This document shows, one piece after another, positions 1 through 64,000 of a stretch of DNA of 64,000 bases. How positions within the stretch are numbered: the stretch's first letter is position 1; each line of letters starts with the position of its first letter. The position numbers and the translations under genes were made by a program. The DNA is taken from positions 47,430,001-47,494,000 of the forward strand of contig CM060731.1 of NCBI GenBank assembly GCA_030704615.1, given 5' to 3'. A model generated the notes under the pieces. That model did not search any database. It saw only the letters and a list, made by a program, of their open reading frames with translations, and was not told the origin of the DNA. This DNA comes from Takakia lepidozioides. Taxonomy: Eukaryota; Plantae; Bryophyta.

Positions 1-842
1 CGTGGTAGGCATTCTACCCTTCTCTGTCTCTCTCGAATCTCTTGAAACCCTCACCACCTTCTTCCCTCCCCATTAACCCCTCACTGACTGCCTGCAGAAT
101 CTCTCTCTAAATCACTAACTGCGAAACCTACATCAACTCCATTTTTCCTGTTCTCAATTCCAAGCTCCTGAAAATTCAACGCCACTATACACGCAAACAC
201 CTACTTGTTGCCATCCATGAAAACCGCATCCGACAGCACTATCACTCATCCGTATGATCGGCATCCCAGCGACAGTGAGCTGCAGCGTACTCCCACTCTT
301 CCTCCGACATGGCCTTCTATCTCTCTCTCTCTCTCTCTCTCTTCTTCCCTCATTTCTCGCCATAGCTGCATCTTTGCAAGGAAAGTATCTCCACGTGGCA
401 GTACACGGTTCGTCAATTTGTGAATTCACAGCTATTTATACTATCTAATTCAATCTGTTCCTTTGGGACGGATTCCGTTCATCATCACTCAATTTACATC
501 CGCCGTTCGACCTCTTCAGTCCAGGGACATGTTTTGCTCGTGGGGTTCCTCCCAACAACCAATGGACCCAGATATGCATAAATCAACCAATTCCATTTCT
601 CCATTTCTCACCTATTCTCATGGATATTGAGCTGACAAGCAAACAAGGCTTCCATACATACAAGATGAGGGAAGTTTTTTGCCTTCATCAGCATTCAAGT
701 CAGCTCCATCTAGCAGGGTCAGTTCTTCTTGCCTAATATTCAGGCACTTGAAAATCTCCTCTACACCTTTCCACCAGTGCTTAACAGGGCGGTCTTGCTT
801 GCAAGAAATAGAGTCCAGCATTCTACGATATCTGGTTTTAGG

Positions 843-3800
843 TGTTAGAAGTCAGCTCAGATTTAGTTAGCTAGGGTTCTGTTAGGGTTTTTTGACGGCT
901 AGGGATAGTTCTACCAGAAGGTTCCAGCCACCAGAAGTTTCTAGAGAACTCATGTAGGATTTAAGGGAAAAGCTGAGGCAATGCCCAACACTTCTTCTAG
1001 CATTTTGGATGTGCTATCCTAGTAGATTGCAGAAAGAGGAGGAGGAGAAGTCCAGCATCTACTTTTGTAAGTTCTTTTTTTTGCAGTAAGGAGCATTCTT
1101 GTTAGGACTGACACTTCTTGTTAGTACTAACTCTTTGGTTGGTTTAGGCTGTCAGTTTTTGTACTGCTGCTTGTGCTAGAAGCTATCTGTCAATATCTCT
1201 AGGAGGTAGAGGACAGGTCTAGTTTCCAACCTGGCTCTGACACCAAGGTCTAGTTTCCAACAGGTTATGGGCCCACAAGACATTACAACTACTTGGACAG
1301 TTGAGCCACTGGATGGTAACAACTATAAGAGTTGGATCTACACGATGCAGCTCCTGCTCTCTTCAAAGAGCCTATGGTCAATAGTGGCTAAAAAGCCTTC
1401 AGAGGATAACCTGAAGGAGGAGAGATGGATCCAAAAGAATGAGCTTGCAATGGCAGCTCTAGTCACAAACATGAGATCAAAGCTGGTAGTTTTGGTAAGG
1501 AATCTTACAACTGCTCATGAGGTCTGGCAGACCTTAAGTGAGGTGTATGAGGCAGATGCAATGGGGAAAACATATGTCATATGGAAACAGCTCATGGACT
1601 TGAGAATGAGAGAAGGTGAGAGTGTAGCCATTTACATTGCCACTGTTAAACCCATGTGTATGGAGATAGTTGATGCGGGAGAACCCATGACTGAATCACT
1701 TCAGATCATGACCTTGTTTGGCACCTTGCCAAAGAGTTATGACATGGTGGAAACCGCATTGGCTACTCATGGTAAGAATCGACTGAGTTGGAAGTATGTC
1801 ACTTCACAACTCATCATGGAAGAAAGCAAGCTGACTAGGGATAGCTCAAGTATGGACAATGCCCTGACGGCTACTTCCATCAAGAAAGATGGAGCATGTT
1901 TCCGATGCGGCAAATTTGGGCATTTCCAGTAGGACTGCAAGGTGAAGATTGACAAGTCCAAGAAGGACAAGTGGAGACCAAGGAAAGGGAAGTCTGTACA
2001 TGTCGCTGACATGGGCAACGACAGTGAAGTTCACATGTTTATGGCAGATGCAGCTTACAGTCGTGATGAAGACTACCTGCTGACTACTGAAGGAGAACAC
2101 TGTGGAGATGAGTGGTATTTGGACTCTGGAGCTACTAACCACATGTGTGGGAGGAAGGAGTTGTTTCACAACTTGAAACCCATTCAGCCTAGAAGCGTAA
2201 AGATGGGCAACAAGACGTTTTCTGTAAGTACGATGATGGGAGAAATCCCTGTCAACTTTATCAAAAAAAAAAGTAAGGTTACCCGTTGTACCCTTCAGAA
2301 AGTCCTATATGTGCCAGACTTGGCAAAGAATCTGATCTCTGTTAGTACCTTGGATGAGCTTGGGTATGATGTCATTTTCAGAAACAATGCTTGCAGCATC
2401 CAGAAGGGCAACGAAGAACTCTGTTATGGAGTGAAGGAGCAAAGACTCTACAAGCTTTTGAGTACATCTGGAACTCAGGAGGAGGCCAATGTTGGGGACA
2501 CAATGGACACTGCACCATTGTGGCATAGAAGGTTGGGTCACTTGGGAACACAAGGAATCAAGGATCTTCAAAAGTTGGCGTTGGGACTGAATGTGGACTG
2601 GTCACATGAGCTACAGTTCTGTGAAGGATGTGCTAAAGGGAAACAACACAAGTCATCAATGCCCAAGGAATCTACCATAAGAGCAAAGGAGAGGCTGGAG
2701 TTGATACACACAGATGTATGTGGCCCCATGAAGACAACATCGCTGGGAGGATCTAGGTACTTTGTCACCTTCACTGATGACATGAGTAGAAAAACTTTCT
2801 TATATCCCTTGAGAGAGAAAGGTCAAGTGTTGCAGGTCTTTAAGCAATTTGTGCATGAAGTAGAAAACCAGCTGGACCTCAAAGTCAAGGTTCTGAGGAG
2901 CGATGGTGGGGGGAGAATTCCTAAATCAGGAATTCAAAAACTATCTTGCTGAGAAAGGCATAAAGAGCCAAGTAACAGCGAGGGGCAGTCCAGCCCAGAA
3001 TGGAGTGGCAGAGAGATTAAACAGAACACTGGTTGAGAAGGCTAGATGTATGCTACAGACCTCAGGCCTTGGACCAGAGTTTTGGGGAGAGGCAATCAGC
3101 ACTGCCACCTATCTGAAAAATTTGAGTCCCACGCGAGCTTTGAAAGACATGACTCCAGAAGAGGCGTGGAGTGGGAAGAAGCCAAACCTGAAGCATCTAA
3201 GAGTTTTTGGTTGTGCTGCTTATGCATTGATACCTGACGAGCAAAGGAGCAAGTTGGATGCCAAGTCAGAAAGATGTATCTTCATTGGGTATGATCTGGG
3301 ATGCAAGGGGTACAAGGTCTACAATCCTAGAACCAAGAGGTCAATCAGGAGTAGAGATGTCTTGTTTGATGAGGATAGTTTTGGGAAGGAGACAAAGCCC
3401 AAGGACCTGTCCGTTCCTGTGATAATCCCTGATGTGGGAGAAAAAAAAGGGAACAACAAGTAGTAAAGGTTTACACTCGAAGGGAGAAGGTGGCGAAGAA
3501 ACCAGAAGAGGATGAAGATTCTGAAGATCGGGATCCTATTGACAAGGATGGGGGGCCTAGAAGGTCAGGAAGGATCAGCAAACCCCCAGAAAGGTTTGGA
3601 GCTAATGTGGCAGAAGGACTGACTGGTCTGACTATGGATGACATAGGGCAGATGGAAAGTTGTTTCCATGCCCTTGATGATGCAGAGGAGCCAGCCACCC
3701 TCAATGACGCTTTGGCAAGGGATGATGCCAATGAGTGGGAGGGAGCTGTACTAGAGGAGATGAAATCTCTGAAAAAAAACCAGACTTGGGAGCTGGTAAC

Positions 3801-5613
3801 ACTACCTGGTGGTAGAAAGGCGGTAGATTGCAAGTGGGTTTTCAAAGTGAAAAGAGGACCCAACAATGAGATAGTGAAGTACAAGGCCAGACTTGTGGCC
3901 AGAGGCTTCACACAGACTGCAGGGCTTGACTACAATGAAACTTTTGCCCCAGTGGCAAAGTTCACCTCCATCCGATGTTTGCTGGCATTGGCAGCGAAGC
4001 ATGACTGGGAGATAGAATACATGGATGTGAAGACTGCATTCTTGAATGGGGATCTTCAGGAGGAGATCTACATGAAACAACCAGAAGGTTTCTAAGAAGG
4101 TGATAAGGTGTGTCGGCTCAAGAAATCGTTATATGGACTCAAACAGGCATCGAGGACATGGTATGAGAAGATCAATAGCTACTTGACAGGCCAAGGTTTT
4201 GTAAGGAGTACAGCTGATCAGAGCATTTACTACATGACATCAGGTGTCATGATAATAGCACTCTATGTGGATGATCTGCTACTGATCAGCGACAACAAGG
4301 ATACCATGCGCAGGCAGAAGCATGATTTGAGTGAAACCTTTGAGATGGTTGATCTTGGAGCCGTGAACTACCTACTTGGAATTCAGATTCTGAGGGACAG
4401 GAAGGCGAGAACTATAAAGTTGAGCCAAGAGAGGTATGTCAGGAATGTTGTTGTGAAGTTTGGTATGCAGAACTGCAAACCAGCACCAACACCATTGGAA
4501 ACCGGCTGCAAGCTGAGTAAGGAAATGGAGCCAAAATCTCCAAGTGAGATTGAGGAAATGGCTAAGGTTCCATATCAGCAAGCCATGGGCACCAGGCCAG
4601 ACATTGCCTATGCAGTGGGAATGCTTAGTAAGTTCATGCACAACCCAGGACCTCAGCATTGGAAAGCACTCAAGAGGGTGATTAGATATTTGAAAGGGAC
4701 TGCGGATACATGTCTAACTTACAACAAGCAGGACACTGGAGCATCACTAGAAAGATGCAGTGATGCAGATTGGGCAGGAGACACAGATGAGAGGAGATCC
4801 ATATCTGCCTACTGCTTTGTAATGAGTGGAGGTGCTGTGAGTTGGAGCAGCAAAAGACAGCAGACCACTGCTCTATCCTCGACTGAGTCAGAGTATATGG
4901 CTCTGACTCATGCAGCTAAAGAAGCCATTTGGATTCGAAGGCTTCTTGGTGAACTTGGCTTCAGTCAAGAACAACCAACGAAAGTGCATGCTGATAACAG
5001 GAGCAGCATTGAGCTGAGCAAGAATCCTGTTCATCATGCCCGGACCAATCACATAGATATCAAACATCATTTCATTAGAGAAATGATTGGTTTGGAGATT
5101 GTGTTGGTTTACTGTAGGACTGAGGACATGGCAGCTGATGCACTCACAAAGGCTCTATCCAAAGAAAAGCATTCTAGATGCATGGAACTGATTGGGTTAA
5201 GCCTCAGTCCTCGCTGAGTGGGAGTGTTAGAAGTCAGCTCAGATTTAGTTAGCTAGGGTTCTGTTAGGGTTTTTTGACGGCTAGGGATAGTTCTACCAGA
5301 AGGTTCCAGCCACCAGAAGTTTCTAGAGAACTCATGTAGGATTTAAGGGAAAGGCTGAGGCAATGCCCAACACTTCTTCTAGCATTTTGGATGTGCTATC
5401 CTAGTAGATTGCAGAGAGAGGAGGAGGAGAAGTCCAGCATCTACTTTTGTAAGTTCTTTCTTTTGCAGTAAGGAGCATTCTTGTTAGGACTAACACTTCT
5501 TGTTAGTACTAACTCTTTGGTTGGTTTAGGATGTCAGTTTTTGTACTGCTGCTTGTGCTAGAAGCTATCTGTCAATATCTCTAGGAGGTAGAGGACAGGT
5601 CTAGTTTCCAACA
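843..5613 (+). mobile_element. Full-length Ty1/copia LTR retrotransposon, coding region decayed
   Basis: LTRs at 843-~1230 and 5225-5613 (TGTTAG...CCAACA, about 389 bp, about 5 mismatches by eye). 5-bp TSD TTAGG at 838-842 and 5614-5618. PBS at 1263-1276 and short purine-rich tract at ~5215-5224. Domain order gag-PR-IN-RT-RH. Confidence 0.97.
1267..5217 (+). pseudogene. copia gag-pol polyprotein, disrupted
   Basis: Zinc knuckle CFRCGKFGHF*DC, protease WYLDSGATNHM, GAG-pre-integrase WHRRLGH, integrase HTDVCGP/RSDGGGEF/QNGVAERLNR, RT YVDDLL, RNase H DADWAG/EYMAL/ADALTK. In-frame stops at 1930 and 4093, frameshifts at ~2905 and ~3445, short deletion in YQQAMG-TRPDI. Confidence 0.95.
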
Positions 5614-5998
5614 TTAGGTATGTGATTCAACTGACCCCACCATCTGACTTTAAACTCATCCTGTCAAGAGAAAAGGGCAGTACGCCAAACTCACCCCGAA
5701 CAGCCGCAGCCTCGTTAGTTGTTCTAGAGCATGCTGACATGCTCAATATTAGAGATCCCCAACCTGAATGGATTCTAGAGAGTTAATATGGTTGGAGGTG
5801 TCGACCCACATGGCAGATGCATACTCCAAGGCAGGTCTAATAATGTTGGAAAGCATGGTCCTTTTGCCGTCAGTATTGATCCCTCTGCGGGGGAATATTT
5901 GAGTGAGACCCAAAGCTTTGCATTTAGCTGTTTGAAGCTATATACGCATCCAAGTTACAATTGAGGAAAAGTCAACGTGTATGTAGGAGAGAGAGCTA

Positions 5999-7810
5999 CT
6001 AAGGTAGATTGGCAATACTTTGGAGAATCTCTAGCACAGCTTCAGGATCTTCATTCCTAAAAATTAGGCTTCGGAACTCTTCTGTGAAAGCTACTTGCTT
6101 CACATTTCTTGCAATGCACTCAACACACGCTTTTTTCACCCAACTTGCATCGTACAATCGTGCTTGGTGCAGGGTCTCAATCGCAGTAAATGGTTGAACT
6201 GCATTGGCAACAGCAATTTCACAAACCTGCTTCAGATCGGGAATGTCATATTTGTGTGCGGCTGCCAGAAGTGCCATGCCATGCTCATTCATTGCCTTCG
6301 TATCATGATCCCCTGCCATCATCAGACGGCCTACCAATATCAGGATACAGATCACCTCTTTTTTTTCCAAATTCCAGAGGTTAAAAGTCAGGCCAAGTTC
6401 TACCACACTAATCTCTGCTATCGGGCATCTGCTCTACCATCTAGCATCAAAAGTGACCCTTGGACACACTGTGTGCAAGGATACTCTCCCTATACTCTCT
6501 AAGCAAGGTTGCACAAAAATAATCCATACCAGTATACAGGTAGAGCAGAAGTGCACGCATGGCCGGCGTAGGCACATCAGCAACACGAATGACAGCACAT
6601 GTCTTTTCTTTGAGCTCATGCTCAAACATGGCCTTGAACACAGGAGACCTGCTTGCCTGACCCCAGCATAGCCAGTCTTGTAATCAGAAATGGTCAGTGT
6701 TGATCCAAATATTGGAACTCAAATTACAGGCGATAAGAAGCTCCATTAGTGCAGGCCAAAGCCACATGGAAATTGCCTGCTATGGAGTGCATATAGGTGC
6801 ACAGCGTTGGCCACACTGCCCTAGACAAGCGGGAAATGTTAGCCTTGGAACTTCCAAGCAATTGAATGGAGTTACCAAAGATGGCCCCAACTCATATCCA
6901 TGCATCTTGACTTCAATCTCTGAATTGAGAGCACAGCACTGTTCAAATTAAACCTGTCAGATATGGTAGACACCTCCTATCTGAGGTAATGTGCTCGCGG
7001 ATACATAAAAAGAGAACTTGTGATAGAAGGGTCAGGATACTCCAGAAACTCCGGTGAATTGGCAAGTATAGCAGTTAATAATGATTGCTCATCACTGGGG
7101 GATGGTTGAGTGACACTGAACAGGGCTTCCAGGTAGTAACTGAAGGAAATGTGTAGAAGGATTCTTACACCTTCACAGCGCCTAACTCATTTCAGTGTGC
7201 ATGTAATTCAAACGCGTCCCACGCTCCAACACTTCACGATCAATCAAGACACAGAGGTCACTGGGTCCGCAGTTCAGAGATTCTGGCTATGGATAGTTTT
7301 CACATTGCTACTCACAGTAGACAAATTTAATCGCACAAAGATAATCTTAAAAAGAAAGTGGTGTTAGGAGGGCTATCATTTTGTAAGTGGCAGTCCGAAG
7401 ATTCCTTGCTCAAATTCTAAATCCATTGCAAATCGCAGCAGACTAACGCCTACAATGATCTCAGAACAAACGAACGTATATACCAGAATAGCGCGGTGTG
7501 CAGGGGTCGTATCATTTTCCCCGGTCTCAATGGTGACATCGGCATGAATACCCTGCATCAGCATATGACGAAAGGATTGAAGAGTGGCTTCCAGGCGCTG
7601 CGTGGTTGCCCTCTCTTTGTGCAGACTGGCTTCCACAATCTGTAGGTCACTCTCCGCATTGCGCCATCGCTGCTCGTTCCGGAAGTCGCTCTCCGATCTC
7701 TGGTCAAAGCAGCTATGGCAGTAGGTGACGCTGTTTTCACACACCAGGCCGCACTGGTAGCACATGCTCAGGTCTGAGGAAGAATTCCCTGCCTTTCCCC
7801 CCACTTGCAT
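5999..7810 (-). CDS. BTB/POZ domain protein with N-terminal CxxC-CxxC and coiled coil (At4g08455-like)
   Basis: Exons ~7810(or 7765)-7484, 6656-6530 and 6312-5999 join in frame with GT-AG sites. Motifs: HADVTI, PAHRAIL/ASRSPVFKAMF, LLLYLYTG, LLAAAHKYDIPDLK. Start codon uncertain. Confidence 0.88.
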
Positions 7811-8075
7811 CTTTCTTTTCCCAATCCTTGGAGAAGCCGAAACATTTGCAATACAGATTTGTCCCAATTCTTCACCATAGACTACACAATCCAACTATCT
7901 TCGATCGCCTACAATCGCAACGCATGTCCTCCCGGGAAAATCTTCTCCCTCTTGCGATTGTGTCCTCAGCCTCGTTGCTTTCTGGAGGAAAAAGGGCAGG
8001 GAAGTTTCCCCGGGTCGCCCATGCCCCCGGTGACTTGGAGAACGTAGAGAACACGGGAAGACCGGGATATCGAAC

Positions 8076-8124
8076 AAACCCTAACATAGGGAACTTAGGG
8101 AGCAACCCAAGCAACAAACCCTAA
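8076..8124 (+). promoter_or_regulatory. Two telo-boxes (AAACCCTAA) in the short divergent promoter shared by the BTB gene and RPL17
   Basis: AAACCCTAA at 8076-8084 and 8116-8124, followed by a pyrimidine tract. Telo-boxes are typical of plant ribosomal-protein promoters. Confidence 0.7.
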
Positions 8125-8209
8125 AGTCTCTGCTTATCCTCACTCTCTCTCTCTTTTGAGCGGCTGCATATTGTGTTCTGCTCCTTGCTGCCGGCAGCAG
8201 TCCTCAGCT

Positions 8210-10950
8210 ATGGTATCCCCCCCTCCTTCCCTCCTTTCCTCCCTCCCTCCTTTGCCTTCCGAGTGTTTCTACAATGCCTTGGCCATGGTTATATGCGGCT
8301 GTGGTAGATCTGTAGTTGTGTATTTTTTTGCCTGATCGCAGCCGGTCTGAGTTCTGGTACCTACGGCCCTTCTTCTGTCTAACGGTCGATATGTGTCTCT
8401 GGTGCTCTCTATGCGTATGCCTTCCATCCTGTGATGCACTAGGTGGTTATAAATCGGTTGCTTAATGTTGCGCGAAGCGTGACGGGCATGTCGCTGCACA
8501 GTAGCCCGATGCGATAGTCATCCGGTTTTGTGTAATGTAGGCCGTGATGGCTCTGGAAAGAAGGGTCCTGAGTCAGCGTTTGGCTGCATTTTCTTCAGAG
8601 TCGGGGATGTGGTATAGAGCTTTTCAGTATGTAAGCTGTCGTGGAATTTTGTATCATGAGTAACTGAGAGGTGGCATGGCCGCAGGTGAAGTATGCTAGA
8701 GAACCCGACAACCCCACCAAGGGTAGGTACTTGAACGTTACCGTTTGTCCTAGCGTTGAATAATCTATATTAGCCGCATGGGGTAGCTTCAGTGCTTCTG
8801 AGGTTTTCGAGACTGTTCTGGATACGAGGTTCAATAAATTTGAAGGATGTGATGGTGTTCGTGGAGTAGATGTTGAAGGCAAGTTATGGTGACGGACACG
8901 TCATTATTTAGCTTGTAGGAGATGTCAGTGACACCGACCTTCTCTGATTGATCATTAAAGTTTTTCGTTGTTCACCTGGATGTGCAGCATGCAAGGCCAG
9001 GGGATCAGACCTCCGCGTGCATTTCAAGGTAATAGTTAACATCAGGTCGATGCCAATGACTGCCATCTACTGTCTCTTGTACCCAGTCTCCACTGAGAAA
9101 CGTAGTACTTTCCGAACCATATTTGTCAGCGTACTTGTACTTTCCATACTTGAATATGAATGCGGCCTGGGGAGGGATTTTTGAGTTTGCGGTACCGCTT
9201 CAGATTATTCTAGGAGATCTCCACGTGAAGGGAATATGACAATGAAGTGTTGTGGCCATATGTGTGTTAAGATACTGTGGTTGCCTCTACATCTCGAACA
9301 TTTAGATGCAAACATGATTATTTATTTGTCAGCCTTTTTCATTACAGCTATATCCAATAGGTCCACTGAGATGTGGAAGTTTTCCCTCTTTGTTACAGAA
9401 CACCAGAGAAGCAGCACAGGCAATCAAGCACTTTGAGCTTGCGAAGGCCAAGCGGTACTTGGAAGATGTGCTAGCCCACAAACAAGCGATTCCTTTCCGC
9501 CGTTTCTGTGGCGGTGTTGGTCGCACAGCTCAAGCAAAGTCCCGACATTCTAATGGACAGGGACGATGGCCTGTGAAGTCTGCAACTTTCTTGCTTGGAT
9601 TGTTGAAGAATGCAGAGAGCAATGCTGAGGTGTTGACTTCATCACCCTTCACTTCTCTCTCCAATGTCTGAGTGCTCTTGGAAGCAATCATGCTTGAGGT
9701 TATACCCGCTCCTTCTATTAAGTATCTGCAAAGTTTAGCCTGCCATTAACATCTGTGGCATTTTTTGTGTGCTTGTCATGTGTTTTGGTGAGTCAGGTGA
9801 AGGGTCTCGATGTCGACACTCTCGTCATTTCACACATACAGGTCAACAAGGCCCAGAAGCAGCGCCGCCGAACCTACCGAGCACATGGTCGCATCAACCG
9901 TGCGCATCTTACCTTTCCCTTTCAATCTAGCTGGTTCTCAACCCAAGCAGAGGTTATTTTTGCCTAAGATGTAAAAATGTGTTAGCATACTTGAAGTGTT
10001 TTTGTAGACTCCTCTGCCGGGATCATATTCCAGTGGTTCTGTTAGCTGGTTAATATCGCTTGCAGAACATAATATCTACTGTTGAACATAATAAATCTTC
10101 TTCCTTGTGTGCATAGTATTGACTGTTGTATGGTAGACAGTGGTCTTAGGTCTTCAGAATGACCACTGGTGACTTCTGGTTCAACTTGCAGCCTACATGT
10201 CATCGCCATGCCATATTGAGCTAACTCTCTCAGAGAAGGAGGTTGCTGTGAAGAAAGAGGTAAGGGTTTTATTACCATGAATCTGTTTCCGCATGCTCTT
10301 TTTGTTTGTCTGGACAATAAAATAAAGCATTATTTCTGGGGAAAAGTTCTCATTTTTCTACCAGGAGTGGTAGTAAATGTAGGTGCAGAGCCAAAATCTG
10401 ACAAGGAGTGTCCTAGACTGATGGTTGATCTACATATGCAACAATTGGAAATGTTACTAGCCACCAAACGTTCAGACAGTTTAGGTCCACTTTACACTAT
10501 GGACCAAGACCAAGAAATCGTGGGACCAAGAAGTGCCACTCTTGGGCTGGTCTTGGTCTGACGTCTTGGTCCGGAGCCAAAGAGTTAGGCCCAGCTACCA
10601 GGAGGGTTCCTTTTCCTTGGTCTGGACCAAGGAGTTCGCGCCAAAAGTAGGTGCCATGCAAGTATATTGGCCCGCTTTGGTCTTTTTGGCTTGGTCCCTA
10701 GTGTAAAGCCCTTGGGACCTCGACCAATAAGAATGCTCCATTTCCGCTTGGTCTTGGTCTTGGTCCTTAGTGTAAAGTGGCCTTTAGAATCACATGGACT
10801 TCAGAGTTCAGGGTTTCTTCCTCATGTTGTGTCATCTGCTTATTCTATGGATGGCGGTGTTTGACGTGGCAGGTGGACACAGAGATTACTCCTAGGAGGC
10901 CTCGTAAACAACAAGCGCGCCTGCGAAGTGGTGCCTCCTCCTCGTCATAG
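8210..10950 (+). CDS. RPL17: 60S ribosomal protein L17 (uL22)
   Basis: Seven exons: 8210-8212 (ATG only), 8686-8722, 8988-9028, 9399-9629, 9797-9899, 10192-10259, 10873-10950. Protein reads [31 protein letters not shown]...GRWPVKSA...[22 protein letters not shown]. Confidence 0.97.
10484..10783. mobile_element. PIF/Harbinger (Tourist-like) MITE in RPL17 intron 6
   Basis: About 30-bp TIRs GGTCCACTTTACACTA.GGACCAAGACCAAGA, TTA on both sides, internal GGACCAAG repeats. Confidence 0.85.
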
Positions 10951-11404
10951 ATTGTCTACTTCTGTTTGGAAACAGACTTATCTGAATACTGGCGATATCT
11001 GCCCTTCCCATGTAATTCTTTCTGATAAAATTGCATGCTCTGTTTTTTATGTCGGGGGGTGTCATACACCAATTTTTTTTCCACTTTTGTTGTCTGTGCA
11101 CCGGCAGTACACTGATTGTTAGATCACATTTCAATTCCCGTGACTGTCTTAATAAGTAGTGACTGTTGTAATAAGTAAATCAGTAGAGTAGGAGAATTTG
11201 GGAGATAGGACAAGGAAATTGCGAATGAAACCTACGAGGGGGAGACAAAGAGCTCGAAGGTTGAAATCTGTCTGTAAGTTGCCAAATCCATTTTTTATTT
11301 TCTCTTATATTCTTGTCTCGTCTCGTTTCATTTTACTGTTTATTTCTGATGTTTCTGAATGACTTTCATATCCCTGGGATTGAAAACCGTGGATTTGATG
11401 TGGT

Positions 11405-11474
11405 GGCCAGTGAGGAATGAATACTTACCTACATTGTCTGCATTATATGATGACATCGTATAGCTTCTGAGGCC
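11405..11474 (+). ncRNA. C/D box snoRNA, U34/snR62 homolog
   Basis: GGCC terminal stem, C box GTGAGGA, guide CTTACCTACATTGT before degenerate D' CTGC, C' ATGATGA, D box CTGA. Guide is antisense to LSU rRNA ACAATGTAGGTAAG, and the D'+5 position pairs with U, as expected for U34. Confidence 0.8.
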
Positions 11475-11558
11475 TTCACATCTGTCCTCTTCACTGTTGT
11501 TATCTTGAGCTGAGTTATCACCCTCCTTATGTTGCCCGTCTTCATAGAGATGGATTAA

Positions 11559-11632
11559 GGCAATGATGCAGTAAATCTTACCTATTTTGTGATGGGGGTT
11601 AGACCCCAAGGATCACATGGTTTTACTGAGCC
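11559..11632 (+). ncRNA. C/D box snoRNA candidate, target not recognised
   Basis: GGC...GCC stem, C box ATGATGC (11563), D' GTGA, internal hairpin GGGG-GTTAGA-CCCC, D box CTGA (11626-11629). Sits between other snoRNAs. Confidence 0.6.
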
Positions 11633-11667
11633 GTCTTGATTTTTCTGGGGTATGTGTTGGTGGTATG

Positions 11668-11751
11668 TCGGCCAAAGGAATGATGATATGCTTGACAGAT
11701 TTTAATCTGATGACTAATATTACAGACTACAATTATCTGAACTTTGGCCGA
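11668..11751 (+). ncRNA. C/D box snoRNA guiding methylation near the 25S rRNA 5' end (possibly snoR36/Um144-like), copy 1
   Basis: 10-bp terminal stem TCGGCCAAAG/CTTTGGCCGA, C box ATGATGA, D box CTGA. Guide CAGACTACAATT is antisense to plant 25S AATTGTAGTCTG. Confidence 0.8.
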
Positions 11752-11920
11752 CGTTGGGGTTTGGTTTTTGATATGTTATGGGGCTCAACAAGGAATGGAG
11801 ACCCCACCTATACAAACTGAATCTGGTGACATCATTTCCATATGATCTGGGAGGCCATCATGTCACTTGATTGTTTGTATTCATCACTTTTAGGCATATT
11901 GGGGCCCGGAGTTTGGTATG

Positions 11921-12003
11921 TTGGCCAATGGAATGATGACATGTTTCACAGACCTAAACCTGGTGACCAAATTACAGACTACAATTATCTGACCTTTGGC
12001 CAA
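11921..12003 (+). ncRNA. C/D box snoRNA, paralog of 11668-11751 (copy 2)
   Basis: Stem TTGGCCAA/TTGGCCAA, C box ATGATGA, identical ATTACAGACTACAATTATCTGA. Interior is diverged. Confidence 0.8.
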
Positions 12004-13099
12004 TATACCTGACACTCTATGTGCGGAGTTCTCTACTTTTTAATATGGATCTACTGCAGTCCTTTTGTCTGTTAATAATGATCAAGAGCAGACTTGTTAA
12101 GTCATGAAGGGAGCTTTATTGAGCCCACTTATGCTTGTTAGGTTGTTAAGGTTGTATTCTTCCTATCTCTTCGTGGTTTTTAGTAAGTTTTCTTTGATTT
12201 GAATGATTAAAAACTGTTTTTGCTGTTTTTTTTGGGCACATGAACTTGGTCCTTTTGTATTATCTACTTGGAAGTGATGTAGTCAGCTTGATGAAGTAGT
12301 TGATAGTCTTGATTCTTTTTGGTGAGTTGGTCCTTTTTGTTGTTGTTTTTTCTTTGATGTTTGTCTGTCCCTTCCTTTTTTTTTTTGTCATTTGCTCTTC
12401 TTTACCTTGGATTTGGCGCTGTCTTTGCGTAACTCTTAAATGTCTCAGTTTTATGAGGCTCTCACATTGATCAAGATACTACATCTCAAATCTGGGACAA
12501 ACCTCTGTCCACTATCCTCCTGACCTGGGATTTGGATTCTTTGTATGCTGCCATTGGCACTCTTCAGCAGACCTTCACTGTGAAGAGAATGTAATGATGG
12601 GCTTGAGCCATGTACCATGAAGTTAAACTGTAATCAGCCTATCCAATCCTCAATCGGAGGGGATAATGAACATTTGGCCAGAAGGGCGCAGCTGGTGTTA
12701 AGTGACACCAGAAATTATGCCTCTTTAGCAATGTTTTTTATGTTCCGTTCTGAGTGTCATGCTCTTCTAGGATCTGGTATTGTAGCTGTTGGGTTGCAGA
12801 AGTTTAGGTAGCATATATTTCCATGATTGCTCCGGGAAACATATTCCAGTCTGCATGTGCAGTATGTGTAATGTATGACTAGCAATGAAATGACCTGTTC
12901 ACAATTGGAAAAAGGAACCTTCAGCCACAGGTGGAACTTTCTGCAAATTTAGATCTTTACCAGTGTCTGCATCAACTTTCCGCCTCAGAAAATTATACAA
13001 TTGCATTTTTTCTTGTTAAGCAGACCTCAAAGCTTCATAGAGAAGGACTTGAATGTCAGAGAATTACGAGAGGGAAAAGTTACCTCTGAAGAAGTGCCA

Positions 13100-15420
13100 T
13101 GGAGGCTGAATAAGGAAGACAACGATTCGTGACCAAAGGGAGGGGGAGAGAATCATCCAGAGTCAAGAATTCGCCAGTGGCAGATTTGCGAAAAACTGGG
13201 GGGTGAAAGCTAGAACTACACTGAAGGAATAAAAGAAGCAACAGGCCAATTCAGAGTGAAACAGCCATAGAGCCTAAGAGGCCTAAGCATGAGGAAGACC
13301 CCACTCTGCAGCAGGCCCCCGGCGGCATCAGGAAAACCCCACTCTGCAGCAGGCCATAGAGATGCAATGTACCTGCAGCTCTCCAGAAAAGCAGCAGACT
13401 AATTTAGGCTGCCGAAAGAGAGCGCTTTAGCTTTACCCTTCCTAAAGGATTTACGGTGCCTCCAATTAACTTCGGGCTCATCCCCACCCAAGGGGGAGCG
13501 CATGGAGCAAAGTGAGCTGCCACTCCGCCGGGATGTTGTCATTCCATTGAATCCTTGATTCTGATATTCTGGTGCAAACCCTCCTCTAACCCCCGAGCGA
13601 TCAAAATCTTAGAGGAATTTAAAGTGCCTCCTTTCCCCACATCTGGGAATAGCTGTTCCCAACACACCCCACGCCTTACAAGCCTCAGACACGAGGTTTG
13701 AGTGAGTCATAAACAGCATAAACCTGACACATATCGGCTTACCCGGGAAAACCAATCCACATCTGGCCTTTCCACAAATTCCAGAAGAGCAGCCCAAACC
13801 GGACAGTTGGACCACAACCCACCAGCATAAAGGTTTAAAAGCAAAATAGAAGCTGCATTCCCAGGCACTGGATTCCACAAAGCATAAAAGGGGAGCACTC
13901 TAATCCAGGTGGAATTTGCCATAGGGCAAGAAACAAAGCAATGCGGTCTCGGATTCCCCCAACCTACACGAGATGCAATCAAAGGATGACCTAGGAAAGC
14001 AGATCCTGAGAGGAAGAATACGGTTAACCAATTTCCAGAGAAAGCCAGAGACTTCGGCTGCACGGTCTCCTTCCGCCAAACATCTTTCCAGATACCTTTC
14101 CAAGAAGATGGACAATCCGGCAAGTGAGACCACTTCCTTGTCCATTTTAGATCCATGGAGACCACAGGATTAAGCAGGGAGTAATTGAGCTTAAAAGTAT
14201 AAGCAAAGAACGGAGAGTGAAGCCTGTCACGCCAATTCCACTCTCCGGGGTCAAATTTCAGCATGGCCAGAGGAGCCTGCAGAAACCACATGAAAACATG
14301 GGTTTACATATATGACAACCGTTGTCAGCAGCGGGGTCCACCACCCCTGTGGCCATGCATAGGACACGAATTGCAAAGCAAGAATCCTCCGAAACCAAGG
14401 CAAGGCTGGGAGAGTGAAGGAAGCCAGAGTCTAAGGCAAGGAACTTCCATCCAGATAACAAGGAGCCAGAACGGGACAAAGCAAAAAATGCATCTTTAGA
14501 AGAACCAGAGCCAAAAGCAAGCCAGGCTGGGAGACCCCTTCCGTTGACCGGGAAGGAGGTAAGAGAAATCCATGAAGAAGGGAGATCTGCAGTCACAGCC
14601 TCCCACCCGGCTCTCAGCCCTCTTCGAGAAAGCAATCTTCAGCCACATCGGCGGAGATGAGAGCTCCATTCTCCCAATTAAGGTGGAAAAAATTAGTGAT
14701 ACCTACAGGATCCCCAAAAACCCATCTGGCGGAGCATGTAACCAACAGCTCAGAATCACGATTGAAATTACCAAAAAGAGGTTGTCTCAGCGCTTCCTCA
14801 GGAACTCGAGGCAAAAGATGATCCCTCAGCGAGAACCAAGCCCGCCAAATAGATCTCCAAGCTTGCGAGCCAGAGAGAGCAACAGAGTTAGTTGTGCCTC
14901 CCTGCACAATCCATCTAAGGGAAGGAGGCTAAACCGTGGAAAGAGCAGGACGAGCTTGAACAAGATGATGACGCACCAACAGACTCGAAGGAGATAAAAG
15001 AGTGCTTAAACACCCTGTAAACCCACTTGGCTAATAAGGCACAGATCTGCGATTGAGGATCAATAATACCAAGGCCACCATTGGTCTCTCCTGGTTGCAA
15101 GATGGACAATCTTGACATGTTCTGTTGGGTCATCTTGTTGGCCACGATCTGTCTGACTGGGTAGGGCATCCCCCCAGGGAAGACAGTGAGCAGCCACCGA
15201 CAAGCCACCGATGGGTCTTTCAATTTAGATAAAATCCCTTTTGATTTCCTCCAGTTAATATTCAGACCAAAAGCTTGCACAGAATCCAGACAAGGATAGA
15301 AGGGCCCGATCCACGTTTGCCTCTGAGCTGTTATCAATCAGCAGGAATGTATCATCTGCATAAAGTGAAGATTTGATACTGTCTAATTGGGCATGGTGGG
15401 GTGAAGGATTGTAGGCCCCA
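13100..15420 (-). mobile_element. 5'-truncated, frameshifted L1-clade LINE ORF2 remnant
   Basis: SLYADDTFLL (~15340-15370), GLNINWRKSK, GGLGIIDP..LLAKWVYR, and a zf-RVT-like region WKGIWK/FLWKLV..ILP/CISC..ET..CF..CP. Confidence 0.85.
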
Positions 15421-15447
15421 CCACATCTGGCCTGCTATGGAGGAGAT

Positions 15448-15720
15448 CACTAGAAGGAAATCGCGGAATAACCACTATGTGAACCACTGGTTTTGAGTGG
15501 GAAAGGACACTTAACCACTGGGAGCCTACCAGTGCTATAGAACGAGTGGATTTCGTGTCCCAAAGGTTAAAGACATAATGTGTGTCACCAGTGGTTCAAG
15601 ACAGTGGTTACGGCCACTGGCATCCAGGTCCACATGTACGCTGACCTGTCATAGTGGTAAACTAACCACTGAACAACATACTGATTCCAACCACTCCTAG
15701 CGGCTGTGACGTGGACGCAG
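15448..15720 (+). mobile_element. Possible CACTA terminus with subterminal AACCACT repeats
   Basis: CACTAGAAGGAAA at 15448 followed by many direct and inverted (T)AACCACT motifs. No partner end found. Confidence 0.4.
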
Positions 15721-16136
15721 CAAATCCCTCAATGAGCAATATCATGACACATGTCCCTTTTCCCATGGACACGTGGACGGAGAAAGATTGTCGATGAGAT
15801 TGGACAGTACCACCAAGGGACAACCAAGGACACGTGTCATATTTTTGAACATTATTTTAATTAATTCTAGACTTTTGGGATTAAACTTAATATATATTTG
15901 AATTAAAATTAATTGAAATATTAATAATATCATGGTGTAATGTGTGATTGAACTTTGTGAAATTACAAGTGATGTCATACTTGTTTCAAAATGTCATATG
16001 AGAGGTCCATTTGACATTGAAGTGCTTGTGAAGTAGCAGTATTGAACAATTCATTGAACGTCCACTTGGAAGTCGAATAATGTAATATTCTATTATATAA
16101 TCACGATAAACAAATGGGTCCTATGGGAACAATGTC

Positions 16137-16178
16137 AGTGAGACCTCAGTAGTGAGACCTCAGTAGTGAGACCTCAGT
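16137..16178. repeat. 14-bp tandem repeat (AGTGAGACCTCAGT) x3
   Basis: Seen directly. Confidence 0.85.
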
Positions 16179-16239
16179 TCTTTCCGTGGAAATACCATGC
16201 CGATGAATCCAGCTTCCCCGTGCAACCAATATCTTATCG

Positions 16240-16600
16240 AAGTTCCTCACCAAAGCTCACGTGGTCTTGTTAGGTGACTTCAATGCCCCGGTGGGCAAGG
16301 GTCTACAACAAGACGACGCATGAGGCTGTTTGGCGTGGATGAGCATAATTCCAACGGCAAGAGACTTATCAATTGTCTGGAGGAACTTCAGCTTTCGACC
16401 TTGAGCAAGAGATCAAAAGAAGACCCTTTGCAATGGTCTCGTGAAAAAGGAACGGTCCATTGTGGATCTTCTCATAGTGGACTATAAGGAGTTAGTCCCC
16501 CAGTGTTGCCAAAGGGGCGGTTGATAGAACCGATCATAATTGGTTCTTCTGACCACTTTGTTGTCTGGACTGAGATCAAAGGTGTATTCTTGACACCGAG
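16240..16600 (+). mobile_element. LINE AP-endonuclease remnant
   Basis: VVLLGDFNAPVG, NSNGKRL, SIVDLLIV and SDHFVV motifs across frameshifts. Confidence 0.75.
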
Positions 16601-17182
16601 ATCTGTGAAACGTTCGGTTCGCAAGTAAGCGGCGCATAGAAAAAATCCAGAGACCTCTCTTCCTGCGTAGGTGAGAACGAGCTGTGGAGAACGATTGCTA
16701 ACACCTGAAAGTGGAGTAATTGCTGCTTGTGTGGCAGATATGTACCAAGTGTTTCTGGAGCCCAATGTGGATAGGTTCATGTTGCTAGTCAGCCTGGCAC
16801 TCACTGTTGGTGCACCACCGCAAAGCCTTCCTTCCATTAATCTATTGAACACCCCTTTGGTCTGATGCTCTTCATAGTTCACATCGGTAGAAATGAACAG
16901 ACAGAAACGGAGGAGCCCTCACAGTGAATACAGATCGAGGCTAAGAATGAGGATAACAGAGAATGATTGGGAACATGTTCTCAATAAAAAAGCCGTGATG
17001 CTAGGGCTTTGCGCCACCCTTAAACCCTTTCTCTTCTCCTGCAGCTGCATAGCCTCTCGGAGGTGGACTGCAAAAATGTGGCAGAGAGGAAGAGATTGCG
17101 AGACGTAGGAGGAGGATTGTAATTGTAGGTTTGGAAGAGAGGAGGTTCTCTGCGTCAGTTGTCAATCCAAGACTGTGTTCTA

Positions 17183-20100
17183 ATGGAAGCAGCTGCAGTG
17201 TCAAGCTGCAGCTCGGGGGTATCGTGGAGAGCTCCATTACGTGCCTCGTACAAAGGCTGGGCACGCAGAGATTCTGTGAAGGCATCTGTCTTGCCACCCT
17301 CCTCGGATCTGAATTCTATCATTTTTTCGTGTGCTCAAGTATCGTTGCTGTCTGAGAGGACGAGAACGGGTGGGAACCTGACGTTACATTCGCGTGTTGG
17401 GTTAGAGTTTCTCAAGTTTACACATTGGAAGGGTGAAAACGTTGGGAGAAAGAATGAAGAGAGACAGAAAGGTTGCAGGTGCAAAACAAAGCGCCAGAAT
17501 AGGAGTAAGGGAAAAGCCCGGCTTCCGAAGGAGAAAACAGACAAGAGGACGTCAAGCAAGGTAGATCCTATTGGTTTTATGAAAGAGGACACGCTTGCGA
17601 GCAAGCCATTTGCCCAATTTTTACGTGAAAGGTAATAGTCCTACCTTTGATTGTTGGTGTTAGCTTTCTGTTTGCTGGAGAATTGATTTAAAAAACATGT
17701 GTATGTGTGTGAAGGGTGTCTTCAGTCATTCAGCTGTGTGAGTACAGTCGCAAGCACCTCTGGTTTCTGAAGATTGTAGAAGGCTCCAACTTTATTGCAA
17801 TTGATTCCATCAAGGGAGAATGGTATATGAATTTCATTGCTGCATAACGTGTCCCCGTAAAAGACTTATTGGGCCTTGCCACACGTATGTGCAGGCCTGG
17901 GAGAATGAAATTGCCATGCTAGTCAGACTTTTCTCGCCATGCCCTCCCGGCCATAGAAGCTGTACCCAGTTTGGATGGAGTAGAGGAGGTTTCTTATGCT
18001 GAATTTTGTTGTTATACGCTTCCCAGATACAAGACCCTGAAGGATTTGAAGGAACGTATTGCAGCTCGGGATGAAGATTTACTTGAATTTGCTAATGCGT
18101 ATGTCACCTTCATCCACATCATGCTAGTCCTTTAGCTAACGGGAGCCGTACATCTATCCAACCGGCTATCAATTGGTTATGTTACATGATGTAGCTTCTT
18201 ACATGAATTTATTGTCTGTATTTTCAAGCTTGATTCCTTGGTAATTCTGTCAGGTGACCAAGTTCCAGAGGCGTAGAGGGGGTCCATAGTCTCTTTTTAT
18301 TCAACAAAGTAGGGAAGGTGTATTTGAAGGGCAGGAAATTTGAAGCTTAAAGTGGCTGTGGTCCAGGTATACAGTTATGGGTCTTAAGCGCCATTTTGAA
18401 CACATGGTCGAATTTTATGAGTGGGCCCCTGGTATTATATTTCTTATCCTTTTCATCTCTATTTGATGGCATGCCATAACTGTTCCAGATATGTTTCTGC
18501 ACAGGGAAGGAGGGAGTGGTTGTTTAGGGAGGAGGGGTCTCACATTCAGGATGAGAGACATTATCACTGGCAGATGCTATCAAGCTGAAGCACTGGTCTG
18601 AGAAACCTGTTGAATGCAGGTGCACGCTTCTGCTCCGTGGTGGGAGATTTTAATGACTGGGTGCACAGGCAAGATTGTGCTGGAGAGGGCTATTTGGGTC
18701 GGGATGACTATGGATACTGGCGGGTTGTTATAGAAGACAAGCTTCGAGAAGGACAGGAGGAGGATTTAATGTGCCAAGTATGATTATGCCACTGGACTAT
18801 TTACGATCCATGCTGTATTTGAGTTTGTATATTTGTGTTAGGAGGATGTTTGGTTTCGGTTCCCACATGGTCATTTTCATGAAATCTCCCATGTGGAATG
18901 CTGGGCTCCTTCCATGGGTTTGCTTCTGAAAGCTTGTGGGTGTGTAATATCTTGTCATGTATGACAGCTGCTATGTTCCCACTTTGGTGACTGTTACTTC
19001 GCTTTAAACCCCTATGGTCTGGTTCTGTGGTATCAGGAGTACAATTATGAAGTTGACTACGACCATGGCGATGAGGAAATCGACGAGGATGCTTTATTTG
19101 AGAAGATTGACAATGAGTATTGGGATCCTGGGGAGGATGAATTCATTTCTCCTAAGGATGATCTGACCCAGGAATTGTTTCAAGCTGTATTTGGATCAGA
19201 TCTAGATCCTTATAGGGAAACGGATGGAAGTCTGCATGGTAATCATACAGTTGCACATGATGAGGATGAAGAAGAACAGGAAGAGAGGCCAGATTTGCAG
19301 GACTTTATTTCTGGTGTGGATAAACGAATGGAGGTTTTTATCAGAAGTAAGCCAAGCAATCCAGACCTGCCACCCATTACAGTTGTGGATGATGGGAGCA
19401 ACCCAAATGTACCGACATTGGTGGATGATCCTGTGTGGAGGGAGCGTGTGGAGGGCAAGAAGCCACCTGATGCATATTGGGAGTTGTTTCGTAAAGGACG
19501 CAAGGCTTGGGAGAAGAAGTATAGTCCTGGGATATCTCATCGTGACCGTTTTCGGGTGTACTTTCACACGCCAGAGGGTCCCTTGGAACGCGTTCCGGCC
19601 TGGGCTACGTATGTTCTTCCTGGTGAACTTCCTTTTCCAGTCCTGCATCTGTGATCTGGCCACTTTTGGGACGTGAGGCTCTTTTCTGTTGCTATTCATC
19701 CTTGTAGCCCATGGGAAACTTCTGTATGGAGGGGAAGCATGTGATAGCTGGTTTCATTCGAATTGCATGCACCAGGCATGGCTGCCTTGTATGCAAGGGC
19801 CAAAGCCAGGTTGACTCATTCAACCTCTTTGAAACTTCTGTATGGAGGAGAATATGCCGAAACGAATCTGCAAATTAAGATTGTAGGAAGCCGGCTCACT
19901 TTTGCCCCTTCCTACGAAGGAGTGTCGGCCTCCCGCTCGATGCCCACTTGAGTGGGCATGATTCTTTAAGGAGTTGACATTTTGATCAGTTTCTCACAAA
20001 GTGTTGCATGAAAATTGGATGGCTGCCTTGTATGCAATGGCTCAAAGCCAGTTAGCCCAACCAGCCTCTTTGAAGTTGTTTCTACCTTGAGAATGGCCTT

Positions 20101-23100
20101 TCTGATGCAACTATGGGCCATTCTTCTTTTGCAATCACAGATCCAGATGGCAACCAAGTGAGTGCAATATTCTGGGATCCTCCTCCTGGGGAGAGATACA
20201 CCTGGCAGTTTGCAAGGCCAGCCAAGCCATCTGCTCTGAGAGTATATGAGTGTCATGTGGGTATAAGTGGGCAAGAACCTCAAGTCGCGTCATTTAATGA
20301 GTTCACTAGCCAGGTATGATTCGTAATTGCAGGAATTGAAATCTGAAGGTAGATGGCCTGACTTGCTGAAAAGTCCTTTGCCTCACATGACGATTTGGAA
20401 TTTGCCAATTTACCCTGCTCTTGTTGTGTCAGTTATCTCTCCTATCTCATTGCTTCTCATGCATTCTGATCTTCTACAGCGCATCTTTATTGGTGGTTTT
20501 GCTCAAGCATTTCAAACCTGACTCGTGGGTCAGGCATGGATGGCTCAAGGAATTTTTCTGACTGTCACATGTGCATGACAATGTTATATAGGTTCTTCCC
20601 CGTGTGAAAAAGGCAGGGTACAATGCCATTCAACTGATGGGAGTACAAGAACATGCGGAGTACTCTAGCATTGGCTACAAAGTTTGTTTTACCTCCTTCC
20701 TTTTCCCTTCTTTGCAGCCTAATAGCGCTGTGGGCTCATATTGCTTGGTGGGCTGAAACCTTGTGCTGTGAATGTCCTGAAGGGATATCATAGCCAACAT
20801 TGTCAGGGGGAGTCACCCTCAGACTTACTAGTATTGATTTAGTGTCTTTGCATCAACCAATACTCAATTCCTAGTGAATTGACCAGTGTGGTTGTGTGTT
20901 AGTGCTCTGGGAAGTTCTGGTTAAGCCTCATATATAGTGTGGCGGACCAAGACCCCACAACCTTCTCTAGGAGGATTAGTATCCTGCAGGAATGATGCCC
21001 TTACAGGTATGTCATAGCCAACATTGATGAGTACATCTTTCTCTTGGATTGGATGACTGGGCTGTGGAGGTGTCCTTTTATTGTGCCATAGTATTCTCAG
21101 TGGTTTATGACTTACCACAGTGTCCAAACTTACCGGTACATGCTACCAACTAGGTTTTAGCTCAATCTTGCAGATTTTTTAACTTCAAGATTTTGTCGGA
21201 CCTTAATGCAGTGAGGTGGTTGGGTGTGTAGGTTACAAGTATGTTTGCTGTTAGCAGCCGCTTTGGCACTCCTGAAGACTTCAAGCACCTAGTGGACACC
21301 GCCCACGGTTGGTGTATTACTTCCACTTTCCTGTGCATACAGCTGTCCATATGCTTCGTTCTTTCCTCATGTATTCGGGGGATCATGGAGCTTTCTACTT
21401 GGGATGTCGCAAAACTTATCCTGCCTTCGAAGTATTTGCAAAAGTGTTCCATGATCTACTGTTGTGTCTATAGCCATGAGAGGGAGGGGCAAATGAGGAG
21501 ATGATGGGGCTATGGGGGGGGGATGCAGGGAGAGAGACAAACAGAGCCAGTGAGAGGATTAGAGAAAATGAGCTTGTAACATTGGGAACAGCATATTGAG
21601 GTTGCAGGAATGGAGCTTATTGTGATCATGGACATTGTGCATTCCCATGCGGCCCCAAATGAGGGTAGCGGATTGGCTTCCTTTGACGGTGCTAATGATT
21701 GCTACTTCTACTCAAGTGGTGGGTACAAACACAGACCCATTTTTTTACCTCTTTCAACCCATTGTCCCTCCCCTGGCTTTTACCTTCTTCTCCCGTTGTG
21801 GTTCTATATTTTCAAGATCTAGTCCATGTTTGTTTCCCATAACAGACCAGAGCATTGTGAACCCACAAAAATCAAACTAGCACCAGAGTGTGATGCATGC
21901 TGTAGCAACTCCTCCTGTCCTCCTGTTTGCAGCCCAGGAGGGTTCGACCAACTCAACTGAAGGACCTACTTGTGCAGTTATTGTCGGCCTACTTTTCTGT
22001 GGAAACAAGAAGTGGGCAGCTGGGCAGCCTGGTCTGATATGCACTGATGTAGCTTGAATTCCGAAACTCTACCATTGAACGTATGCATGCCCCTTTTAGT
22101 AACACCCAAATCATTTGTCAGCTGCAACAACGTTCATTCAGGTGACAGGATCATCCAAAGAAAGGTTGTTGCTCCAGGCAACATCCAAACATCTTTCAAA
22201 TGACAGGGAGCAACCTTCAACAAACACTGCTAACACGGATGAATAAAAATGGCTACAGCCAGATGCATAGTATGCTAAGCAACTCCACATAATCCAGGCC
22301 ACAACATATTATCATGCCAACTTTTGTCACAAGTCATTGACAAACTCCTTCACCATCCTGACCAAGGGTGTGAAGGATCTGACAGTAACTGCTAGAGCTG
22401 TTACTTGCTCATTGCTTGGCCATTGCGCATAAACATCACGACTTTTCCAGTTTCCGGTTGCCTCAGTTTCTTTCTGGGATGCTAGTGCAGCTTTTTTTAA
22501 TCTGAAAACTGTAGTTATTGTGTTGGACAGCTGTCCAGCTCAAGTTCAAGGATGGGTGAACCATGTCAATTTTTTCATTAAGCGTTGATGTTCATGATGC
22601 TGGTCTCAGTGTAAATTATTCAACCATCACAAATCATTGCATCCACATTGTCTTTTGCACTTCTGCTTGTTGTATGTTTTTGCAGACAAGATGGGACGGA
22701 AGAATGAAGTATAAGAATGATTATTTTGTTTATTTATCACAGGAAAGAGAGGCCATCATAAGAGATGGGGCACTCGAATGTTCAAGTATGGTGAATACGA
22801 AGTTCTTCGCTATCTTCTCTCAAACCTGAAGTGGTATGCACTCTTATTGTGCTCTCGTGCTGTGTCATGAACCAATTATTGACACATGGTCCAGTTATCT
22901 ATAGGATCAGTTTGTGAGGAGTAAGGATGTGCGTGGCAATGTGGTGGCTGTGACTATGCAGGTGGGTGCAGGAGTACAAGATTGATGGCTTCCACTTCCA
23001 CTCACTTGTGTCCATGATTTACACGCATAATGGCTTCAGTCCCTTCACCAATGGTCTTGATGAGTGAGAACTTGTTCATTGCCGATGTTGCTAGTTAGTT

Positions 23101-26100
23101 TCTTGTGAGGTTTCTTTCTTTTCCTTGCAATACACTTATTGTTGTGATGAGCTTCAGAAGTCAAGACACTCAATTGTCTTGGTTCAAGAGTGAGTGTGCT
23201 GTGATATTCACAAGTAGAGTATTGTCAGGAATGACATATTCTCTTAGTTTGCATAGAGTTCGAATGTTCTTGTTTGTAGACTTGAAGGTGCCATCACACC
23301 GGTCAAAACACTTACAGAACCTACAAAGAAGGTTGAATGCGTTAATTGGCATACTGGGCTTCCATGCAGGCGTCCAATGATGGGGCATTGGTGCACTATT
23401 TGAATTGTGGCATGCCTTGCAAGAGTCTGTTGTTGGGTTCGTGCCTGCACCATTGCCGACCTTTGGACACCTGGATGGAGCCCAGGTGTGCATGCTCTGG
23501 CACATGGCCAAATGCTCTTTTGATGCTTCATGCCTCACCTGTTTTGACGTATTATAGACACATTTATTTGACAGAACTCAATCTGTCACATTAGTAAGCT
23601 TTCAAACTTATTCCAGTGCTAAGAGCTGGTTTAGGAAGTGAAGCTGTTTGTTGGATTCATTTGCTGCAGCTACTGCAACCAGTATGTGGACAAAGACGCT
23701 CTCATATACTTGATTCTGGCTAATGAGATGCTGCATCAACTCTCTCCCAATATGATCACTATTGCAGAAGATGTATGTGGGTGACACTTCTGCACAATTC
23801 CAAATGTTTATCCATGTTTGATGAAATTTGAAACTAAATCATGTTGACGTCTATTGTTTAGTGCATTTTTGTTCAAGACAACACAGGAAGGATAGAGCCA
23901 TGGGCTTCCCTGATGTGTATCACTTATGTATTAAGGTTGGGTGGACTTGTGATTGAAGGCAACTCTATATCCAGGTCTGTGTGAGCCCATCAATAAAGGA
24001 GGTTTGGGATTTGATTATTTCGTGAACTTGGCACCATCAGAACTGTGGCCATCTCTTATTGACAATGTGCCATACCAGGATTGGAGCATGACTGAGGCAA
24101 GACGTCTCCTCAATATCTGGAACTCTGCTTTTTGTCCTTAGCAGTCATGTCAGAGTGCATGTAGAGGTAGAAAAGCATGAAGACAACCTCAAGAAGGATT
24201 GAAGATTTATAGTGCTGGGAGTGTTTTTGAAACTTTCAAGCATGTGGGTCTTGCTACTTTTATCTGCTGTTTAGTGTCCAACGAGTGAAGTGGATGAAGG
24301 ACTTGATGTCCTCAGATTGTGGAGACTTTGAGCACTCAAGATGTACGCAAGGCATTGGTCTACACAGAGAACCACAATCAGGTGATCCACCCTTCCAATA
24401 TACACACACTTTCGATTCCATCTTATTGACTGGATGATGTTATGCTGATGGTACTGTGGCAAGGTACAAAAACTTTTTTAATTGCAGATCCTTCTGTTTT
24501 CATAGCATGTTAATTTACTTTGGAATATTACTTGGGTGAGCCAGCAGTACTGTGTGCATGAGTTGAAAAAGAAGAGCGAGAGGGATGGAGGCTTTTGCAA
24601 AAGATGGTGTCAGATTTGGGGCTTGTTTCTATGGTGCAGTCTATTGTTGGAGGGAGGTCTCTTGCAGAGGCTCTGTTGGGTGCTTCCAAGGGTGATGGAC
24701 CATCACAATCAATTGAAATAGAAGCAGTTGTACAAGCCGTTTCTCTACACAAGGCAGGCTTTCTCTATTCTCCCTGGTCAGCGGTTATCATTTGTAATAT
24801 GTGGTTGGCTATTGTCCACATGCCCCTGGTTTCTATTTGTGTTGAAGTCTTTGCTCAGCTGGGACAGTGCTACATAATGTTCACCAGTTGTGCATATCAT
24901 TGATGTGTGAGTCAACCTTCACTGATCACTTGATCCTAGCCAGAATGGAAAGTCCTCACCGTCACAAGAAGTTGACATCCAGCTGCTTTTATGTTAGATT
25001 GTTACATCACCTATGTTCAACCCGTATGGGAAAGTTTATATAGTGGGGTTGTTGAGGAACTTACATAAGGTGCAGCGTTCCTGCTAATCATGTCTACACA
25101 TTGAAGTGGTGGGATGTGTGTGACCACATGCAGATGATTAGACAGATAACTCTAAGTCTTGGAGGGAGTGCCTATCTGAACTTCATGGGGAATGAGTTTG
25201 GGCATCCTGAGGTACACTCTATTTCTTTTGTCCACTAGTTCCTTTCAAAGGCGCCATAGTTGGTCTATTGGATTTTCTTGGGAATCTGACATCATGCTAT
25301 GGTCAACAGTGGGTGGAGTTTCCAAGGGCAAACAACCATTACTCCTTCTCCCATGCATTTCGGCGCTGGGACCTTCTGCAGGACAATGGCATTCATTCTC
25401 AACTTGCCGCTTTTGACAGAGTGAGCAGAATCTTTCCTTTTTCACTTTCCTGTTTTGGTTCCTGCTAGGCTGTTCTCCGTATGTTTGCCTGTCTGTCTTG
25501 TTCTTCTTTCTTGCAAGGATTTGTCCTTTGATATTTCTTTGAAGCTGGCTTCACGTATTAGATTCAAGGTCTTGATGGATGTGTGGGTAGGCACTCATGG
25601 AGCTAGAGGAGACACAAAAGTTATTAAGCTATGGGCCTGCAAGGATCTGCCATATGGATGATTCCAAAAAGGTGACTTCTCATCATTCTTGCCAACTCTC
25701 GTTTCACCCTCTTGCCCCATGATTCCTGGCTCCAACTTGGTAAGCTGATCCTTAGGCTAGAATCATACGTAGAAAAGTAGCAGATCATGGAAAAGTCAGT
25801 TGGGTAATAGAATGGCTAGAGATTATTTGCAGTTGATCAGTTGATCAGTTTATTTTCAGTCAATTTTCAAGTCAGTTTATTACAATAGTATTGATAGACG
25901 GTTATGATATACCGTCGGGTAATAGACGGTTTATAAGAGGGCTATTATAAGAGGGCTATTATTGTATAATAGTATAATAGTATTTATTATAATAGACTGA
26001 GGTTTATTCTAGTACCCGACTGAGCAGTTTATTTCAAACTGATCAACTGATTTCAGTTCAACTGATCAACTGATCTTCCTTTGGGCATGGTGCAGGTTAT

Positions 26101-27411
26101 AGTGTATACAAGAGGACGTTTACTGTTTGCATTCAACTTTCATATCAGCAACTCATATGAAAGCTACAAAGTGGGCGTGGAAGATGCTGGTGAATATCAG
26201 GTACTGTTGGTAACATTATACCTGTGTTCTTCTGTTAATTAGTCATTAGGCTGCTTATTGGGGCCTGGCATGCAACAGCTTCTGTGCAAGCTTCCCATGT
26301 AGTGGATGGCAACAAAACCTTCCCCAAGATGACATGGCCTATTGTAAGTTGCTGCACTGCTTATTGGGGCTTGCCATTGGTTTGCAACTGCTTCCAGCAA
26401 GCTTGCATGATAGGGTGATGGTCAATGTAGCCACCACCTATAAGATGTCACATTTAAGTCAAACTGAGAAGAGCTAGTATCAACTGAATGTCATGCTTGA
26501 AGCATTCTTCTCCCATGATTACTATACCTCCACTGGGTGCAATACGGCATGTTGGCTTCAAAAATATTTCCATTTGGTTGTTGCAGCTGTTATTGAACAC
26601 GGATCAACTGGAATTTGGTGGTCTTGGCCAACTCCAAAGTGCTGCTACCTCCCTGAAAACGACAGTTGACCGGTGAGTGTTGCACTTCTATTTTGCGTCA
26701 GGCTATGCAGTGCAAGAAATTATGACCAACCTTAAGCTTTCGGGCAGCCTTGTAATGGGCGTGTACCTATTAAGTTGGTCTTGTGTTGCTACGTTTCCTT
26801 GCAGAGGTTGGAATGTCTAGTGTTATCTGATGTGTTGTGCTGGGCAACTCTGATGTCTGCCACTGATACTTGTATTTCAATGCTGCGTGACATGTCCTCA
26901 ATCTGCAGAGGATTAGTTGGTACCTGATGACCCTAAGCGTATTAATTTTTATCCAGAGCTTCTATAGTCATGCTTCCAAGAATGCATGAAACCTGAAAGA
27001 CAGCATGGTGACACTGTTCATCGCACATAGAGTCATGGTAGATTGTTGCAGATTCATGAGTCTCTCTGTCCACTGAAGATATGTTTTGATGAAAATTTTA
27101 ATGTCACTGAAGTGCATTTGGGAAATATCGTGCAGGGCAGATAAGGTCACAAATACTTTGGCATTGTCTTTGCTGCATCAAAGTGCACAAGTAAGTTACA
27201 GTTCTTCTTCCTGACTGTATTTCTCTGCTTGGTAGTATTGATAGGATTTCGACAGTGGCTTTCTCTTCTGTTACTTTACCGATGGCTTACAATCATTTCA
27301 AAGAGACTGGCTCCTGTCTTAAGCTAGAGAGTAGGTACTGTCCTTAACGGGGCCCTTGGGTTTCTCTCACAGGTATACGTCTTAGCTCGAATGTGGGATA
27401 CTGGAGTGTGA
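17183..27411 (+). CDS. SBE3: Atypical 1,4-alpha-glucan branching enzyme, class III (Arabidopsis BE1/EMB2729-like), with plastid transit peptide
   Basis: 22 exons (approximate): 17183-17631, 18027-18098, 18367-18431, 18620-18777, 19037-19622, 20141-20313, 20593-20682, 21232-21307, 21608-~21718, 22743-22833, 22962-23063, 23670-23772, 23959-24096, 24316-24381, 24640-24753, 25134-25211, 25310-25420, 25591-25671, 26096-26200, 26587-26672, 27136-27190, 27373-27411. Motifs: [59 protein letters not shown]. Confidence 0.93.
25830..26072. mobile_element. MITE-like inverted-repeat element in SBE3 intron 18
   Basis: Ends CAGTTGATCAGTTGA...TCAACTGATCAACTG, AT-rich interior with a 14-bp tandem duplication. 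Confidence 0.65.
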
Positions 27412-29229
27412 GATCATACTGCAGTGTAAGAATCATACGAGACCTGTGGAGCCTGTTGAAGAACTTGTTTAGTTAGATGACATCATGATTAATTAACTTT
27501 GTTGAAAGCTAGTCAAGTACTCAGAAGCTTTGTTTGCTTACACATGCTGTAGGATAAACTTACATACGTTCTGGGTGTAGGGTTTAGGGGTTTTTCATTT
27601 AGATATCCACTCTGGTTCAAAAGAAGTCACTTAGCACTGCGTATCCACAATGTACTCAGCTTACCATGACTTCAAAATGGAAGAGCCATAGCTGCAGACA
27701 GCCACGGGTAGACTGACGAAAGATCTAGAAATTCAAAGTGGATTTTGGAAAGGAAGGTACAATTCTTGACTTGGTAATGACTCCTACAATGCACAACCGT
27801 ATGCAGCCAATCATATTCCAGATTTAAAACTGAAGAGGATGGTTTGGGAAGTGGCTGTACAATTTTAGCTAAAATGACCAAATGAAGGAAGACTCATCCG
27901 ATCTTTGTAACCTACTGTTTCCAACATAGGGATCATTCTCTAATAAGTCATGAGCGTAAATTTAGCAGGCACTCCATAAACCACCCCCCTGAGTTTGTGG
28001 GTTGCCTTATTTTGAACACCTAACAGAAACTTCATTTTACTGGCTAGCTTCCCCGCCAACTGCTGGGTCCACTACCGGAGAAACACACAGAGATCACTGA
28101 AGTAGTTCTTAGGTAACCTGGTTTTCTTTGAAAGGGGGAGGGGGTGTTGGTGTGATCTGAAGTGTTGGCATCATTGAATGGCTATGCTGCAACTTTCTTT
28201 CAGTACAGCAGTTCACCCAAAATTCAATCAATGTTCCCTCCCCATTTCCCGTGGTAAAGATCCAATAGCCTTTTTGCAGGAGTCATACCTGCACACATCA
28301 AACAAGCGTATCTATTCAGTCCCAGTTCTTTGCACAAGGGGAATGATTGTGCACCTGTCATGACAGTTGCTTGGATCTCATTCTAAAAGCCAGCCTCCTT
28401 GTACCCTCTTCTCAACAATCCCTGCTGTTTCCACACCCGTGACACTAACCTTGTCAAAGCTGTCCTCACCATCACAGTTGATGAACCCAATGTCGATAGG
28501 TTCATATTGCTAGTGAGCCTGGCACCACCTGTAGTAAGCCTCGCACTGGCCTGCTTGGTAAGAAGACTTGTTCCTCCCCTCTGCACAAGACAGACATTGA
28601 AGACAGTCCAACTGGCCTATGTAATGTGTACCCTGATGGTGATCATAAGTAGAGTTGAAAATTGTTGCTTGCACAGGAGGCCCAAGGTTATGCTTTTCCC
28701 CTGCAAGCAGATAATATGGACCTTTATTTGGTATAGCACAAGACTAGAATCTTGTGGCTAGAAATTTCGAACTCCTGTGAAATGGATGCAGTGGTGATCA
28801 TCTCTTAATGAGTCAAATTGATGAGCCTTTTTAGTTTCCACCCGAACTGATTCTTACTCTGAAATACTAATGCTATGATGAAACTGAACTAGGAAGGTGG
28901 CGCAAGGGCAACACGTTACCTTTTATTGTTAAGACTTTCCCATGCACACCCCCGTGTGTGCTTAGAACATCCATCTAGTTACAAGAACTGCTTTTTTTTT
29001 CATTTTGGCTTAGAAGCGTAGATGGCTACAAAATTTGAAGGCTAAGTGCAAAGATGGCGATGACATAGATGCTTAGCTAAAAATCAACTGGCTACAGGCT
29101 ATTTCATTTGCATGCAATATGGCGATTTGAGTGTTTTGTGTAAATAAAAATTGGGGCATAAAATAGTAGCTACAAGAGGCCACATATTGTTGCAATGTGG
29201 CTACAATGCCATAGTCGAAGTGCATTTGC

Positions 29230-29615
29230 TGGCACTAGAGCCTAATCTCAAGTAGCAAAGTGACACCATTGCCGAAGCAATGTAGGCATAACAGTCTACT
29301 TAAAATCTGAAATCTGAAATTTGTTGATCAAATCTTAAACTGGGCCAGCAAGCATCATGGCCTCAATATCAAATAACAAACTGACACCATAGTCCAATTT
29401 GAAGGAGCAAACTCGTACCAATGTAGGCATGGCAGCCCACTCACAATCTGAAATCTAAAATAATTAATCAAAGAAGTCTAAAGATGGCCAGCAAAAACCA
29501 TAGCCTCAATTTCAGGTAACAAGGTGGCGCACCATTGAGATGGTGAAGGAACAAATTGATACCAAGTGAGGCAGGACAGTCACAATCTGAAATCTGAAAC
29601 TAATTAATCAAATAT
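29230..29615. repeat. Three degenerate ~140-bp tandem units, probably part of a DNA transposon remnant extending to ~29970
   Basis: Recurring AATCTGAAATCT, TAATCAAA, GCCTCAAT and CACCAT blocks, followed by a GC-rich segment. Confidence 0.55.
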
Positions 29616-30890
29616 GGTACTCAAAAAAACTACATTATAAAGATCTTAGGCGAAATTTTGAAAGCAAGCTGCGAGGAGAGATGGCGATGGTGAAGCTCCG
29701 TAGGGCTGCGCGCAGTGGCGACGGCCTGCGCTGGCTGCGGCCAAAACCCTGGCGATCCAACGGTCCAGGTCGTGCTGCATGGCGAGATCTCTACCGTCGA
29801 TCGCACGATGGGGTGACAGCCGCTAGATGTAGGGCTATGGGAACGTGTATTTCTGGCGCAACTGGCAAGTTCCCCTGGAGCTTTCTGGCACCAGCCCGTG
29901 CGCGCCCCCTATTTTCTGGCGCATTTTTTGTTTTTTTCCCAGGATTTTACATAGGGCTGTCGCAGCCCTAAGTTTGTTTTTTATCGCTTTTAGGCTCCAT
30001 TTCGCCGGTGACAAGTGTTTCCTGTTAGTACAGCATATATTTGCATTACTCAATGTAGTCTTTCAATTTTTGAAATCTGATCATCTCTATAAGCTATGAA
30101 CAGTGTAAGATGATTTTAGAAGTTAGCTACACTTCAGGGTTAGTGATGACGACAAAAGAAGAAACTTCATAATGTCGACAGTCTGAGGAAGGCCCAGAGG
30201 CAGTAAAATTACAAAAACCAGAAAACCTGTAGATCAATCACCGAACGAATCAGACAAAGAGGGATAACAGATCGTAAAAGGCATATTCAGTTGCAGAAAG
30301 GCACACTGTGAATCTATGGTCGTTGATTTGTCACCTCTTACAAATTCATGAGTCTTTTGTATTAGTCATACAATTGGACTTGAGATGAACTGCCTTGCAC
30401 ACTTATCAATTTCACTTCTTTCTCAAGAGTTTCAACCTTTAACAGAAGTTTTGAACTGGCTTTGTTTGCTATCCCAATCTGCCGCGTATGATGATTTACA
30501 GCGTGGTCCTACTTCATGATTACCTTTCTCTCTTCTCGCACATCCTGAATGCAGGCCTGTAATCTTTCTAGCTCGCTCTTCATCGACACCAGGACTTGCT
30601 CTGATTCCTTCAATTGCTGGCTGTTCTTCACTTGTGTGTCACTTGGATGAGAATCTGTGCATGGCATCCGACCCGGTTAAGCACTTGGATGAGAATCTGT
30701 GCACTGTATCTTTTTCACACATTTGGCCCTCTCTTTATAGGGGCCTTAAGGCTGGCCAGACGGTTCACAGTTCAGAGGGGCTTTGACCTAATCGTGGGGG
30801 GACAGGAGAGGGGGAGAAAGAGAGCAGATTGGATTCGTAGCTTGTGTCTGAGGGGAAGAGGAGAGGAGAATCCGATAGAGGCTGCTTGCA

Positions 30891-32407
30891 ATGGGGGGCC
30901 ATGGTGGCCTCAACATTCTTCCCCAGAAAAGTTGGAATGTTTACAACTTTGACAACCGAGAGCGTGTAAGAAAGGATGAGGAGGAGGCTGCCCAGAAAGC
31001 GGCCATTGAACAGCAAAAGGCCCGGCAGCGGGACGCAGAGTATCGGCTGGAAAAAATGCGGGAAATCGCCCAAGCCAAGAGTCGATCCGCGGGCATCAGA
31101 GGTGTGGAGGAAACAGCCATCGAAGGGGACAGAGAGGAGAGGCTATTGGGTTCATCTAGCAGCGCCGAGCAGCCACAGCATGTAAATTTGTTTGTCGGTT
31201 GCGAGCTGGTTGAGAGTCGTGAGCAGGGCAGGGCATCGGGGAAAGATCGGCGTGGCGATGCAAGGGACGGAAGAGAGAAGGAGGGAAGGAGCAAAAAAGG
31301 GGAGACAAAGTCGGTGGTTGCGAACGACGAGCACTACAGGCTCGGATATGGTGCGTTAGGAAACAATGGAAAGAAACCCTGGTATTCATCAAAGCGGTTT
31401 ATGCTTGACCGAGACCCTGGCGAGGGAGGACTGCACACGCAGGATGCCAGACCGACCTCTGGTAGGTTCTACTCTCTTTGATTGCATGTGAAGTAGGGCA
31501 AAAACCATCACCAAGGCAGGGTTATGGTACAAAGCTTATAGGCTCACATGTACAGCAATCTTGAGAGAATTTTCACTAGAACCTGGTGTTCTGTTGGAAA
31601 CTGAGGGTGTTGATGCTAATTTACATTTAATTTTTATGTTAGTGGCTGATGAAGGGGAAAGGAAAGCCTGACAGCCTGTGGTCAAGTCTAAACCTGCAAC
31701 TAGCAACTGAATTCTTGGTGAATATTTGAGATTGACGGTAGGTGGGAATACTTTCATCAAGCAGGGGCATTACTAGTGAACGAACAGCAAAGAACATAAT
31801 TGAGTACTAAAGTTGGAGTTGATGTTTGTATTCTAGCAATGTCACCCCGTGAAACACGAGCCAAAAGTTTTCACAGTAGTGAATCAGACTTCTGCTGCTT
31901 TACACACCACGGTGGTGGCGCTGATCCACCCCAGCTCTTCCCCCGCACTAAAGAACAAAATCATGCTTTCCTTTTTTCCTTCTGCTGGAAAACTAAGAAA
32001 TGACCAGAGAGTTACTAAGGCTTACAAACAGTCGTTGGATGGACAAGTGCAATTTGATAAGCAGCAGCAAGGGACCTACTTGGAAACATGGCAATGGATG
32101 TCTGGTATTAAGAGATCACTATAGAATAGAAGAGTCAAATATGCCACTGGAGATAATTCAATACTAGAGTCACCTCTTTATCTTGGGACTTATGTTGGAG
32201 AATTTTGATTGGGCAGAGAAAAAGCCAGAGAAGCGCCGAAAGACTATGGAGGATTTGCGAGCGGAGAGGCTGAAACGCGAGCAACAAGAAAGGGACAAGG
32301 CCAGACGCCTGGTGGTAGCACAGAGAAGAGCTGCGGGTTATGGCCCTGACAGACCTGGCCGGCCCTATTACAATCAAAGCTTTGGAAATGCATGCAAAAT
32401 GGTATAA
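30891..32407 (+). CDS. Cir_N-domain (LENG1-like) basic nuclear protein
   Basis: N-terminus MGGHGGLNILPQKSWNVYNFDNRERVRKDEE. Exons 30891-31461 and 32217-32407. C-terminal KTMEDLRAERLKREQQER..YYNQSFG. Confidence 0.85.
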
Positions 32408-32909
32408 TTGGCAGCAGGCCCTTTGTTTGCCTTTTTATGACAAGTCAAGAAGCATTCTAAGGCCCCAGCTGCACCAACTGTTACAGGTCCTGTTACGATA
32501 CAGGTCTTGCTCAGTACTGCATGAACTTGTGCTGTTTCACATTAACGAGCATATTTGGTAGAATGTGAGATGCCATTTGGCAGTTAGCATGCATATAAGT
32601 GTAATATGGAGGTTCGTAATTAAGGTTGCTTGCTAAACACATCCTGATGGAGAATTGGACAATTGGACAATGAGAGCAGAAATTACTTGAAAAAAAACCA
32701 TCCAGGCTGTGTACAAGTCAGGGTGCTCCTGGTCAATCAGCAATTGACCCGAAATTCTCAGTTTATCTCTTAAAAAGTTTAATTCTCAGTTGTCATGGAA
32801 TTTTGTTTCTTGATCTGCATTCACACCACACCCTCTGTGGACATCTGTGCTGGAAGAGCGCCTCTGCCTCTTAACTAGTTCATACTTCCTGCTATGAGCA
32901 CCTTTCCAG

Positions 32910-33281
32910 TTTGATTCGCAGGATTTTGCTGGACTTAGTGGCTTACTGGAGTTTTGACAGAATAGCACCAGACAAGCAGAACCCTCATTCATTGTCAAGG
33001 TGATGTCTTTTCACATGTATGTAGTGCCCAGGATATACAGACCATACCAAATTTGACAAAATGAGAACAAAATTTGACAAAATGTCCAATTTAGGGTTCC
33101 AAACACAAATCTCTCATTTTGTCAAATTTGGTATGGTCTGTATATGCTAAAACCCAGGCACTACATACATGTGAAAAGACATCACCTTGACAATGAATGA
33201 GGGTTCTGCTTGTCTGGTGCTATTCTGTCAAAACTCCGGTAAGCCACTAAGTCCAGCAAAAGCAAAATCCTACGAAACAAA
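32910..33281. repeat. Long inverted repeat (arms ~155-170 bp, spacer ~45 bp)
   Basis: 32910-33066 is the near-perfect reverse complement of 33112-33281. The ORF track shows the same peptide start on both strands. Confidence 0.95.
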
Positions 33282-34474
33282 TCCATCCTCTGTACGCGGA
33301 ACACCAGTTTGTAAAGTTTCTATCGGTGAGTTTGTACGATCAACGTGTCTTTATCGTGGATGCTTTCTATGGTGTGCAAGCAGGTTCCTGTATGTTTTCT
33401 CCTGGCATTTTGGGCGTCAGGCTGCTTCGCTTCCACAGTCTGGGTTGGCTGGTTCTTCAAGGTCTGGCCTCAGCCTTCCCTATACGATTAGGCGAAATGG
33501 TATGTTGTGTACTGCACAAAATTCGGCCAAGGGTGCAGTTGTCGTCTGCAGTGAACGTCGGACCGGGGCTATATAAAAGCAGCTTATGCAACACCAATAT
33601 CCATGCCTCTGTGCGGTAATTCATTCCACATGGCTCAGCAAGGTAATTTCGAAGCAAGGGAATCCAGGGAAGTTTGTCCCCTTGGGCAACTTTGTCCAGC
33701 ACACAAAATTACTCTAGTGAGAACATATGCAAACCATGATAACTCACAAGAGAAAGTGAGGTCTCATGAATTGCCAGGAGCTTATGTGTCTAATGATAAT
33801 GAAGTGTATGACCCACCTACTGACCCATGCCAATGATGCTGTAGACTACCACAATCGGCGAGATTGCTATACCACAATCACATGATAAATGGTGGTTTTG
33901 GAGGGAAAGATAAAGTTTCTTTACCGTCCAATGAATTGGAGGGAAAAAGAGGAGACATTTTATGCAAACATTCAAAGAATATACCCAATGGACAGGTACT
34001 TGGCTTATGTTCCCTTATGCCTCTTCTCACTGGAAGAGCCAACCCAATGGTTGCACATTTGTGCCTTGCCTACAGTTACATAACTAAGGCGGTCTTGGGT
34101 CCAATCTTTCCAGAGTCCATTGTGTACTCAGATGGGTTGTGCAAAGAGCAGTAAGCTCTGTAAGGATGTTAAACAAACCGCAACAGGTTTCTGCTGAGAA
34201 ATACTTTTCAGATTTTTATCCTCACTTAGTCCTAGGGCAGGTACATTTATATATAGACCTCCGTTTCCTTGTAACAAGGGAAGTTTTAACCAATGTTTCA
34301 GAGCAACCCCTGAAATGTTTTTCTGCAAAAGCCTTCCGGGATTGTGGAAGACTTGACCAGGCCAACAACTCAGAAGAATCTACAAGTTGCTGCACTATGA
34401 ATTGATGTACCCCTTTTATACCAAACCACCACAGGTGAAAAGTGGTTGGATTTAACCTTCCCAAGGGTGCTCAA

Positions 34475-37400
34475 TTAAACAGGATGTGTAATTAAGTGTG
34501 ACACCTTGCAATCTTCTGGAAGTTCAGCTGAAGTAGTCCTCGTTATGCGGTGCTGTTGCAAGCTGATAAGCCGCGAATATGCACCGTTGGGTCTCACAAC
34601 AAGCTCTTGATGCATGCCTTGTTCGATGATGGCACCGTCCTGGATCACGGCTATGCTATTGGCATTGCGAATAGTTGAGAGCCTGTGTGCAACTATCACT
34701 GATGTGCGCCCCTTCAATCATAAGAAGATGTGCAATTCAGGCCCAAAATCCCCAAAAACATGTTTGCAAGTGCAAATATATCCTAGCTGGATGTCAGGCT
34801 AGTCTCTTTTTTTCTTTCTTTCTTCTGCTTTGCAAACTCATCCAAAAGATTTTCTTTGAAAGACGCATTTCAGAGGCATGACCATACAATTGATACAATC
34901 CAACTTCAGCATGCAAGTCAAGCACAGGGATATATAGGCACACATAGTTTGACCCCTAGCCGAACACCATACCTTCATTAGCCTGTCCAAGGCTTCTTGC
35001 ACAATCTTTTCCGACTCAGCATCAAGCGCACTGGTGGCCTCATCCAGCAGCAATATTGCTGGATTCTTCAAGACTGCTCGTGCAATAGCCACCCGCTGTT
35101 TCTGGCCACCAGAGAGCTGAAGCCCTCGTTCCCCAACTTGAGTTTTGTACCCATCTGGCAGGGCAGAGATATAATTGTGTGCATTAGCAGCTTTGGCTGC
35201 CTCAATAATCTCAGCCTCAGATGCCCCTTCCCTCCCATAGAGAATGTTGTCGTAAATGGTGGTGGCAAACAAGGCAGGTTCCTGCTGCACAAGCCCAATG
35301 TGTAGCCGAAGACTTTTCAGATTCAATTTCCTCACGTCCGTCCCATCGATCAGGACTTGGCCAGAGATGGGGTCATAAAACCTCTCGATCAGTGAAATCA
35401 CTGAGCTCTTTCCTGACCCGCTTGAGCCTACAAGAGCCAGGCTTTTTCCAGCACGCACCTTCAGATTCAAGTCCTTGAAAATGGGAAGCTTTGGCCGCGA
35501 TGCGTAGGTGAACATAACATGCTTCAGCTCAATATCTCCCCTCACAGACTGTAAATTCTCGCCAAGAAAGTCATCGCTATCTATCTCTGTATGCCGGTCA
35601 AGCACCTCAAACACTCCAGCCAGGGCCTGACCTCCTTTCACACAGTCTGGAGCACCAGAAAGCGCCTCGGCAATAGCAATGGCAGCAACAGATAGAAGTA
35701 GGAACACTTGGATGACGTTTGAAAATTTTGTAAGATTATCTTTCACCAACTGGGCTCCATACCATAGAGCCAATGCGTAGGACCCATACATAGCTAGCTG
35801 TGAGAGCCCGTACCCAAGACCTGCCACCTGGTAAAGCAAATTCTTCCTTAGAGGCTTCTGCTGGTAATAGAAAAGAAATTGCATAAAGGATTGCCCCAGC
35901 GCTAGCAATCCTCATGAATGTCCTTCATTCCCTGGTATCTACTACATCATCTGAGGTAAGCCTGCCCATGAGAGAAAGAGAGAGGGCTATTTCAACAAAG
36001 TGAGGGAAATAACAAGGTTGAAAGAGTCATGAATTAATACCTGGCCTCGCCAAAAGCTCCTGTTCATGGAGCCCTCCATCTCGTGGACAAAGAGGCGTAG
36101 GACTTTCTTCTCAGCATTGAAGGCTGCCACTGTCCGGATATTACTTACCGCGTCCCCAGCAACCATGTTTGCTCTGGCCTGAGCCTTGGCTATGTCTCCT
36201 GCAAACCCCTTCAAAAATATTTGCTGCACAGCAGGCCCGGCATGACAAAACAATCTTTGAGTGTCGAGATCAAACTGCCAAAAATTTAAAGAAGGCCAAA
36301 AAAAATCTCAGGAAGGGGAGTAAGAGGAGAGAAAATGAAGAGACGAGAAATGAAATGAAATGAAATGGTACTTTATAACGTCCGCGGAAAGCTCATAGAG
36401 CTTATGGGACAAAATGGAAACATGAGAGAGGAACAAGTCCAGAAACCACAATTAATGTTCTAGCGAATGTCGAAGGGTGAAGGCCTCGTGCAGGTAGGGG
36501 GCCAAGCATTTTTGATCCTCATAGTGGAAGACATCAGTGAGAGTTTGGGTTCCACTGAATAAACAGTGGAATCTCCCACGGATCTCGTAGTATAGAGGGC
36601 AGTAGAAGAAGAAGTGTTCTTCAGTTTCGATTTCCTGGCTGCGCCCTATGCAAGCTGGACATAGGCGGTCCTCCCGTTGCAGGTTTTCCCATCTGCCAGT
36701 CTCTATCCGTAGGTTGTGGGAACCCACCCTGAACCGCCCCAATGCCCTCAGGAGGGAAGGAGATAAGGATGCTGAAAGGTAATTTGGTCTCAAGATTCTA
36801 TTGTCGCGGAGCACCAAGAATGTCTCTCGATAGAAGTGGAGCTTTGTTGGGTAGCTTCCAAGTTCTCTGGACATGTAATTCCATAAGCTCTCTCCTAACG
36901 AGTCTGTTGCGGTCATGTCTGGACGTGATGTCCACCTCATCTGGATTCATTGGTAATAGGAAAGCAGTAGAAAGTCCGTTACGTTGAAATAAAACTGTCC
37001 ACTCGAGCATACCAGGAGTTCCTGAAACCTGCAGCTTTGAGCCTCATAGATGTTCGAGAAAGAAAGTTCAACTTCATAACCTGGGGGGGGGACCAAGTAG
37101 AACAATGTTCATGAGAAGACGTATATTACATTGATAATACATTTTTGGGCCACAAAAGGCACCTGGTAGACTTTACAAGAGGACACACAAGATGTATCAG
37201 AAAGCCTCTATCCCAGTCAGAGACTTTCTTCATTCAGGCAAGCTGCCCAGAGTCTCTGGTCTCCATAGCTAATTACCTCTGCCAAGGATGAGAAATGAAA
37301 TGAAATGGTGCTTTATATAATGTCCGCGAAAAGCTCATAGAGCTTATGGGACAAAATGGAAAGAAAAACATGAGAGAAAACAGGAAATCAGAGTCAGAGA

Positions 37401-40400
37401 AAAGAACTATTGTTCGAGTGATTGTCTAAGGGTGAATGACTCGTGCAGGTAGGCTGCCATTTCTGATCTTCATAGTGGAAGACTTCAGTGAGAGATTGGG
37501 TTCCACGGAACAGACAATGGAATCTCCCACGGATCTCATAGTATAGAGGGCAATAGAAGAAGAAGTGTTCTTCAGTTCCAATTTCCTGGTTGCGCCCTGT
37601 GCAAGCTGGACAGAGGCGGTCCTCCCGCTGCAGGTTTTCCCATCTGCCAGTCTCTATCTGTAGGTTGTGGGAGCCCACCCTGAACCGCCCCAAAGCCCTC
37701 AGGAGATAAGGAGATAAAGAGGCCGAAAGGTAATTGGGCCGCAAGATTCTATCATCTCGGAGAACCAAGAATATTTCTCGATAGAAATGGAGCTTTGTCG
37801 TGAGGTTGGGTAACTTCCAAGTTCTCCTGACATGTAGCTCCATGAGCTCCTTTCTAATTAGCTGGTTGCGGTCATGCTTGGATGTGATGTCCACCTCTTC
37901 TGGGTTCACTGGCAATAGTGAAGCAATAGAGAGTCAGATGAGAGAAAGGAGACATTTGAAGGAAGAGAAATGAAATGAAATGAAATGAAATGAAATGGTA
38001 CTTTATAACGTCCACGGAAAGCTCATAGAGAGAAATTCACCTCAGCAAGAGACGCACAGACGAGCAGCGGGGAACAGGCCAAGATAACAGAAGCTATACG
38101 CCACTCTACTGCAAAGGATATTCCAATCGATCCAATCAATACTACAGAATTTTGGACCAGCAAAGATAGGCGGTCCCCAATTGCACTCCTGACCGTCGTT
38201 GCATTGGCTGACAGGCGGGATGCCACCTGACCGCTGTTGTTCCCCTCAACATCAAACCAACTCACCTCATTCCTCAGAATACCTGGAAGGCAGACGAACA
38301 TGTGTGTGTGTGAGAGAGAGAGAGAGCGTACCAGAAGTCTTACAAGTAGTGTAACTGCAAATGGAGCACAAACCTAGATAGACCAGATTAGGGTATAAGA
38401 ACTACTATGACAAACTATATGGAGGAGCTTGGAAGATTGAGTTATTACATCCTTAGCTACAGCACCGAAAAATGCAACAACCATTGTGCAGAACACTAGC
38501 AGTCACTAGCAGTGGTGGGAGTCAAACCTGCAAACATCAGTTCACGGATGCGCTTCACCAGATTCTCCCCCATGACGCCAAAGAAATAGTGTTGGGCAGT
38601 GTTGCCAAGTAGACCCATGACCCCAAACACTAGAAGGATAATAGCATATGTGCTGATCTCTTTCTTCATTTTACCATGGTCTGGAAGGTGGTAAGCTGGC
38701 AACACGAGGCCTACCACTAGTCCGAATCCTGGGTGCAGGCAACCTGTGATAATGGATGCAATTGCACCAATGAGCGCAAGAGGCCACTCAGCCTGGTTCA
38801 GCTTCAACAAACGTCGTACAGATCCAGCAGGCACAGGGTGTGCTACATCTTTATCTTTTGTCAAGGTCTCTGAGGCATCTGATGCGATACTGAATTGACT
38901 CCTGCCTGGATTTAAAGGGCTTGAGAGCCTGTGGAGCACGACAAACCATGAAAGGGTGATGGATGCCTGGTCTGTAATGAACACTTACCATATTCAAAGA
39001 GCAGAAGGGGGCAGAAGAGGGATTATTCTGGCTACAGTGTGCCTACCTTTGCAACGTGGCTTTACAACAGTGCCTTCCTGTCACATCCTCAAAGTTCCCA
39101 TCAACTCTGACATGAACATTACCAGAGTACCTAGATATCATTAGCAAAAACATCCCAGTATCTTGCCATGCAGACTGGGCAGATCATGATTCAACATATA
39201 GATCTGAGGTGCTATGCATGTAGGCACCAAACAAGGCCCTCACAATTGATCAGCAAGAACATTGCGTTCAACTAAACACTCGACAATTACGTTGGTCCCT
39301 CAACTTCTCACTGAAACTAGAGGTAATTTGGTTTCAACTTTCCACCCACCCACTCACCCATCCGGACTAGAGGAAAGCTGAAGGTAAGAATTAGACTCTG
39401 ACGTATTACGGGGCCGTTTCAAGGGGGATGATATCATAGATTTTTTTGTGATCTTGTGTGGATCAGTCAAATCCTGTCTTTGGGATGACAGCAGTAACCT
39501 CTCTGTGCCGGCCAACCCAACGGTCTGCTGCACTAAGCTTTTGAAGTCCTATGGATGGCATGAACCGTAACTTGATATTATGATGCGCAATACTGAAAGT
39601 TCAGTACATTGTCTAAAATGAAAGCTGCACTTGGCTAAAAAAGAGAGTTTGGGTTCCTTTAGGCTCCATGTTTGTCTTCCATGAGGATCTTAGGCCTGTG
39701 TTCATATTCCCTCTGTCGTTACCATGTCGAGTAGGGGGTTGGTGTACTGTGGTGGCTTCCGTGAACGAACCCACCGAACCTATCAACCGAACCTAATACC
39801 AAACCTAAGCCCCACCAATATGAGTCGCTGGTTGCTTCATTTCATGGTGAAGGTGAAGAAGAGAGAGTGGAAGAGAGGAAATGTACTCATAAGACGTTGT
39901 TTGCCGTAGCCTTGTGGCAATTGACCCCGTTCCCAGTTTGAGCGGAACACAAACGGACAGAAACTAACTTTGTCAGGGGCTGATGGCGGTAGTATGACTT
40001 AACTTGGAACAGACAATTGATCCAAGCTTTTCAGATATCCTCTAGAAATCGTCACACAATCATCAATCTGCTGTGTGTGATTTGCCCAATAACTAGGCCC
40101 CAAAATGGCCTGGGCTTTTGGCTCCGCCTCGAGATGTGGAAGAGAGAGAGAGAGAGACCCACAAAAAGAGTACAAGCAGAAAAAAGCTGTATCCCACCTC
40201 ATTAATGACGCGCTGGCAAGCGTGGGTTCCTTCCCTTGTGACATAGCCATTTCTTGCAGCCTCACTAGGGCTGAATATGCACCTCTCTGCCCCTTGGCCA
40301 AGAGCTGCTCATGGTTCCCTATCTCCACAATTACACCATCCTGGACAACAGCAATCGTATCAGCCTTCCTTATGGTAGAGAGCCTGTGGGCCACAATGAC

Positions 40401-43400
40401 AGTCGTTCGCCCAACCATTGTACGATCCAGAGCTTCCTGTACAATCTGTTCTGAGCTGGCATCAAGTGCGCTGGTGGCTTCGTCAAGGAGAAGTATTGTC
40501 GGGTTCTTAAGAATTGCACGAGCAAGGGCTATCCGCTGTTTCTGGCCACCCGACATTTGAACACCGTGCTCACCTACCTGCCACATGGTCAGATGTCACT
40601 GTGACTTGATTGACATGGTCAGATTTCCCCACAAACTGGTAGTGTCCAGGGGTTGTGTAAAAGAGCTTGTTCTCTGCCATACTGGAGTTACGAGCTAGCA
40701 ACTGGGATAGAGCTTTCTTACTACGCCCACCTGCTCTGTAAAGTCTCCCAGTGGCAGGTGTTCAACTGTGCATGCAAGGTGTAAGGAGGAGGAAGGAAGG
40801 ACCCGGAGAGGGTTGCTTGTGCAGAAGCTAAAATTTCCTTCTTCACTTATGGAAGTCAGGTGAGGCAAACTCGCCCAGTGGGCTCTTGCCCTTGCTAATG
40901 TCCTCATACCAATAACTCAAGTCCTGAGCTGAATGCCTCTGCCCTTCATAGATAATTCAAGGGTAATATTAGAAATATATGTGCAGCTTCCCCGCATGGA
41001 GGGCAGAGCTCTCAATCTCTTGACCTGTCCCTCTCTGTATCTGTCTCTAACTAGACACTGTTAACTCCACATGCCCTAATTTCCTCCAAAGAATGTGACA
41101 TTTTCTCAGATCTGGAAAGGAAAAATGACTTCCTTTCACGCATAAATCCACTGTTGGAGCAAGCCTGCCTCAATGGAACTGCTCACATACTCCGTCCCAC
41201 CCCTTGCCTTCCAAACAGGGCATGGCGTGTATGGCCTAGTTGTAAATGGTCTCATCCCTCCACCCTTTTTTTTCTCTCTGAGAGTATGGTATGCACTTGG
41301 ACACTGGAAAAAATTGACTTGATCGAGAATAACCAACTTTATTAATTTAGCCTCAAAATGATGTTGATTGTGACCACTGCCCCTTTAGTTGTCACCCTCC
41401 CCACCCTCACAGTTTTATCTTTACATTGGGTTGAAATTGTGGTGTTCAGCATCGGTGTCAAATCTGGCTTCTTTGGTTTTACCCATAAATCACACTTGAC
41501 CAAAAAGTCAAGCGATCAGGAATGACCTTCAGTTCAACGTGGACCTTCATATGCCAAGAAGAAAAAGTGAAAGAACCTGAGTGTTGTAGCCCCATGGAAG
41601 CGTGGTAATAAAGGCGTGGGCATTGGCTCCCTTAGAAGCCTCTTCTATCTCCTTATCAGTGCCCTGTTCTTTGCCATATAGAATGTTCTCCTTGATGCTG
41701 GTAGCGAAAAGTGCAGGCTCCTGATTGACTAGCCCAATTTGGCCACGAAGCCACTTCAGCTGCAGTGATTTTATGTTCTGACCATCCAGCAGCACCTCTC
41801 CTGACAAACCACAAAAATAACTCTCGCCTTGAGAGAGCCATTCTCATGTACATTAAAAGGCAAGACTAACTGCCCTGCTGACCAACCAGTGGTGGAGGGA
41901 AGAGAAATGTGACCAGAGGTACATACACTCTGGAGCTCTACATCCTTTTGGACATCAAGGAGTACATTGCAATGTACATCTCTATCCTCCAGAAGCCTAC
42001 CTGATTTGGGGTCATAGAATCGCTCAATAAGAGAAATGACAGTGCTCTTGCCCGAGCCGCTGCCACCCACGATGGCCAGAGTCTTGCCAGCAGGGATGCT
42101 CAGAGAGAAGTCTCTAAAAATGAGCACATTGGGCCTGGATGGATAGCTAAACTCCACATTGCAAAACTCAATATGGCCCTGCACTTCCTTTGGCTGCTTG
42201 CCTGCCTTATTACTCTTGATGTTGATGGTGGGTTCATGGTTGATAATTTCAAAGATCTTGTAAGCCGCTGCTTTTGCCTTCCCAAATGCTGCCAGGTTCG
42301 GTGATGCTTGTCCTAGTGCACTGTGCACACCCATGGATACAATCACAGCAGACCTGATGTTAACTCACATAGACAGGATTGGTTGGAATACCTAGTGGGA
42401 AGCCTTCTCTTTGCCAGCCAGGCACATGGTGGGAGAGAGAAAGGGAGGGAGACAACATACATGCCACCAATGCTGACTTGAAAGATGGTAGCGAGAGCTT
42501 TTCCACCAGTTGTCGAGCCACTGCGTATTAGCACTCCCCCATACCACAAAAGCAGCGCCCAACAACAGAAAAAAGCAACCGACACCAACCCCATGCCGAG
42601 CCCCTTGGCCAGCCCCGTCTTATACCCCAGCTTCAATGTTGACTGAAGGGCTCTCGAGTATGTTTCCAGCTCCTTCGCCTCGCCAACGAAGGAATACACT
42701 GTGCGCACCTGTGCTATTGCCTGCTCCATGGATCCACAGACACCAGTTGTTGAGTCACACGTACAATTCCTGGAGTTTTGAGTTGTTAATTCTCTCATTT
42801 CTCTCCACCAAACCCCCCCTTTCCTTCCTGCCAAGCACCGTCCCTCTCCCCTCACACCCAGTGCTTAGACAGATGCTAAAGCACAGAATAAGTAGGCAAT
42901 CCCGGCCTGCGAATTGAATTGTGCAGAGTTCAAATTGGGAATAGCAACGTAAACTGACCTGTTCTGCGATGCCACCTGCCTCAGCATATGCCTTCTGGCT
43001 CCTGGAGGTAAGACTTGTGATAACAAGGACCTGCATCCCCCCTGTAATAGCAATCACAGGGACCACTGCCAGAGTGACCAGCCCAAGATTCCAGAGTGAT
43101 GAAAAACCAATAGCCAAACCCGCCACAAATGTGGCCATGTAGTGGACGAAGTTTCCCATCTGCAGAGATTACCCACAGAGTCAAAGTGATTTTTCCATGA
43201 AATCCCACCCGCACCAAACCCACATGGGATTTCCAAAGCCAGTGACCCAGCGCCACAAGGATGCTCGACTCTTTATGCATATTACATACATAGACCATCA
43301 ACCAGAAGTTATGTCACTCAATGACATGATTTGGGATATCAGCACGGAATGAAGTGTCAACTTGCGCATCAAAATAGTCTGCAGTTTAAAATACCTTCTC

Positions 43401-45568
43401 GCCGATGGCATCTTGCACCAGGAGGGTGTCACTTGATATGCTGCTAACTATGTCTCCAGTTCTCGCATCTGTGTCAAAGTACCCCACATCTTGCCTGAGC
43501 ATTGCCTGTAAGTAGTTCAGACGCATCCGAGCCCCCTGGCGCTCGCCTGTCTGCATCCAACAGGACACCTCTGCTACCAAAGCCACGATGAGACAGAGAG
43601 AGAGAGAGAGAGAGAGAGGCAGAGATGTGCTCAATGACCAATCCCACCCAAAGTTAATTGCAGGAACTTGACTTGCAACTACAGGCAGAGGAAAGAATCC
43701 AGCTCCCTACAAAGAGTATAAAATTAATGTGTCTAACATCAAACAGATCATGACCAGCAATGCAGGAAAACCAATACAGAAGAGAGAAATAACCAGCAGA
43801 GAGTATTTGGATATACCTGCCCAAGACATAATACACGTCACCATGCCCAAGTAGAGAAGGTATAGTGCATTCTGTACCCAGCCATCCCCCGTAGAAAAAT
43901 CCGACAGCCTTATTAGATATCATCCTAACAAGAGCACCAGGTCAGAAGGGACACAGAGAAGGGGGTGGGGGGGGAAGTGCCAGCACAATCCACCTAGTTG
44001 ATCCAGACCCAGAAATTTGTAAAGTGGATGACAATCAGATGCCCTTTGACACCTTGTGCCGATAAAAACGTTTTGACTAACAAGAAACATTTCCTAGAGA
44101 CAACCAACTCTCCTTCTCAGCTCTGCCCTCTATCAACATGAGTTAACTTTACAGCAGAGGTCTCTGTTGGCTTTCTAAGATTGAAGCTCCTAGGTAATCA
44201 GTCTCAACCGCAGCAATGCCTGGCTGGTGGGCTATCCAAATGGGCCTGCAGTAAGTTCATACGGATATGGAAGTCGCCCCCACAAATTAAGATTTTGTCT
44301 ACAAAGCTGAGGCTTGAGTGCTGCACAGGACAACTAAGATGAGGTCTCCTGCAAAGGGACATTCCTTGGACAGAAATGAAAGGAGCATCCCTTGTAGCAT
44401 AACTTCTATATCCACAGTGTATGTAATAACTCCAATGATTATGCTCATGTAATTCAAATTCTATACAAGGTGCAAATTACAACCATGATCACAACTGTAC
44501 TTTCCAAGTGTGAAACTTGCTGCATTACTTAAGCCATGCCCTATACACTGTTGCATTCGTAAGGAGTCAAAACCCTTCAAAACAAGTACCCTATTGCCGG
44601 CCTATTATTTTTTTAATTTGCATCTAACAATCACTAGTTGCACTTTGAATACGGAGGGGAATTAATGTTGTCAAACTCTGACCTTGGAAATAAAGGACAG
44701 TTTTATCTCAGCGTTTTATCTCATCGTTCTGGACTCAGAATCGAGGATGTTGGAACCAATCTGTACACAAGGCAGCTACATTTTAACTATTTACTGATGC
44801 AGCTAGCTGCTACGGTGGACATATTGCCTACGGTAAGGGTACGATTGAAAGCTTGTTGACGTGCAAGATTGTGCGACATGTGATCATGAAACCAAACTAA
44901 GTGCATGTAGATTTCAGCCAGGATTTCTTAGTATTAGAGATCCGTCAATATACATAGTCTCGAAGTATAATCACCATTACAACAACACTGAAGTCATTAC
45001 TCTGATAGTAGCATTTGTGCCCTTCTCGAATGGTTGGAAAGGAGTTGACATTTTCAGATACACTAGGGGGATCATGGGGATGGAGGGACGAAGGGAGGGA
45101 GAGAACCTGGTCAACAACATCCTTGGCCTTGGTAGGATTTGTGGCATTGCCACCAAAGCCATCAAGCAGCCTCCCAAAGAAGAAGAAAAAGATGGGCAGT
45201 GCTGCTCCATGGGCAAACGCGCCTATGGTCCCAACAGAAAGGAGAAGATAGTCATATGGGTCCGCAAATGCAAAGAGTTTGTATAGGGGAACCGCATGCA
45301 CGGGTTCTGGCTTCTCCTCCGCCTCCTCCACCTTAACTGCAACATGGACCTCTGCAACTGAAGTTTCCTCCACTCCCTCAATCTCCACTGTCCCCACCTT
45401 CCCTCTTCCTTCCTCGAGGGATTCATCATGGGAGTCTTCCCGGTGCAGCTCTTGCTCAGGTCTATCAAGAGGGGTTAAACCCACGTCCAACTGTCCCCCG
45501 CAGTCCAGCTGCTGGGGCTGTCCACCTATCTCCTTCCTAATGTATTCCTCTTCTTCGATCCCACCCAT
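34475..45568 (-). CDS. Full-size ABC transporter subfamily B (MDR/PGP; ABCB1/ABCB19-related)
   Basis: 13 exons: 45568-45107, 43871-43817, 43570-43395, 43159-42959, 42720-42461, 42320-42001, 41800-41577, 40577-40198, 38927-38528, 38282-38041, 36223-36041, 35827-34973, 34711-34475. Two TMDs and two NBDs with Gx[24 protein letters not shown] and VAHRLST. Confidence 0.95.
36347..37054 (-). mobile_element. 5'-truncated LINE (RTE/RTEX-like) with (CATTT)n tail, copy A
   Basis: [35 protein letters not shown] (CCHC). Candidate TSD CGAGAAA. Confidence 0.85.
37292..37936 (-). mobile_element. Same LINE family, copy B
   Basis: Same peptide and 3' end, diverged from copy A. Candidate TSD GATGAGA. Confidence 0.85.
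37967..38030 (-). mobile_element. Same LINE family, copy C (tail plus ~35 nt only)
   Basis: (GAAAT)6-GGTACTTTATAACGTCCACGGAAAGCTCATAGAG on the + strand. Candidate TSD AGAGAAAT. Confidence 0.8.
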
Positions 45569-47699
45569 CCTGCAAGCTCTGAGACCCTGCTGTTCGCAGT
45601 ACAAAGTGTGGTGCGAATTCTTGAGTACTCCGAGTGGCCCATGAAATTCTCTCCGCAGCTCTGCTGGAGAGTGAGATGTGGCGTAAAGACAGACCCAGAC
45701 TCTCGCAGCTGCAGCTCACCCTCGTCGCTCTCCATGTCTCACACACCCTCACCGACGGCTGCCTCGCTCTCTGCTCCCGCGCAGTCGAGACTCGAGACAA
45801 AACAGTTAAGCATCGCACAGTGCCAACATACCGACTTATGGGATCCACCGAGCCTGAGGTTCGGTTAATCTAGACTCTTCCAAACCTCAACGGATTGGGT
45901 TGCGGGGCCACACAGGTATAGCCTGGATTCAATCTTCAATCCTTCACAATATGTAGAGCAGTTTCATTCGCCCGGTTAATTCTAGAGTGGTCCAGGAATT
46001 AGCGTGGTCCAGAAAGAGGGGGCCAATGTATTAAGGCCACTTGTATTATTTAATGAAATGAAGGGTCCAAAAATTAAGGATTGACTTTCTAGCGTGGGCT
46101 TTCTAGATAGTTCTAGATCTAGTTGACTTTCTACATAGTTCCAGTTTCTAGATACTTCTACTATAGGTAGCAATTGAAAGGCCTTATGGGACAGGTGGGC
46201 GGTAGTATTCACTTCTCTTTTATGCTGGTAGGGGAAGGCTTGTGATGTTCGAGATGCAAAGAGCTTCGAAGCACTAATTGATTTGGCTAAGAGCAAGCTT
46301 GGTCATATTGACTGGCATACAGAAGCTGCATTATGATATCTGTAGAGAGAGCAAAAGGCAAACCTGCTAAACGCCAGAAATCTCGTCACGGGTGCTATAG
46401 GTGCTGCATGGATCAGACATGGAATGGCCATGGTATCGGTATGTGTCCTTCTGGAGTACCTAGCAGTATCCCACATGGGATCGCATAAGTAGAAGCATGA
46501 ATCATAGCTCTAGAAGTATCACACTAGACCAAGATTGTGCCCCCTCCTTGTATTTAGTCTAGAACTGATCCAGTGCATGTGTTTTCATGAACTGTTGTTA
46601 TTAATGTCGTGTGAGTGAGGAGGGATTATAGTTTTGTGAGGACGGAAACTAGTGCCCCAGTGTGGTGTTATGGTATTGTTGTGCTTTGTCGGTAACTGCT
46701 CCTGAATGCTTGGATTTCAAGCAGAGCCATGGCTGTGAACTGTGTAGGCCGAGTCCTCCCACCTTTAATAAGATGGAGTGCAATTCACAAATTATGATGA
46801 ATTGAGTGTATCTGTCCTAGATGAAACACAAGTACTAACATACATGTGCATATGTTTTTGTAACCTTGGAGTCTGACGTTTGCCTTGGAAATTTTACCAA
46901 TGTTTTGCAATGGACTGAAGTTATGACATCTGGAATAAATGCCTAGAGGCTTGTCACATCACTCTGCTGAGATAAATTGTAAGCTGAATGTTGTATGTAG
47001 CCTGTATAGTTATTTCTCTCCCTCTGCTCATAATTATGAGGCCAGGAGAATTTACAAGGATTAAATGGAAAGGAAAAGCAAATATCAGAAGATAGAGAGG
47101 ATATCTCAGTACTTTGATTTCATGGAGAGACCTGGGCTTTCCCCTTGGACTAGAACTGTCCCCTATCAACTCCAAATACAAATTCATAATCGATATATGC
47201 CATTCCATAATTCGATAGATGATCTCAACATTGGATGGAGCAAGACTAAGCCTAAATATATTGAAATAGAATGATAAAAAGAACCTTCAAAACTTCCTTT
47301 CCAGCGGAATGTTTGGGCTGAACAAGAGGGAACAGGCACTCCTGTGAGGAGGCACTTCGATCCAGTAGTGTCGAAGTAACAATCTCCCTTTCATCTCTGC
47401 ATCTATTTTTGGTTCGAAGGTAAATTCCTTGCACTAATATTAAATGCAGTCCAGTGCTGATGGAAGGAGAGAGAGAGACACACAGACAGAGAGAGCTCAA
47501 ATCTCCAATTTTGGTTTGTATGATTCCAGAAACTTTGAACAATTGCAGTTTCTACATGTCAGAACAAATATAAAACCCGGTGAAGGTCTGTGGTGCTTAC
47601 CTTAAAGGTGAGAGACTCATCTCTGAACCATAGAATCGCTGCTGATATAGAACCAGCAAAGAAATGTTGATGCTCTCTCCCACTGAGAATGCCAGGGTC

Positions 47700-47971
47700 A
47701 CCACACTGTAAGCTCCGGGCAACAGATGAAGTCAGACCAGTAGTTCGACATGCTCAGGTGATCATGCTCAGGTCATGTCTGTTGAACAGGTTAGGTGTTG
47801 TGCATCATGGCTCCTCCATTTAACATACATGTTGTCAAGGGTGCCATATAGACAAATGTTAGACTTGAATCCACTTTGGATTATGTGACAGTGATCCTGC
47901 TTTCCAGCTTCCAGGCCTTTCATCTTGATGCAATTATACGGACATAAGTATTTGAATCTGCCAAAATGCAT
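47700..47971 (-). pseudogene. Decayed PLS-class PPR gene fragment
   Basis: LEAGKQDHCHIIQSGFKSNICLYGTLDNMYVK resembles the PPR L-S consensus GKQVH..I..SG.ES...V.S.L.DMY.KCG. Confidence 0.65.
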
Positions 47972-47979
47972 GTAAATGA

Positions 47980-48220
47980 CTCCTTGGATTACAGTGTGTA
48001 GAGCCTGTTTTTAGTTGCCTTACATCACAGAGGATACTTGCCCAGAGAAAATGCCTCCTTGGATTACAGTGTGTAGAGTCTGTTTTTAGTTGCCCTACAT
48101 CACAGAGGCTACATGCCCAGAGGTTTCAGAAGAAAATGCCTCCTTGGATTACAGTTGTAGAGCCTGTTTTTAGTTGTCCTACATCACAGAGGACACATGC
48201 CCAGAGGTTTCAGAAGAGGC
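47980..48220. repeat. ~76-85-bp tandem repeat x3
   Basis: CTCCTTGGATTACAGT..TAGAG.CTGTTTTTAGTTG..TACATCACAGAGG unit repeated three times. Confidence 0.9.
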
Positions 48221-49440
48221 ATTGTGGAGTACTTTCTTGGTTGTCTTTCAAAAGTTGTGGTCATGAGGTGCCTTACTTTATCGATTCTGTCGCTGCTACT
48301 GAGGAATGAGGAACATATATGAAAGTGGCCAAGGAGCAGCTGAGCATCCGTAGTCTCAAGCCCCACAAGTACCTTGCAAGTTCTAGGGAGAAGACCTTGC
48401 GTATCCTACTTTCATGGGCTACTTAGGAAGAACAAGCTCTGAAGCTACGACCAATAAGAGTAGTCCTTACAGAGTAAAGCGAGTTTCTGCCTTCACTCTA
48501 CAACTGTGGGTACAATTCAATCCACAAAATTTGATCATACCTGAATTCAGTCAATCTCCCTCAGTCTACCGTCGTCAGCACACTAGGGTAACGTAGGCTA
48601 CTTCTATGGATCACTTCATCTTTGAGCAGAATCAATGGGACCTCCAGCCAAAGCTTAGTTCTTGTTGGGGCGATTGATCATACCCGATGACAGCTTCTTG
48701 TTATCCATCGCGATTCGTCAATCTCCTTCAATCTTTCCAACCCTGTATCGCAGCTATGGCGTCCTCCTACTAACTCCTCGGCAAAGTAGGAGAGTTTCGA
48801 GGATCGCCGCAGCGAGGCCGCGTTCGCGGGCAGCGAGAACGATAACTTTCCCTAACTATGGCTTATTTTAGCCATTATGTGCGGCCGCCATGTAGCCTGG
48901 GCTAACTAACCACAATTTAGCCAGCCACGGCTAGAGGTGGTTAGTTAGCCACCAGCGCGGCCAGGGCCTTAGGGCAAGCTTGGGCGACGGATCTTTGCGG
49001 CGCTAAGTCGGGTTTACTTAGACGTGCATCCGTTGAAGCAAGGCTGCCGGTCGCATATTGTCTAGAAAGTCTGCGGAAATCTATCTGGTGAGATTATAAG
49101 ACATGAGATTGGTCAAGAACTTTTTCCCGTTTACTGCAGTGTGTCGAGAAAATCAGAAATGACTAACCAACGCAACTAGGCTGGGACCCTCCGAACCAAC
49201 ACGCGCCCCTACCAAGTCTTCAGACCCGACAGACCATCGCCTGGAAGCCATGTGGTAAATATGCCAGGTGCCTCGGACCCTCCCTGCCACCCTACCCTGC
49301 CACTTTATCTCAGTCGGGTAGGCGGGCAGCATGAAAAAGTATCAGTGCGTCACCTTCCAAATATTCTGATACGCCAGACATATCCAACCCCAACTTTAGG
49401 GAGATGTCGACGATATATATAGCTTCTCATTTAACAATAA

Positions 49441-49990
49441 TAGGGTCATGATTGCGTGCACATGTGGCTGCGGCGGGGCCGCGTGTGGCAGAGGGGGTTG
49501 CCGAGGGTGGGAACACCCCTACCCGGACCCCGCCAATCCCTACCAGTATGCTTGTTGGGTCTGCCCAGCAAGCTGGTCTGCTGGGGCCCACAATATGCAC
49601 ATAAAGCATTAGTTATTGCAAGAGATTGCAAAAGTTGGTGGGTAGTGAGGTGGTTAAGAGCAATGAAAGTTAGCCATGATGTGTGGTGCTCAAGTCTCGT
49701 TACTGCGTAACATGGCAATGACATGTGTTATTAAATATATATTTTGTCGGAGGGTCCAAGCCGGTCTGCTGGAGAGGTGCCAATCCGCTTGTCAATCTGG
49801 AGGGCAACCTAGAAGGTTGGAGTCGGTTTGTTGGAAGGTTTGCCCAGTCCGCTAGAAGGTCCGCCGTGGTAGATTAACAAGGACTTAGAAAAATTTCAGA
49901 ATCTCGCCGACCCGGTGAATGGGCGGTGGGCTTATGAGCTCACCCCAAGGGCCCGTACTGGCAGGGCCCGCCCGTGCATTCATGACCCTA
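49441..49990. mobile_element. Non-autonomous TIR element, hAT-like ends
   Basis: TAGGGTCATGA...TCATGACCCTA termini. No clean 8-bp TSD. Confidence 0.55.
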
Positions 49991-50008
49991 TTATTAAACA
50001 ATGAGAGG

Positions 50009-50009
<1 letters not shown>

Positions 50010-50043
<34 letters not shown>

Positions 50044-50555
50044 TGATGCCAGCCGGAGCTAGCATATATAAGAGCTCGTTCCCCATGCGGGTACTGTCCA
50101 TTTTCAAGGATGGGATCGGAACCAGGACTGTCACACCGTGGCGTGTGGCGTGAAGGAGGGTGGTGTGTTTAGGAGGTAGTTTGAGGTTTTCTTTAAGGAT
50201 GTGGACTTTGTGGCTATGTGCGGCTCTTCTTACACCTGCAGTAATAATGGTCAGGGGAGCCGTGCTCGATCCGTGTTGGCGAAGGGCGTGTATCAAGGGT
50301 TCATATTTGTTGCGTTTATATTGATTGGAATGATGGAGATATCCATCATGGAAGAATGTGAATTCTATAATATGGACAACAAGGTTGGTCCTGTTGGTAG
50401 TGTAGAATAGATTGGGAGTCCATAGATGAAGAGGATTTCAGGGCATAGTCTTGTCAGACAGTAACAAGGGCATGACACGTGCATGGCAGGAGCCAAGTTG
50501 GGACTGTGTGGTCCGACGATCTTCTTTGGTATATTCCTGCATTGATGAGGTTGAC
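50010..50555 (-). mobile_element. 3' remnant of a non-LTR retrotransposon with restriction-like endonuclease (RLE), ending in (TA)n
   Basis: Across frameshifts: TLINAG..HTVPTWLLPCTC / CYCLTRLCPEILFIYG / VHIIEFTFFHD..KRNKYEPLIHALRQHG..IITAGVR. This fits the RPD...E...KxxKY RLE pattern. Confidence 0.65.
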
Positions 50556-51984
50556 CCATCTAAATTTAGGATGCAACACTAAAAGTTTGAGGAGATGACT
50601 GACCCCTTGACTATGGCACCCCTTGACTATGGCGGGTAATGCGGAGTCCGTGGATCATGGGGTGTGTACACCGGAGAAGAAGGTGGGGCAGGTTTCATTT
50701 GTGGGGGACATTGCGGACTAATTAAGGTAGAAACACCCAAATATGAGCAGGTCTCAAAAATGGACCCCTATTTTTGGGGTGTAAACTGGTCCCGCCTGCC
50801 CTTAAATGGCGACCTTAGTGCCAACGGGCTGATTTAGGTTCCTTCATGGGCATTGTGGGCCCCATGGTGCTTTGTTAGATGAACAAAAAGTACTGAATAT
50901 TGTGACCAGCGTATTTGCCAAATGGAGGCCTTTTATAGGATACCTTTTGCTCTTGTGGGCCGAGCTGTTGGGTGAGTTATTGGGCCATTTCAAGTGCACA
51001 TCTCGTGCATATCAGGTCACATGTAGGCTTCATATTAGATAATATTTCAGTGAGTTATGGTACCCTCTATAGCTCAGGCATAGCATTTTTGTGCCCTGCC
51101 ACTTTGATAATATATATCAATTAGCCACTTCGTCCAAAATTCATGCAATTCAAACCACAAGCTGTTTGTTCAATTGCTCATCCAGTCATATAATTTTTCC
51201 CCTTACTACACCAATTGTATGGGCATATTTGCTTAAGCGCTCACATTTGGGTGTAACTACCTTACATGATGAGGCAAGTTCTATGTAAATTTCATGTCAA
51301 GTGATAAGCTGGAAATTTGATAGGGTTGTGAAGTTCTTATGTAGAGGCCTAAACTTAATGAGCGGCTAGTCCTGCATGGCTCCTCTTTGTGAATAGTGAA
51401 ATCTAATTTCATCCATAACAAACTTGAAAATTCATCCATTTATTTTTCATAAATTGTTCAATAAGAGAGATGTTACATGAGGGAGGCGATACCTGGAGAA
51501 GGCACATCAAGAAGTAATTTTCAGCAACCTGGAGAGGAGGTAACATCTGGGAAAGGCACAACGGGGGCTTAGCGATTTTTGACACTGATGGTTAGCTAGT
51601 CTCCTCTTTGGAGTAAAGAGGAGCCAACAAAGTTAAACCAATGGTACAACCATACAATGAAAGTTTGTGGAGATAGAATGTATACTTAGAAGCATGATTC
51701 AATAAATAAAAAGTTTATATGCCATGTGGCATTGGGTCTTAAATCTGTAGGAAAATGGCAAAACACTTTAGTACATTACGGATTAATGTAACCCATTCAT
51801 TTGAGTAGTAATTGTATCCTAGAACAATAAATCAAGGCCCTTCAAAAGAAAGGCCAGATAAACTCTGAACCTTTCATCATGAAGGGCTAGAAGAAAATGT
51901 AACTTGCAAATGAAAGTCTATGTTTAATAATGAAGGCTTGAGGGTACAAGTGCTTTTTGCATTGTGAGTCGTGTCAGGGACCTA

Positions 51985-52120
51985 TAGGGCCAACCAAGTT
52001 GCAATTTTTAAGTTGGAAGTTGCAATAGCCATTGGAATTTGAAAATTGGAGGTTCCAAATTCCAATAGATATTGCAGTTTTACCAATTTGCCAAATTCTA
52101 TTCCCATTGCATGGGCCCTA
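51985..52120. mobile_element. Small foldback/MITE candidate
   Basis: TAGGGCC...GGCCCTA ends and inner stem TGCAATA..ATTGGAATTTG/CAAATTCCAAT..TATTGCA. Confidence 0.45.
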
Positions 52121-52129
52121 CATGCAGGT

Positions 52130-52620
52130 GAAGAATTGAAATCTAAGACCAAGTGCAATTTCCTATGTGTCCCACTGCGTCTCCTATGTCGAGGCCTAAG
52201 TGCGACCTCTAGTGTAGCCTATGCCATTGGCCCATGTGTGAAGAATTAAAAATCTAAGACCAAGTGCAATTTCCTACGTATCCAAGTGCGTCTCCTATGT
52301 CGAGGCCCATCTAAGCCCAAGTGCAATCTTCTATTCATGTATCCAAGTGCATCTCTCATGTAGAGGCCCAAGTGTCATCTAAGCCCACTTAGTGCAATCT
52401 CCTATGTATCTAAGTACGTCTCCTATGTCAAGGCCCAATTTATTTTTTTCAATGAATTTATTGAGTAGTAATATATCCAATCATTATTAATACCTATATC
52501 TCCTGTCGAGGCTCCATTCATTGTCCTAGGAAAGCCCACTTTGCTATTTTTCGGGAGTTTCCAACGACCAAAAGTACTTGAAATTCGATATCTCCCACAC
52601 CTTAGGTCCAAAAATCATGA
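52130..52620 (+). repeat. Dispersed repeat with CCAAGTGCAAT..CCTATGT minisatellite; second copy at ~54570-54860 (possibly Helitron-derived)
   Basis: AAAGCCCACTTTGCTATTTTTC..AAA.GTAC.TGAAATTC.ATATCTCCC is shared between 52531 and 54635. Confidence 0.6.
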
Positions 52621-55600
52621 GATCTATAATGAGTATCATTCAACCATGGTTATTGTTTATCCAACGAAATATCACAAATTTAGTTTCGTATTTTGATTTC
52701 GGGGTGAGCAAATTTTGTTTTGTCAGGGAATTATTCCAAGATGTTATGGGAATATTTTTTCAGAATCTTCCACTGTGCTCACATGTGCCCGTGTCTGTTT
52801 CCTTTTGGGTTTAAAGGAAGGTTGCATTTAATTGCTAGATTTCTAATTAATTGGTCAGAAATACAAAGACCTTTTAAAGTTGGAACTCATTATGCTTCTG
52901 TGAGCAATGCAGAATAATTGCGGGGTGATTCCCCCTCTGTAAGCCTTCACGGCCGCTGGTTGTTATATTTTTCTTAATACATCTCCGGGCTCCGTTCCCC
53001 TTTTCAGAAAAAAGAAATAGTTGGAGTAGAGTTGTCTAGGCCACTACAAAATGTCACCTCTAGGAAAATAATCCCACTGAAAAACTTCTGTGGCTTTGAT
53101 TTTTCACAAATTTTGACATTTTGGCAACATCAAAGTGCTGCCAGCTGCAATACAGCTCTAGACCATAAAAATAATGGACGTTGAAAAATTCAAATACCTT
53201 AATTTTGAGTTCAGAAGAACTTATTTAGGGTGGCTTATTTAGAAAATAAAAATTACAATTAAAATTATCCTTTGGCACTGGCCAAGTACCAATCTGTCTA
53301 AGACTCAATTTTAGTCTTTAAGAAAAAACAATTAGGCACTTATTCACCTTTGTAATAATGTTTTTTCCCAAAATGCTGGAGGCAACTGACGAGATTTCCA
53401 ATTAGATGTCTACTGAAATATGCATGTCATCCATGCATGAAAAACCCTTTGAGATCAAGGGCCCTTCTCAATGTCTTTGTTGGGGAACATTGATATACTA
53501 CTTATCCAAAGGGATCCCTATCTCCTCAATAATACCGGTCTCTCCCTCACAATCCGTATTAATGAGTTTACATTTTGTCATGGATCAATGTTATCCATAT
53601 CAATCCATCATTAACAAATGGGAAACTTGTACTAGGCTCCCTCTGTCAACATGGATGGCATAGTGCCTAGTTGATTATTATTGGTGCGGGTGAATTGGAT
53701 GACCCGGAAGTCAATTGGCGCTATCAGAAAATGCGGATCTTCAAGGCCAAAGCTCAGCTCAACTTTGGCCTTGAACTTGTTCTCCTCCGTTTTTTAATAA
53801 AGTTTTTCAGGGCCACTGTCCCTGTTTGGTCCCAAAAAAAAAAAAGTGCGGTTGTAAGGGGTAGTGGATAGCCACAACATAAATTTAAATTGTAAGCAAA
53901 ACCTCAGACTACCACCACAATGTCTTCTTGCCCAAAATTTTGCTGCTATCTTACAACACTTATTCTCAACAAACACAAGACTGAAATCGGTCATCTAGTC
54001 ATTTTGTAGGTAGATCATGCTTGATAAAGCTCACCTCCAGAAGAGGCAGTCCCAAGAGGTTGTTAATTCCGGTTGGTGTCATCTCTCTCTTTCATCTAGT
54101 TTATCCAGTTCATATCTTGGTGATATGATGACTTTAATAAAGAGAAATAGATCTGTGGAGATGGACCCAACAAAATTAAATTTTAAAAATAAAAACTGGA
54201 CAAATACTCCAAAAGAAATTGTTCATATTATTTATTTTTGGATATATATATATATATATATATATATACTAACCACAAGAGGGGTCACACCATTGTTTTG
54301 CATATTTGTTAGAAATTAAAATTTGAACCTGCTTTGATGTTACATCTATATTTGTTGAGCTTAGATCTACCACCTTGGTTTTCTGGTCATGTGTTATTTG
54401 TTAACTTTTTCCGTGCTCACTTGGCTCATGTGAATGTTGAGACTGGATTCACACTGATTAGATGGAAAGGAAGGAGGAAATGGGCTGTAAATCAGCCTGA
54501 TTTACAGCCCCAAGCTGCTACCTTTATAATACATTAAGCTAGGAGAAAAAACTGATCCACGTACGTCCCCAAGTCCAAGTGCAATCCCCTATGTATCCAG
54601 AGGCCCTGCAGTTTGGGAGAACTCCACGTCATTAAAGCCCACTTTGCTATTTTTCACAAATATCCAGCGGCCAAAGGTACCTGAAATTCCATATCTCCCA
54701 CATCACACCTCCAAAAATTATGAGACCAAGTCGCACCACCCCTCCTCATCGAGGGCTTTCCAATGGTACCAAGCACCAGGGTTTGGGCCCTGCAGTTTGG
54801 GAGATCTCAACGCTGCAAAACAAAACAAAACAAACAAACTACCTTTCGTCATATATTGATCACATCACCTTTCCTTTTTTTAAAGGGAAACATTGGGGAC
54901 CGACTGCTCACAAATCAGGCCCCTATTTCACATCCAATTCCATTACATTTAGTTCCCCTCAGTTCCATAACATTCATTTCCATTATACTCAATTACCTTA
55001 GATTTATCCCTTCAGTTCCTCTCAGATTTATCCTAATATCATATATTCCGTTTCTAAACTTCGTATTTAAATTTCAAGTGTTACATTTTGCTTTCCCCTG
55101 CAATTTTATTTTATTTTGATATTTATAATCCTACCTACATAGATATAGATTTAGACTTGCAATATGAAAATCTTTAAGGGGTGGAGCCATTAGGCGACTA
55201 ACCATTTGTTTCCTTGCACTGTACAAATCCATGTAATTGAGTTTGCGTTGACAGCAGTATCGGTTTATGTATCAAGAAACATGAGATGCTCCCCCCAAGA
55301 GTGCTGGTAGATTTTGATTACCTCTGTGACTGCTACCGTATGTGAAAGTGAGGAAGTCCCAATAGCAGAGCTAGAAGAGTCAACTACTTTTCAGAAAGTA
55401 GACAGGCCACAAATAATTTGAGCACGACAGGTACCTAGTATGCTAGGATTTCACAGGTTTAATCATGACAAACTTTGTGTAAATATTCAATTTTGATCTG
55501 ATTGCACTTTCATGTGTAGCTCTCTAGACTGCATTTGTCAACAAAGTTTTCCCCTTCTCCCATCTCATCACAGTAGACAGCTGAGCTTGTGCCCGTCCCT

Positions 55601-55937
55601 GCCTTATTTGGGTTTTGAAGAACTGAGCATTCATGGGGGCACCTACAGTAACAATGGTGCCTGCAGCCGCCGCATGTTTTTCAAGCAACTCGGGGTGTCC
55701 TCATAAAACCAGATTGCACCAGGGTCTTACAGATTGCAGTGCAGCAGGAGAGGAGGACGAAGTTTCTGGACAGTGGAATGAGACCAGTTGCCAAAAATGC
55801 AAGCCGCAAAAGTTGAGAATACAGAGAAGCATTGGACCGCATATTTTACAGACTCTAATCAATGGTGGAACGATCAAGGCAATAAGGTGAATGGCTGTTA
55901 TGGTACAGCATAAGCAGAAAGCAAGATTAAAGATAGT

Positions 55938-56365
55938 GCTCTCTCTGACTCTTTTTGTTGTGCCCTTGGCCACAAGGCCCAACAAACAATGTCTTAGGAG
56001 TACATTATCTTACTGTGCCCCTTCACCTTTAAACTGACTGGCAGGCTAGTCCTCATGATGAATGGGCCTCAATAATGGATGCAATCTAATGAGTAGGGGC
56101 TACAGTAGCTACTATATTATCCACTTTCCGAATGAAGTCCTGACAGAATGAAGTCCTGACAGTCTCTCTGACTCTTTTTATTGTGCCCTTGGCCACAAGG
56201 CCCAGCAAACAATATCTTAGGAGTCCATTCTCTTACTGTGCCCCTTCTCCTTTAAACCGACTGGCTCCTCAAGATGAATGGGCATCAATAATGGATGCAA
56301 TCTGATGAGTAGGGGCTACAGAAGCTGTACTATATTATCCACTTTCCCAAGAAAGTCCAGACAGT
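55938..56365. repeat. ~220-bp tandem duplication downstream of the carrier gene
   Basis: CTCTCTGACTCTTTT..GCCACAAGGCCCA..GAGTAGGGGCTACAG..TATATTATCCACTTTCC occurs twice. Confidence 0.9.
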
Positions 56366-56731
56366 CTGCAGAGCCACTGGTTTGATGAGATTCATCGAGA
56401 GCACAATAGCTCGTCACATTCCCCATTTCAAGCCAACCATTGACATTAAACAGTTCAAGCGGTAATAAAGAGCCTTTCAAATGCACCAGGATGGAACATC
56501 AAGGAAAGCCACACTGAAGAAGAAACCGAAATGAACGGTCGGACACAGGAATGGTGTCTCATAAATTAGACAGTCAAGTCTAACGGTTGCCACATCAACA
56601 TCTTCTTCTCCCAGCTGTTAGACCTCCCCCACTGCCTTCATGAGTGTGCAGTGCAAATGTGCTCAAGACTAGTAACCATATCGTCCCCCATATTATCACG
56701 GTGTACCGGTCTGGAAACCGCTGAGCTTGCC

Positions 56732-59643
56732 CTACATCTTTTTCTCACGAGGTGGAACCTGTAGCCAGGTCTTTAAGCCATCGTAGGCTGCAAACCCAAT
56801 GGCTGCCGAAGGCACCAACTGCGAGTAACCACACTCAATTTATGAGTGACTCAGTCAAAAAGTAATGCAGTAAGAAAAACCGGTACTTACAAACAGATTT
56901 GACCACTGAATGCATTGGCTTCATTCATCAACGACTAAGCCTTCTCACGCCATGCTATTGTTTAACAGGTTCTCAGTTACTGACCCATGCTCGTACACCT
57001 TAAAGCCTCAAACGATACAGGGCTAGACAACGGATGAACCTTTGCTTCGAATGCATCAACAGAACAAATAGGACAAAAACATGCACAAAAAGAAGGCACC
57101 AGAAATGAAAAAACATACCTTGATGTAGTTGATACCAAGACCCGCAAAGAGTTGCTTCAGGCCTTGAGATCGTGCAATTCGGACAAGCCCATCGAGAGTC
57201 CCCTTATACTGAGCATCTACCAGTGCATTCTCAGTTTGCACCTACAAAAGAGAGAGGTCATTCAGTTTAATACTATCAACAAAAGCATGATAAACAGGCG
57301 TTATCTAATTGACCTCCCTCCCTCCCGCTTTCTCAAGTCAGACAGCAATATTTTGACAAAGATATTTATGTTCAATGTCACTTAATGTATAGTGGCTCGG
57401 GCAAGCTTTAGCTCAATCTTGCAGTGGGACACACCATTCAGCAGTAAGATCAGCCATACTGTGTGCACTGCAGTCTAAGGCAGTTCGTTCCATCTCTTGG
57501 CCTAGATGCAAACAGTTACCTGCATTTGCCGGCGCACAACATCAAGAGGGTAAGTGAACGTTTGCCCAACCACTCCAGCAGTGGCCCCACATGCCAGCTT
57601 TCCAGCCATGGATGGCTCTCCTTCACTAGACAAGAGGCCCTTGAGTGTCTCATATATGTAGAACTTGAGTCCTGCATAGGGCAGAATGCCATACAGGGTC
57701 GGACCTGTACAGAGGATAACAAGCTTTAGCACTACAAAACAAACATGGTCCAGAACAATCCATCTCTTTTCCCTCTCATTTTTTTTTTCGACAATTACCA
57801 TCCAAAAAGAGAACAATGTCAAAGTGGATTACACAAATAAAATCCTGGGATGATCCAAGGTTCTGTGGACATGAAGATCCATACTAAACCAGTTTGGTGG
57901 AGCTCCAAACACCCCAGGTTTGTATTTTCGTGTCTGAACAACAGATGCAGGAACAAAGAAGTGCATGGGATGGGGAATTTCAAAGAAGGAAAGGGCACTT
58001 ACATACTCCACGATACAAGCCTCGCATGCCACTTTCCTTGAAAACCCTGGAGCAAACATCAGTTACACCTTTGTAAGGTGGGGGCAGCACTCCTGACTGC
58101 ACGCCTAAGTTTCCCTTCCCATTGACCTGCCAGCAGATGATCTCATTGGTAAGTCACGAGTCATCACTACATAAACCAAGAGGTGTATAGACAAATCTAC
58201 ACAACACATGATCGACTTCCCATCACACACTCTGATTTCTTATTCACAGCCACAAGCGTTGCAGGTTCCCATCAAAGATGCACCCTCCAGCTCATAATCT
58301 GGGCCACGGAGATGCCGTAGACACAGTTGTTAACTCAAAAACTTGGACCCATTCGGGTAAACAGTTCATATTCATACCCACTGCAGACCCACCCCCCCCA
58401 CCGAAAGAAAAAAGAAGACAAAAAAGTTGTCAATGCAAAACCCCCGCAAGGCATTGCTCACCTGATAAGCCAACCGGGTGCGAGCAAGGTCCAATGGGTA
58501 GGTACAAAGCACAGCAGTCCCTCCAGCTAAAGACCCTGCAATTAGGTCTACTGTTGGCCCGGTCCCTGCTGCAGGTAAGCAGTCCATGATCCAGTGGCGG
58601 TACTGTTCATAAGCCATGAAGTGTAATGCCGCATAAGGTACAATCCTCATCACACTCGCTCCATTTCCTCTGTGCGCCCAACCAGGAGGAACAGCCAAAC
58701 ACCAGAAGTGAGCCTGGATTGACAGAGGATGGTTGTGACACGTGACCATAAACAAAAAACACTCATGTCCTACCCCAATTCAGACCTCCCAGAGGTTCGG
58801 CTGGCAGATGTGTGAGGAACTTAAAAAGGATCTAATCCACTTTCCGTATACACAAACCTGCTTTGGTAGGTGCTTAGCTAGATACAGTGCTGCCCTTTTG
58901 CAGAACCGCCTCATTACCTGGACCATGCTCCAGTTAACCGGGACTAGAGAAACTGACCACAGAAGAGTATTAAGAGTGGCAGCTCCACAAAAAGCATCTG
59001 TTCTATTTGGAAAGTTGTCAAAATAGCTGCTGCTCACATGAGCTTATAGTAAGTACACATCTGAATTACTTGCAGAGGGGCCAACGAAATGGTACCTAGG
59101 TAGTGCTCTGCATTGCAATCAAAGCTCATGTATAAAAGAATCTGGGAAGAAGAGAGTATGTTCTCACTTGTAAAAGCCCCGCGACCCTTCTGTTTTCAGA
59201 ATGCATGACAGTGACCGGCACACTCCCATACCTTCGAAGCTCCTATGTTTGATCTGTACAAGGGACACAGTAGAAGTGAGAGACATGGAGTTGGAAATGT
59301 TTAACGAGCCTGCCTGCCCTGAGCCCTACCTTCTCGTACCTCTTCTCAAGCTCGTGCCAATTCCTAAGATCTCAATCCTCAGTTGACCATGACCTGAGGG
59401 AGGAGCCGAGAAGAAACTAACCTGAAAAAGAATTTTGACGCGTTCGAGAGGGGCCACAGCAGTCTTAGAAAGGCCACCAGCCACACCACCAGCTATGAAC
59501 TGCTTCATGTAGGTCGGCATGCCATCCAGAACCGCATCCTTCAATCTCGCTGTGTCTGCCTTGGGGACCACCCCTCCCACGGTCGTTGGCTTATACTCCA
59601 TCTCGGCAGTAAGACTGTACGCTGATTGTGTCTCCATCCTCAT
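56732..59643 (-). CDS. Mitochondrial carrier family protein, CoA carrier (CoAc1/CoAc2; SLC25A16/42-like)
   Basis: Exons 59643-59422, 59253-59168, 58669-58462, 58126-58003, 57704-57520, 57241-57119, 56818-56732. Three carrier signatures [24 protein letters not shown] and [11 protein letters not shown]. Confidence 0.93.
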
Positions 59644-61099
59644 GGTTCTTGAAAAATTAAATAGAAGCAAAGATGCCAATAGACGCAAATGGTACTATTT
59701 GTTGAATTTGCTCACGTGCTTGGAAATTCTTGGGAGGTTATGATTGGAAGACGCTCAATCAACCACCTGGAATATTTGGTTGTGTAGGAGCAAGAGAGTG
59801 AAAAAAAGGTTGTCAGATATCTGTTCAAGCTGGCGAAGGGACCTCTGTGGTCCCCTGAAGTCAATCGACTCTCATACACTTAACAGCATACGTAACAGGT
59901 CATCAAATCAGCCCGGTTCCTTCACTAAGCAGATGATCAGGCGCAGGCTGAGACCACAAAGCACGTTCTCATCGACGATCAGTGTGTCATACACCTCCAG
60001 ATCTGACACCCACGGGACGCTAGAGTTGACGACCATCCGAAAGCAAGAATCGCCCCCTGACAGGGCTGCAATCCAATCCGAGGAACCCAGTGTGTCGCGG
60101 ATCCTTACACTCCTGAGCAACCTCACAACCCCACCACTCGGCGGCTTCCCAAACACCCTAATACTTTGCCACAAATTTCCGCCTGGAAATTCAGCACTAT
60201 CCAAACTCGTCAAGGATCGGCCACCTGACCTGCGCTCCAACTCCAGACTCCCAACAGCCTTCGATGTTATCAACACAAACAAACGAGAACGCCAACCTGT
60301 ATTCTAATCAGATCTCTGCGCAAAAACCTAAACTCCGAAACACTCCACCCACGGTCTCTATCACAACACAGCGGCTTCCAGTTCTCAAACGAAGATAGAA
60401 CCAAGCTCCAAGCGTGAAATCACGTGTACTGATCTCTCCAAGCGCACGCCATAGAAACGACCAGCAGCAGCAAGACCTCGCTGCGCAGACGATCACGAAG
60501 GCAGCCTGCACTCGGACTAAAGAAGGGCTCTCGTGGATGAAACTCAAGTTCACGGATGAGAAATCCCCGCTGTCGAGAAATGACGAACACTCCCGACGGA
60601 CGATGACGTTCACGCGTCGCCCTGATATTTGTGAGCAAAATATCTCGAGAACAGAAATGAGATCAACATAACCTTCCTGCAGGTTACTCCATCAATACAA
60701 AGCAGACAACATAACATGAATCGAGCGTCCGGTGGTAGTCGAGGATGCTTTCATCCACTCCCCGCACCAACTATATCGATGATAACTATTGTGGATGGAT
60801 GGACTATCGGGTAACCCTAGCCTGGCTGCCGCCCTTTCTGAAAGGGGGCCACACCCGGCAAAGGGAAGAGGCTCTTAGTATGGGCGATAACTCGGGTTGG
60901 CATCGTATATATATGATCCGGGACGATCCTGCTTGCGGCACGTGGACCAATAAAAGATGAGATACTAAGTTCAACGTCGGTAGGTGTCACCTCGCCGTAA
61001 CCGTCCCCTGTGTTGCTTTATTTGCACTCTCCTGCCACATTCTTGGAACCCTAGTTCCTAAAAAGGCCAAGCGGTCCTTCCGACTATTTCATGGTCTTT

Positions 61100-61620
61100 C
61101 TTCTGTTTTTGGAAAGAGGGTAGGACGGAGCTACCCTTTTTCCAAAATGAAAAAAAAAAAGAAAAAAGACAAAGGGGGCAGAGGCCCTTTTAATCAAATT
61201 AATAAATAAAGGTCAGAACAGTGGAAAAAATAACCACTACTAGGGCCGTGAAGGCTTACTTGGGGGAAACTTCCCAGTGACCCTAGCAAATCAGCTAGCT
61301 AAGCAGTAGAGAAAGCGTGAGCGACTAAGCAGGCAGGGGTGGAGATGAGAGAGGTTGTGATAAGATTGAATCCCTAGTAAGAAGGTAGCAGTGATAGAGG
61401 AGAAATGTAGAAAGACGTCGTAGGAGCAGGCCTCTTATGCTGGAGCTGGAGGAGAGCGAGGCTGAATGAAGCATTATCCAAGGAGTCTGCAGGTACTAGA
61501 ATTTTAACTGGGTTTTTAGCTTTGAATCTCTTGCTCTCTTATGGCGCCAGTTGAATTCCACCTCCTCCCCCTCACCAGGGGACCTCCCATTGAGGGGGGA
61601 GGGTGTCTTTCTAGTGAAAT
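61100..61620 (-). mobile_element. Probable LINE 3'-end remnant; related short copy at ~52920-53015 (+)
   Basis: GTAAGCCTTCACGGCC and GCTCCGT-CCC-TTT blocks are shared in opposite orientation. Weak similarity to the 3' end of the L1 remnant at 13.4 kb. Confidence 0.4.
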
Positions 61621-62545
61621 TGAAGGTTGGGAAGCAAAATCGCTTTGACCTCTGCTCATTTTGGACAGTTTACTTGTTCATTCTAAACTTTTTCTTTTAA
61701 TTTTATTTTAAAGCTAGCAAAGCCCGTTTTAGAATAGCAAAAAAAAAAACAGTGAATTGAGGGAGTCTCGGACTTGGGTTCAAAATGACTTTATAAAGCA
61801 AAAAAAGCTTTTTCTTCTAATTTTATTTTAAAGCTAGCAAAAGCCCTTTTTGGAAAAGGCAAAAAAAAAACAGTGAATTGGGGGAGAAGACCACAATGTA
61901 GGAACTTAATGCACACTTGAGATCTATGACAACACACTAAATCGGTTTTTGACATGTCAAATCTTCCCCACCCCCTCTTGAGAGAGAGACAGATTGGGGG
62001 TGACACATAAGGGGCTGTCACTCGGTGTAATTTCCACTTGATGTCATGAAATTTGACATCCTCGGAATTTGACTAAGTATAAAATGTACTAGTTGGATGA
62101 AATGAGTGTCACTCTAATAAGAGTAACTCCTACTTGGTCTCTTGAAATTTGACTCAAAATAAAATGTGCTAGGATGAAGTTACATGAGATGTTCCGGTGA
62201 CATAGATTGGTGTGACACAAAACACTTTGATCGTGGTGACACGAACACCCATCAAGAGTCGAACCTTGCACCTCATGTCACCATCACCGTACTATCAGAC
62301 ACCTTGTTGTTGCTGAGTATTCTAAAATATTTAATACTGAGTCCAAGGTAAAAGGGGGTGCGAAAGATTTGACATAAGGCCCACACAAGAAGTGGCAATC
62401 AAGGTAGGATCGCACGCTTGCATCACATTCTTACATTATTCCTATTGTTTCTTGAATTGGGGGCAAGCAACAAGAGAAACAACCAATTTATTACTGTTGG
62501 CTCCTATTAACATTGACTATGAGCATCACTCTCAAAAATCGCTAA

Positions 62546-63019
62546 GGGCCAACTTCCATGTCTCGGCCAAATCGGCCAAGTTATCCAAAGTTTGTCAATG
62601 TCGGTGGAGCATGGCTGACTGGTGGCATGGATGGTTGCTTTTATGTGCATAGGGTTCAAAAGTAATCGGGCAATAGGTCTACATCGTTGTCCAAGGCCCG
62701 GACCAATTGACCATGTCACTTGGCAAAGGGTGGGTCCCGTAGGAGCGACATCCAAGTCAAGAGAGACTAGCAATAATGAGCAATGTGCACAAATGTGACC
62801 TTCACAGCAGATAGAAGAGACATGGTAACCCAGTACAATAGGTGAAAAGCAATTACCGATATCGGCCATGAACTCTGGCACCAAATTCCCAAGTATTGCG
62901 CTCACCGAAGTCAGTCACCGATATCTGGGCGCCGGCTAAAATTAACGCATGGAAGCAAGTCGTCATTTTGGTCATCTAGTGCCAACTTGGCCGATTGCCC
63001 GATGCATGGAAGTTGGCCC
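62546..63019. mobile_element. PIF/Harbinger-type MITE
   Basis: 15-bp perfect TIR GGGCCAACTTCCATG/CATGGAAGTTGGCCC flanked by TAA and TTA. Confidence 0.8.
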
Positions 63020-64000
63020 TTATAAGCCCCTCTTGTGCCTTCCCCAAATGCTACATCTTCTCCTTTGCTGAAAACGACTGCATGAGTTGCCTTCTCCAGG
63101 TAACACTTGACTTTTCAAGCTTATTATTATCACTCGGAAAGTTTAGTTGGCATTAGCAGATTTTCTTTTGTTTTTATTGTTGGCTCTCTTGTAGAGAGAG
63201 ACTACAGACCACGCAACATGTTGAAGTCAACGGAGGGTCCAATTACCTTAGACCCTCTCAATGCTCCGATTGGTGTGGTCATGCCCCTTGGTCTTACCTT
63301 CCTCTTATGTTTTGCCAAAGCAAGAGAGCCCATCGTTGTTTGAGGCTTGTTTTGTTTGAATCTACAGCCTAGATGGTTTCCTCAAGTTGGATTATGGATT
63401 ACAGCCTGGCAAGCAAGCCCTAAATAGATTTCTACAAAGAGTCAGAGTAAAAATAACTTTGCCCATTTCTAGCTTGGGTTAAGTTCCGTGGTCTTCTGCT
63501 GTTATTTTTTCTTCCATCTTTTTTGTTTGTTTTCTCTTACACATGTGGGTTTTTATTTTTCATTGTACCTCTTTTCTGCAGGTGGTTTGGTAGCGTGCGA
63601 GTACAACTATGAAGACATAAATTCCGCATGAGGCCAATAGGTTTAGGGCCAATATGTTTTTAAAACAAAATTTCAAACCATACGCGGATATGGGGATATT
63701 GCGTTTGATAAGATCAGTTACACAAATTCATGTACAATGAATGTAGCGATTTATAAATTTTAAGATATGTCACGTGATCAAATTACTAAGAAATATTGGA
63801 ATGGAAAACAATTGAACACCAAAGTAAATTTGGGCATTTGAAACATCATAATATCATAATTCATAATTATATACATAATATATAATTCTTAAAAACTACA
63901 AACATGATGAGATTAACACCAAGGTTTCCCAACAAAAGAGAGAGAAGACTTCAACCAGAGCCGCCGTAACTAAGAGCTCACTTCACTTTGCGGTTACTGC

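What the first reader, a model, noticed from the sequence alone, without database searches (positions are those of the whole stretch)
1215..1262. Mature tRNA-iMet 3' end (with CCA) captured between duplicated termini of the 5' LTR
Seen: the 5' LTR ends AGGTCTAGTTTCCAAC, continues CTGGCTCTGACACCA, then repeats AGGTCTAGTTTCCAACA before the PBS. The 3' LTR has only one terminus. Known: plant tRNA-iMet ends AACCTGGCTCTGATACCA (nt 59-76). Positions 1228-1245 match this 17/18 in the sense orientation, including the non-encoded CCA, and the match stops at m1A58, a known RT block. The first three matched bases (AAC) are shared with the LTR end. Inference: the RT jumped from U5 onto the tRNA 3' end, copied up to m1A58 and jumped back using AAC microhomology. 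In an element primed by the 5' half of the same tRNA, this would be a fossil showing that the 3' half is present during reverse transcription.
Basis: partly seen in the sequence, partly recalled or inferred. Interest (0 to 1): 0.8.

Follow-up and report, generated by a model that had tools for sequence, protein, structure and literature searches.

The report
tRNA tail captured in retrotransposon LTR
One decayed copy of a moss-type copia jumping gene carries, at the inner tip of its left repeat, a DNA copy of the finished 3' end (CCA included) of initiator methionine tRNA between two copies of the repeat's last 16 letters: a real, one-off scar left when its reverse transcriptase copied a tRNA, not a new kind of element.

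Summary
The element is a Ty1/copia retrotransposon at 843-5613 with TSD TTAGG and LTRs 98.7% alike. Its PBS (1263-1276) complements the anticodon arm of tRNA-iMet. The 5' LTR is 31 nt longer than the 3' LTR. The extra piece is U5 end (1215-1230), CTGGCTCTGACACCA (1231-1245), then U5 end again (1246-1262). Positions 1228-1245 match the plant tRNA-iMet 3' end 17/18 in sense, flush with the CCA. The chance of this at one fixed place is about 8e-10.

[quoted passage not shown] However, a jump during minus-strand strong-stop synthesis would put the insert in both LTRs, and only the 5' LTR has it. The event therefore fits better in the last leg of minus-strand synthesis, around the plus-strand transfer.

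The 18-nt limit cannot separate an m1A58 stop from copying an 18-nt 3' tRF. The AAC overlap also blurs the exact end point. "The 3' half is present" is not shown.

None of 105 other half-tRNA copia LTR/PBS junctions has such an insert. No same-family copy could be retrieved, and no sequencing reads were available.

The parts
838..842 (+). Left target-site duplication TTAGG
   Evidence: Identical to 5614-5618
843..1262 (+). 5' LTR, TG...CA, 420 nt (389 nt plus the 31-nt insertion)
   Evidence: Alignment with the 3' LTR shows 5 mismatches once the 31 nt are removed
1200..1214 (+). Purine-rich tract AGGAGGTAGAGGAC ending exactly where the duplicated segment starts. It may be a cryptic plus-strand priming or RNase H boundary; this is inference only.
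   Evidence: Sequence read; no functional test
1215..1230 (+). First copy of the U5 end (AGGTCTAGTTTCCAAC). It is followed by C, not by the terminal A.
1228..1245 (+). Sense match to tRNA-iMet nt 59-76 including CCA, 17/18 (C at 1241 where the tRNA has U72). 1228-1230 (AAC) is shared with the LTR end; 1231-1245 is unambiguously tRNA-derived.
   Evidence: tRNA sequence
1246..1262 (+). Second copy of the U5 end, complete with terminal CA (AGGTCTAGTTTCCAACA)
1263..1276 (+). PBS GGTTATGGGCCCAC, complementary to the anticodon arm (about nt 27-40) of tRNA-iMet (half-tRNA type)
   Evidence: The same LTR-tip + PBS 20-mer occurs in 102 metagenome contigs. The half-tRNA-Met PBS type is described in PMC6317226 and PMC10886601.
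1267..5217 (+). Broken gag-PR-INT-RT-RH coding region. ORF pieces: 1267-1932, 1942-2952, 2903-3463, 3490-4095, 4108-5217.
   Evidence: Retrotran_gag_2, Pol_BBD, gag_pre-integrs, rve, SH3_retrovirus, RVT_2
5216..5224 (+). Polypurine tract GAGTGGGAG abutting the 3' LTR
   Evidence: Sequence read
5225..5613 (+). 3' LTR, 389 nt, with a single terminus ...AGGTCTAGTTTCCAACA
5614..5618 (+). Right target-site duplication TTAGG

Best explanation
While this particular copy was being reverse-transcribed inside its virus-like particle, the growing minus-strand DNA copied the 3' end of a mature, CCA-bearing tRNA-iMet species as if it were template.

Proposed order of events on the minus strand:
1. It copied the PBS and then the last 17 nt of U5.
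2. It ran off that template, or left it, and continued at A76 of a tRNA-iMet molecule. The tRNA was either free (end-to-end template jump) or covalently attached because its CCA-OH had primed a short plus strand.
3. It copied 15-18 nt until it met m1A58 or the 5' end of an 18-nt 3' fragment.
4. Its new 3' end ...GTT re-paired with the AAC at the end of U5 on the regular plus-strand strong-stop DNA. It then copied the whole LTR.

The result is U5 - tRNA(59/62-76, sense) - last 17 nt of U5 - PBS in the 5' LTR only. Because the 3' LTR is clean, the event belongs to the last leg of minus-strand synthesis, at or after the plus-strand transfer, and arose de novo in this copy.

Shown: the sequence layout, the tRNA identity, the CCA, the AAC overlap and the 5'-LTR-only distribution. 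Inferred: the stage, the nature of the donor (whole tRNA, 3' half or tRF), and the reason for leaving the template after 17 nt.
For: - Layout and significance.
- The CCA is added after transcription (established knowledge), so the source is a mature tRNA copied by an RT.
- The right junction is flush with A76, the natural 3' end of a template. The homology stops next to position 58. m1A58 is the RT stop that defines the 18-nt PBS copy in retroviruses (PMC8599865).
- The left junction has 3-nt microhomology, as expected for a forced strand transfer.
- The insert lies 1 nt from the U5/PBS border of an element that uses the same tRNA species. A particle-internal event explains this; a random one does not.
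- The intact 5-bp TSD and the single terminus in the 3' LTR show one element with an asymmetry between its LTRs.
- No source for the 15-mer lies elsewhere in the window.
- Template switching during LTR-retrotransposon reverse transcription is documented in plants (PMC2923131; PMC6894440).
Against: - No reads were available, so the junction is not independently confirmed.
- No other family copy could be retrieved.
- The CCA|AGGTCT junction has no microhomology, and nothing proves why synthesis left its template after exactly 17 nt.
- Some variants of the model leave a 31-nt heteroduplex that the host must resolve in favour of the insert.
- One mismatch (U72 read as C) needs a later mutation (about 0.12 substitutions expected in 18 nt from the LTR divergence), an RT error or an isodecoder.
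- None of 105 other half-tRNA copia junctions shows the same thing, so it is rare and no rule can be drawn from it.
Confidence: 0.55

Rival explanations
1. During minus-strand strong-stop synthesis on the genomic RNA, 17 nt after priming from the 5' half tRNA, RT jumped to the CCA end of the 3' half, copied to m1A58 and returned by AAC microhomology.
For: It gives the same junctions as the best explanation. It would explain the 17-nt distance if the donor is the nicked primer tRNA itself, or if 17 nt reflects the polymerase-to-RNase H spacing of such RTs (about 17-18 nt, own knowledge).
Against: An insert made in strong-stop DNA is copied into both LTRs in the standard replication scheme, yet the 3' LTR has one terminus directly followed by the TSD. 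Integrase could not have used the inner copy, because it ends AACC rather than AACA. Rescue requires either an intermolecular plus-strand transfer between two cDNAs in one particle, or a later precise deletion between the 16-nt repeats in the 3' LTR only.
Confidence: 0.15
2. A post-integration event unrelated to the element's own replication. A cDNA of a tRNA-iMet 3' fragment was inserted by a LINE-type target-primed reverse transcription (16-bp target-site duplication, tailless tRNA retropseudogene), or was captured during break repair.
For: The 16-bp flanking direct repeat has the size of a LINE target-site duplication. Microhomology at the 5' junction is typical of 5'-truncated LINE-mediated copies (own knowledge). 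A retrotranscribed tRNA-Gly with CCA next to an HIV provirus has been reported (PMC12220202).
Against: The site is 1 nt from the U5/PBS border in a 4771-bp element (about 1e-3 for a window of a few nt). The tRNA is the very species this element uses as primer, out of some 45 families. The presumed nick site GGAC|AGGT does not resemble the A/T-rich LINE target (own knowledge).
Confidence: 0.1
3. DNA-level origin. The 15-18 nt are an inverted canonical tRNA-Met PBS from another LTR element (nested fragment or copy-choice on its minus-strand DNA), or filler DNA from a tRNA-iMet gene whose 3' flank happens to read CCA.
For: On the minus strand the insert reads TGGTGTCAGAGCCAGGTT, which is a canonical copia-type PBS with one mismatch.
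Against: No foreign sequence is present beyond the 18 nt on either side; both flanks are this element's own U5 end. There is no LTR-like CA before the TGG on the minus strand. A foreign template offers no reason to stop at either boundary, whereas the tRNA has natural ends at both. For a gene origin, CCA by chance is 1/64 and the flush boundary is a further coincidence.
Confidence: 0.05
4. Assembly artefact or chance resemblance.
For: Reads could not be examined.
Against: P is about 8e-10 for the match at one fixed place, and 0 of 100 shuffles gave a hit in the whole window. Assemblers do not invent a tRNA end between exact 16-nt repeats. The rest of the element is coherent, with an intact TSD and collinear LTRs.
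Confidence: 0.03

Closest known systems
Copying of the primer tRNA's 3' 18 nt up to m1A58 during plus-strand strong-stop synthesis in retroviruses and LTR retrotransposons
   Same: An element-encoded RT copies the CCA-ended 3' part of a tRNA and stops next to position 58 (PMC8599865). The product is then used for a homology-guided strand transfer.
   Different: In that case the tRNA is the covalently attached primer, the plus strand copies it, and the product is the PBS (antisense to the tRNA). Here the copy lies in the minus strand (sense in the element), upstream of the PBS and between duplicated U5 ends. This element's PBS pairs with the other part of the tRNA.
Half-tRNA-iMet-primed Ty1/copia elements (Drosophila copia, yeast Ty5, plant Osser/Bryco/part of Gymco-II, fungal copias)
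   Same: The PBS GGTTATGGGCCC... abuts the LTR end ...CAACA and complements the anticodon arm of tRNA-iMet.
   Different: None of 105 such junctions (80 distinct LTR ends) fetched here carries a duplicated terminus or a tRNA 3'-end insert. The insert is a private feature of this copy.
Retrocopies and chimeras made by RT template switching onto small RNAs (U6-L1 type chimeric retrocopies and tailless tRNA retropseudogenes, own knowledge; retrotranscribed tRNA-Gly with CCA beside an HIV provirus, PMC12220202)
   Same: A sense cDNA of a mature small RNA with its processed 3' end, joined to retroelement sequence, with short microhomology at a junction.
   Different: Those lie at integration sites or in LINE-made copies. 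This one is internal to an LTR element, at the U5/PBS border, involves the element's own primer tRNA species, and returns to the same template.
tRNA-iMet-related small-RNA loci that target PBS sequences (miR845/miR1511; 3' CCA tRFs)
   Same: A genomic sense copy of the tRNA-iMet 3' end is complementary to the canonical PBS of many LTR elements (PMC8215267; PMC7472051).
   Different: No hairpin or unusual fold surrounds the insert (z = -0.37). Nothing suggests it is processed into a small RNA.

Membership tests
Ty1/copia LTR retrotransposon | Direct LTRs with TG...CA ends flanked by a 5-bp target-site duplication | tested here: met
   LTRs at 843-1262 and 5225-5613, TGTTAG...CCAACA, TSD TTAGG on both sides
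Ty1/copia LTR retrotransposon | Domain order gag - protease - integrase - RT - RNase H, with copia-type Pfam families | tested here: met
   Retrotran_gag_2, Pol_BBD, gag_pre-integrs, rve, SH3_retrovirus and RVT_2 in that order. The reading frame is broken in at least four places.
Half-tRNA-iMet-primed copia lineages (Bryco/Osser/Gymco-II type) | A PBS directly after the 5' LTR that complements the anticodon stem-loop of tRNA-iMet rather than its 3' end | tested here: met
   GGTTATGGGCCCAC at 1263-1276; type described in PMC6317226. Lineage placement by RT phylogeny was not done; the best RT-RH hit is 54% identical.
RT copy of a mature tRNA (processed retro-sequence) | The post-transcriptionally added CCA is present and flush with a junction | tested here: met
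   ...GACACCA|AGGTCT at 1239-1251
RT copy of a mature tRNA (processed retro-sequence) | Copy ends at a known RT block (m1A58) | tested here: inconclusive
   Homology ends at nt 59, but AAC (59-61) is shared with the LTR, and an 18-nt tRF gives the same end
RT copy of a mature tRNA (processed retro-sequence) | Matches the host's own tRNA-iMet | not testable with these tools
   No tRNA gene in the window and the host genome is not searchable here. The match is to the sequence conserved from green algae to angiosperms, with 1 mismatch at position 72.
LINE-mediated tailless tRNA retropseudogene | Flanking target-site duplication of about 7-20 bp | tested here: met
   16-nt exact direct repeat
LINE-mediated tailless tRNA retropseudogene | Insertion site independent of the host sequence's function; A/T-rich nick site | tested here: not met
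   The site is 1 nt from the U5/PBS border of an element primed by the same tRNA; the presumed nick is GGAC|AGGT
Inverted canonical PBS of a nested or recombined LTR element | Homology to a foreign element extending beyond the 18 nt (LTR end ...CA next to TGG on the minus strand) | tested here: not met
   Both flanks are this element's own U5 end
MIR845/MIR1511-like tRNA-iMet-derived miRNA gene | Stable hairpin precursor around the tRNA-like arm | tested here: not met
   Fold of 1150-1330 is no better than shuffles, z = -0.37

The most novel reading that the evidence does not exclude
The donor was not just any tRNA-iMet in the particle. It was the 3' part of the very molecule whose 5' half primed this cDNA. 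After cleavage in the anticodon arm the two halves would stay paired through the acceptor stem, placing the CCA end some 17 nt along the template from the priming site. There it could be used as template or as a stray primer. The scar would then be a natural record of the architecture of the half-tRNA priming complex, which has not been resolved for copia- or Ty5-type elements.
Probability: 0.15. Interest if true: 0.75.

Novelty: new variant of a known kind. Interest (0 to 1): 0.45.

Why it matters
Very little is known about how copia/Ty5-type elements that prime from the anticodon arm of tRNA-iMet obtain and handle their primer. This includes whether the tRNA is cut before or after packaging, and what becomes of the 3' part. 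A genomic scar showing that a CCA-ended tRNA-iMet 3' end was within reach of the RT at the U5/PBS border gives a concrete, searchable signature: U5 end - tRNA 59-76 - U5 end - PBS. Long-read cDNA or eccDNA sequencing of active elements could look for it.

On its own it is a single dead copy. It proves only that the RT copied such an RNA once, and it does not change how these elements are classified.

Tried and rejected
- Same-family copies:
  - None elsewhere in the window (blastn).
  - The gag word search gave nothing.
  - The best RT-RH hit is 54% identical.
  - The exhaustive gag search of 1.84 billion representatives gave at best 28-32% identity.
  - An exact 23-mer of LTR end + PBS is absent from viral contigs.
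  - The 102 metagenome contigs sharing the 20-mer TTTCCAACAGGTTATGGGCC are other families.
- Recurrence in other half-tRNA copias: 0 of 105 junctions have a duplicated terminus or a plant-, yeast- or vertebrate-type iMet 3'-end-like sequence within 200 nt upstream. The window served as a positive control and was detected.
- miRNA-like hairpin around the insert: rejected.
- Local source of the 15-mer: none.
- Earlier notes of the scan: nothing by sequence. By words there were only unverified leads.
- Literature: four full-text searches for tRNA capture, template switching or insertions at the PBS or U5/PBS border found no description of a sense tRNA 3' end between duplicated U5 ends. The older retrovirology and Ty1 literature is mostly not held; for example PMC1170264 was not available.
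- A cryptic polypurine tract at 1200-1214 as the reason for the 17-nt break point is only a suggestion. It resembles the real PPT in composition, not in sequence.
Full report
WHAT IS THERE

The window's first 5.6 kb hold one Ty1/copia LTR retrotransposon on the + strand (843-5613).
- The LTRs start TGTTAG and end CCAACA.
- Both sides carry the 5-bp target-site duplication TTAGG (838-842 and 5614-5618).
- The polypurine tract GAGTGGGAG abuts the 3' LTR.
- The internal region encodes gag, protease barrel, integrase, RT and RNase H in copia order. The reading frame is broken into at least five pieces.
- Directly after the 5' LTR lies GGTTATGGGCCCAC (1263-1276). This is the complement of the anticodon arm of initiator methionine tRNA, the 'half-tRNA' primer site known from Drosophila copia and yeast Ty5. 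In plants it is known from the Osser, Bryco and part of the Gymco-II lineages (PMC6317226; PMC10886601).
- A plant snoRNA (snoZ155) and earlier notes of this scan that call the genome moss-type (unverified) fit a bryophyte copia.

The 5' LTR is 420 nt and the 3' LTR 389 nt. After removal of 31 nt the two differ at 5 of 389 positions. The extra 31 nt give this layout:
- AGGTCTAGTTTCCAAC (1215-1230)
- CTGGCTCTGACACCA (1231-1245)
- AGGTCTAGTTTCCAACA (1246-1262)
- PBS

The 16-mer occurs three times in the window against 0.02 expected. The third occurrence is the single terminus of the 3' LTR, which is followed at once by the TSD.

Positions 1228-1245 read AACCTGGCTCTGACACCA. The plant tRNA-iMet 3' end, AACCTGGCTCTGATACCA, matches with one mismatch, in sense. 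It is the only such site in 64 kb on either strand, and no shuffle gave any hit. At a fixed place the chance is about 8e-10 for 17/18, or 4e-8 for the 14/15 that are not shared with the LTR.

I did not rely on memory alone for the tRNA sequence:
- CGAAACCTGGCTCTGATACCA and 18-nt CCA-ended relatives are listed among small RNAs of a green alga (PMC6678167).
- Its complement TGGTATCAGAGC is the standard plant tRNA-Met primer site (PMC7215508).
- A tRNA-Met primer ...AACAGGCTCTGATACCA is used in sunflower (PMC2805666).

The host's own tRNA-iMet genes could not be examined, because the window has no tRNA.

WHAT IT IS

The CCA is added to tRNAs after transcription (established knowledge). The insert is flush with that CCA on its right side. 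On the left the homology ends next to position 58.

Both ends of the insert are therefore natural ends of a tRNA used as template:
- the 3'-terminal A76;
- either the m1A58 block that limits tRNA copying to 18 nt in retroviruses (PMC8599865), or the 5' end of an 18-nt 3' tRNA fragment.

The tRNA-sense strand is the element's plus strand. The strand that was polymerised on the tRNA is therefore the minus strand.

Read in the direction of minus-strand synthesis, the order is:
1. PBS.
2. 17 nt of U5.
3. tRNA from A76 down to nt 59-62.
4. U5 again, from the AAC onwards.

The return uses a 3-nt overlap (GTT on AAC). The departure junction (CCA|AGGTCT) has no overlap.

The insert lies one nucleotide from the U5/PBS border of an element that uses this very tRNA species. 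That points to an event inside the particle rather than to an unrelated insertion.

AT WHICH STEP

- it forms the right end of the cDNA;
- it is copied into plus-strand strong-stop DNA, which becomes the 5' LTR.

An insert made at that stage, or one inherited from a parent's 5' LTR through the genomic RNA, would be present in both LTRs. The 3' LTR is clean. The inner terminus reads AACC, not AACA, so it could not have served integrase.

Two things follow. The insert was made for this copy, not inherited. And it was most likely made in a step that builds only the 5' LTR/PBS junction, namely the end of minus-strand synthesis around the plus-strand transfer.

Two sub-variants fit that step:
(a) The minus strand reached the 5' end of a short template 17 nt beyond the PBS. 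That template could be a residual U5 RNA piece, or a short plus strand that began right after the purine-rich tract AGGAGGTAGAGGAC (1200-1214). The minus strand then jumped end-to-end onto the CCA end of a tRNA.
(b) The tRNA's CCA-OH itself primed that short plus strand. The minus strand then simply ran on into the attached RNA, as plus strands normally do with the primer tRNA.

In both sub-variants synthesis stops at m1A58 or at the fragment's end. It then resumes on the regular plus-strand strong-stop DNA through the AAC overlap. These steps are inferred; none was observed.

WHAT IT DOES NOT SHOW

- The stop position. The AAC overlap means copying may have ended anywhere between nt 59 and 62.
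- The nature of the donor. 18-nt CCA-ended iMet fragments exist, and 3' tRFs are known partners of PBS sequences (PMC7472051). The scar therefore cannot tell a whole tRNA from a 3' half or a 3' tRF. The claim that the 3' half stays in the priming complex is a possibility (I give it about 0.15), not a finding.
- The single mismatch. U72 read as C is compatible with a later substitution (about 0.12 expected in 18 nt from the LTR divergence), an RT error opposite U, or an isodecoder.

RIVALS

- LINE-type retro-insertion of a tRNA fragment. It would explain the 16-bp flanking repeat and the 5' microhomology, but not the position or the tRNA species, and the presumed nick site is not A/T-rich.
- An inverted canonical PBS from another element. 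It is formally what the minus strand shows, but no foreign base accompanies it and nothing would stop copying at either boundary.
- Chance. Excluded by the statistics.
- Assembly artefact. Unlikely, but not excluded because no reads were available.

HOW COMMON

The 20-mer made of the LTR tip and the PBS (TTTCCAACAGGTTATGGGCC) occurs exactly in 102 metagenome contigs from many other copia families. Among 105 junctions with enough upstream sequence (80 distinct LTR ends), none has a duplicated terminus or an iMet 3'-end-like sequence upstream. The same script detects the window's case.

No member of this element's own family could be retrieved from any collection. The test 'unique or recurrent within the family' therefore remains open, although the LTR asymmetry predicts that the insert is unique.

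An unverified note of this scan reports an LTR palindrome centred on a CCA-bearing tRNA 3' end elsewhere in the same genome (s1-488633). That may be a second scar of tRNA copying.

COMPARISON WITH WHAT IS KNOWN

- The chemistry is that of plus-strand strong-stop copying of the primer tRNA, and of RT template switching generally (PMC2923131; PMC6894440).
- Retrotranscribed tRNAs with CCA next to retroelement DNA have been described (tRNA-Gly beside an HIV provirus, PMC12220202).
- What I did not find in the held literature is a sense copy of the tRNA 3' end between duplicated U5 ends, in an element primed by the other half of that tRNA.

I therefore rate it a new variant of a known kind: real, explicable, rare and of moderate interest. 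Its main value is as a signature to look for in cDNA of active half-tRNA-primed elements.

LIMITS AND CONDUCT

No reads were laid.

Noticed in passing
window 1263-1276 / 1267: The gag ORF (Retrotran_gag_2, DUF4219 from residue 15) starts at the ATG inside the PBS. The start codon is the complement of the initiator tRNA's CAU anticodon, so the primer site and the translation start overlap.
   Followed up: partly
L001-L102 (metagenome contigs): The exact 20-mer TTTCCAACA+GGTTATGGGCC (LTR tip plus half-tRNA-iMet PBS) is shared by 102 contigs with at least 80 different LTR ends. The 9-nt LTR tip is therefore conserved across many otherwise unrelated copia families, presumably as the integrase end-recognition sequence.
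   Followed up: partly
L008:2607-2747 (also L058): A 65-nt inverted repeat, 85% complementary, spans U5 and the PBS region. The PBS lies in the 3' arm of a long hairpin whose 5' arm mimics the tRNA anticodon arm in sense (GGTCCCATAACCC). It could mask the PBS or allow self-priming. L046/L047 carry a shorter sense CCATAACCCACAG in U5, but no inverted repeat was called there.
   Followed up: partly
window 1930-1932, 2903-2952, 3463-3490, 4095-4108: The element's frame is broken at four or more places, including a TAG inside the gag CCHC zinc knuckle, although its LTRs are 98.7% alike. The copy was either made from an already defective RNA in trans or decayed quickly.
   Followed up: no
window 11673-11746 (+): Plant box C/D snoRNA snoZ155, just above Rfam's gathering score (44 vs 43 bits).
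   Followed up: no
window 34986-35140 / 40426-40580 and 36507-37935: A diverged direct repeat pair 5.4 kb apart (72%) may be the LTRs of an older element. Inside it lies a tandem duplication of about 950 bp (90% and 81% identical blocks).
   Followed up: no
window 318-342: (CT)n microsatellite in the sequence upstream of the element.
   Followed up: no
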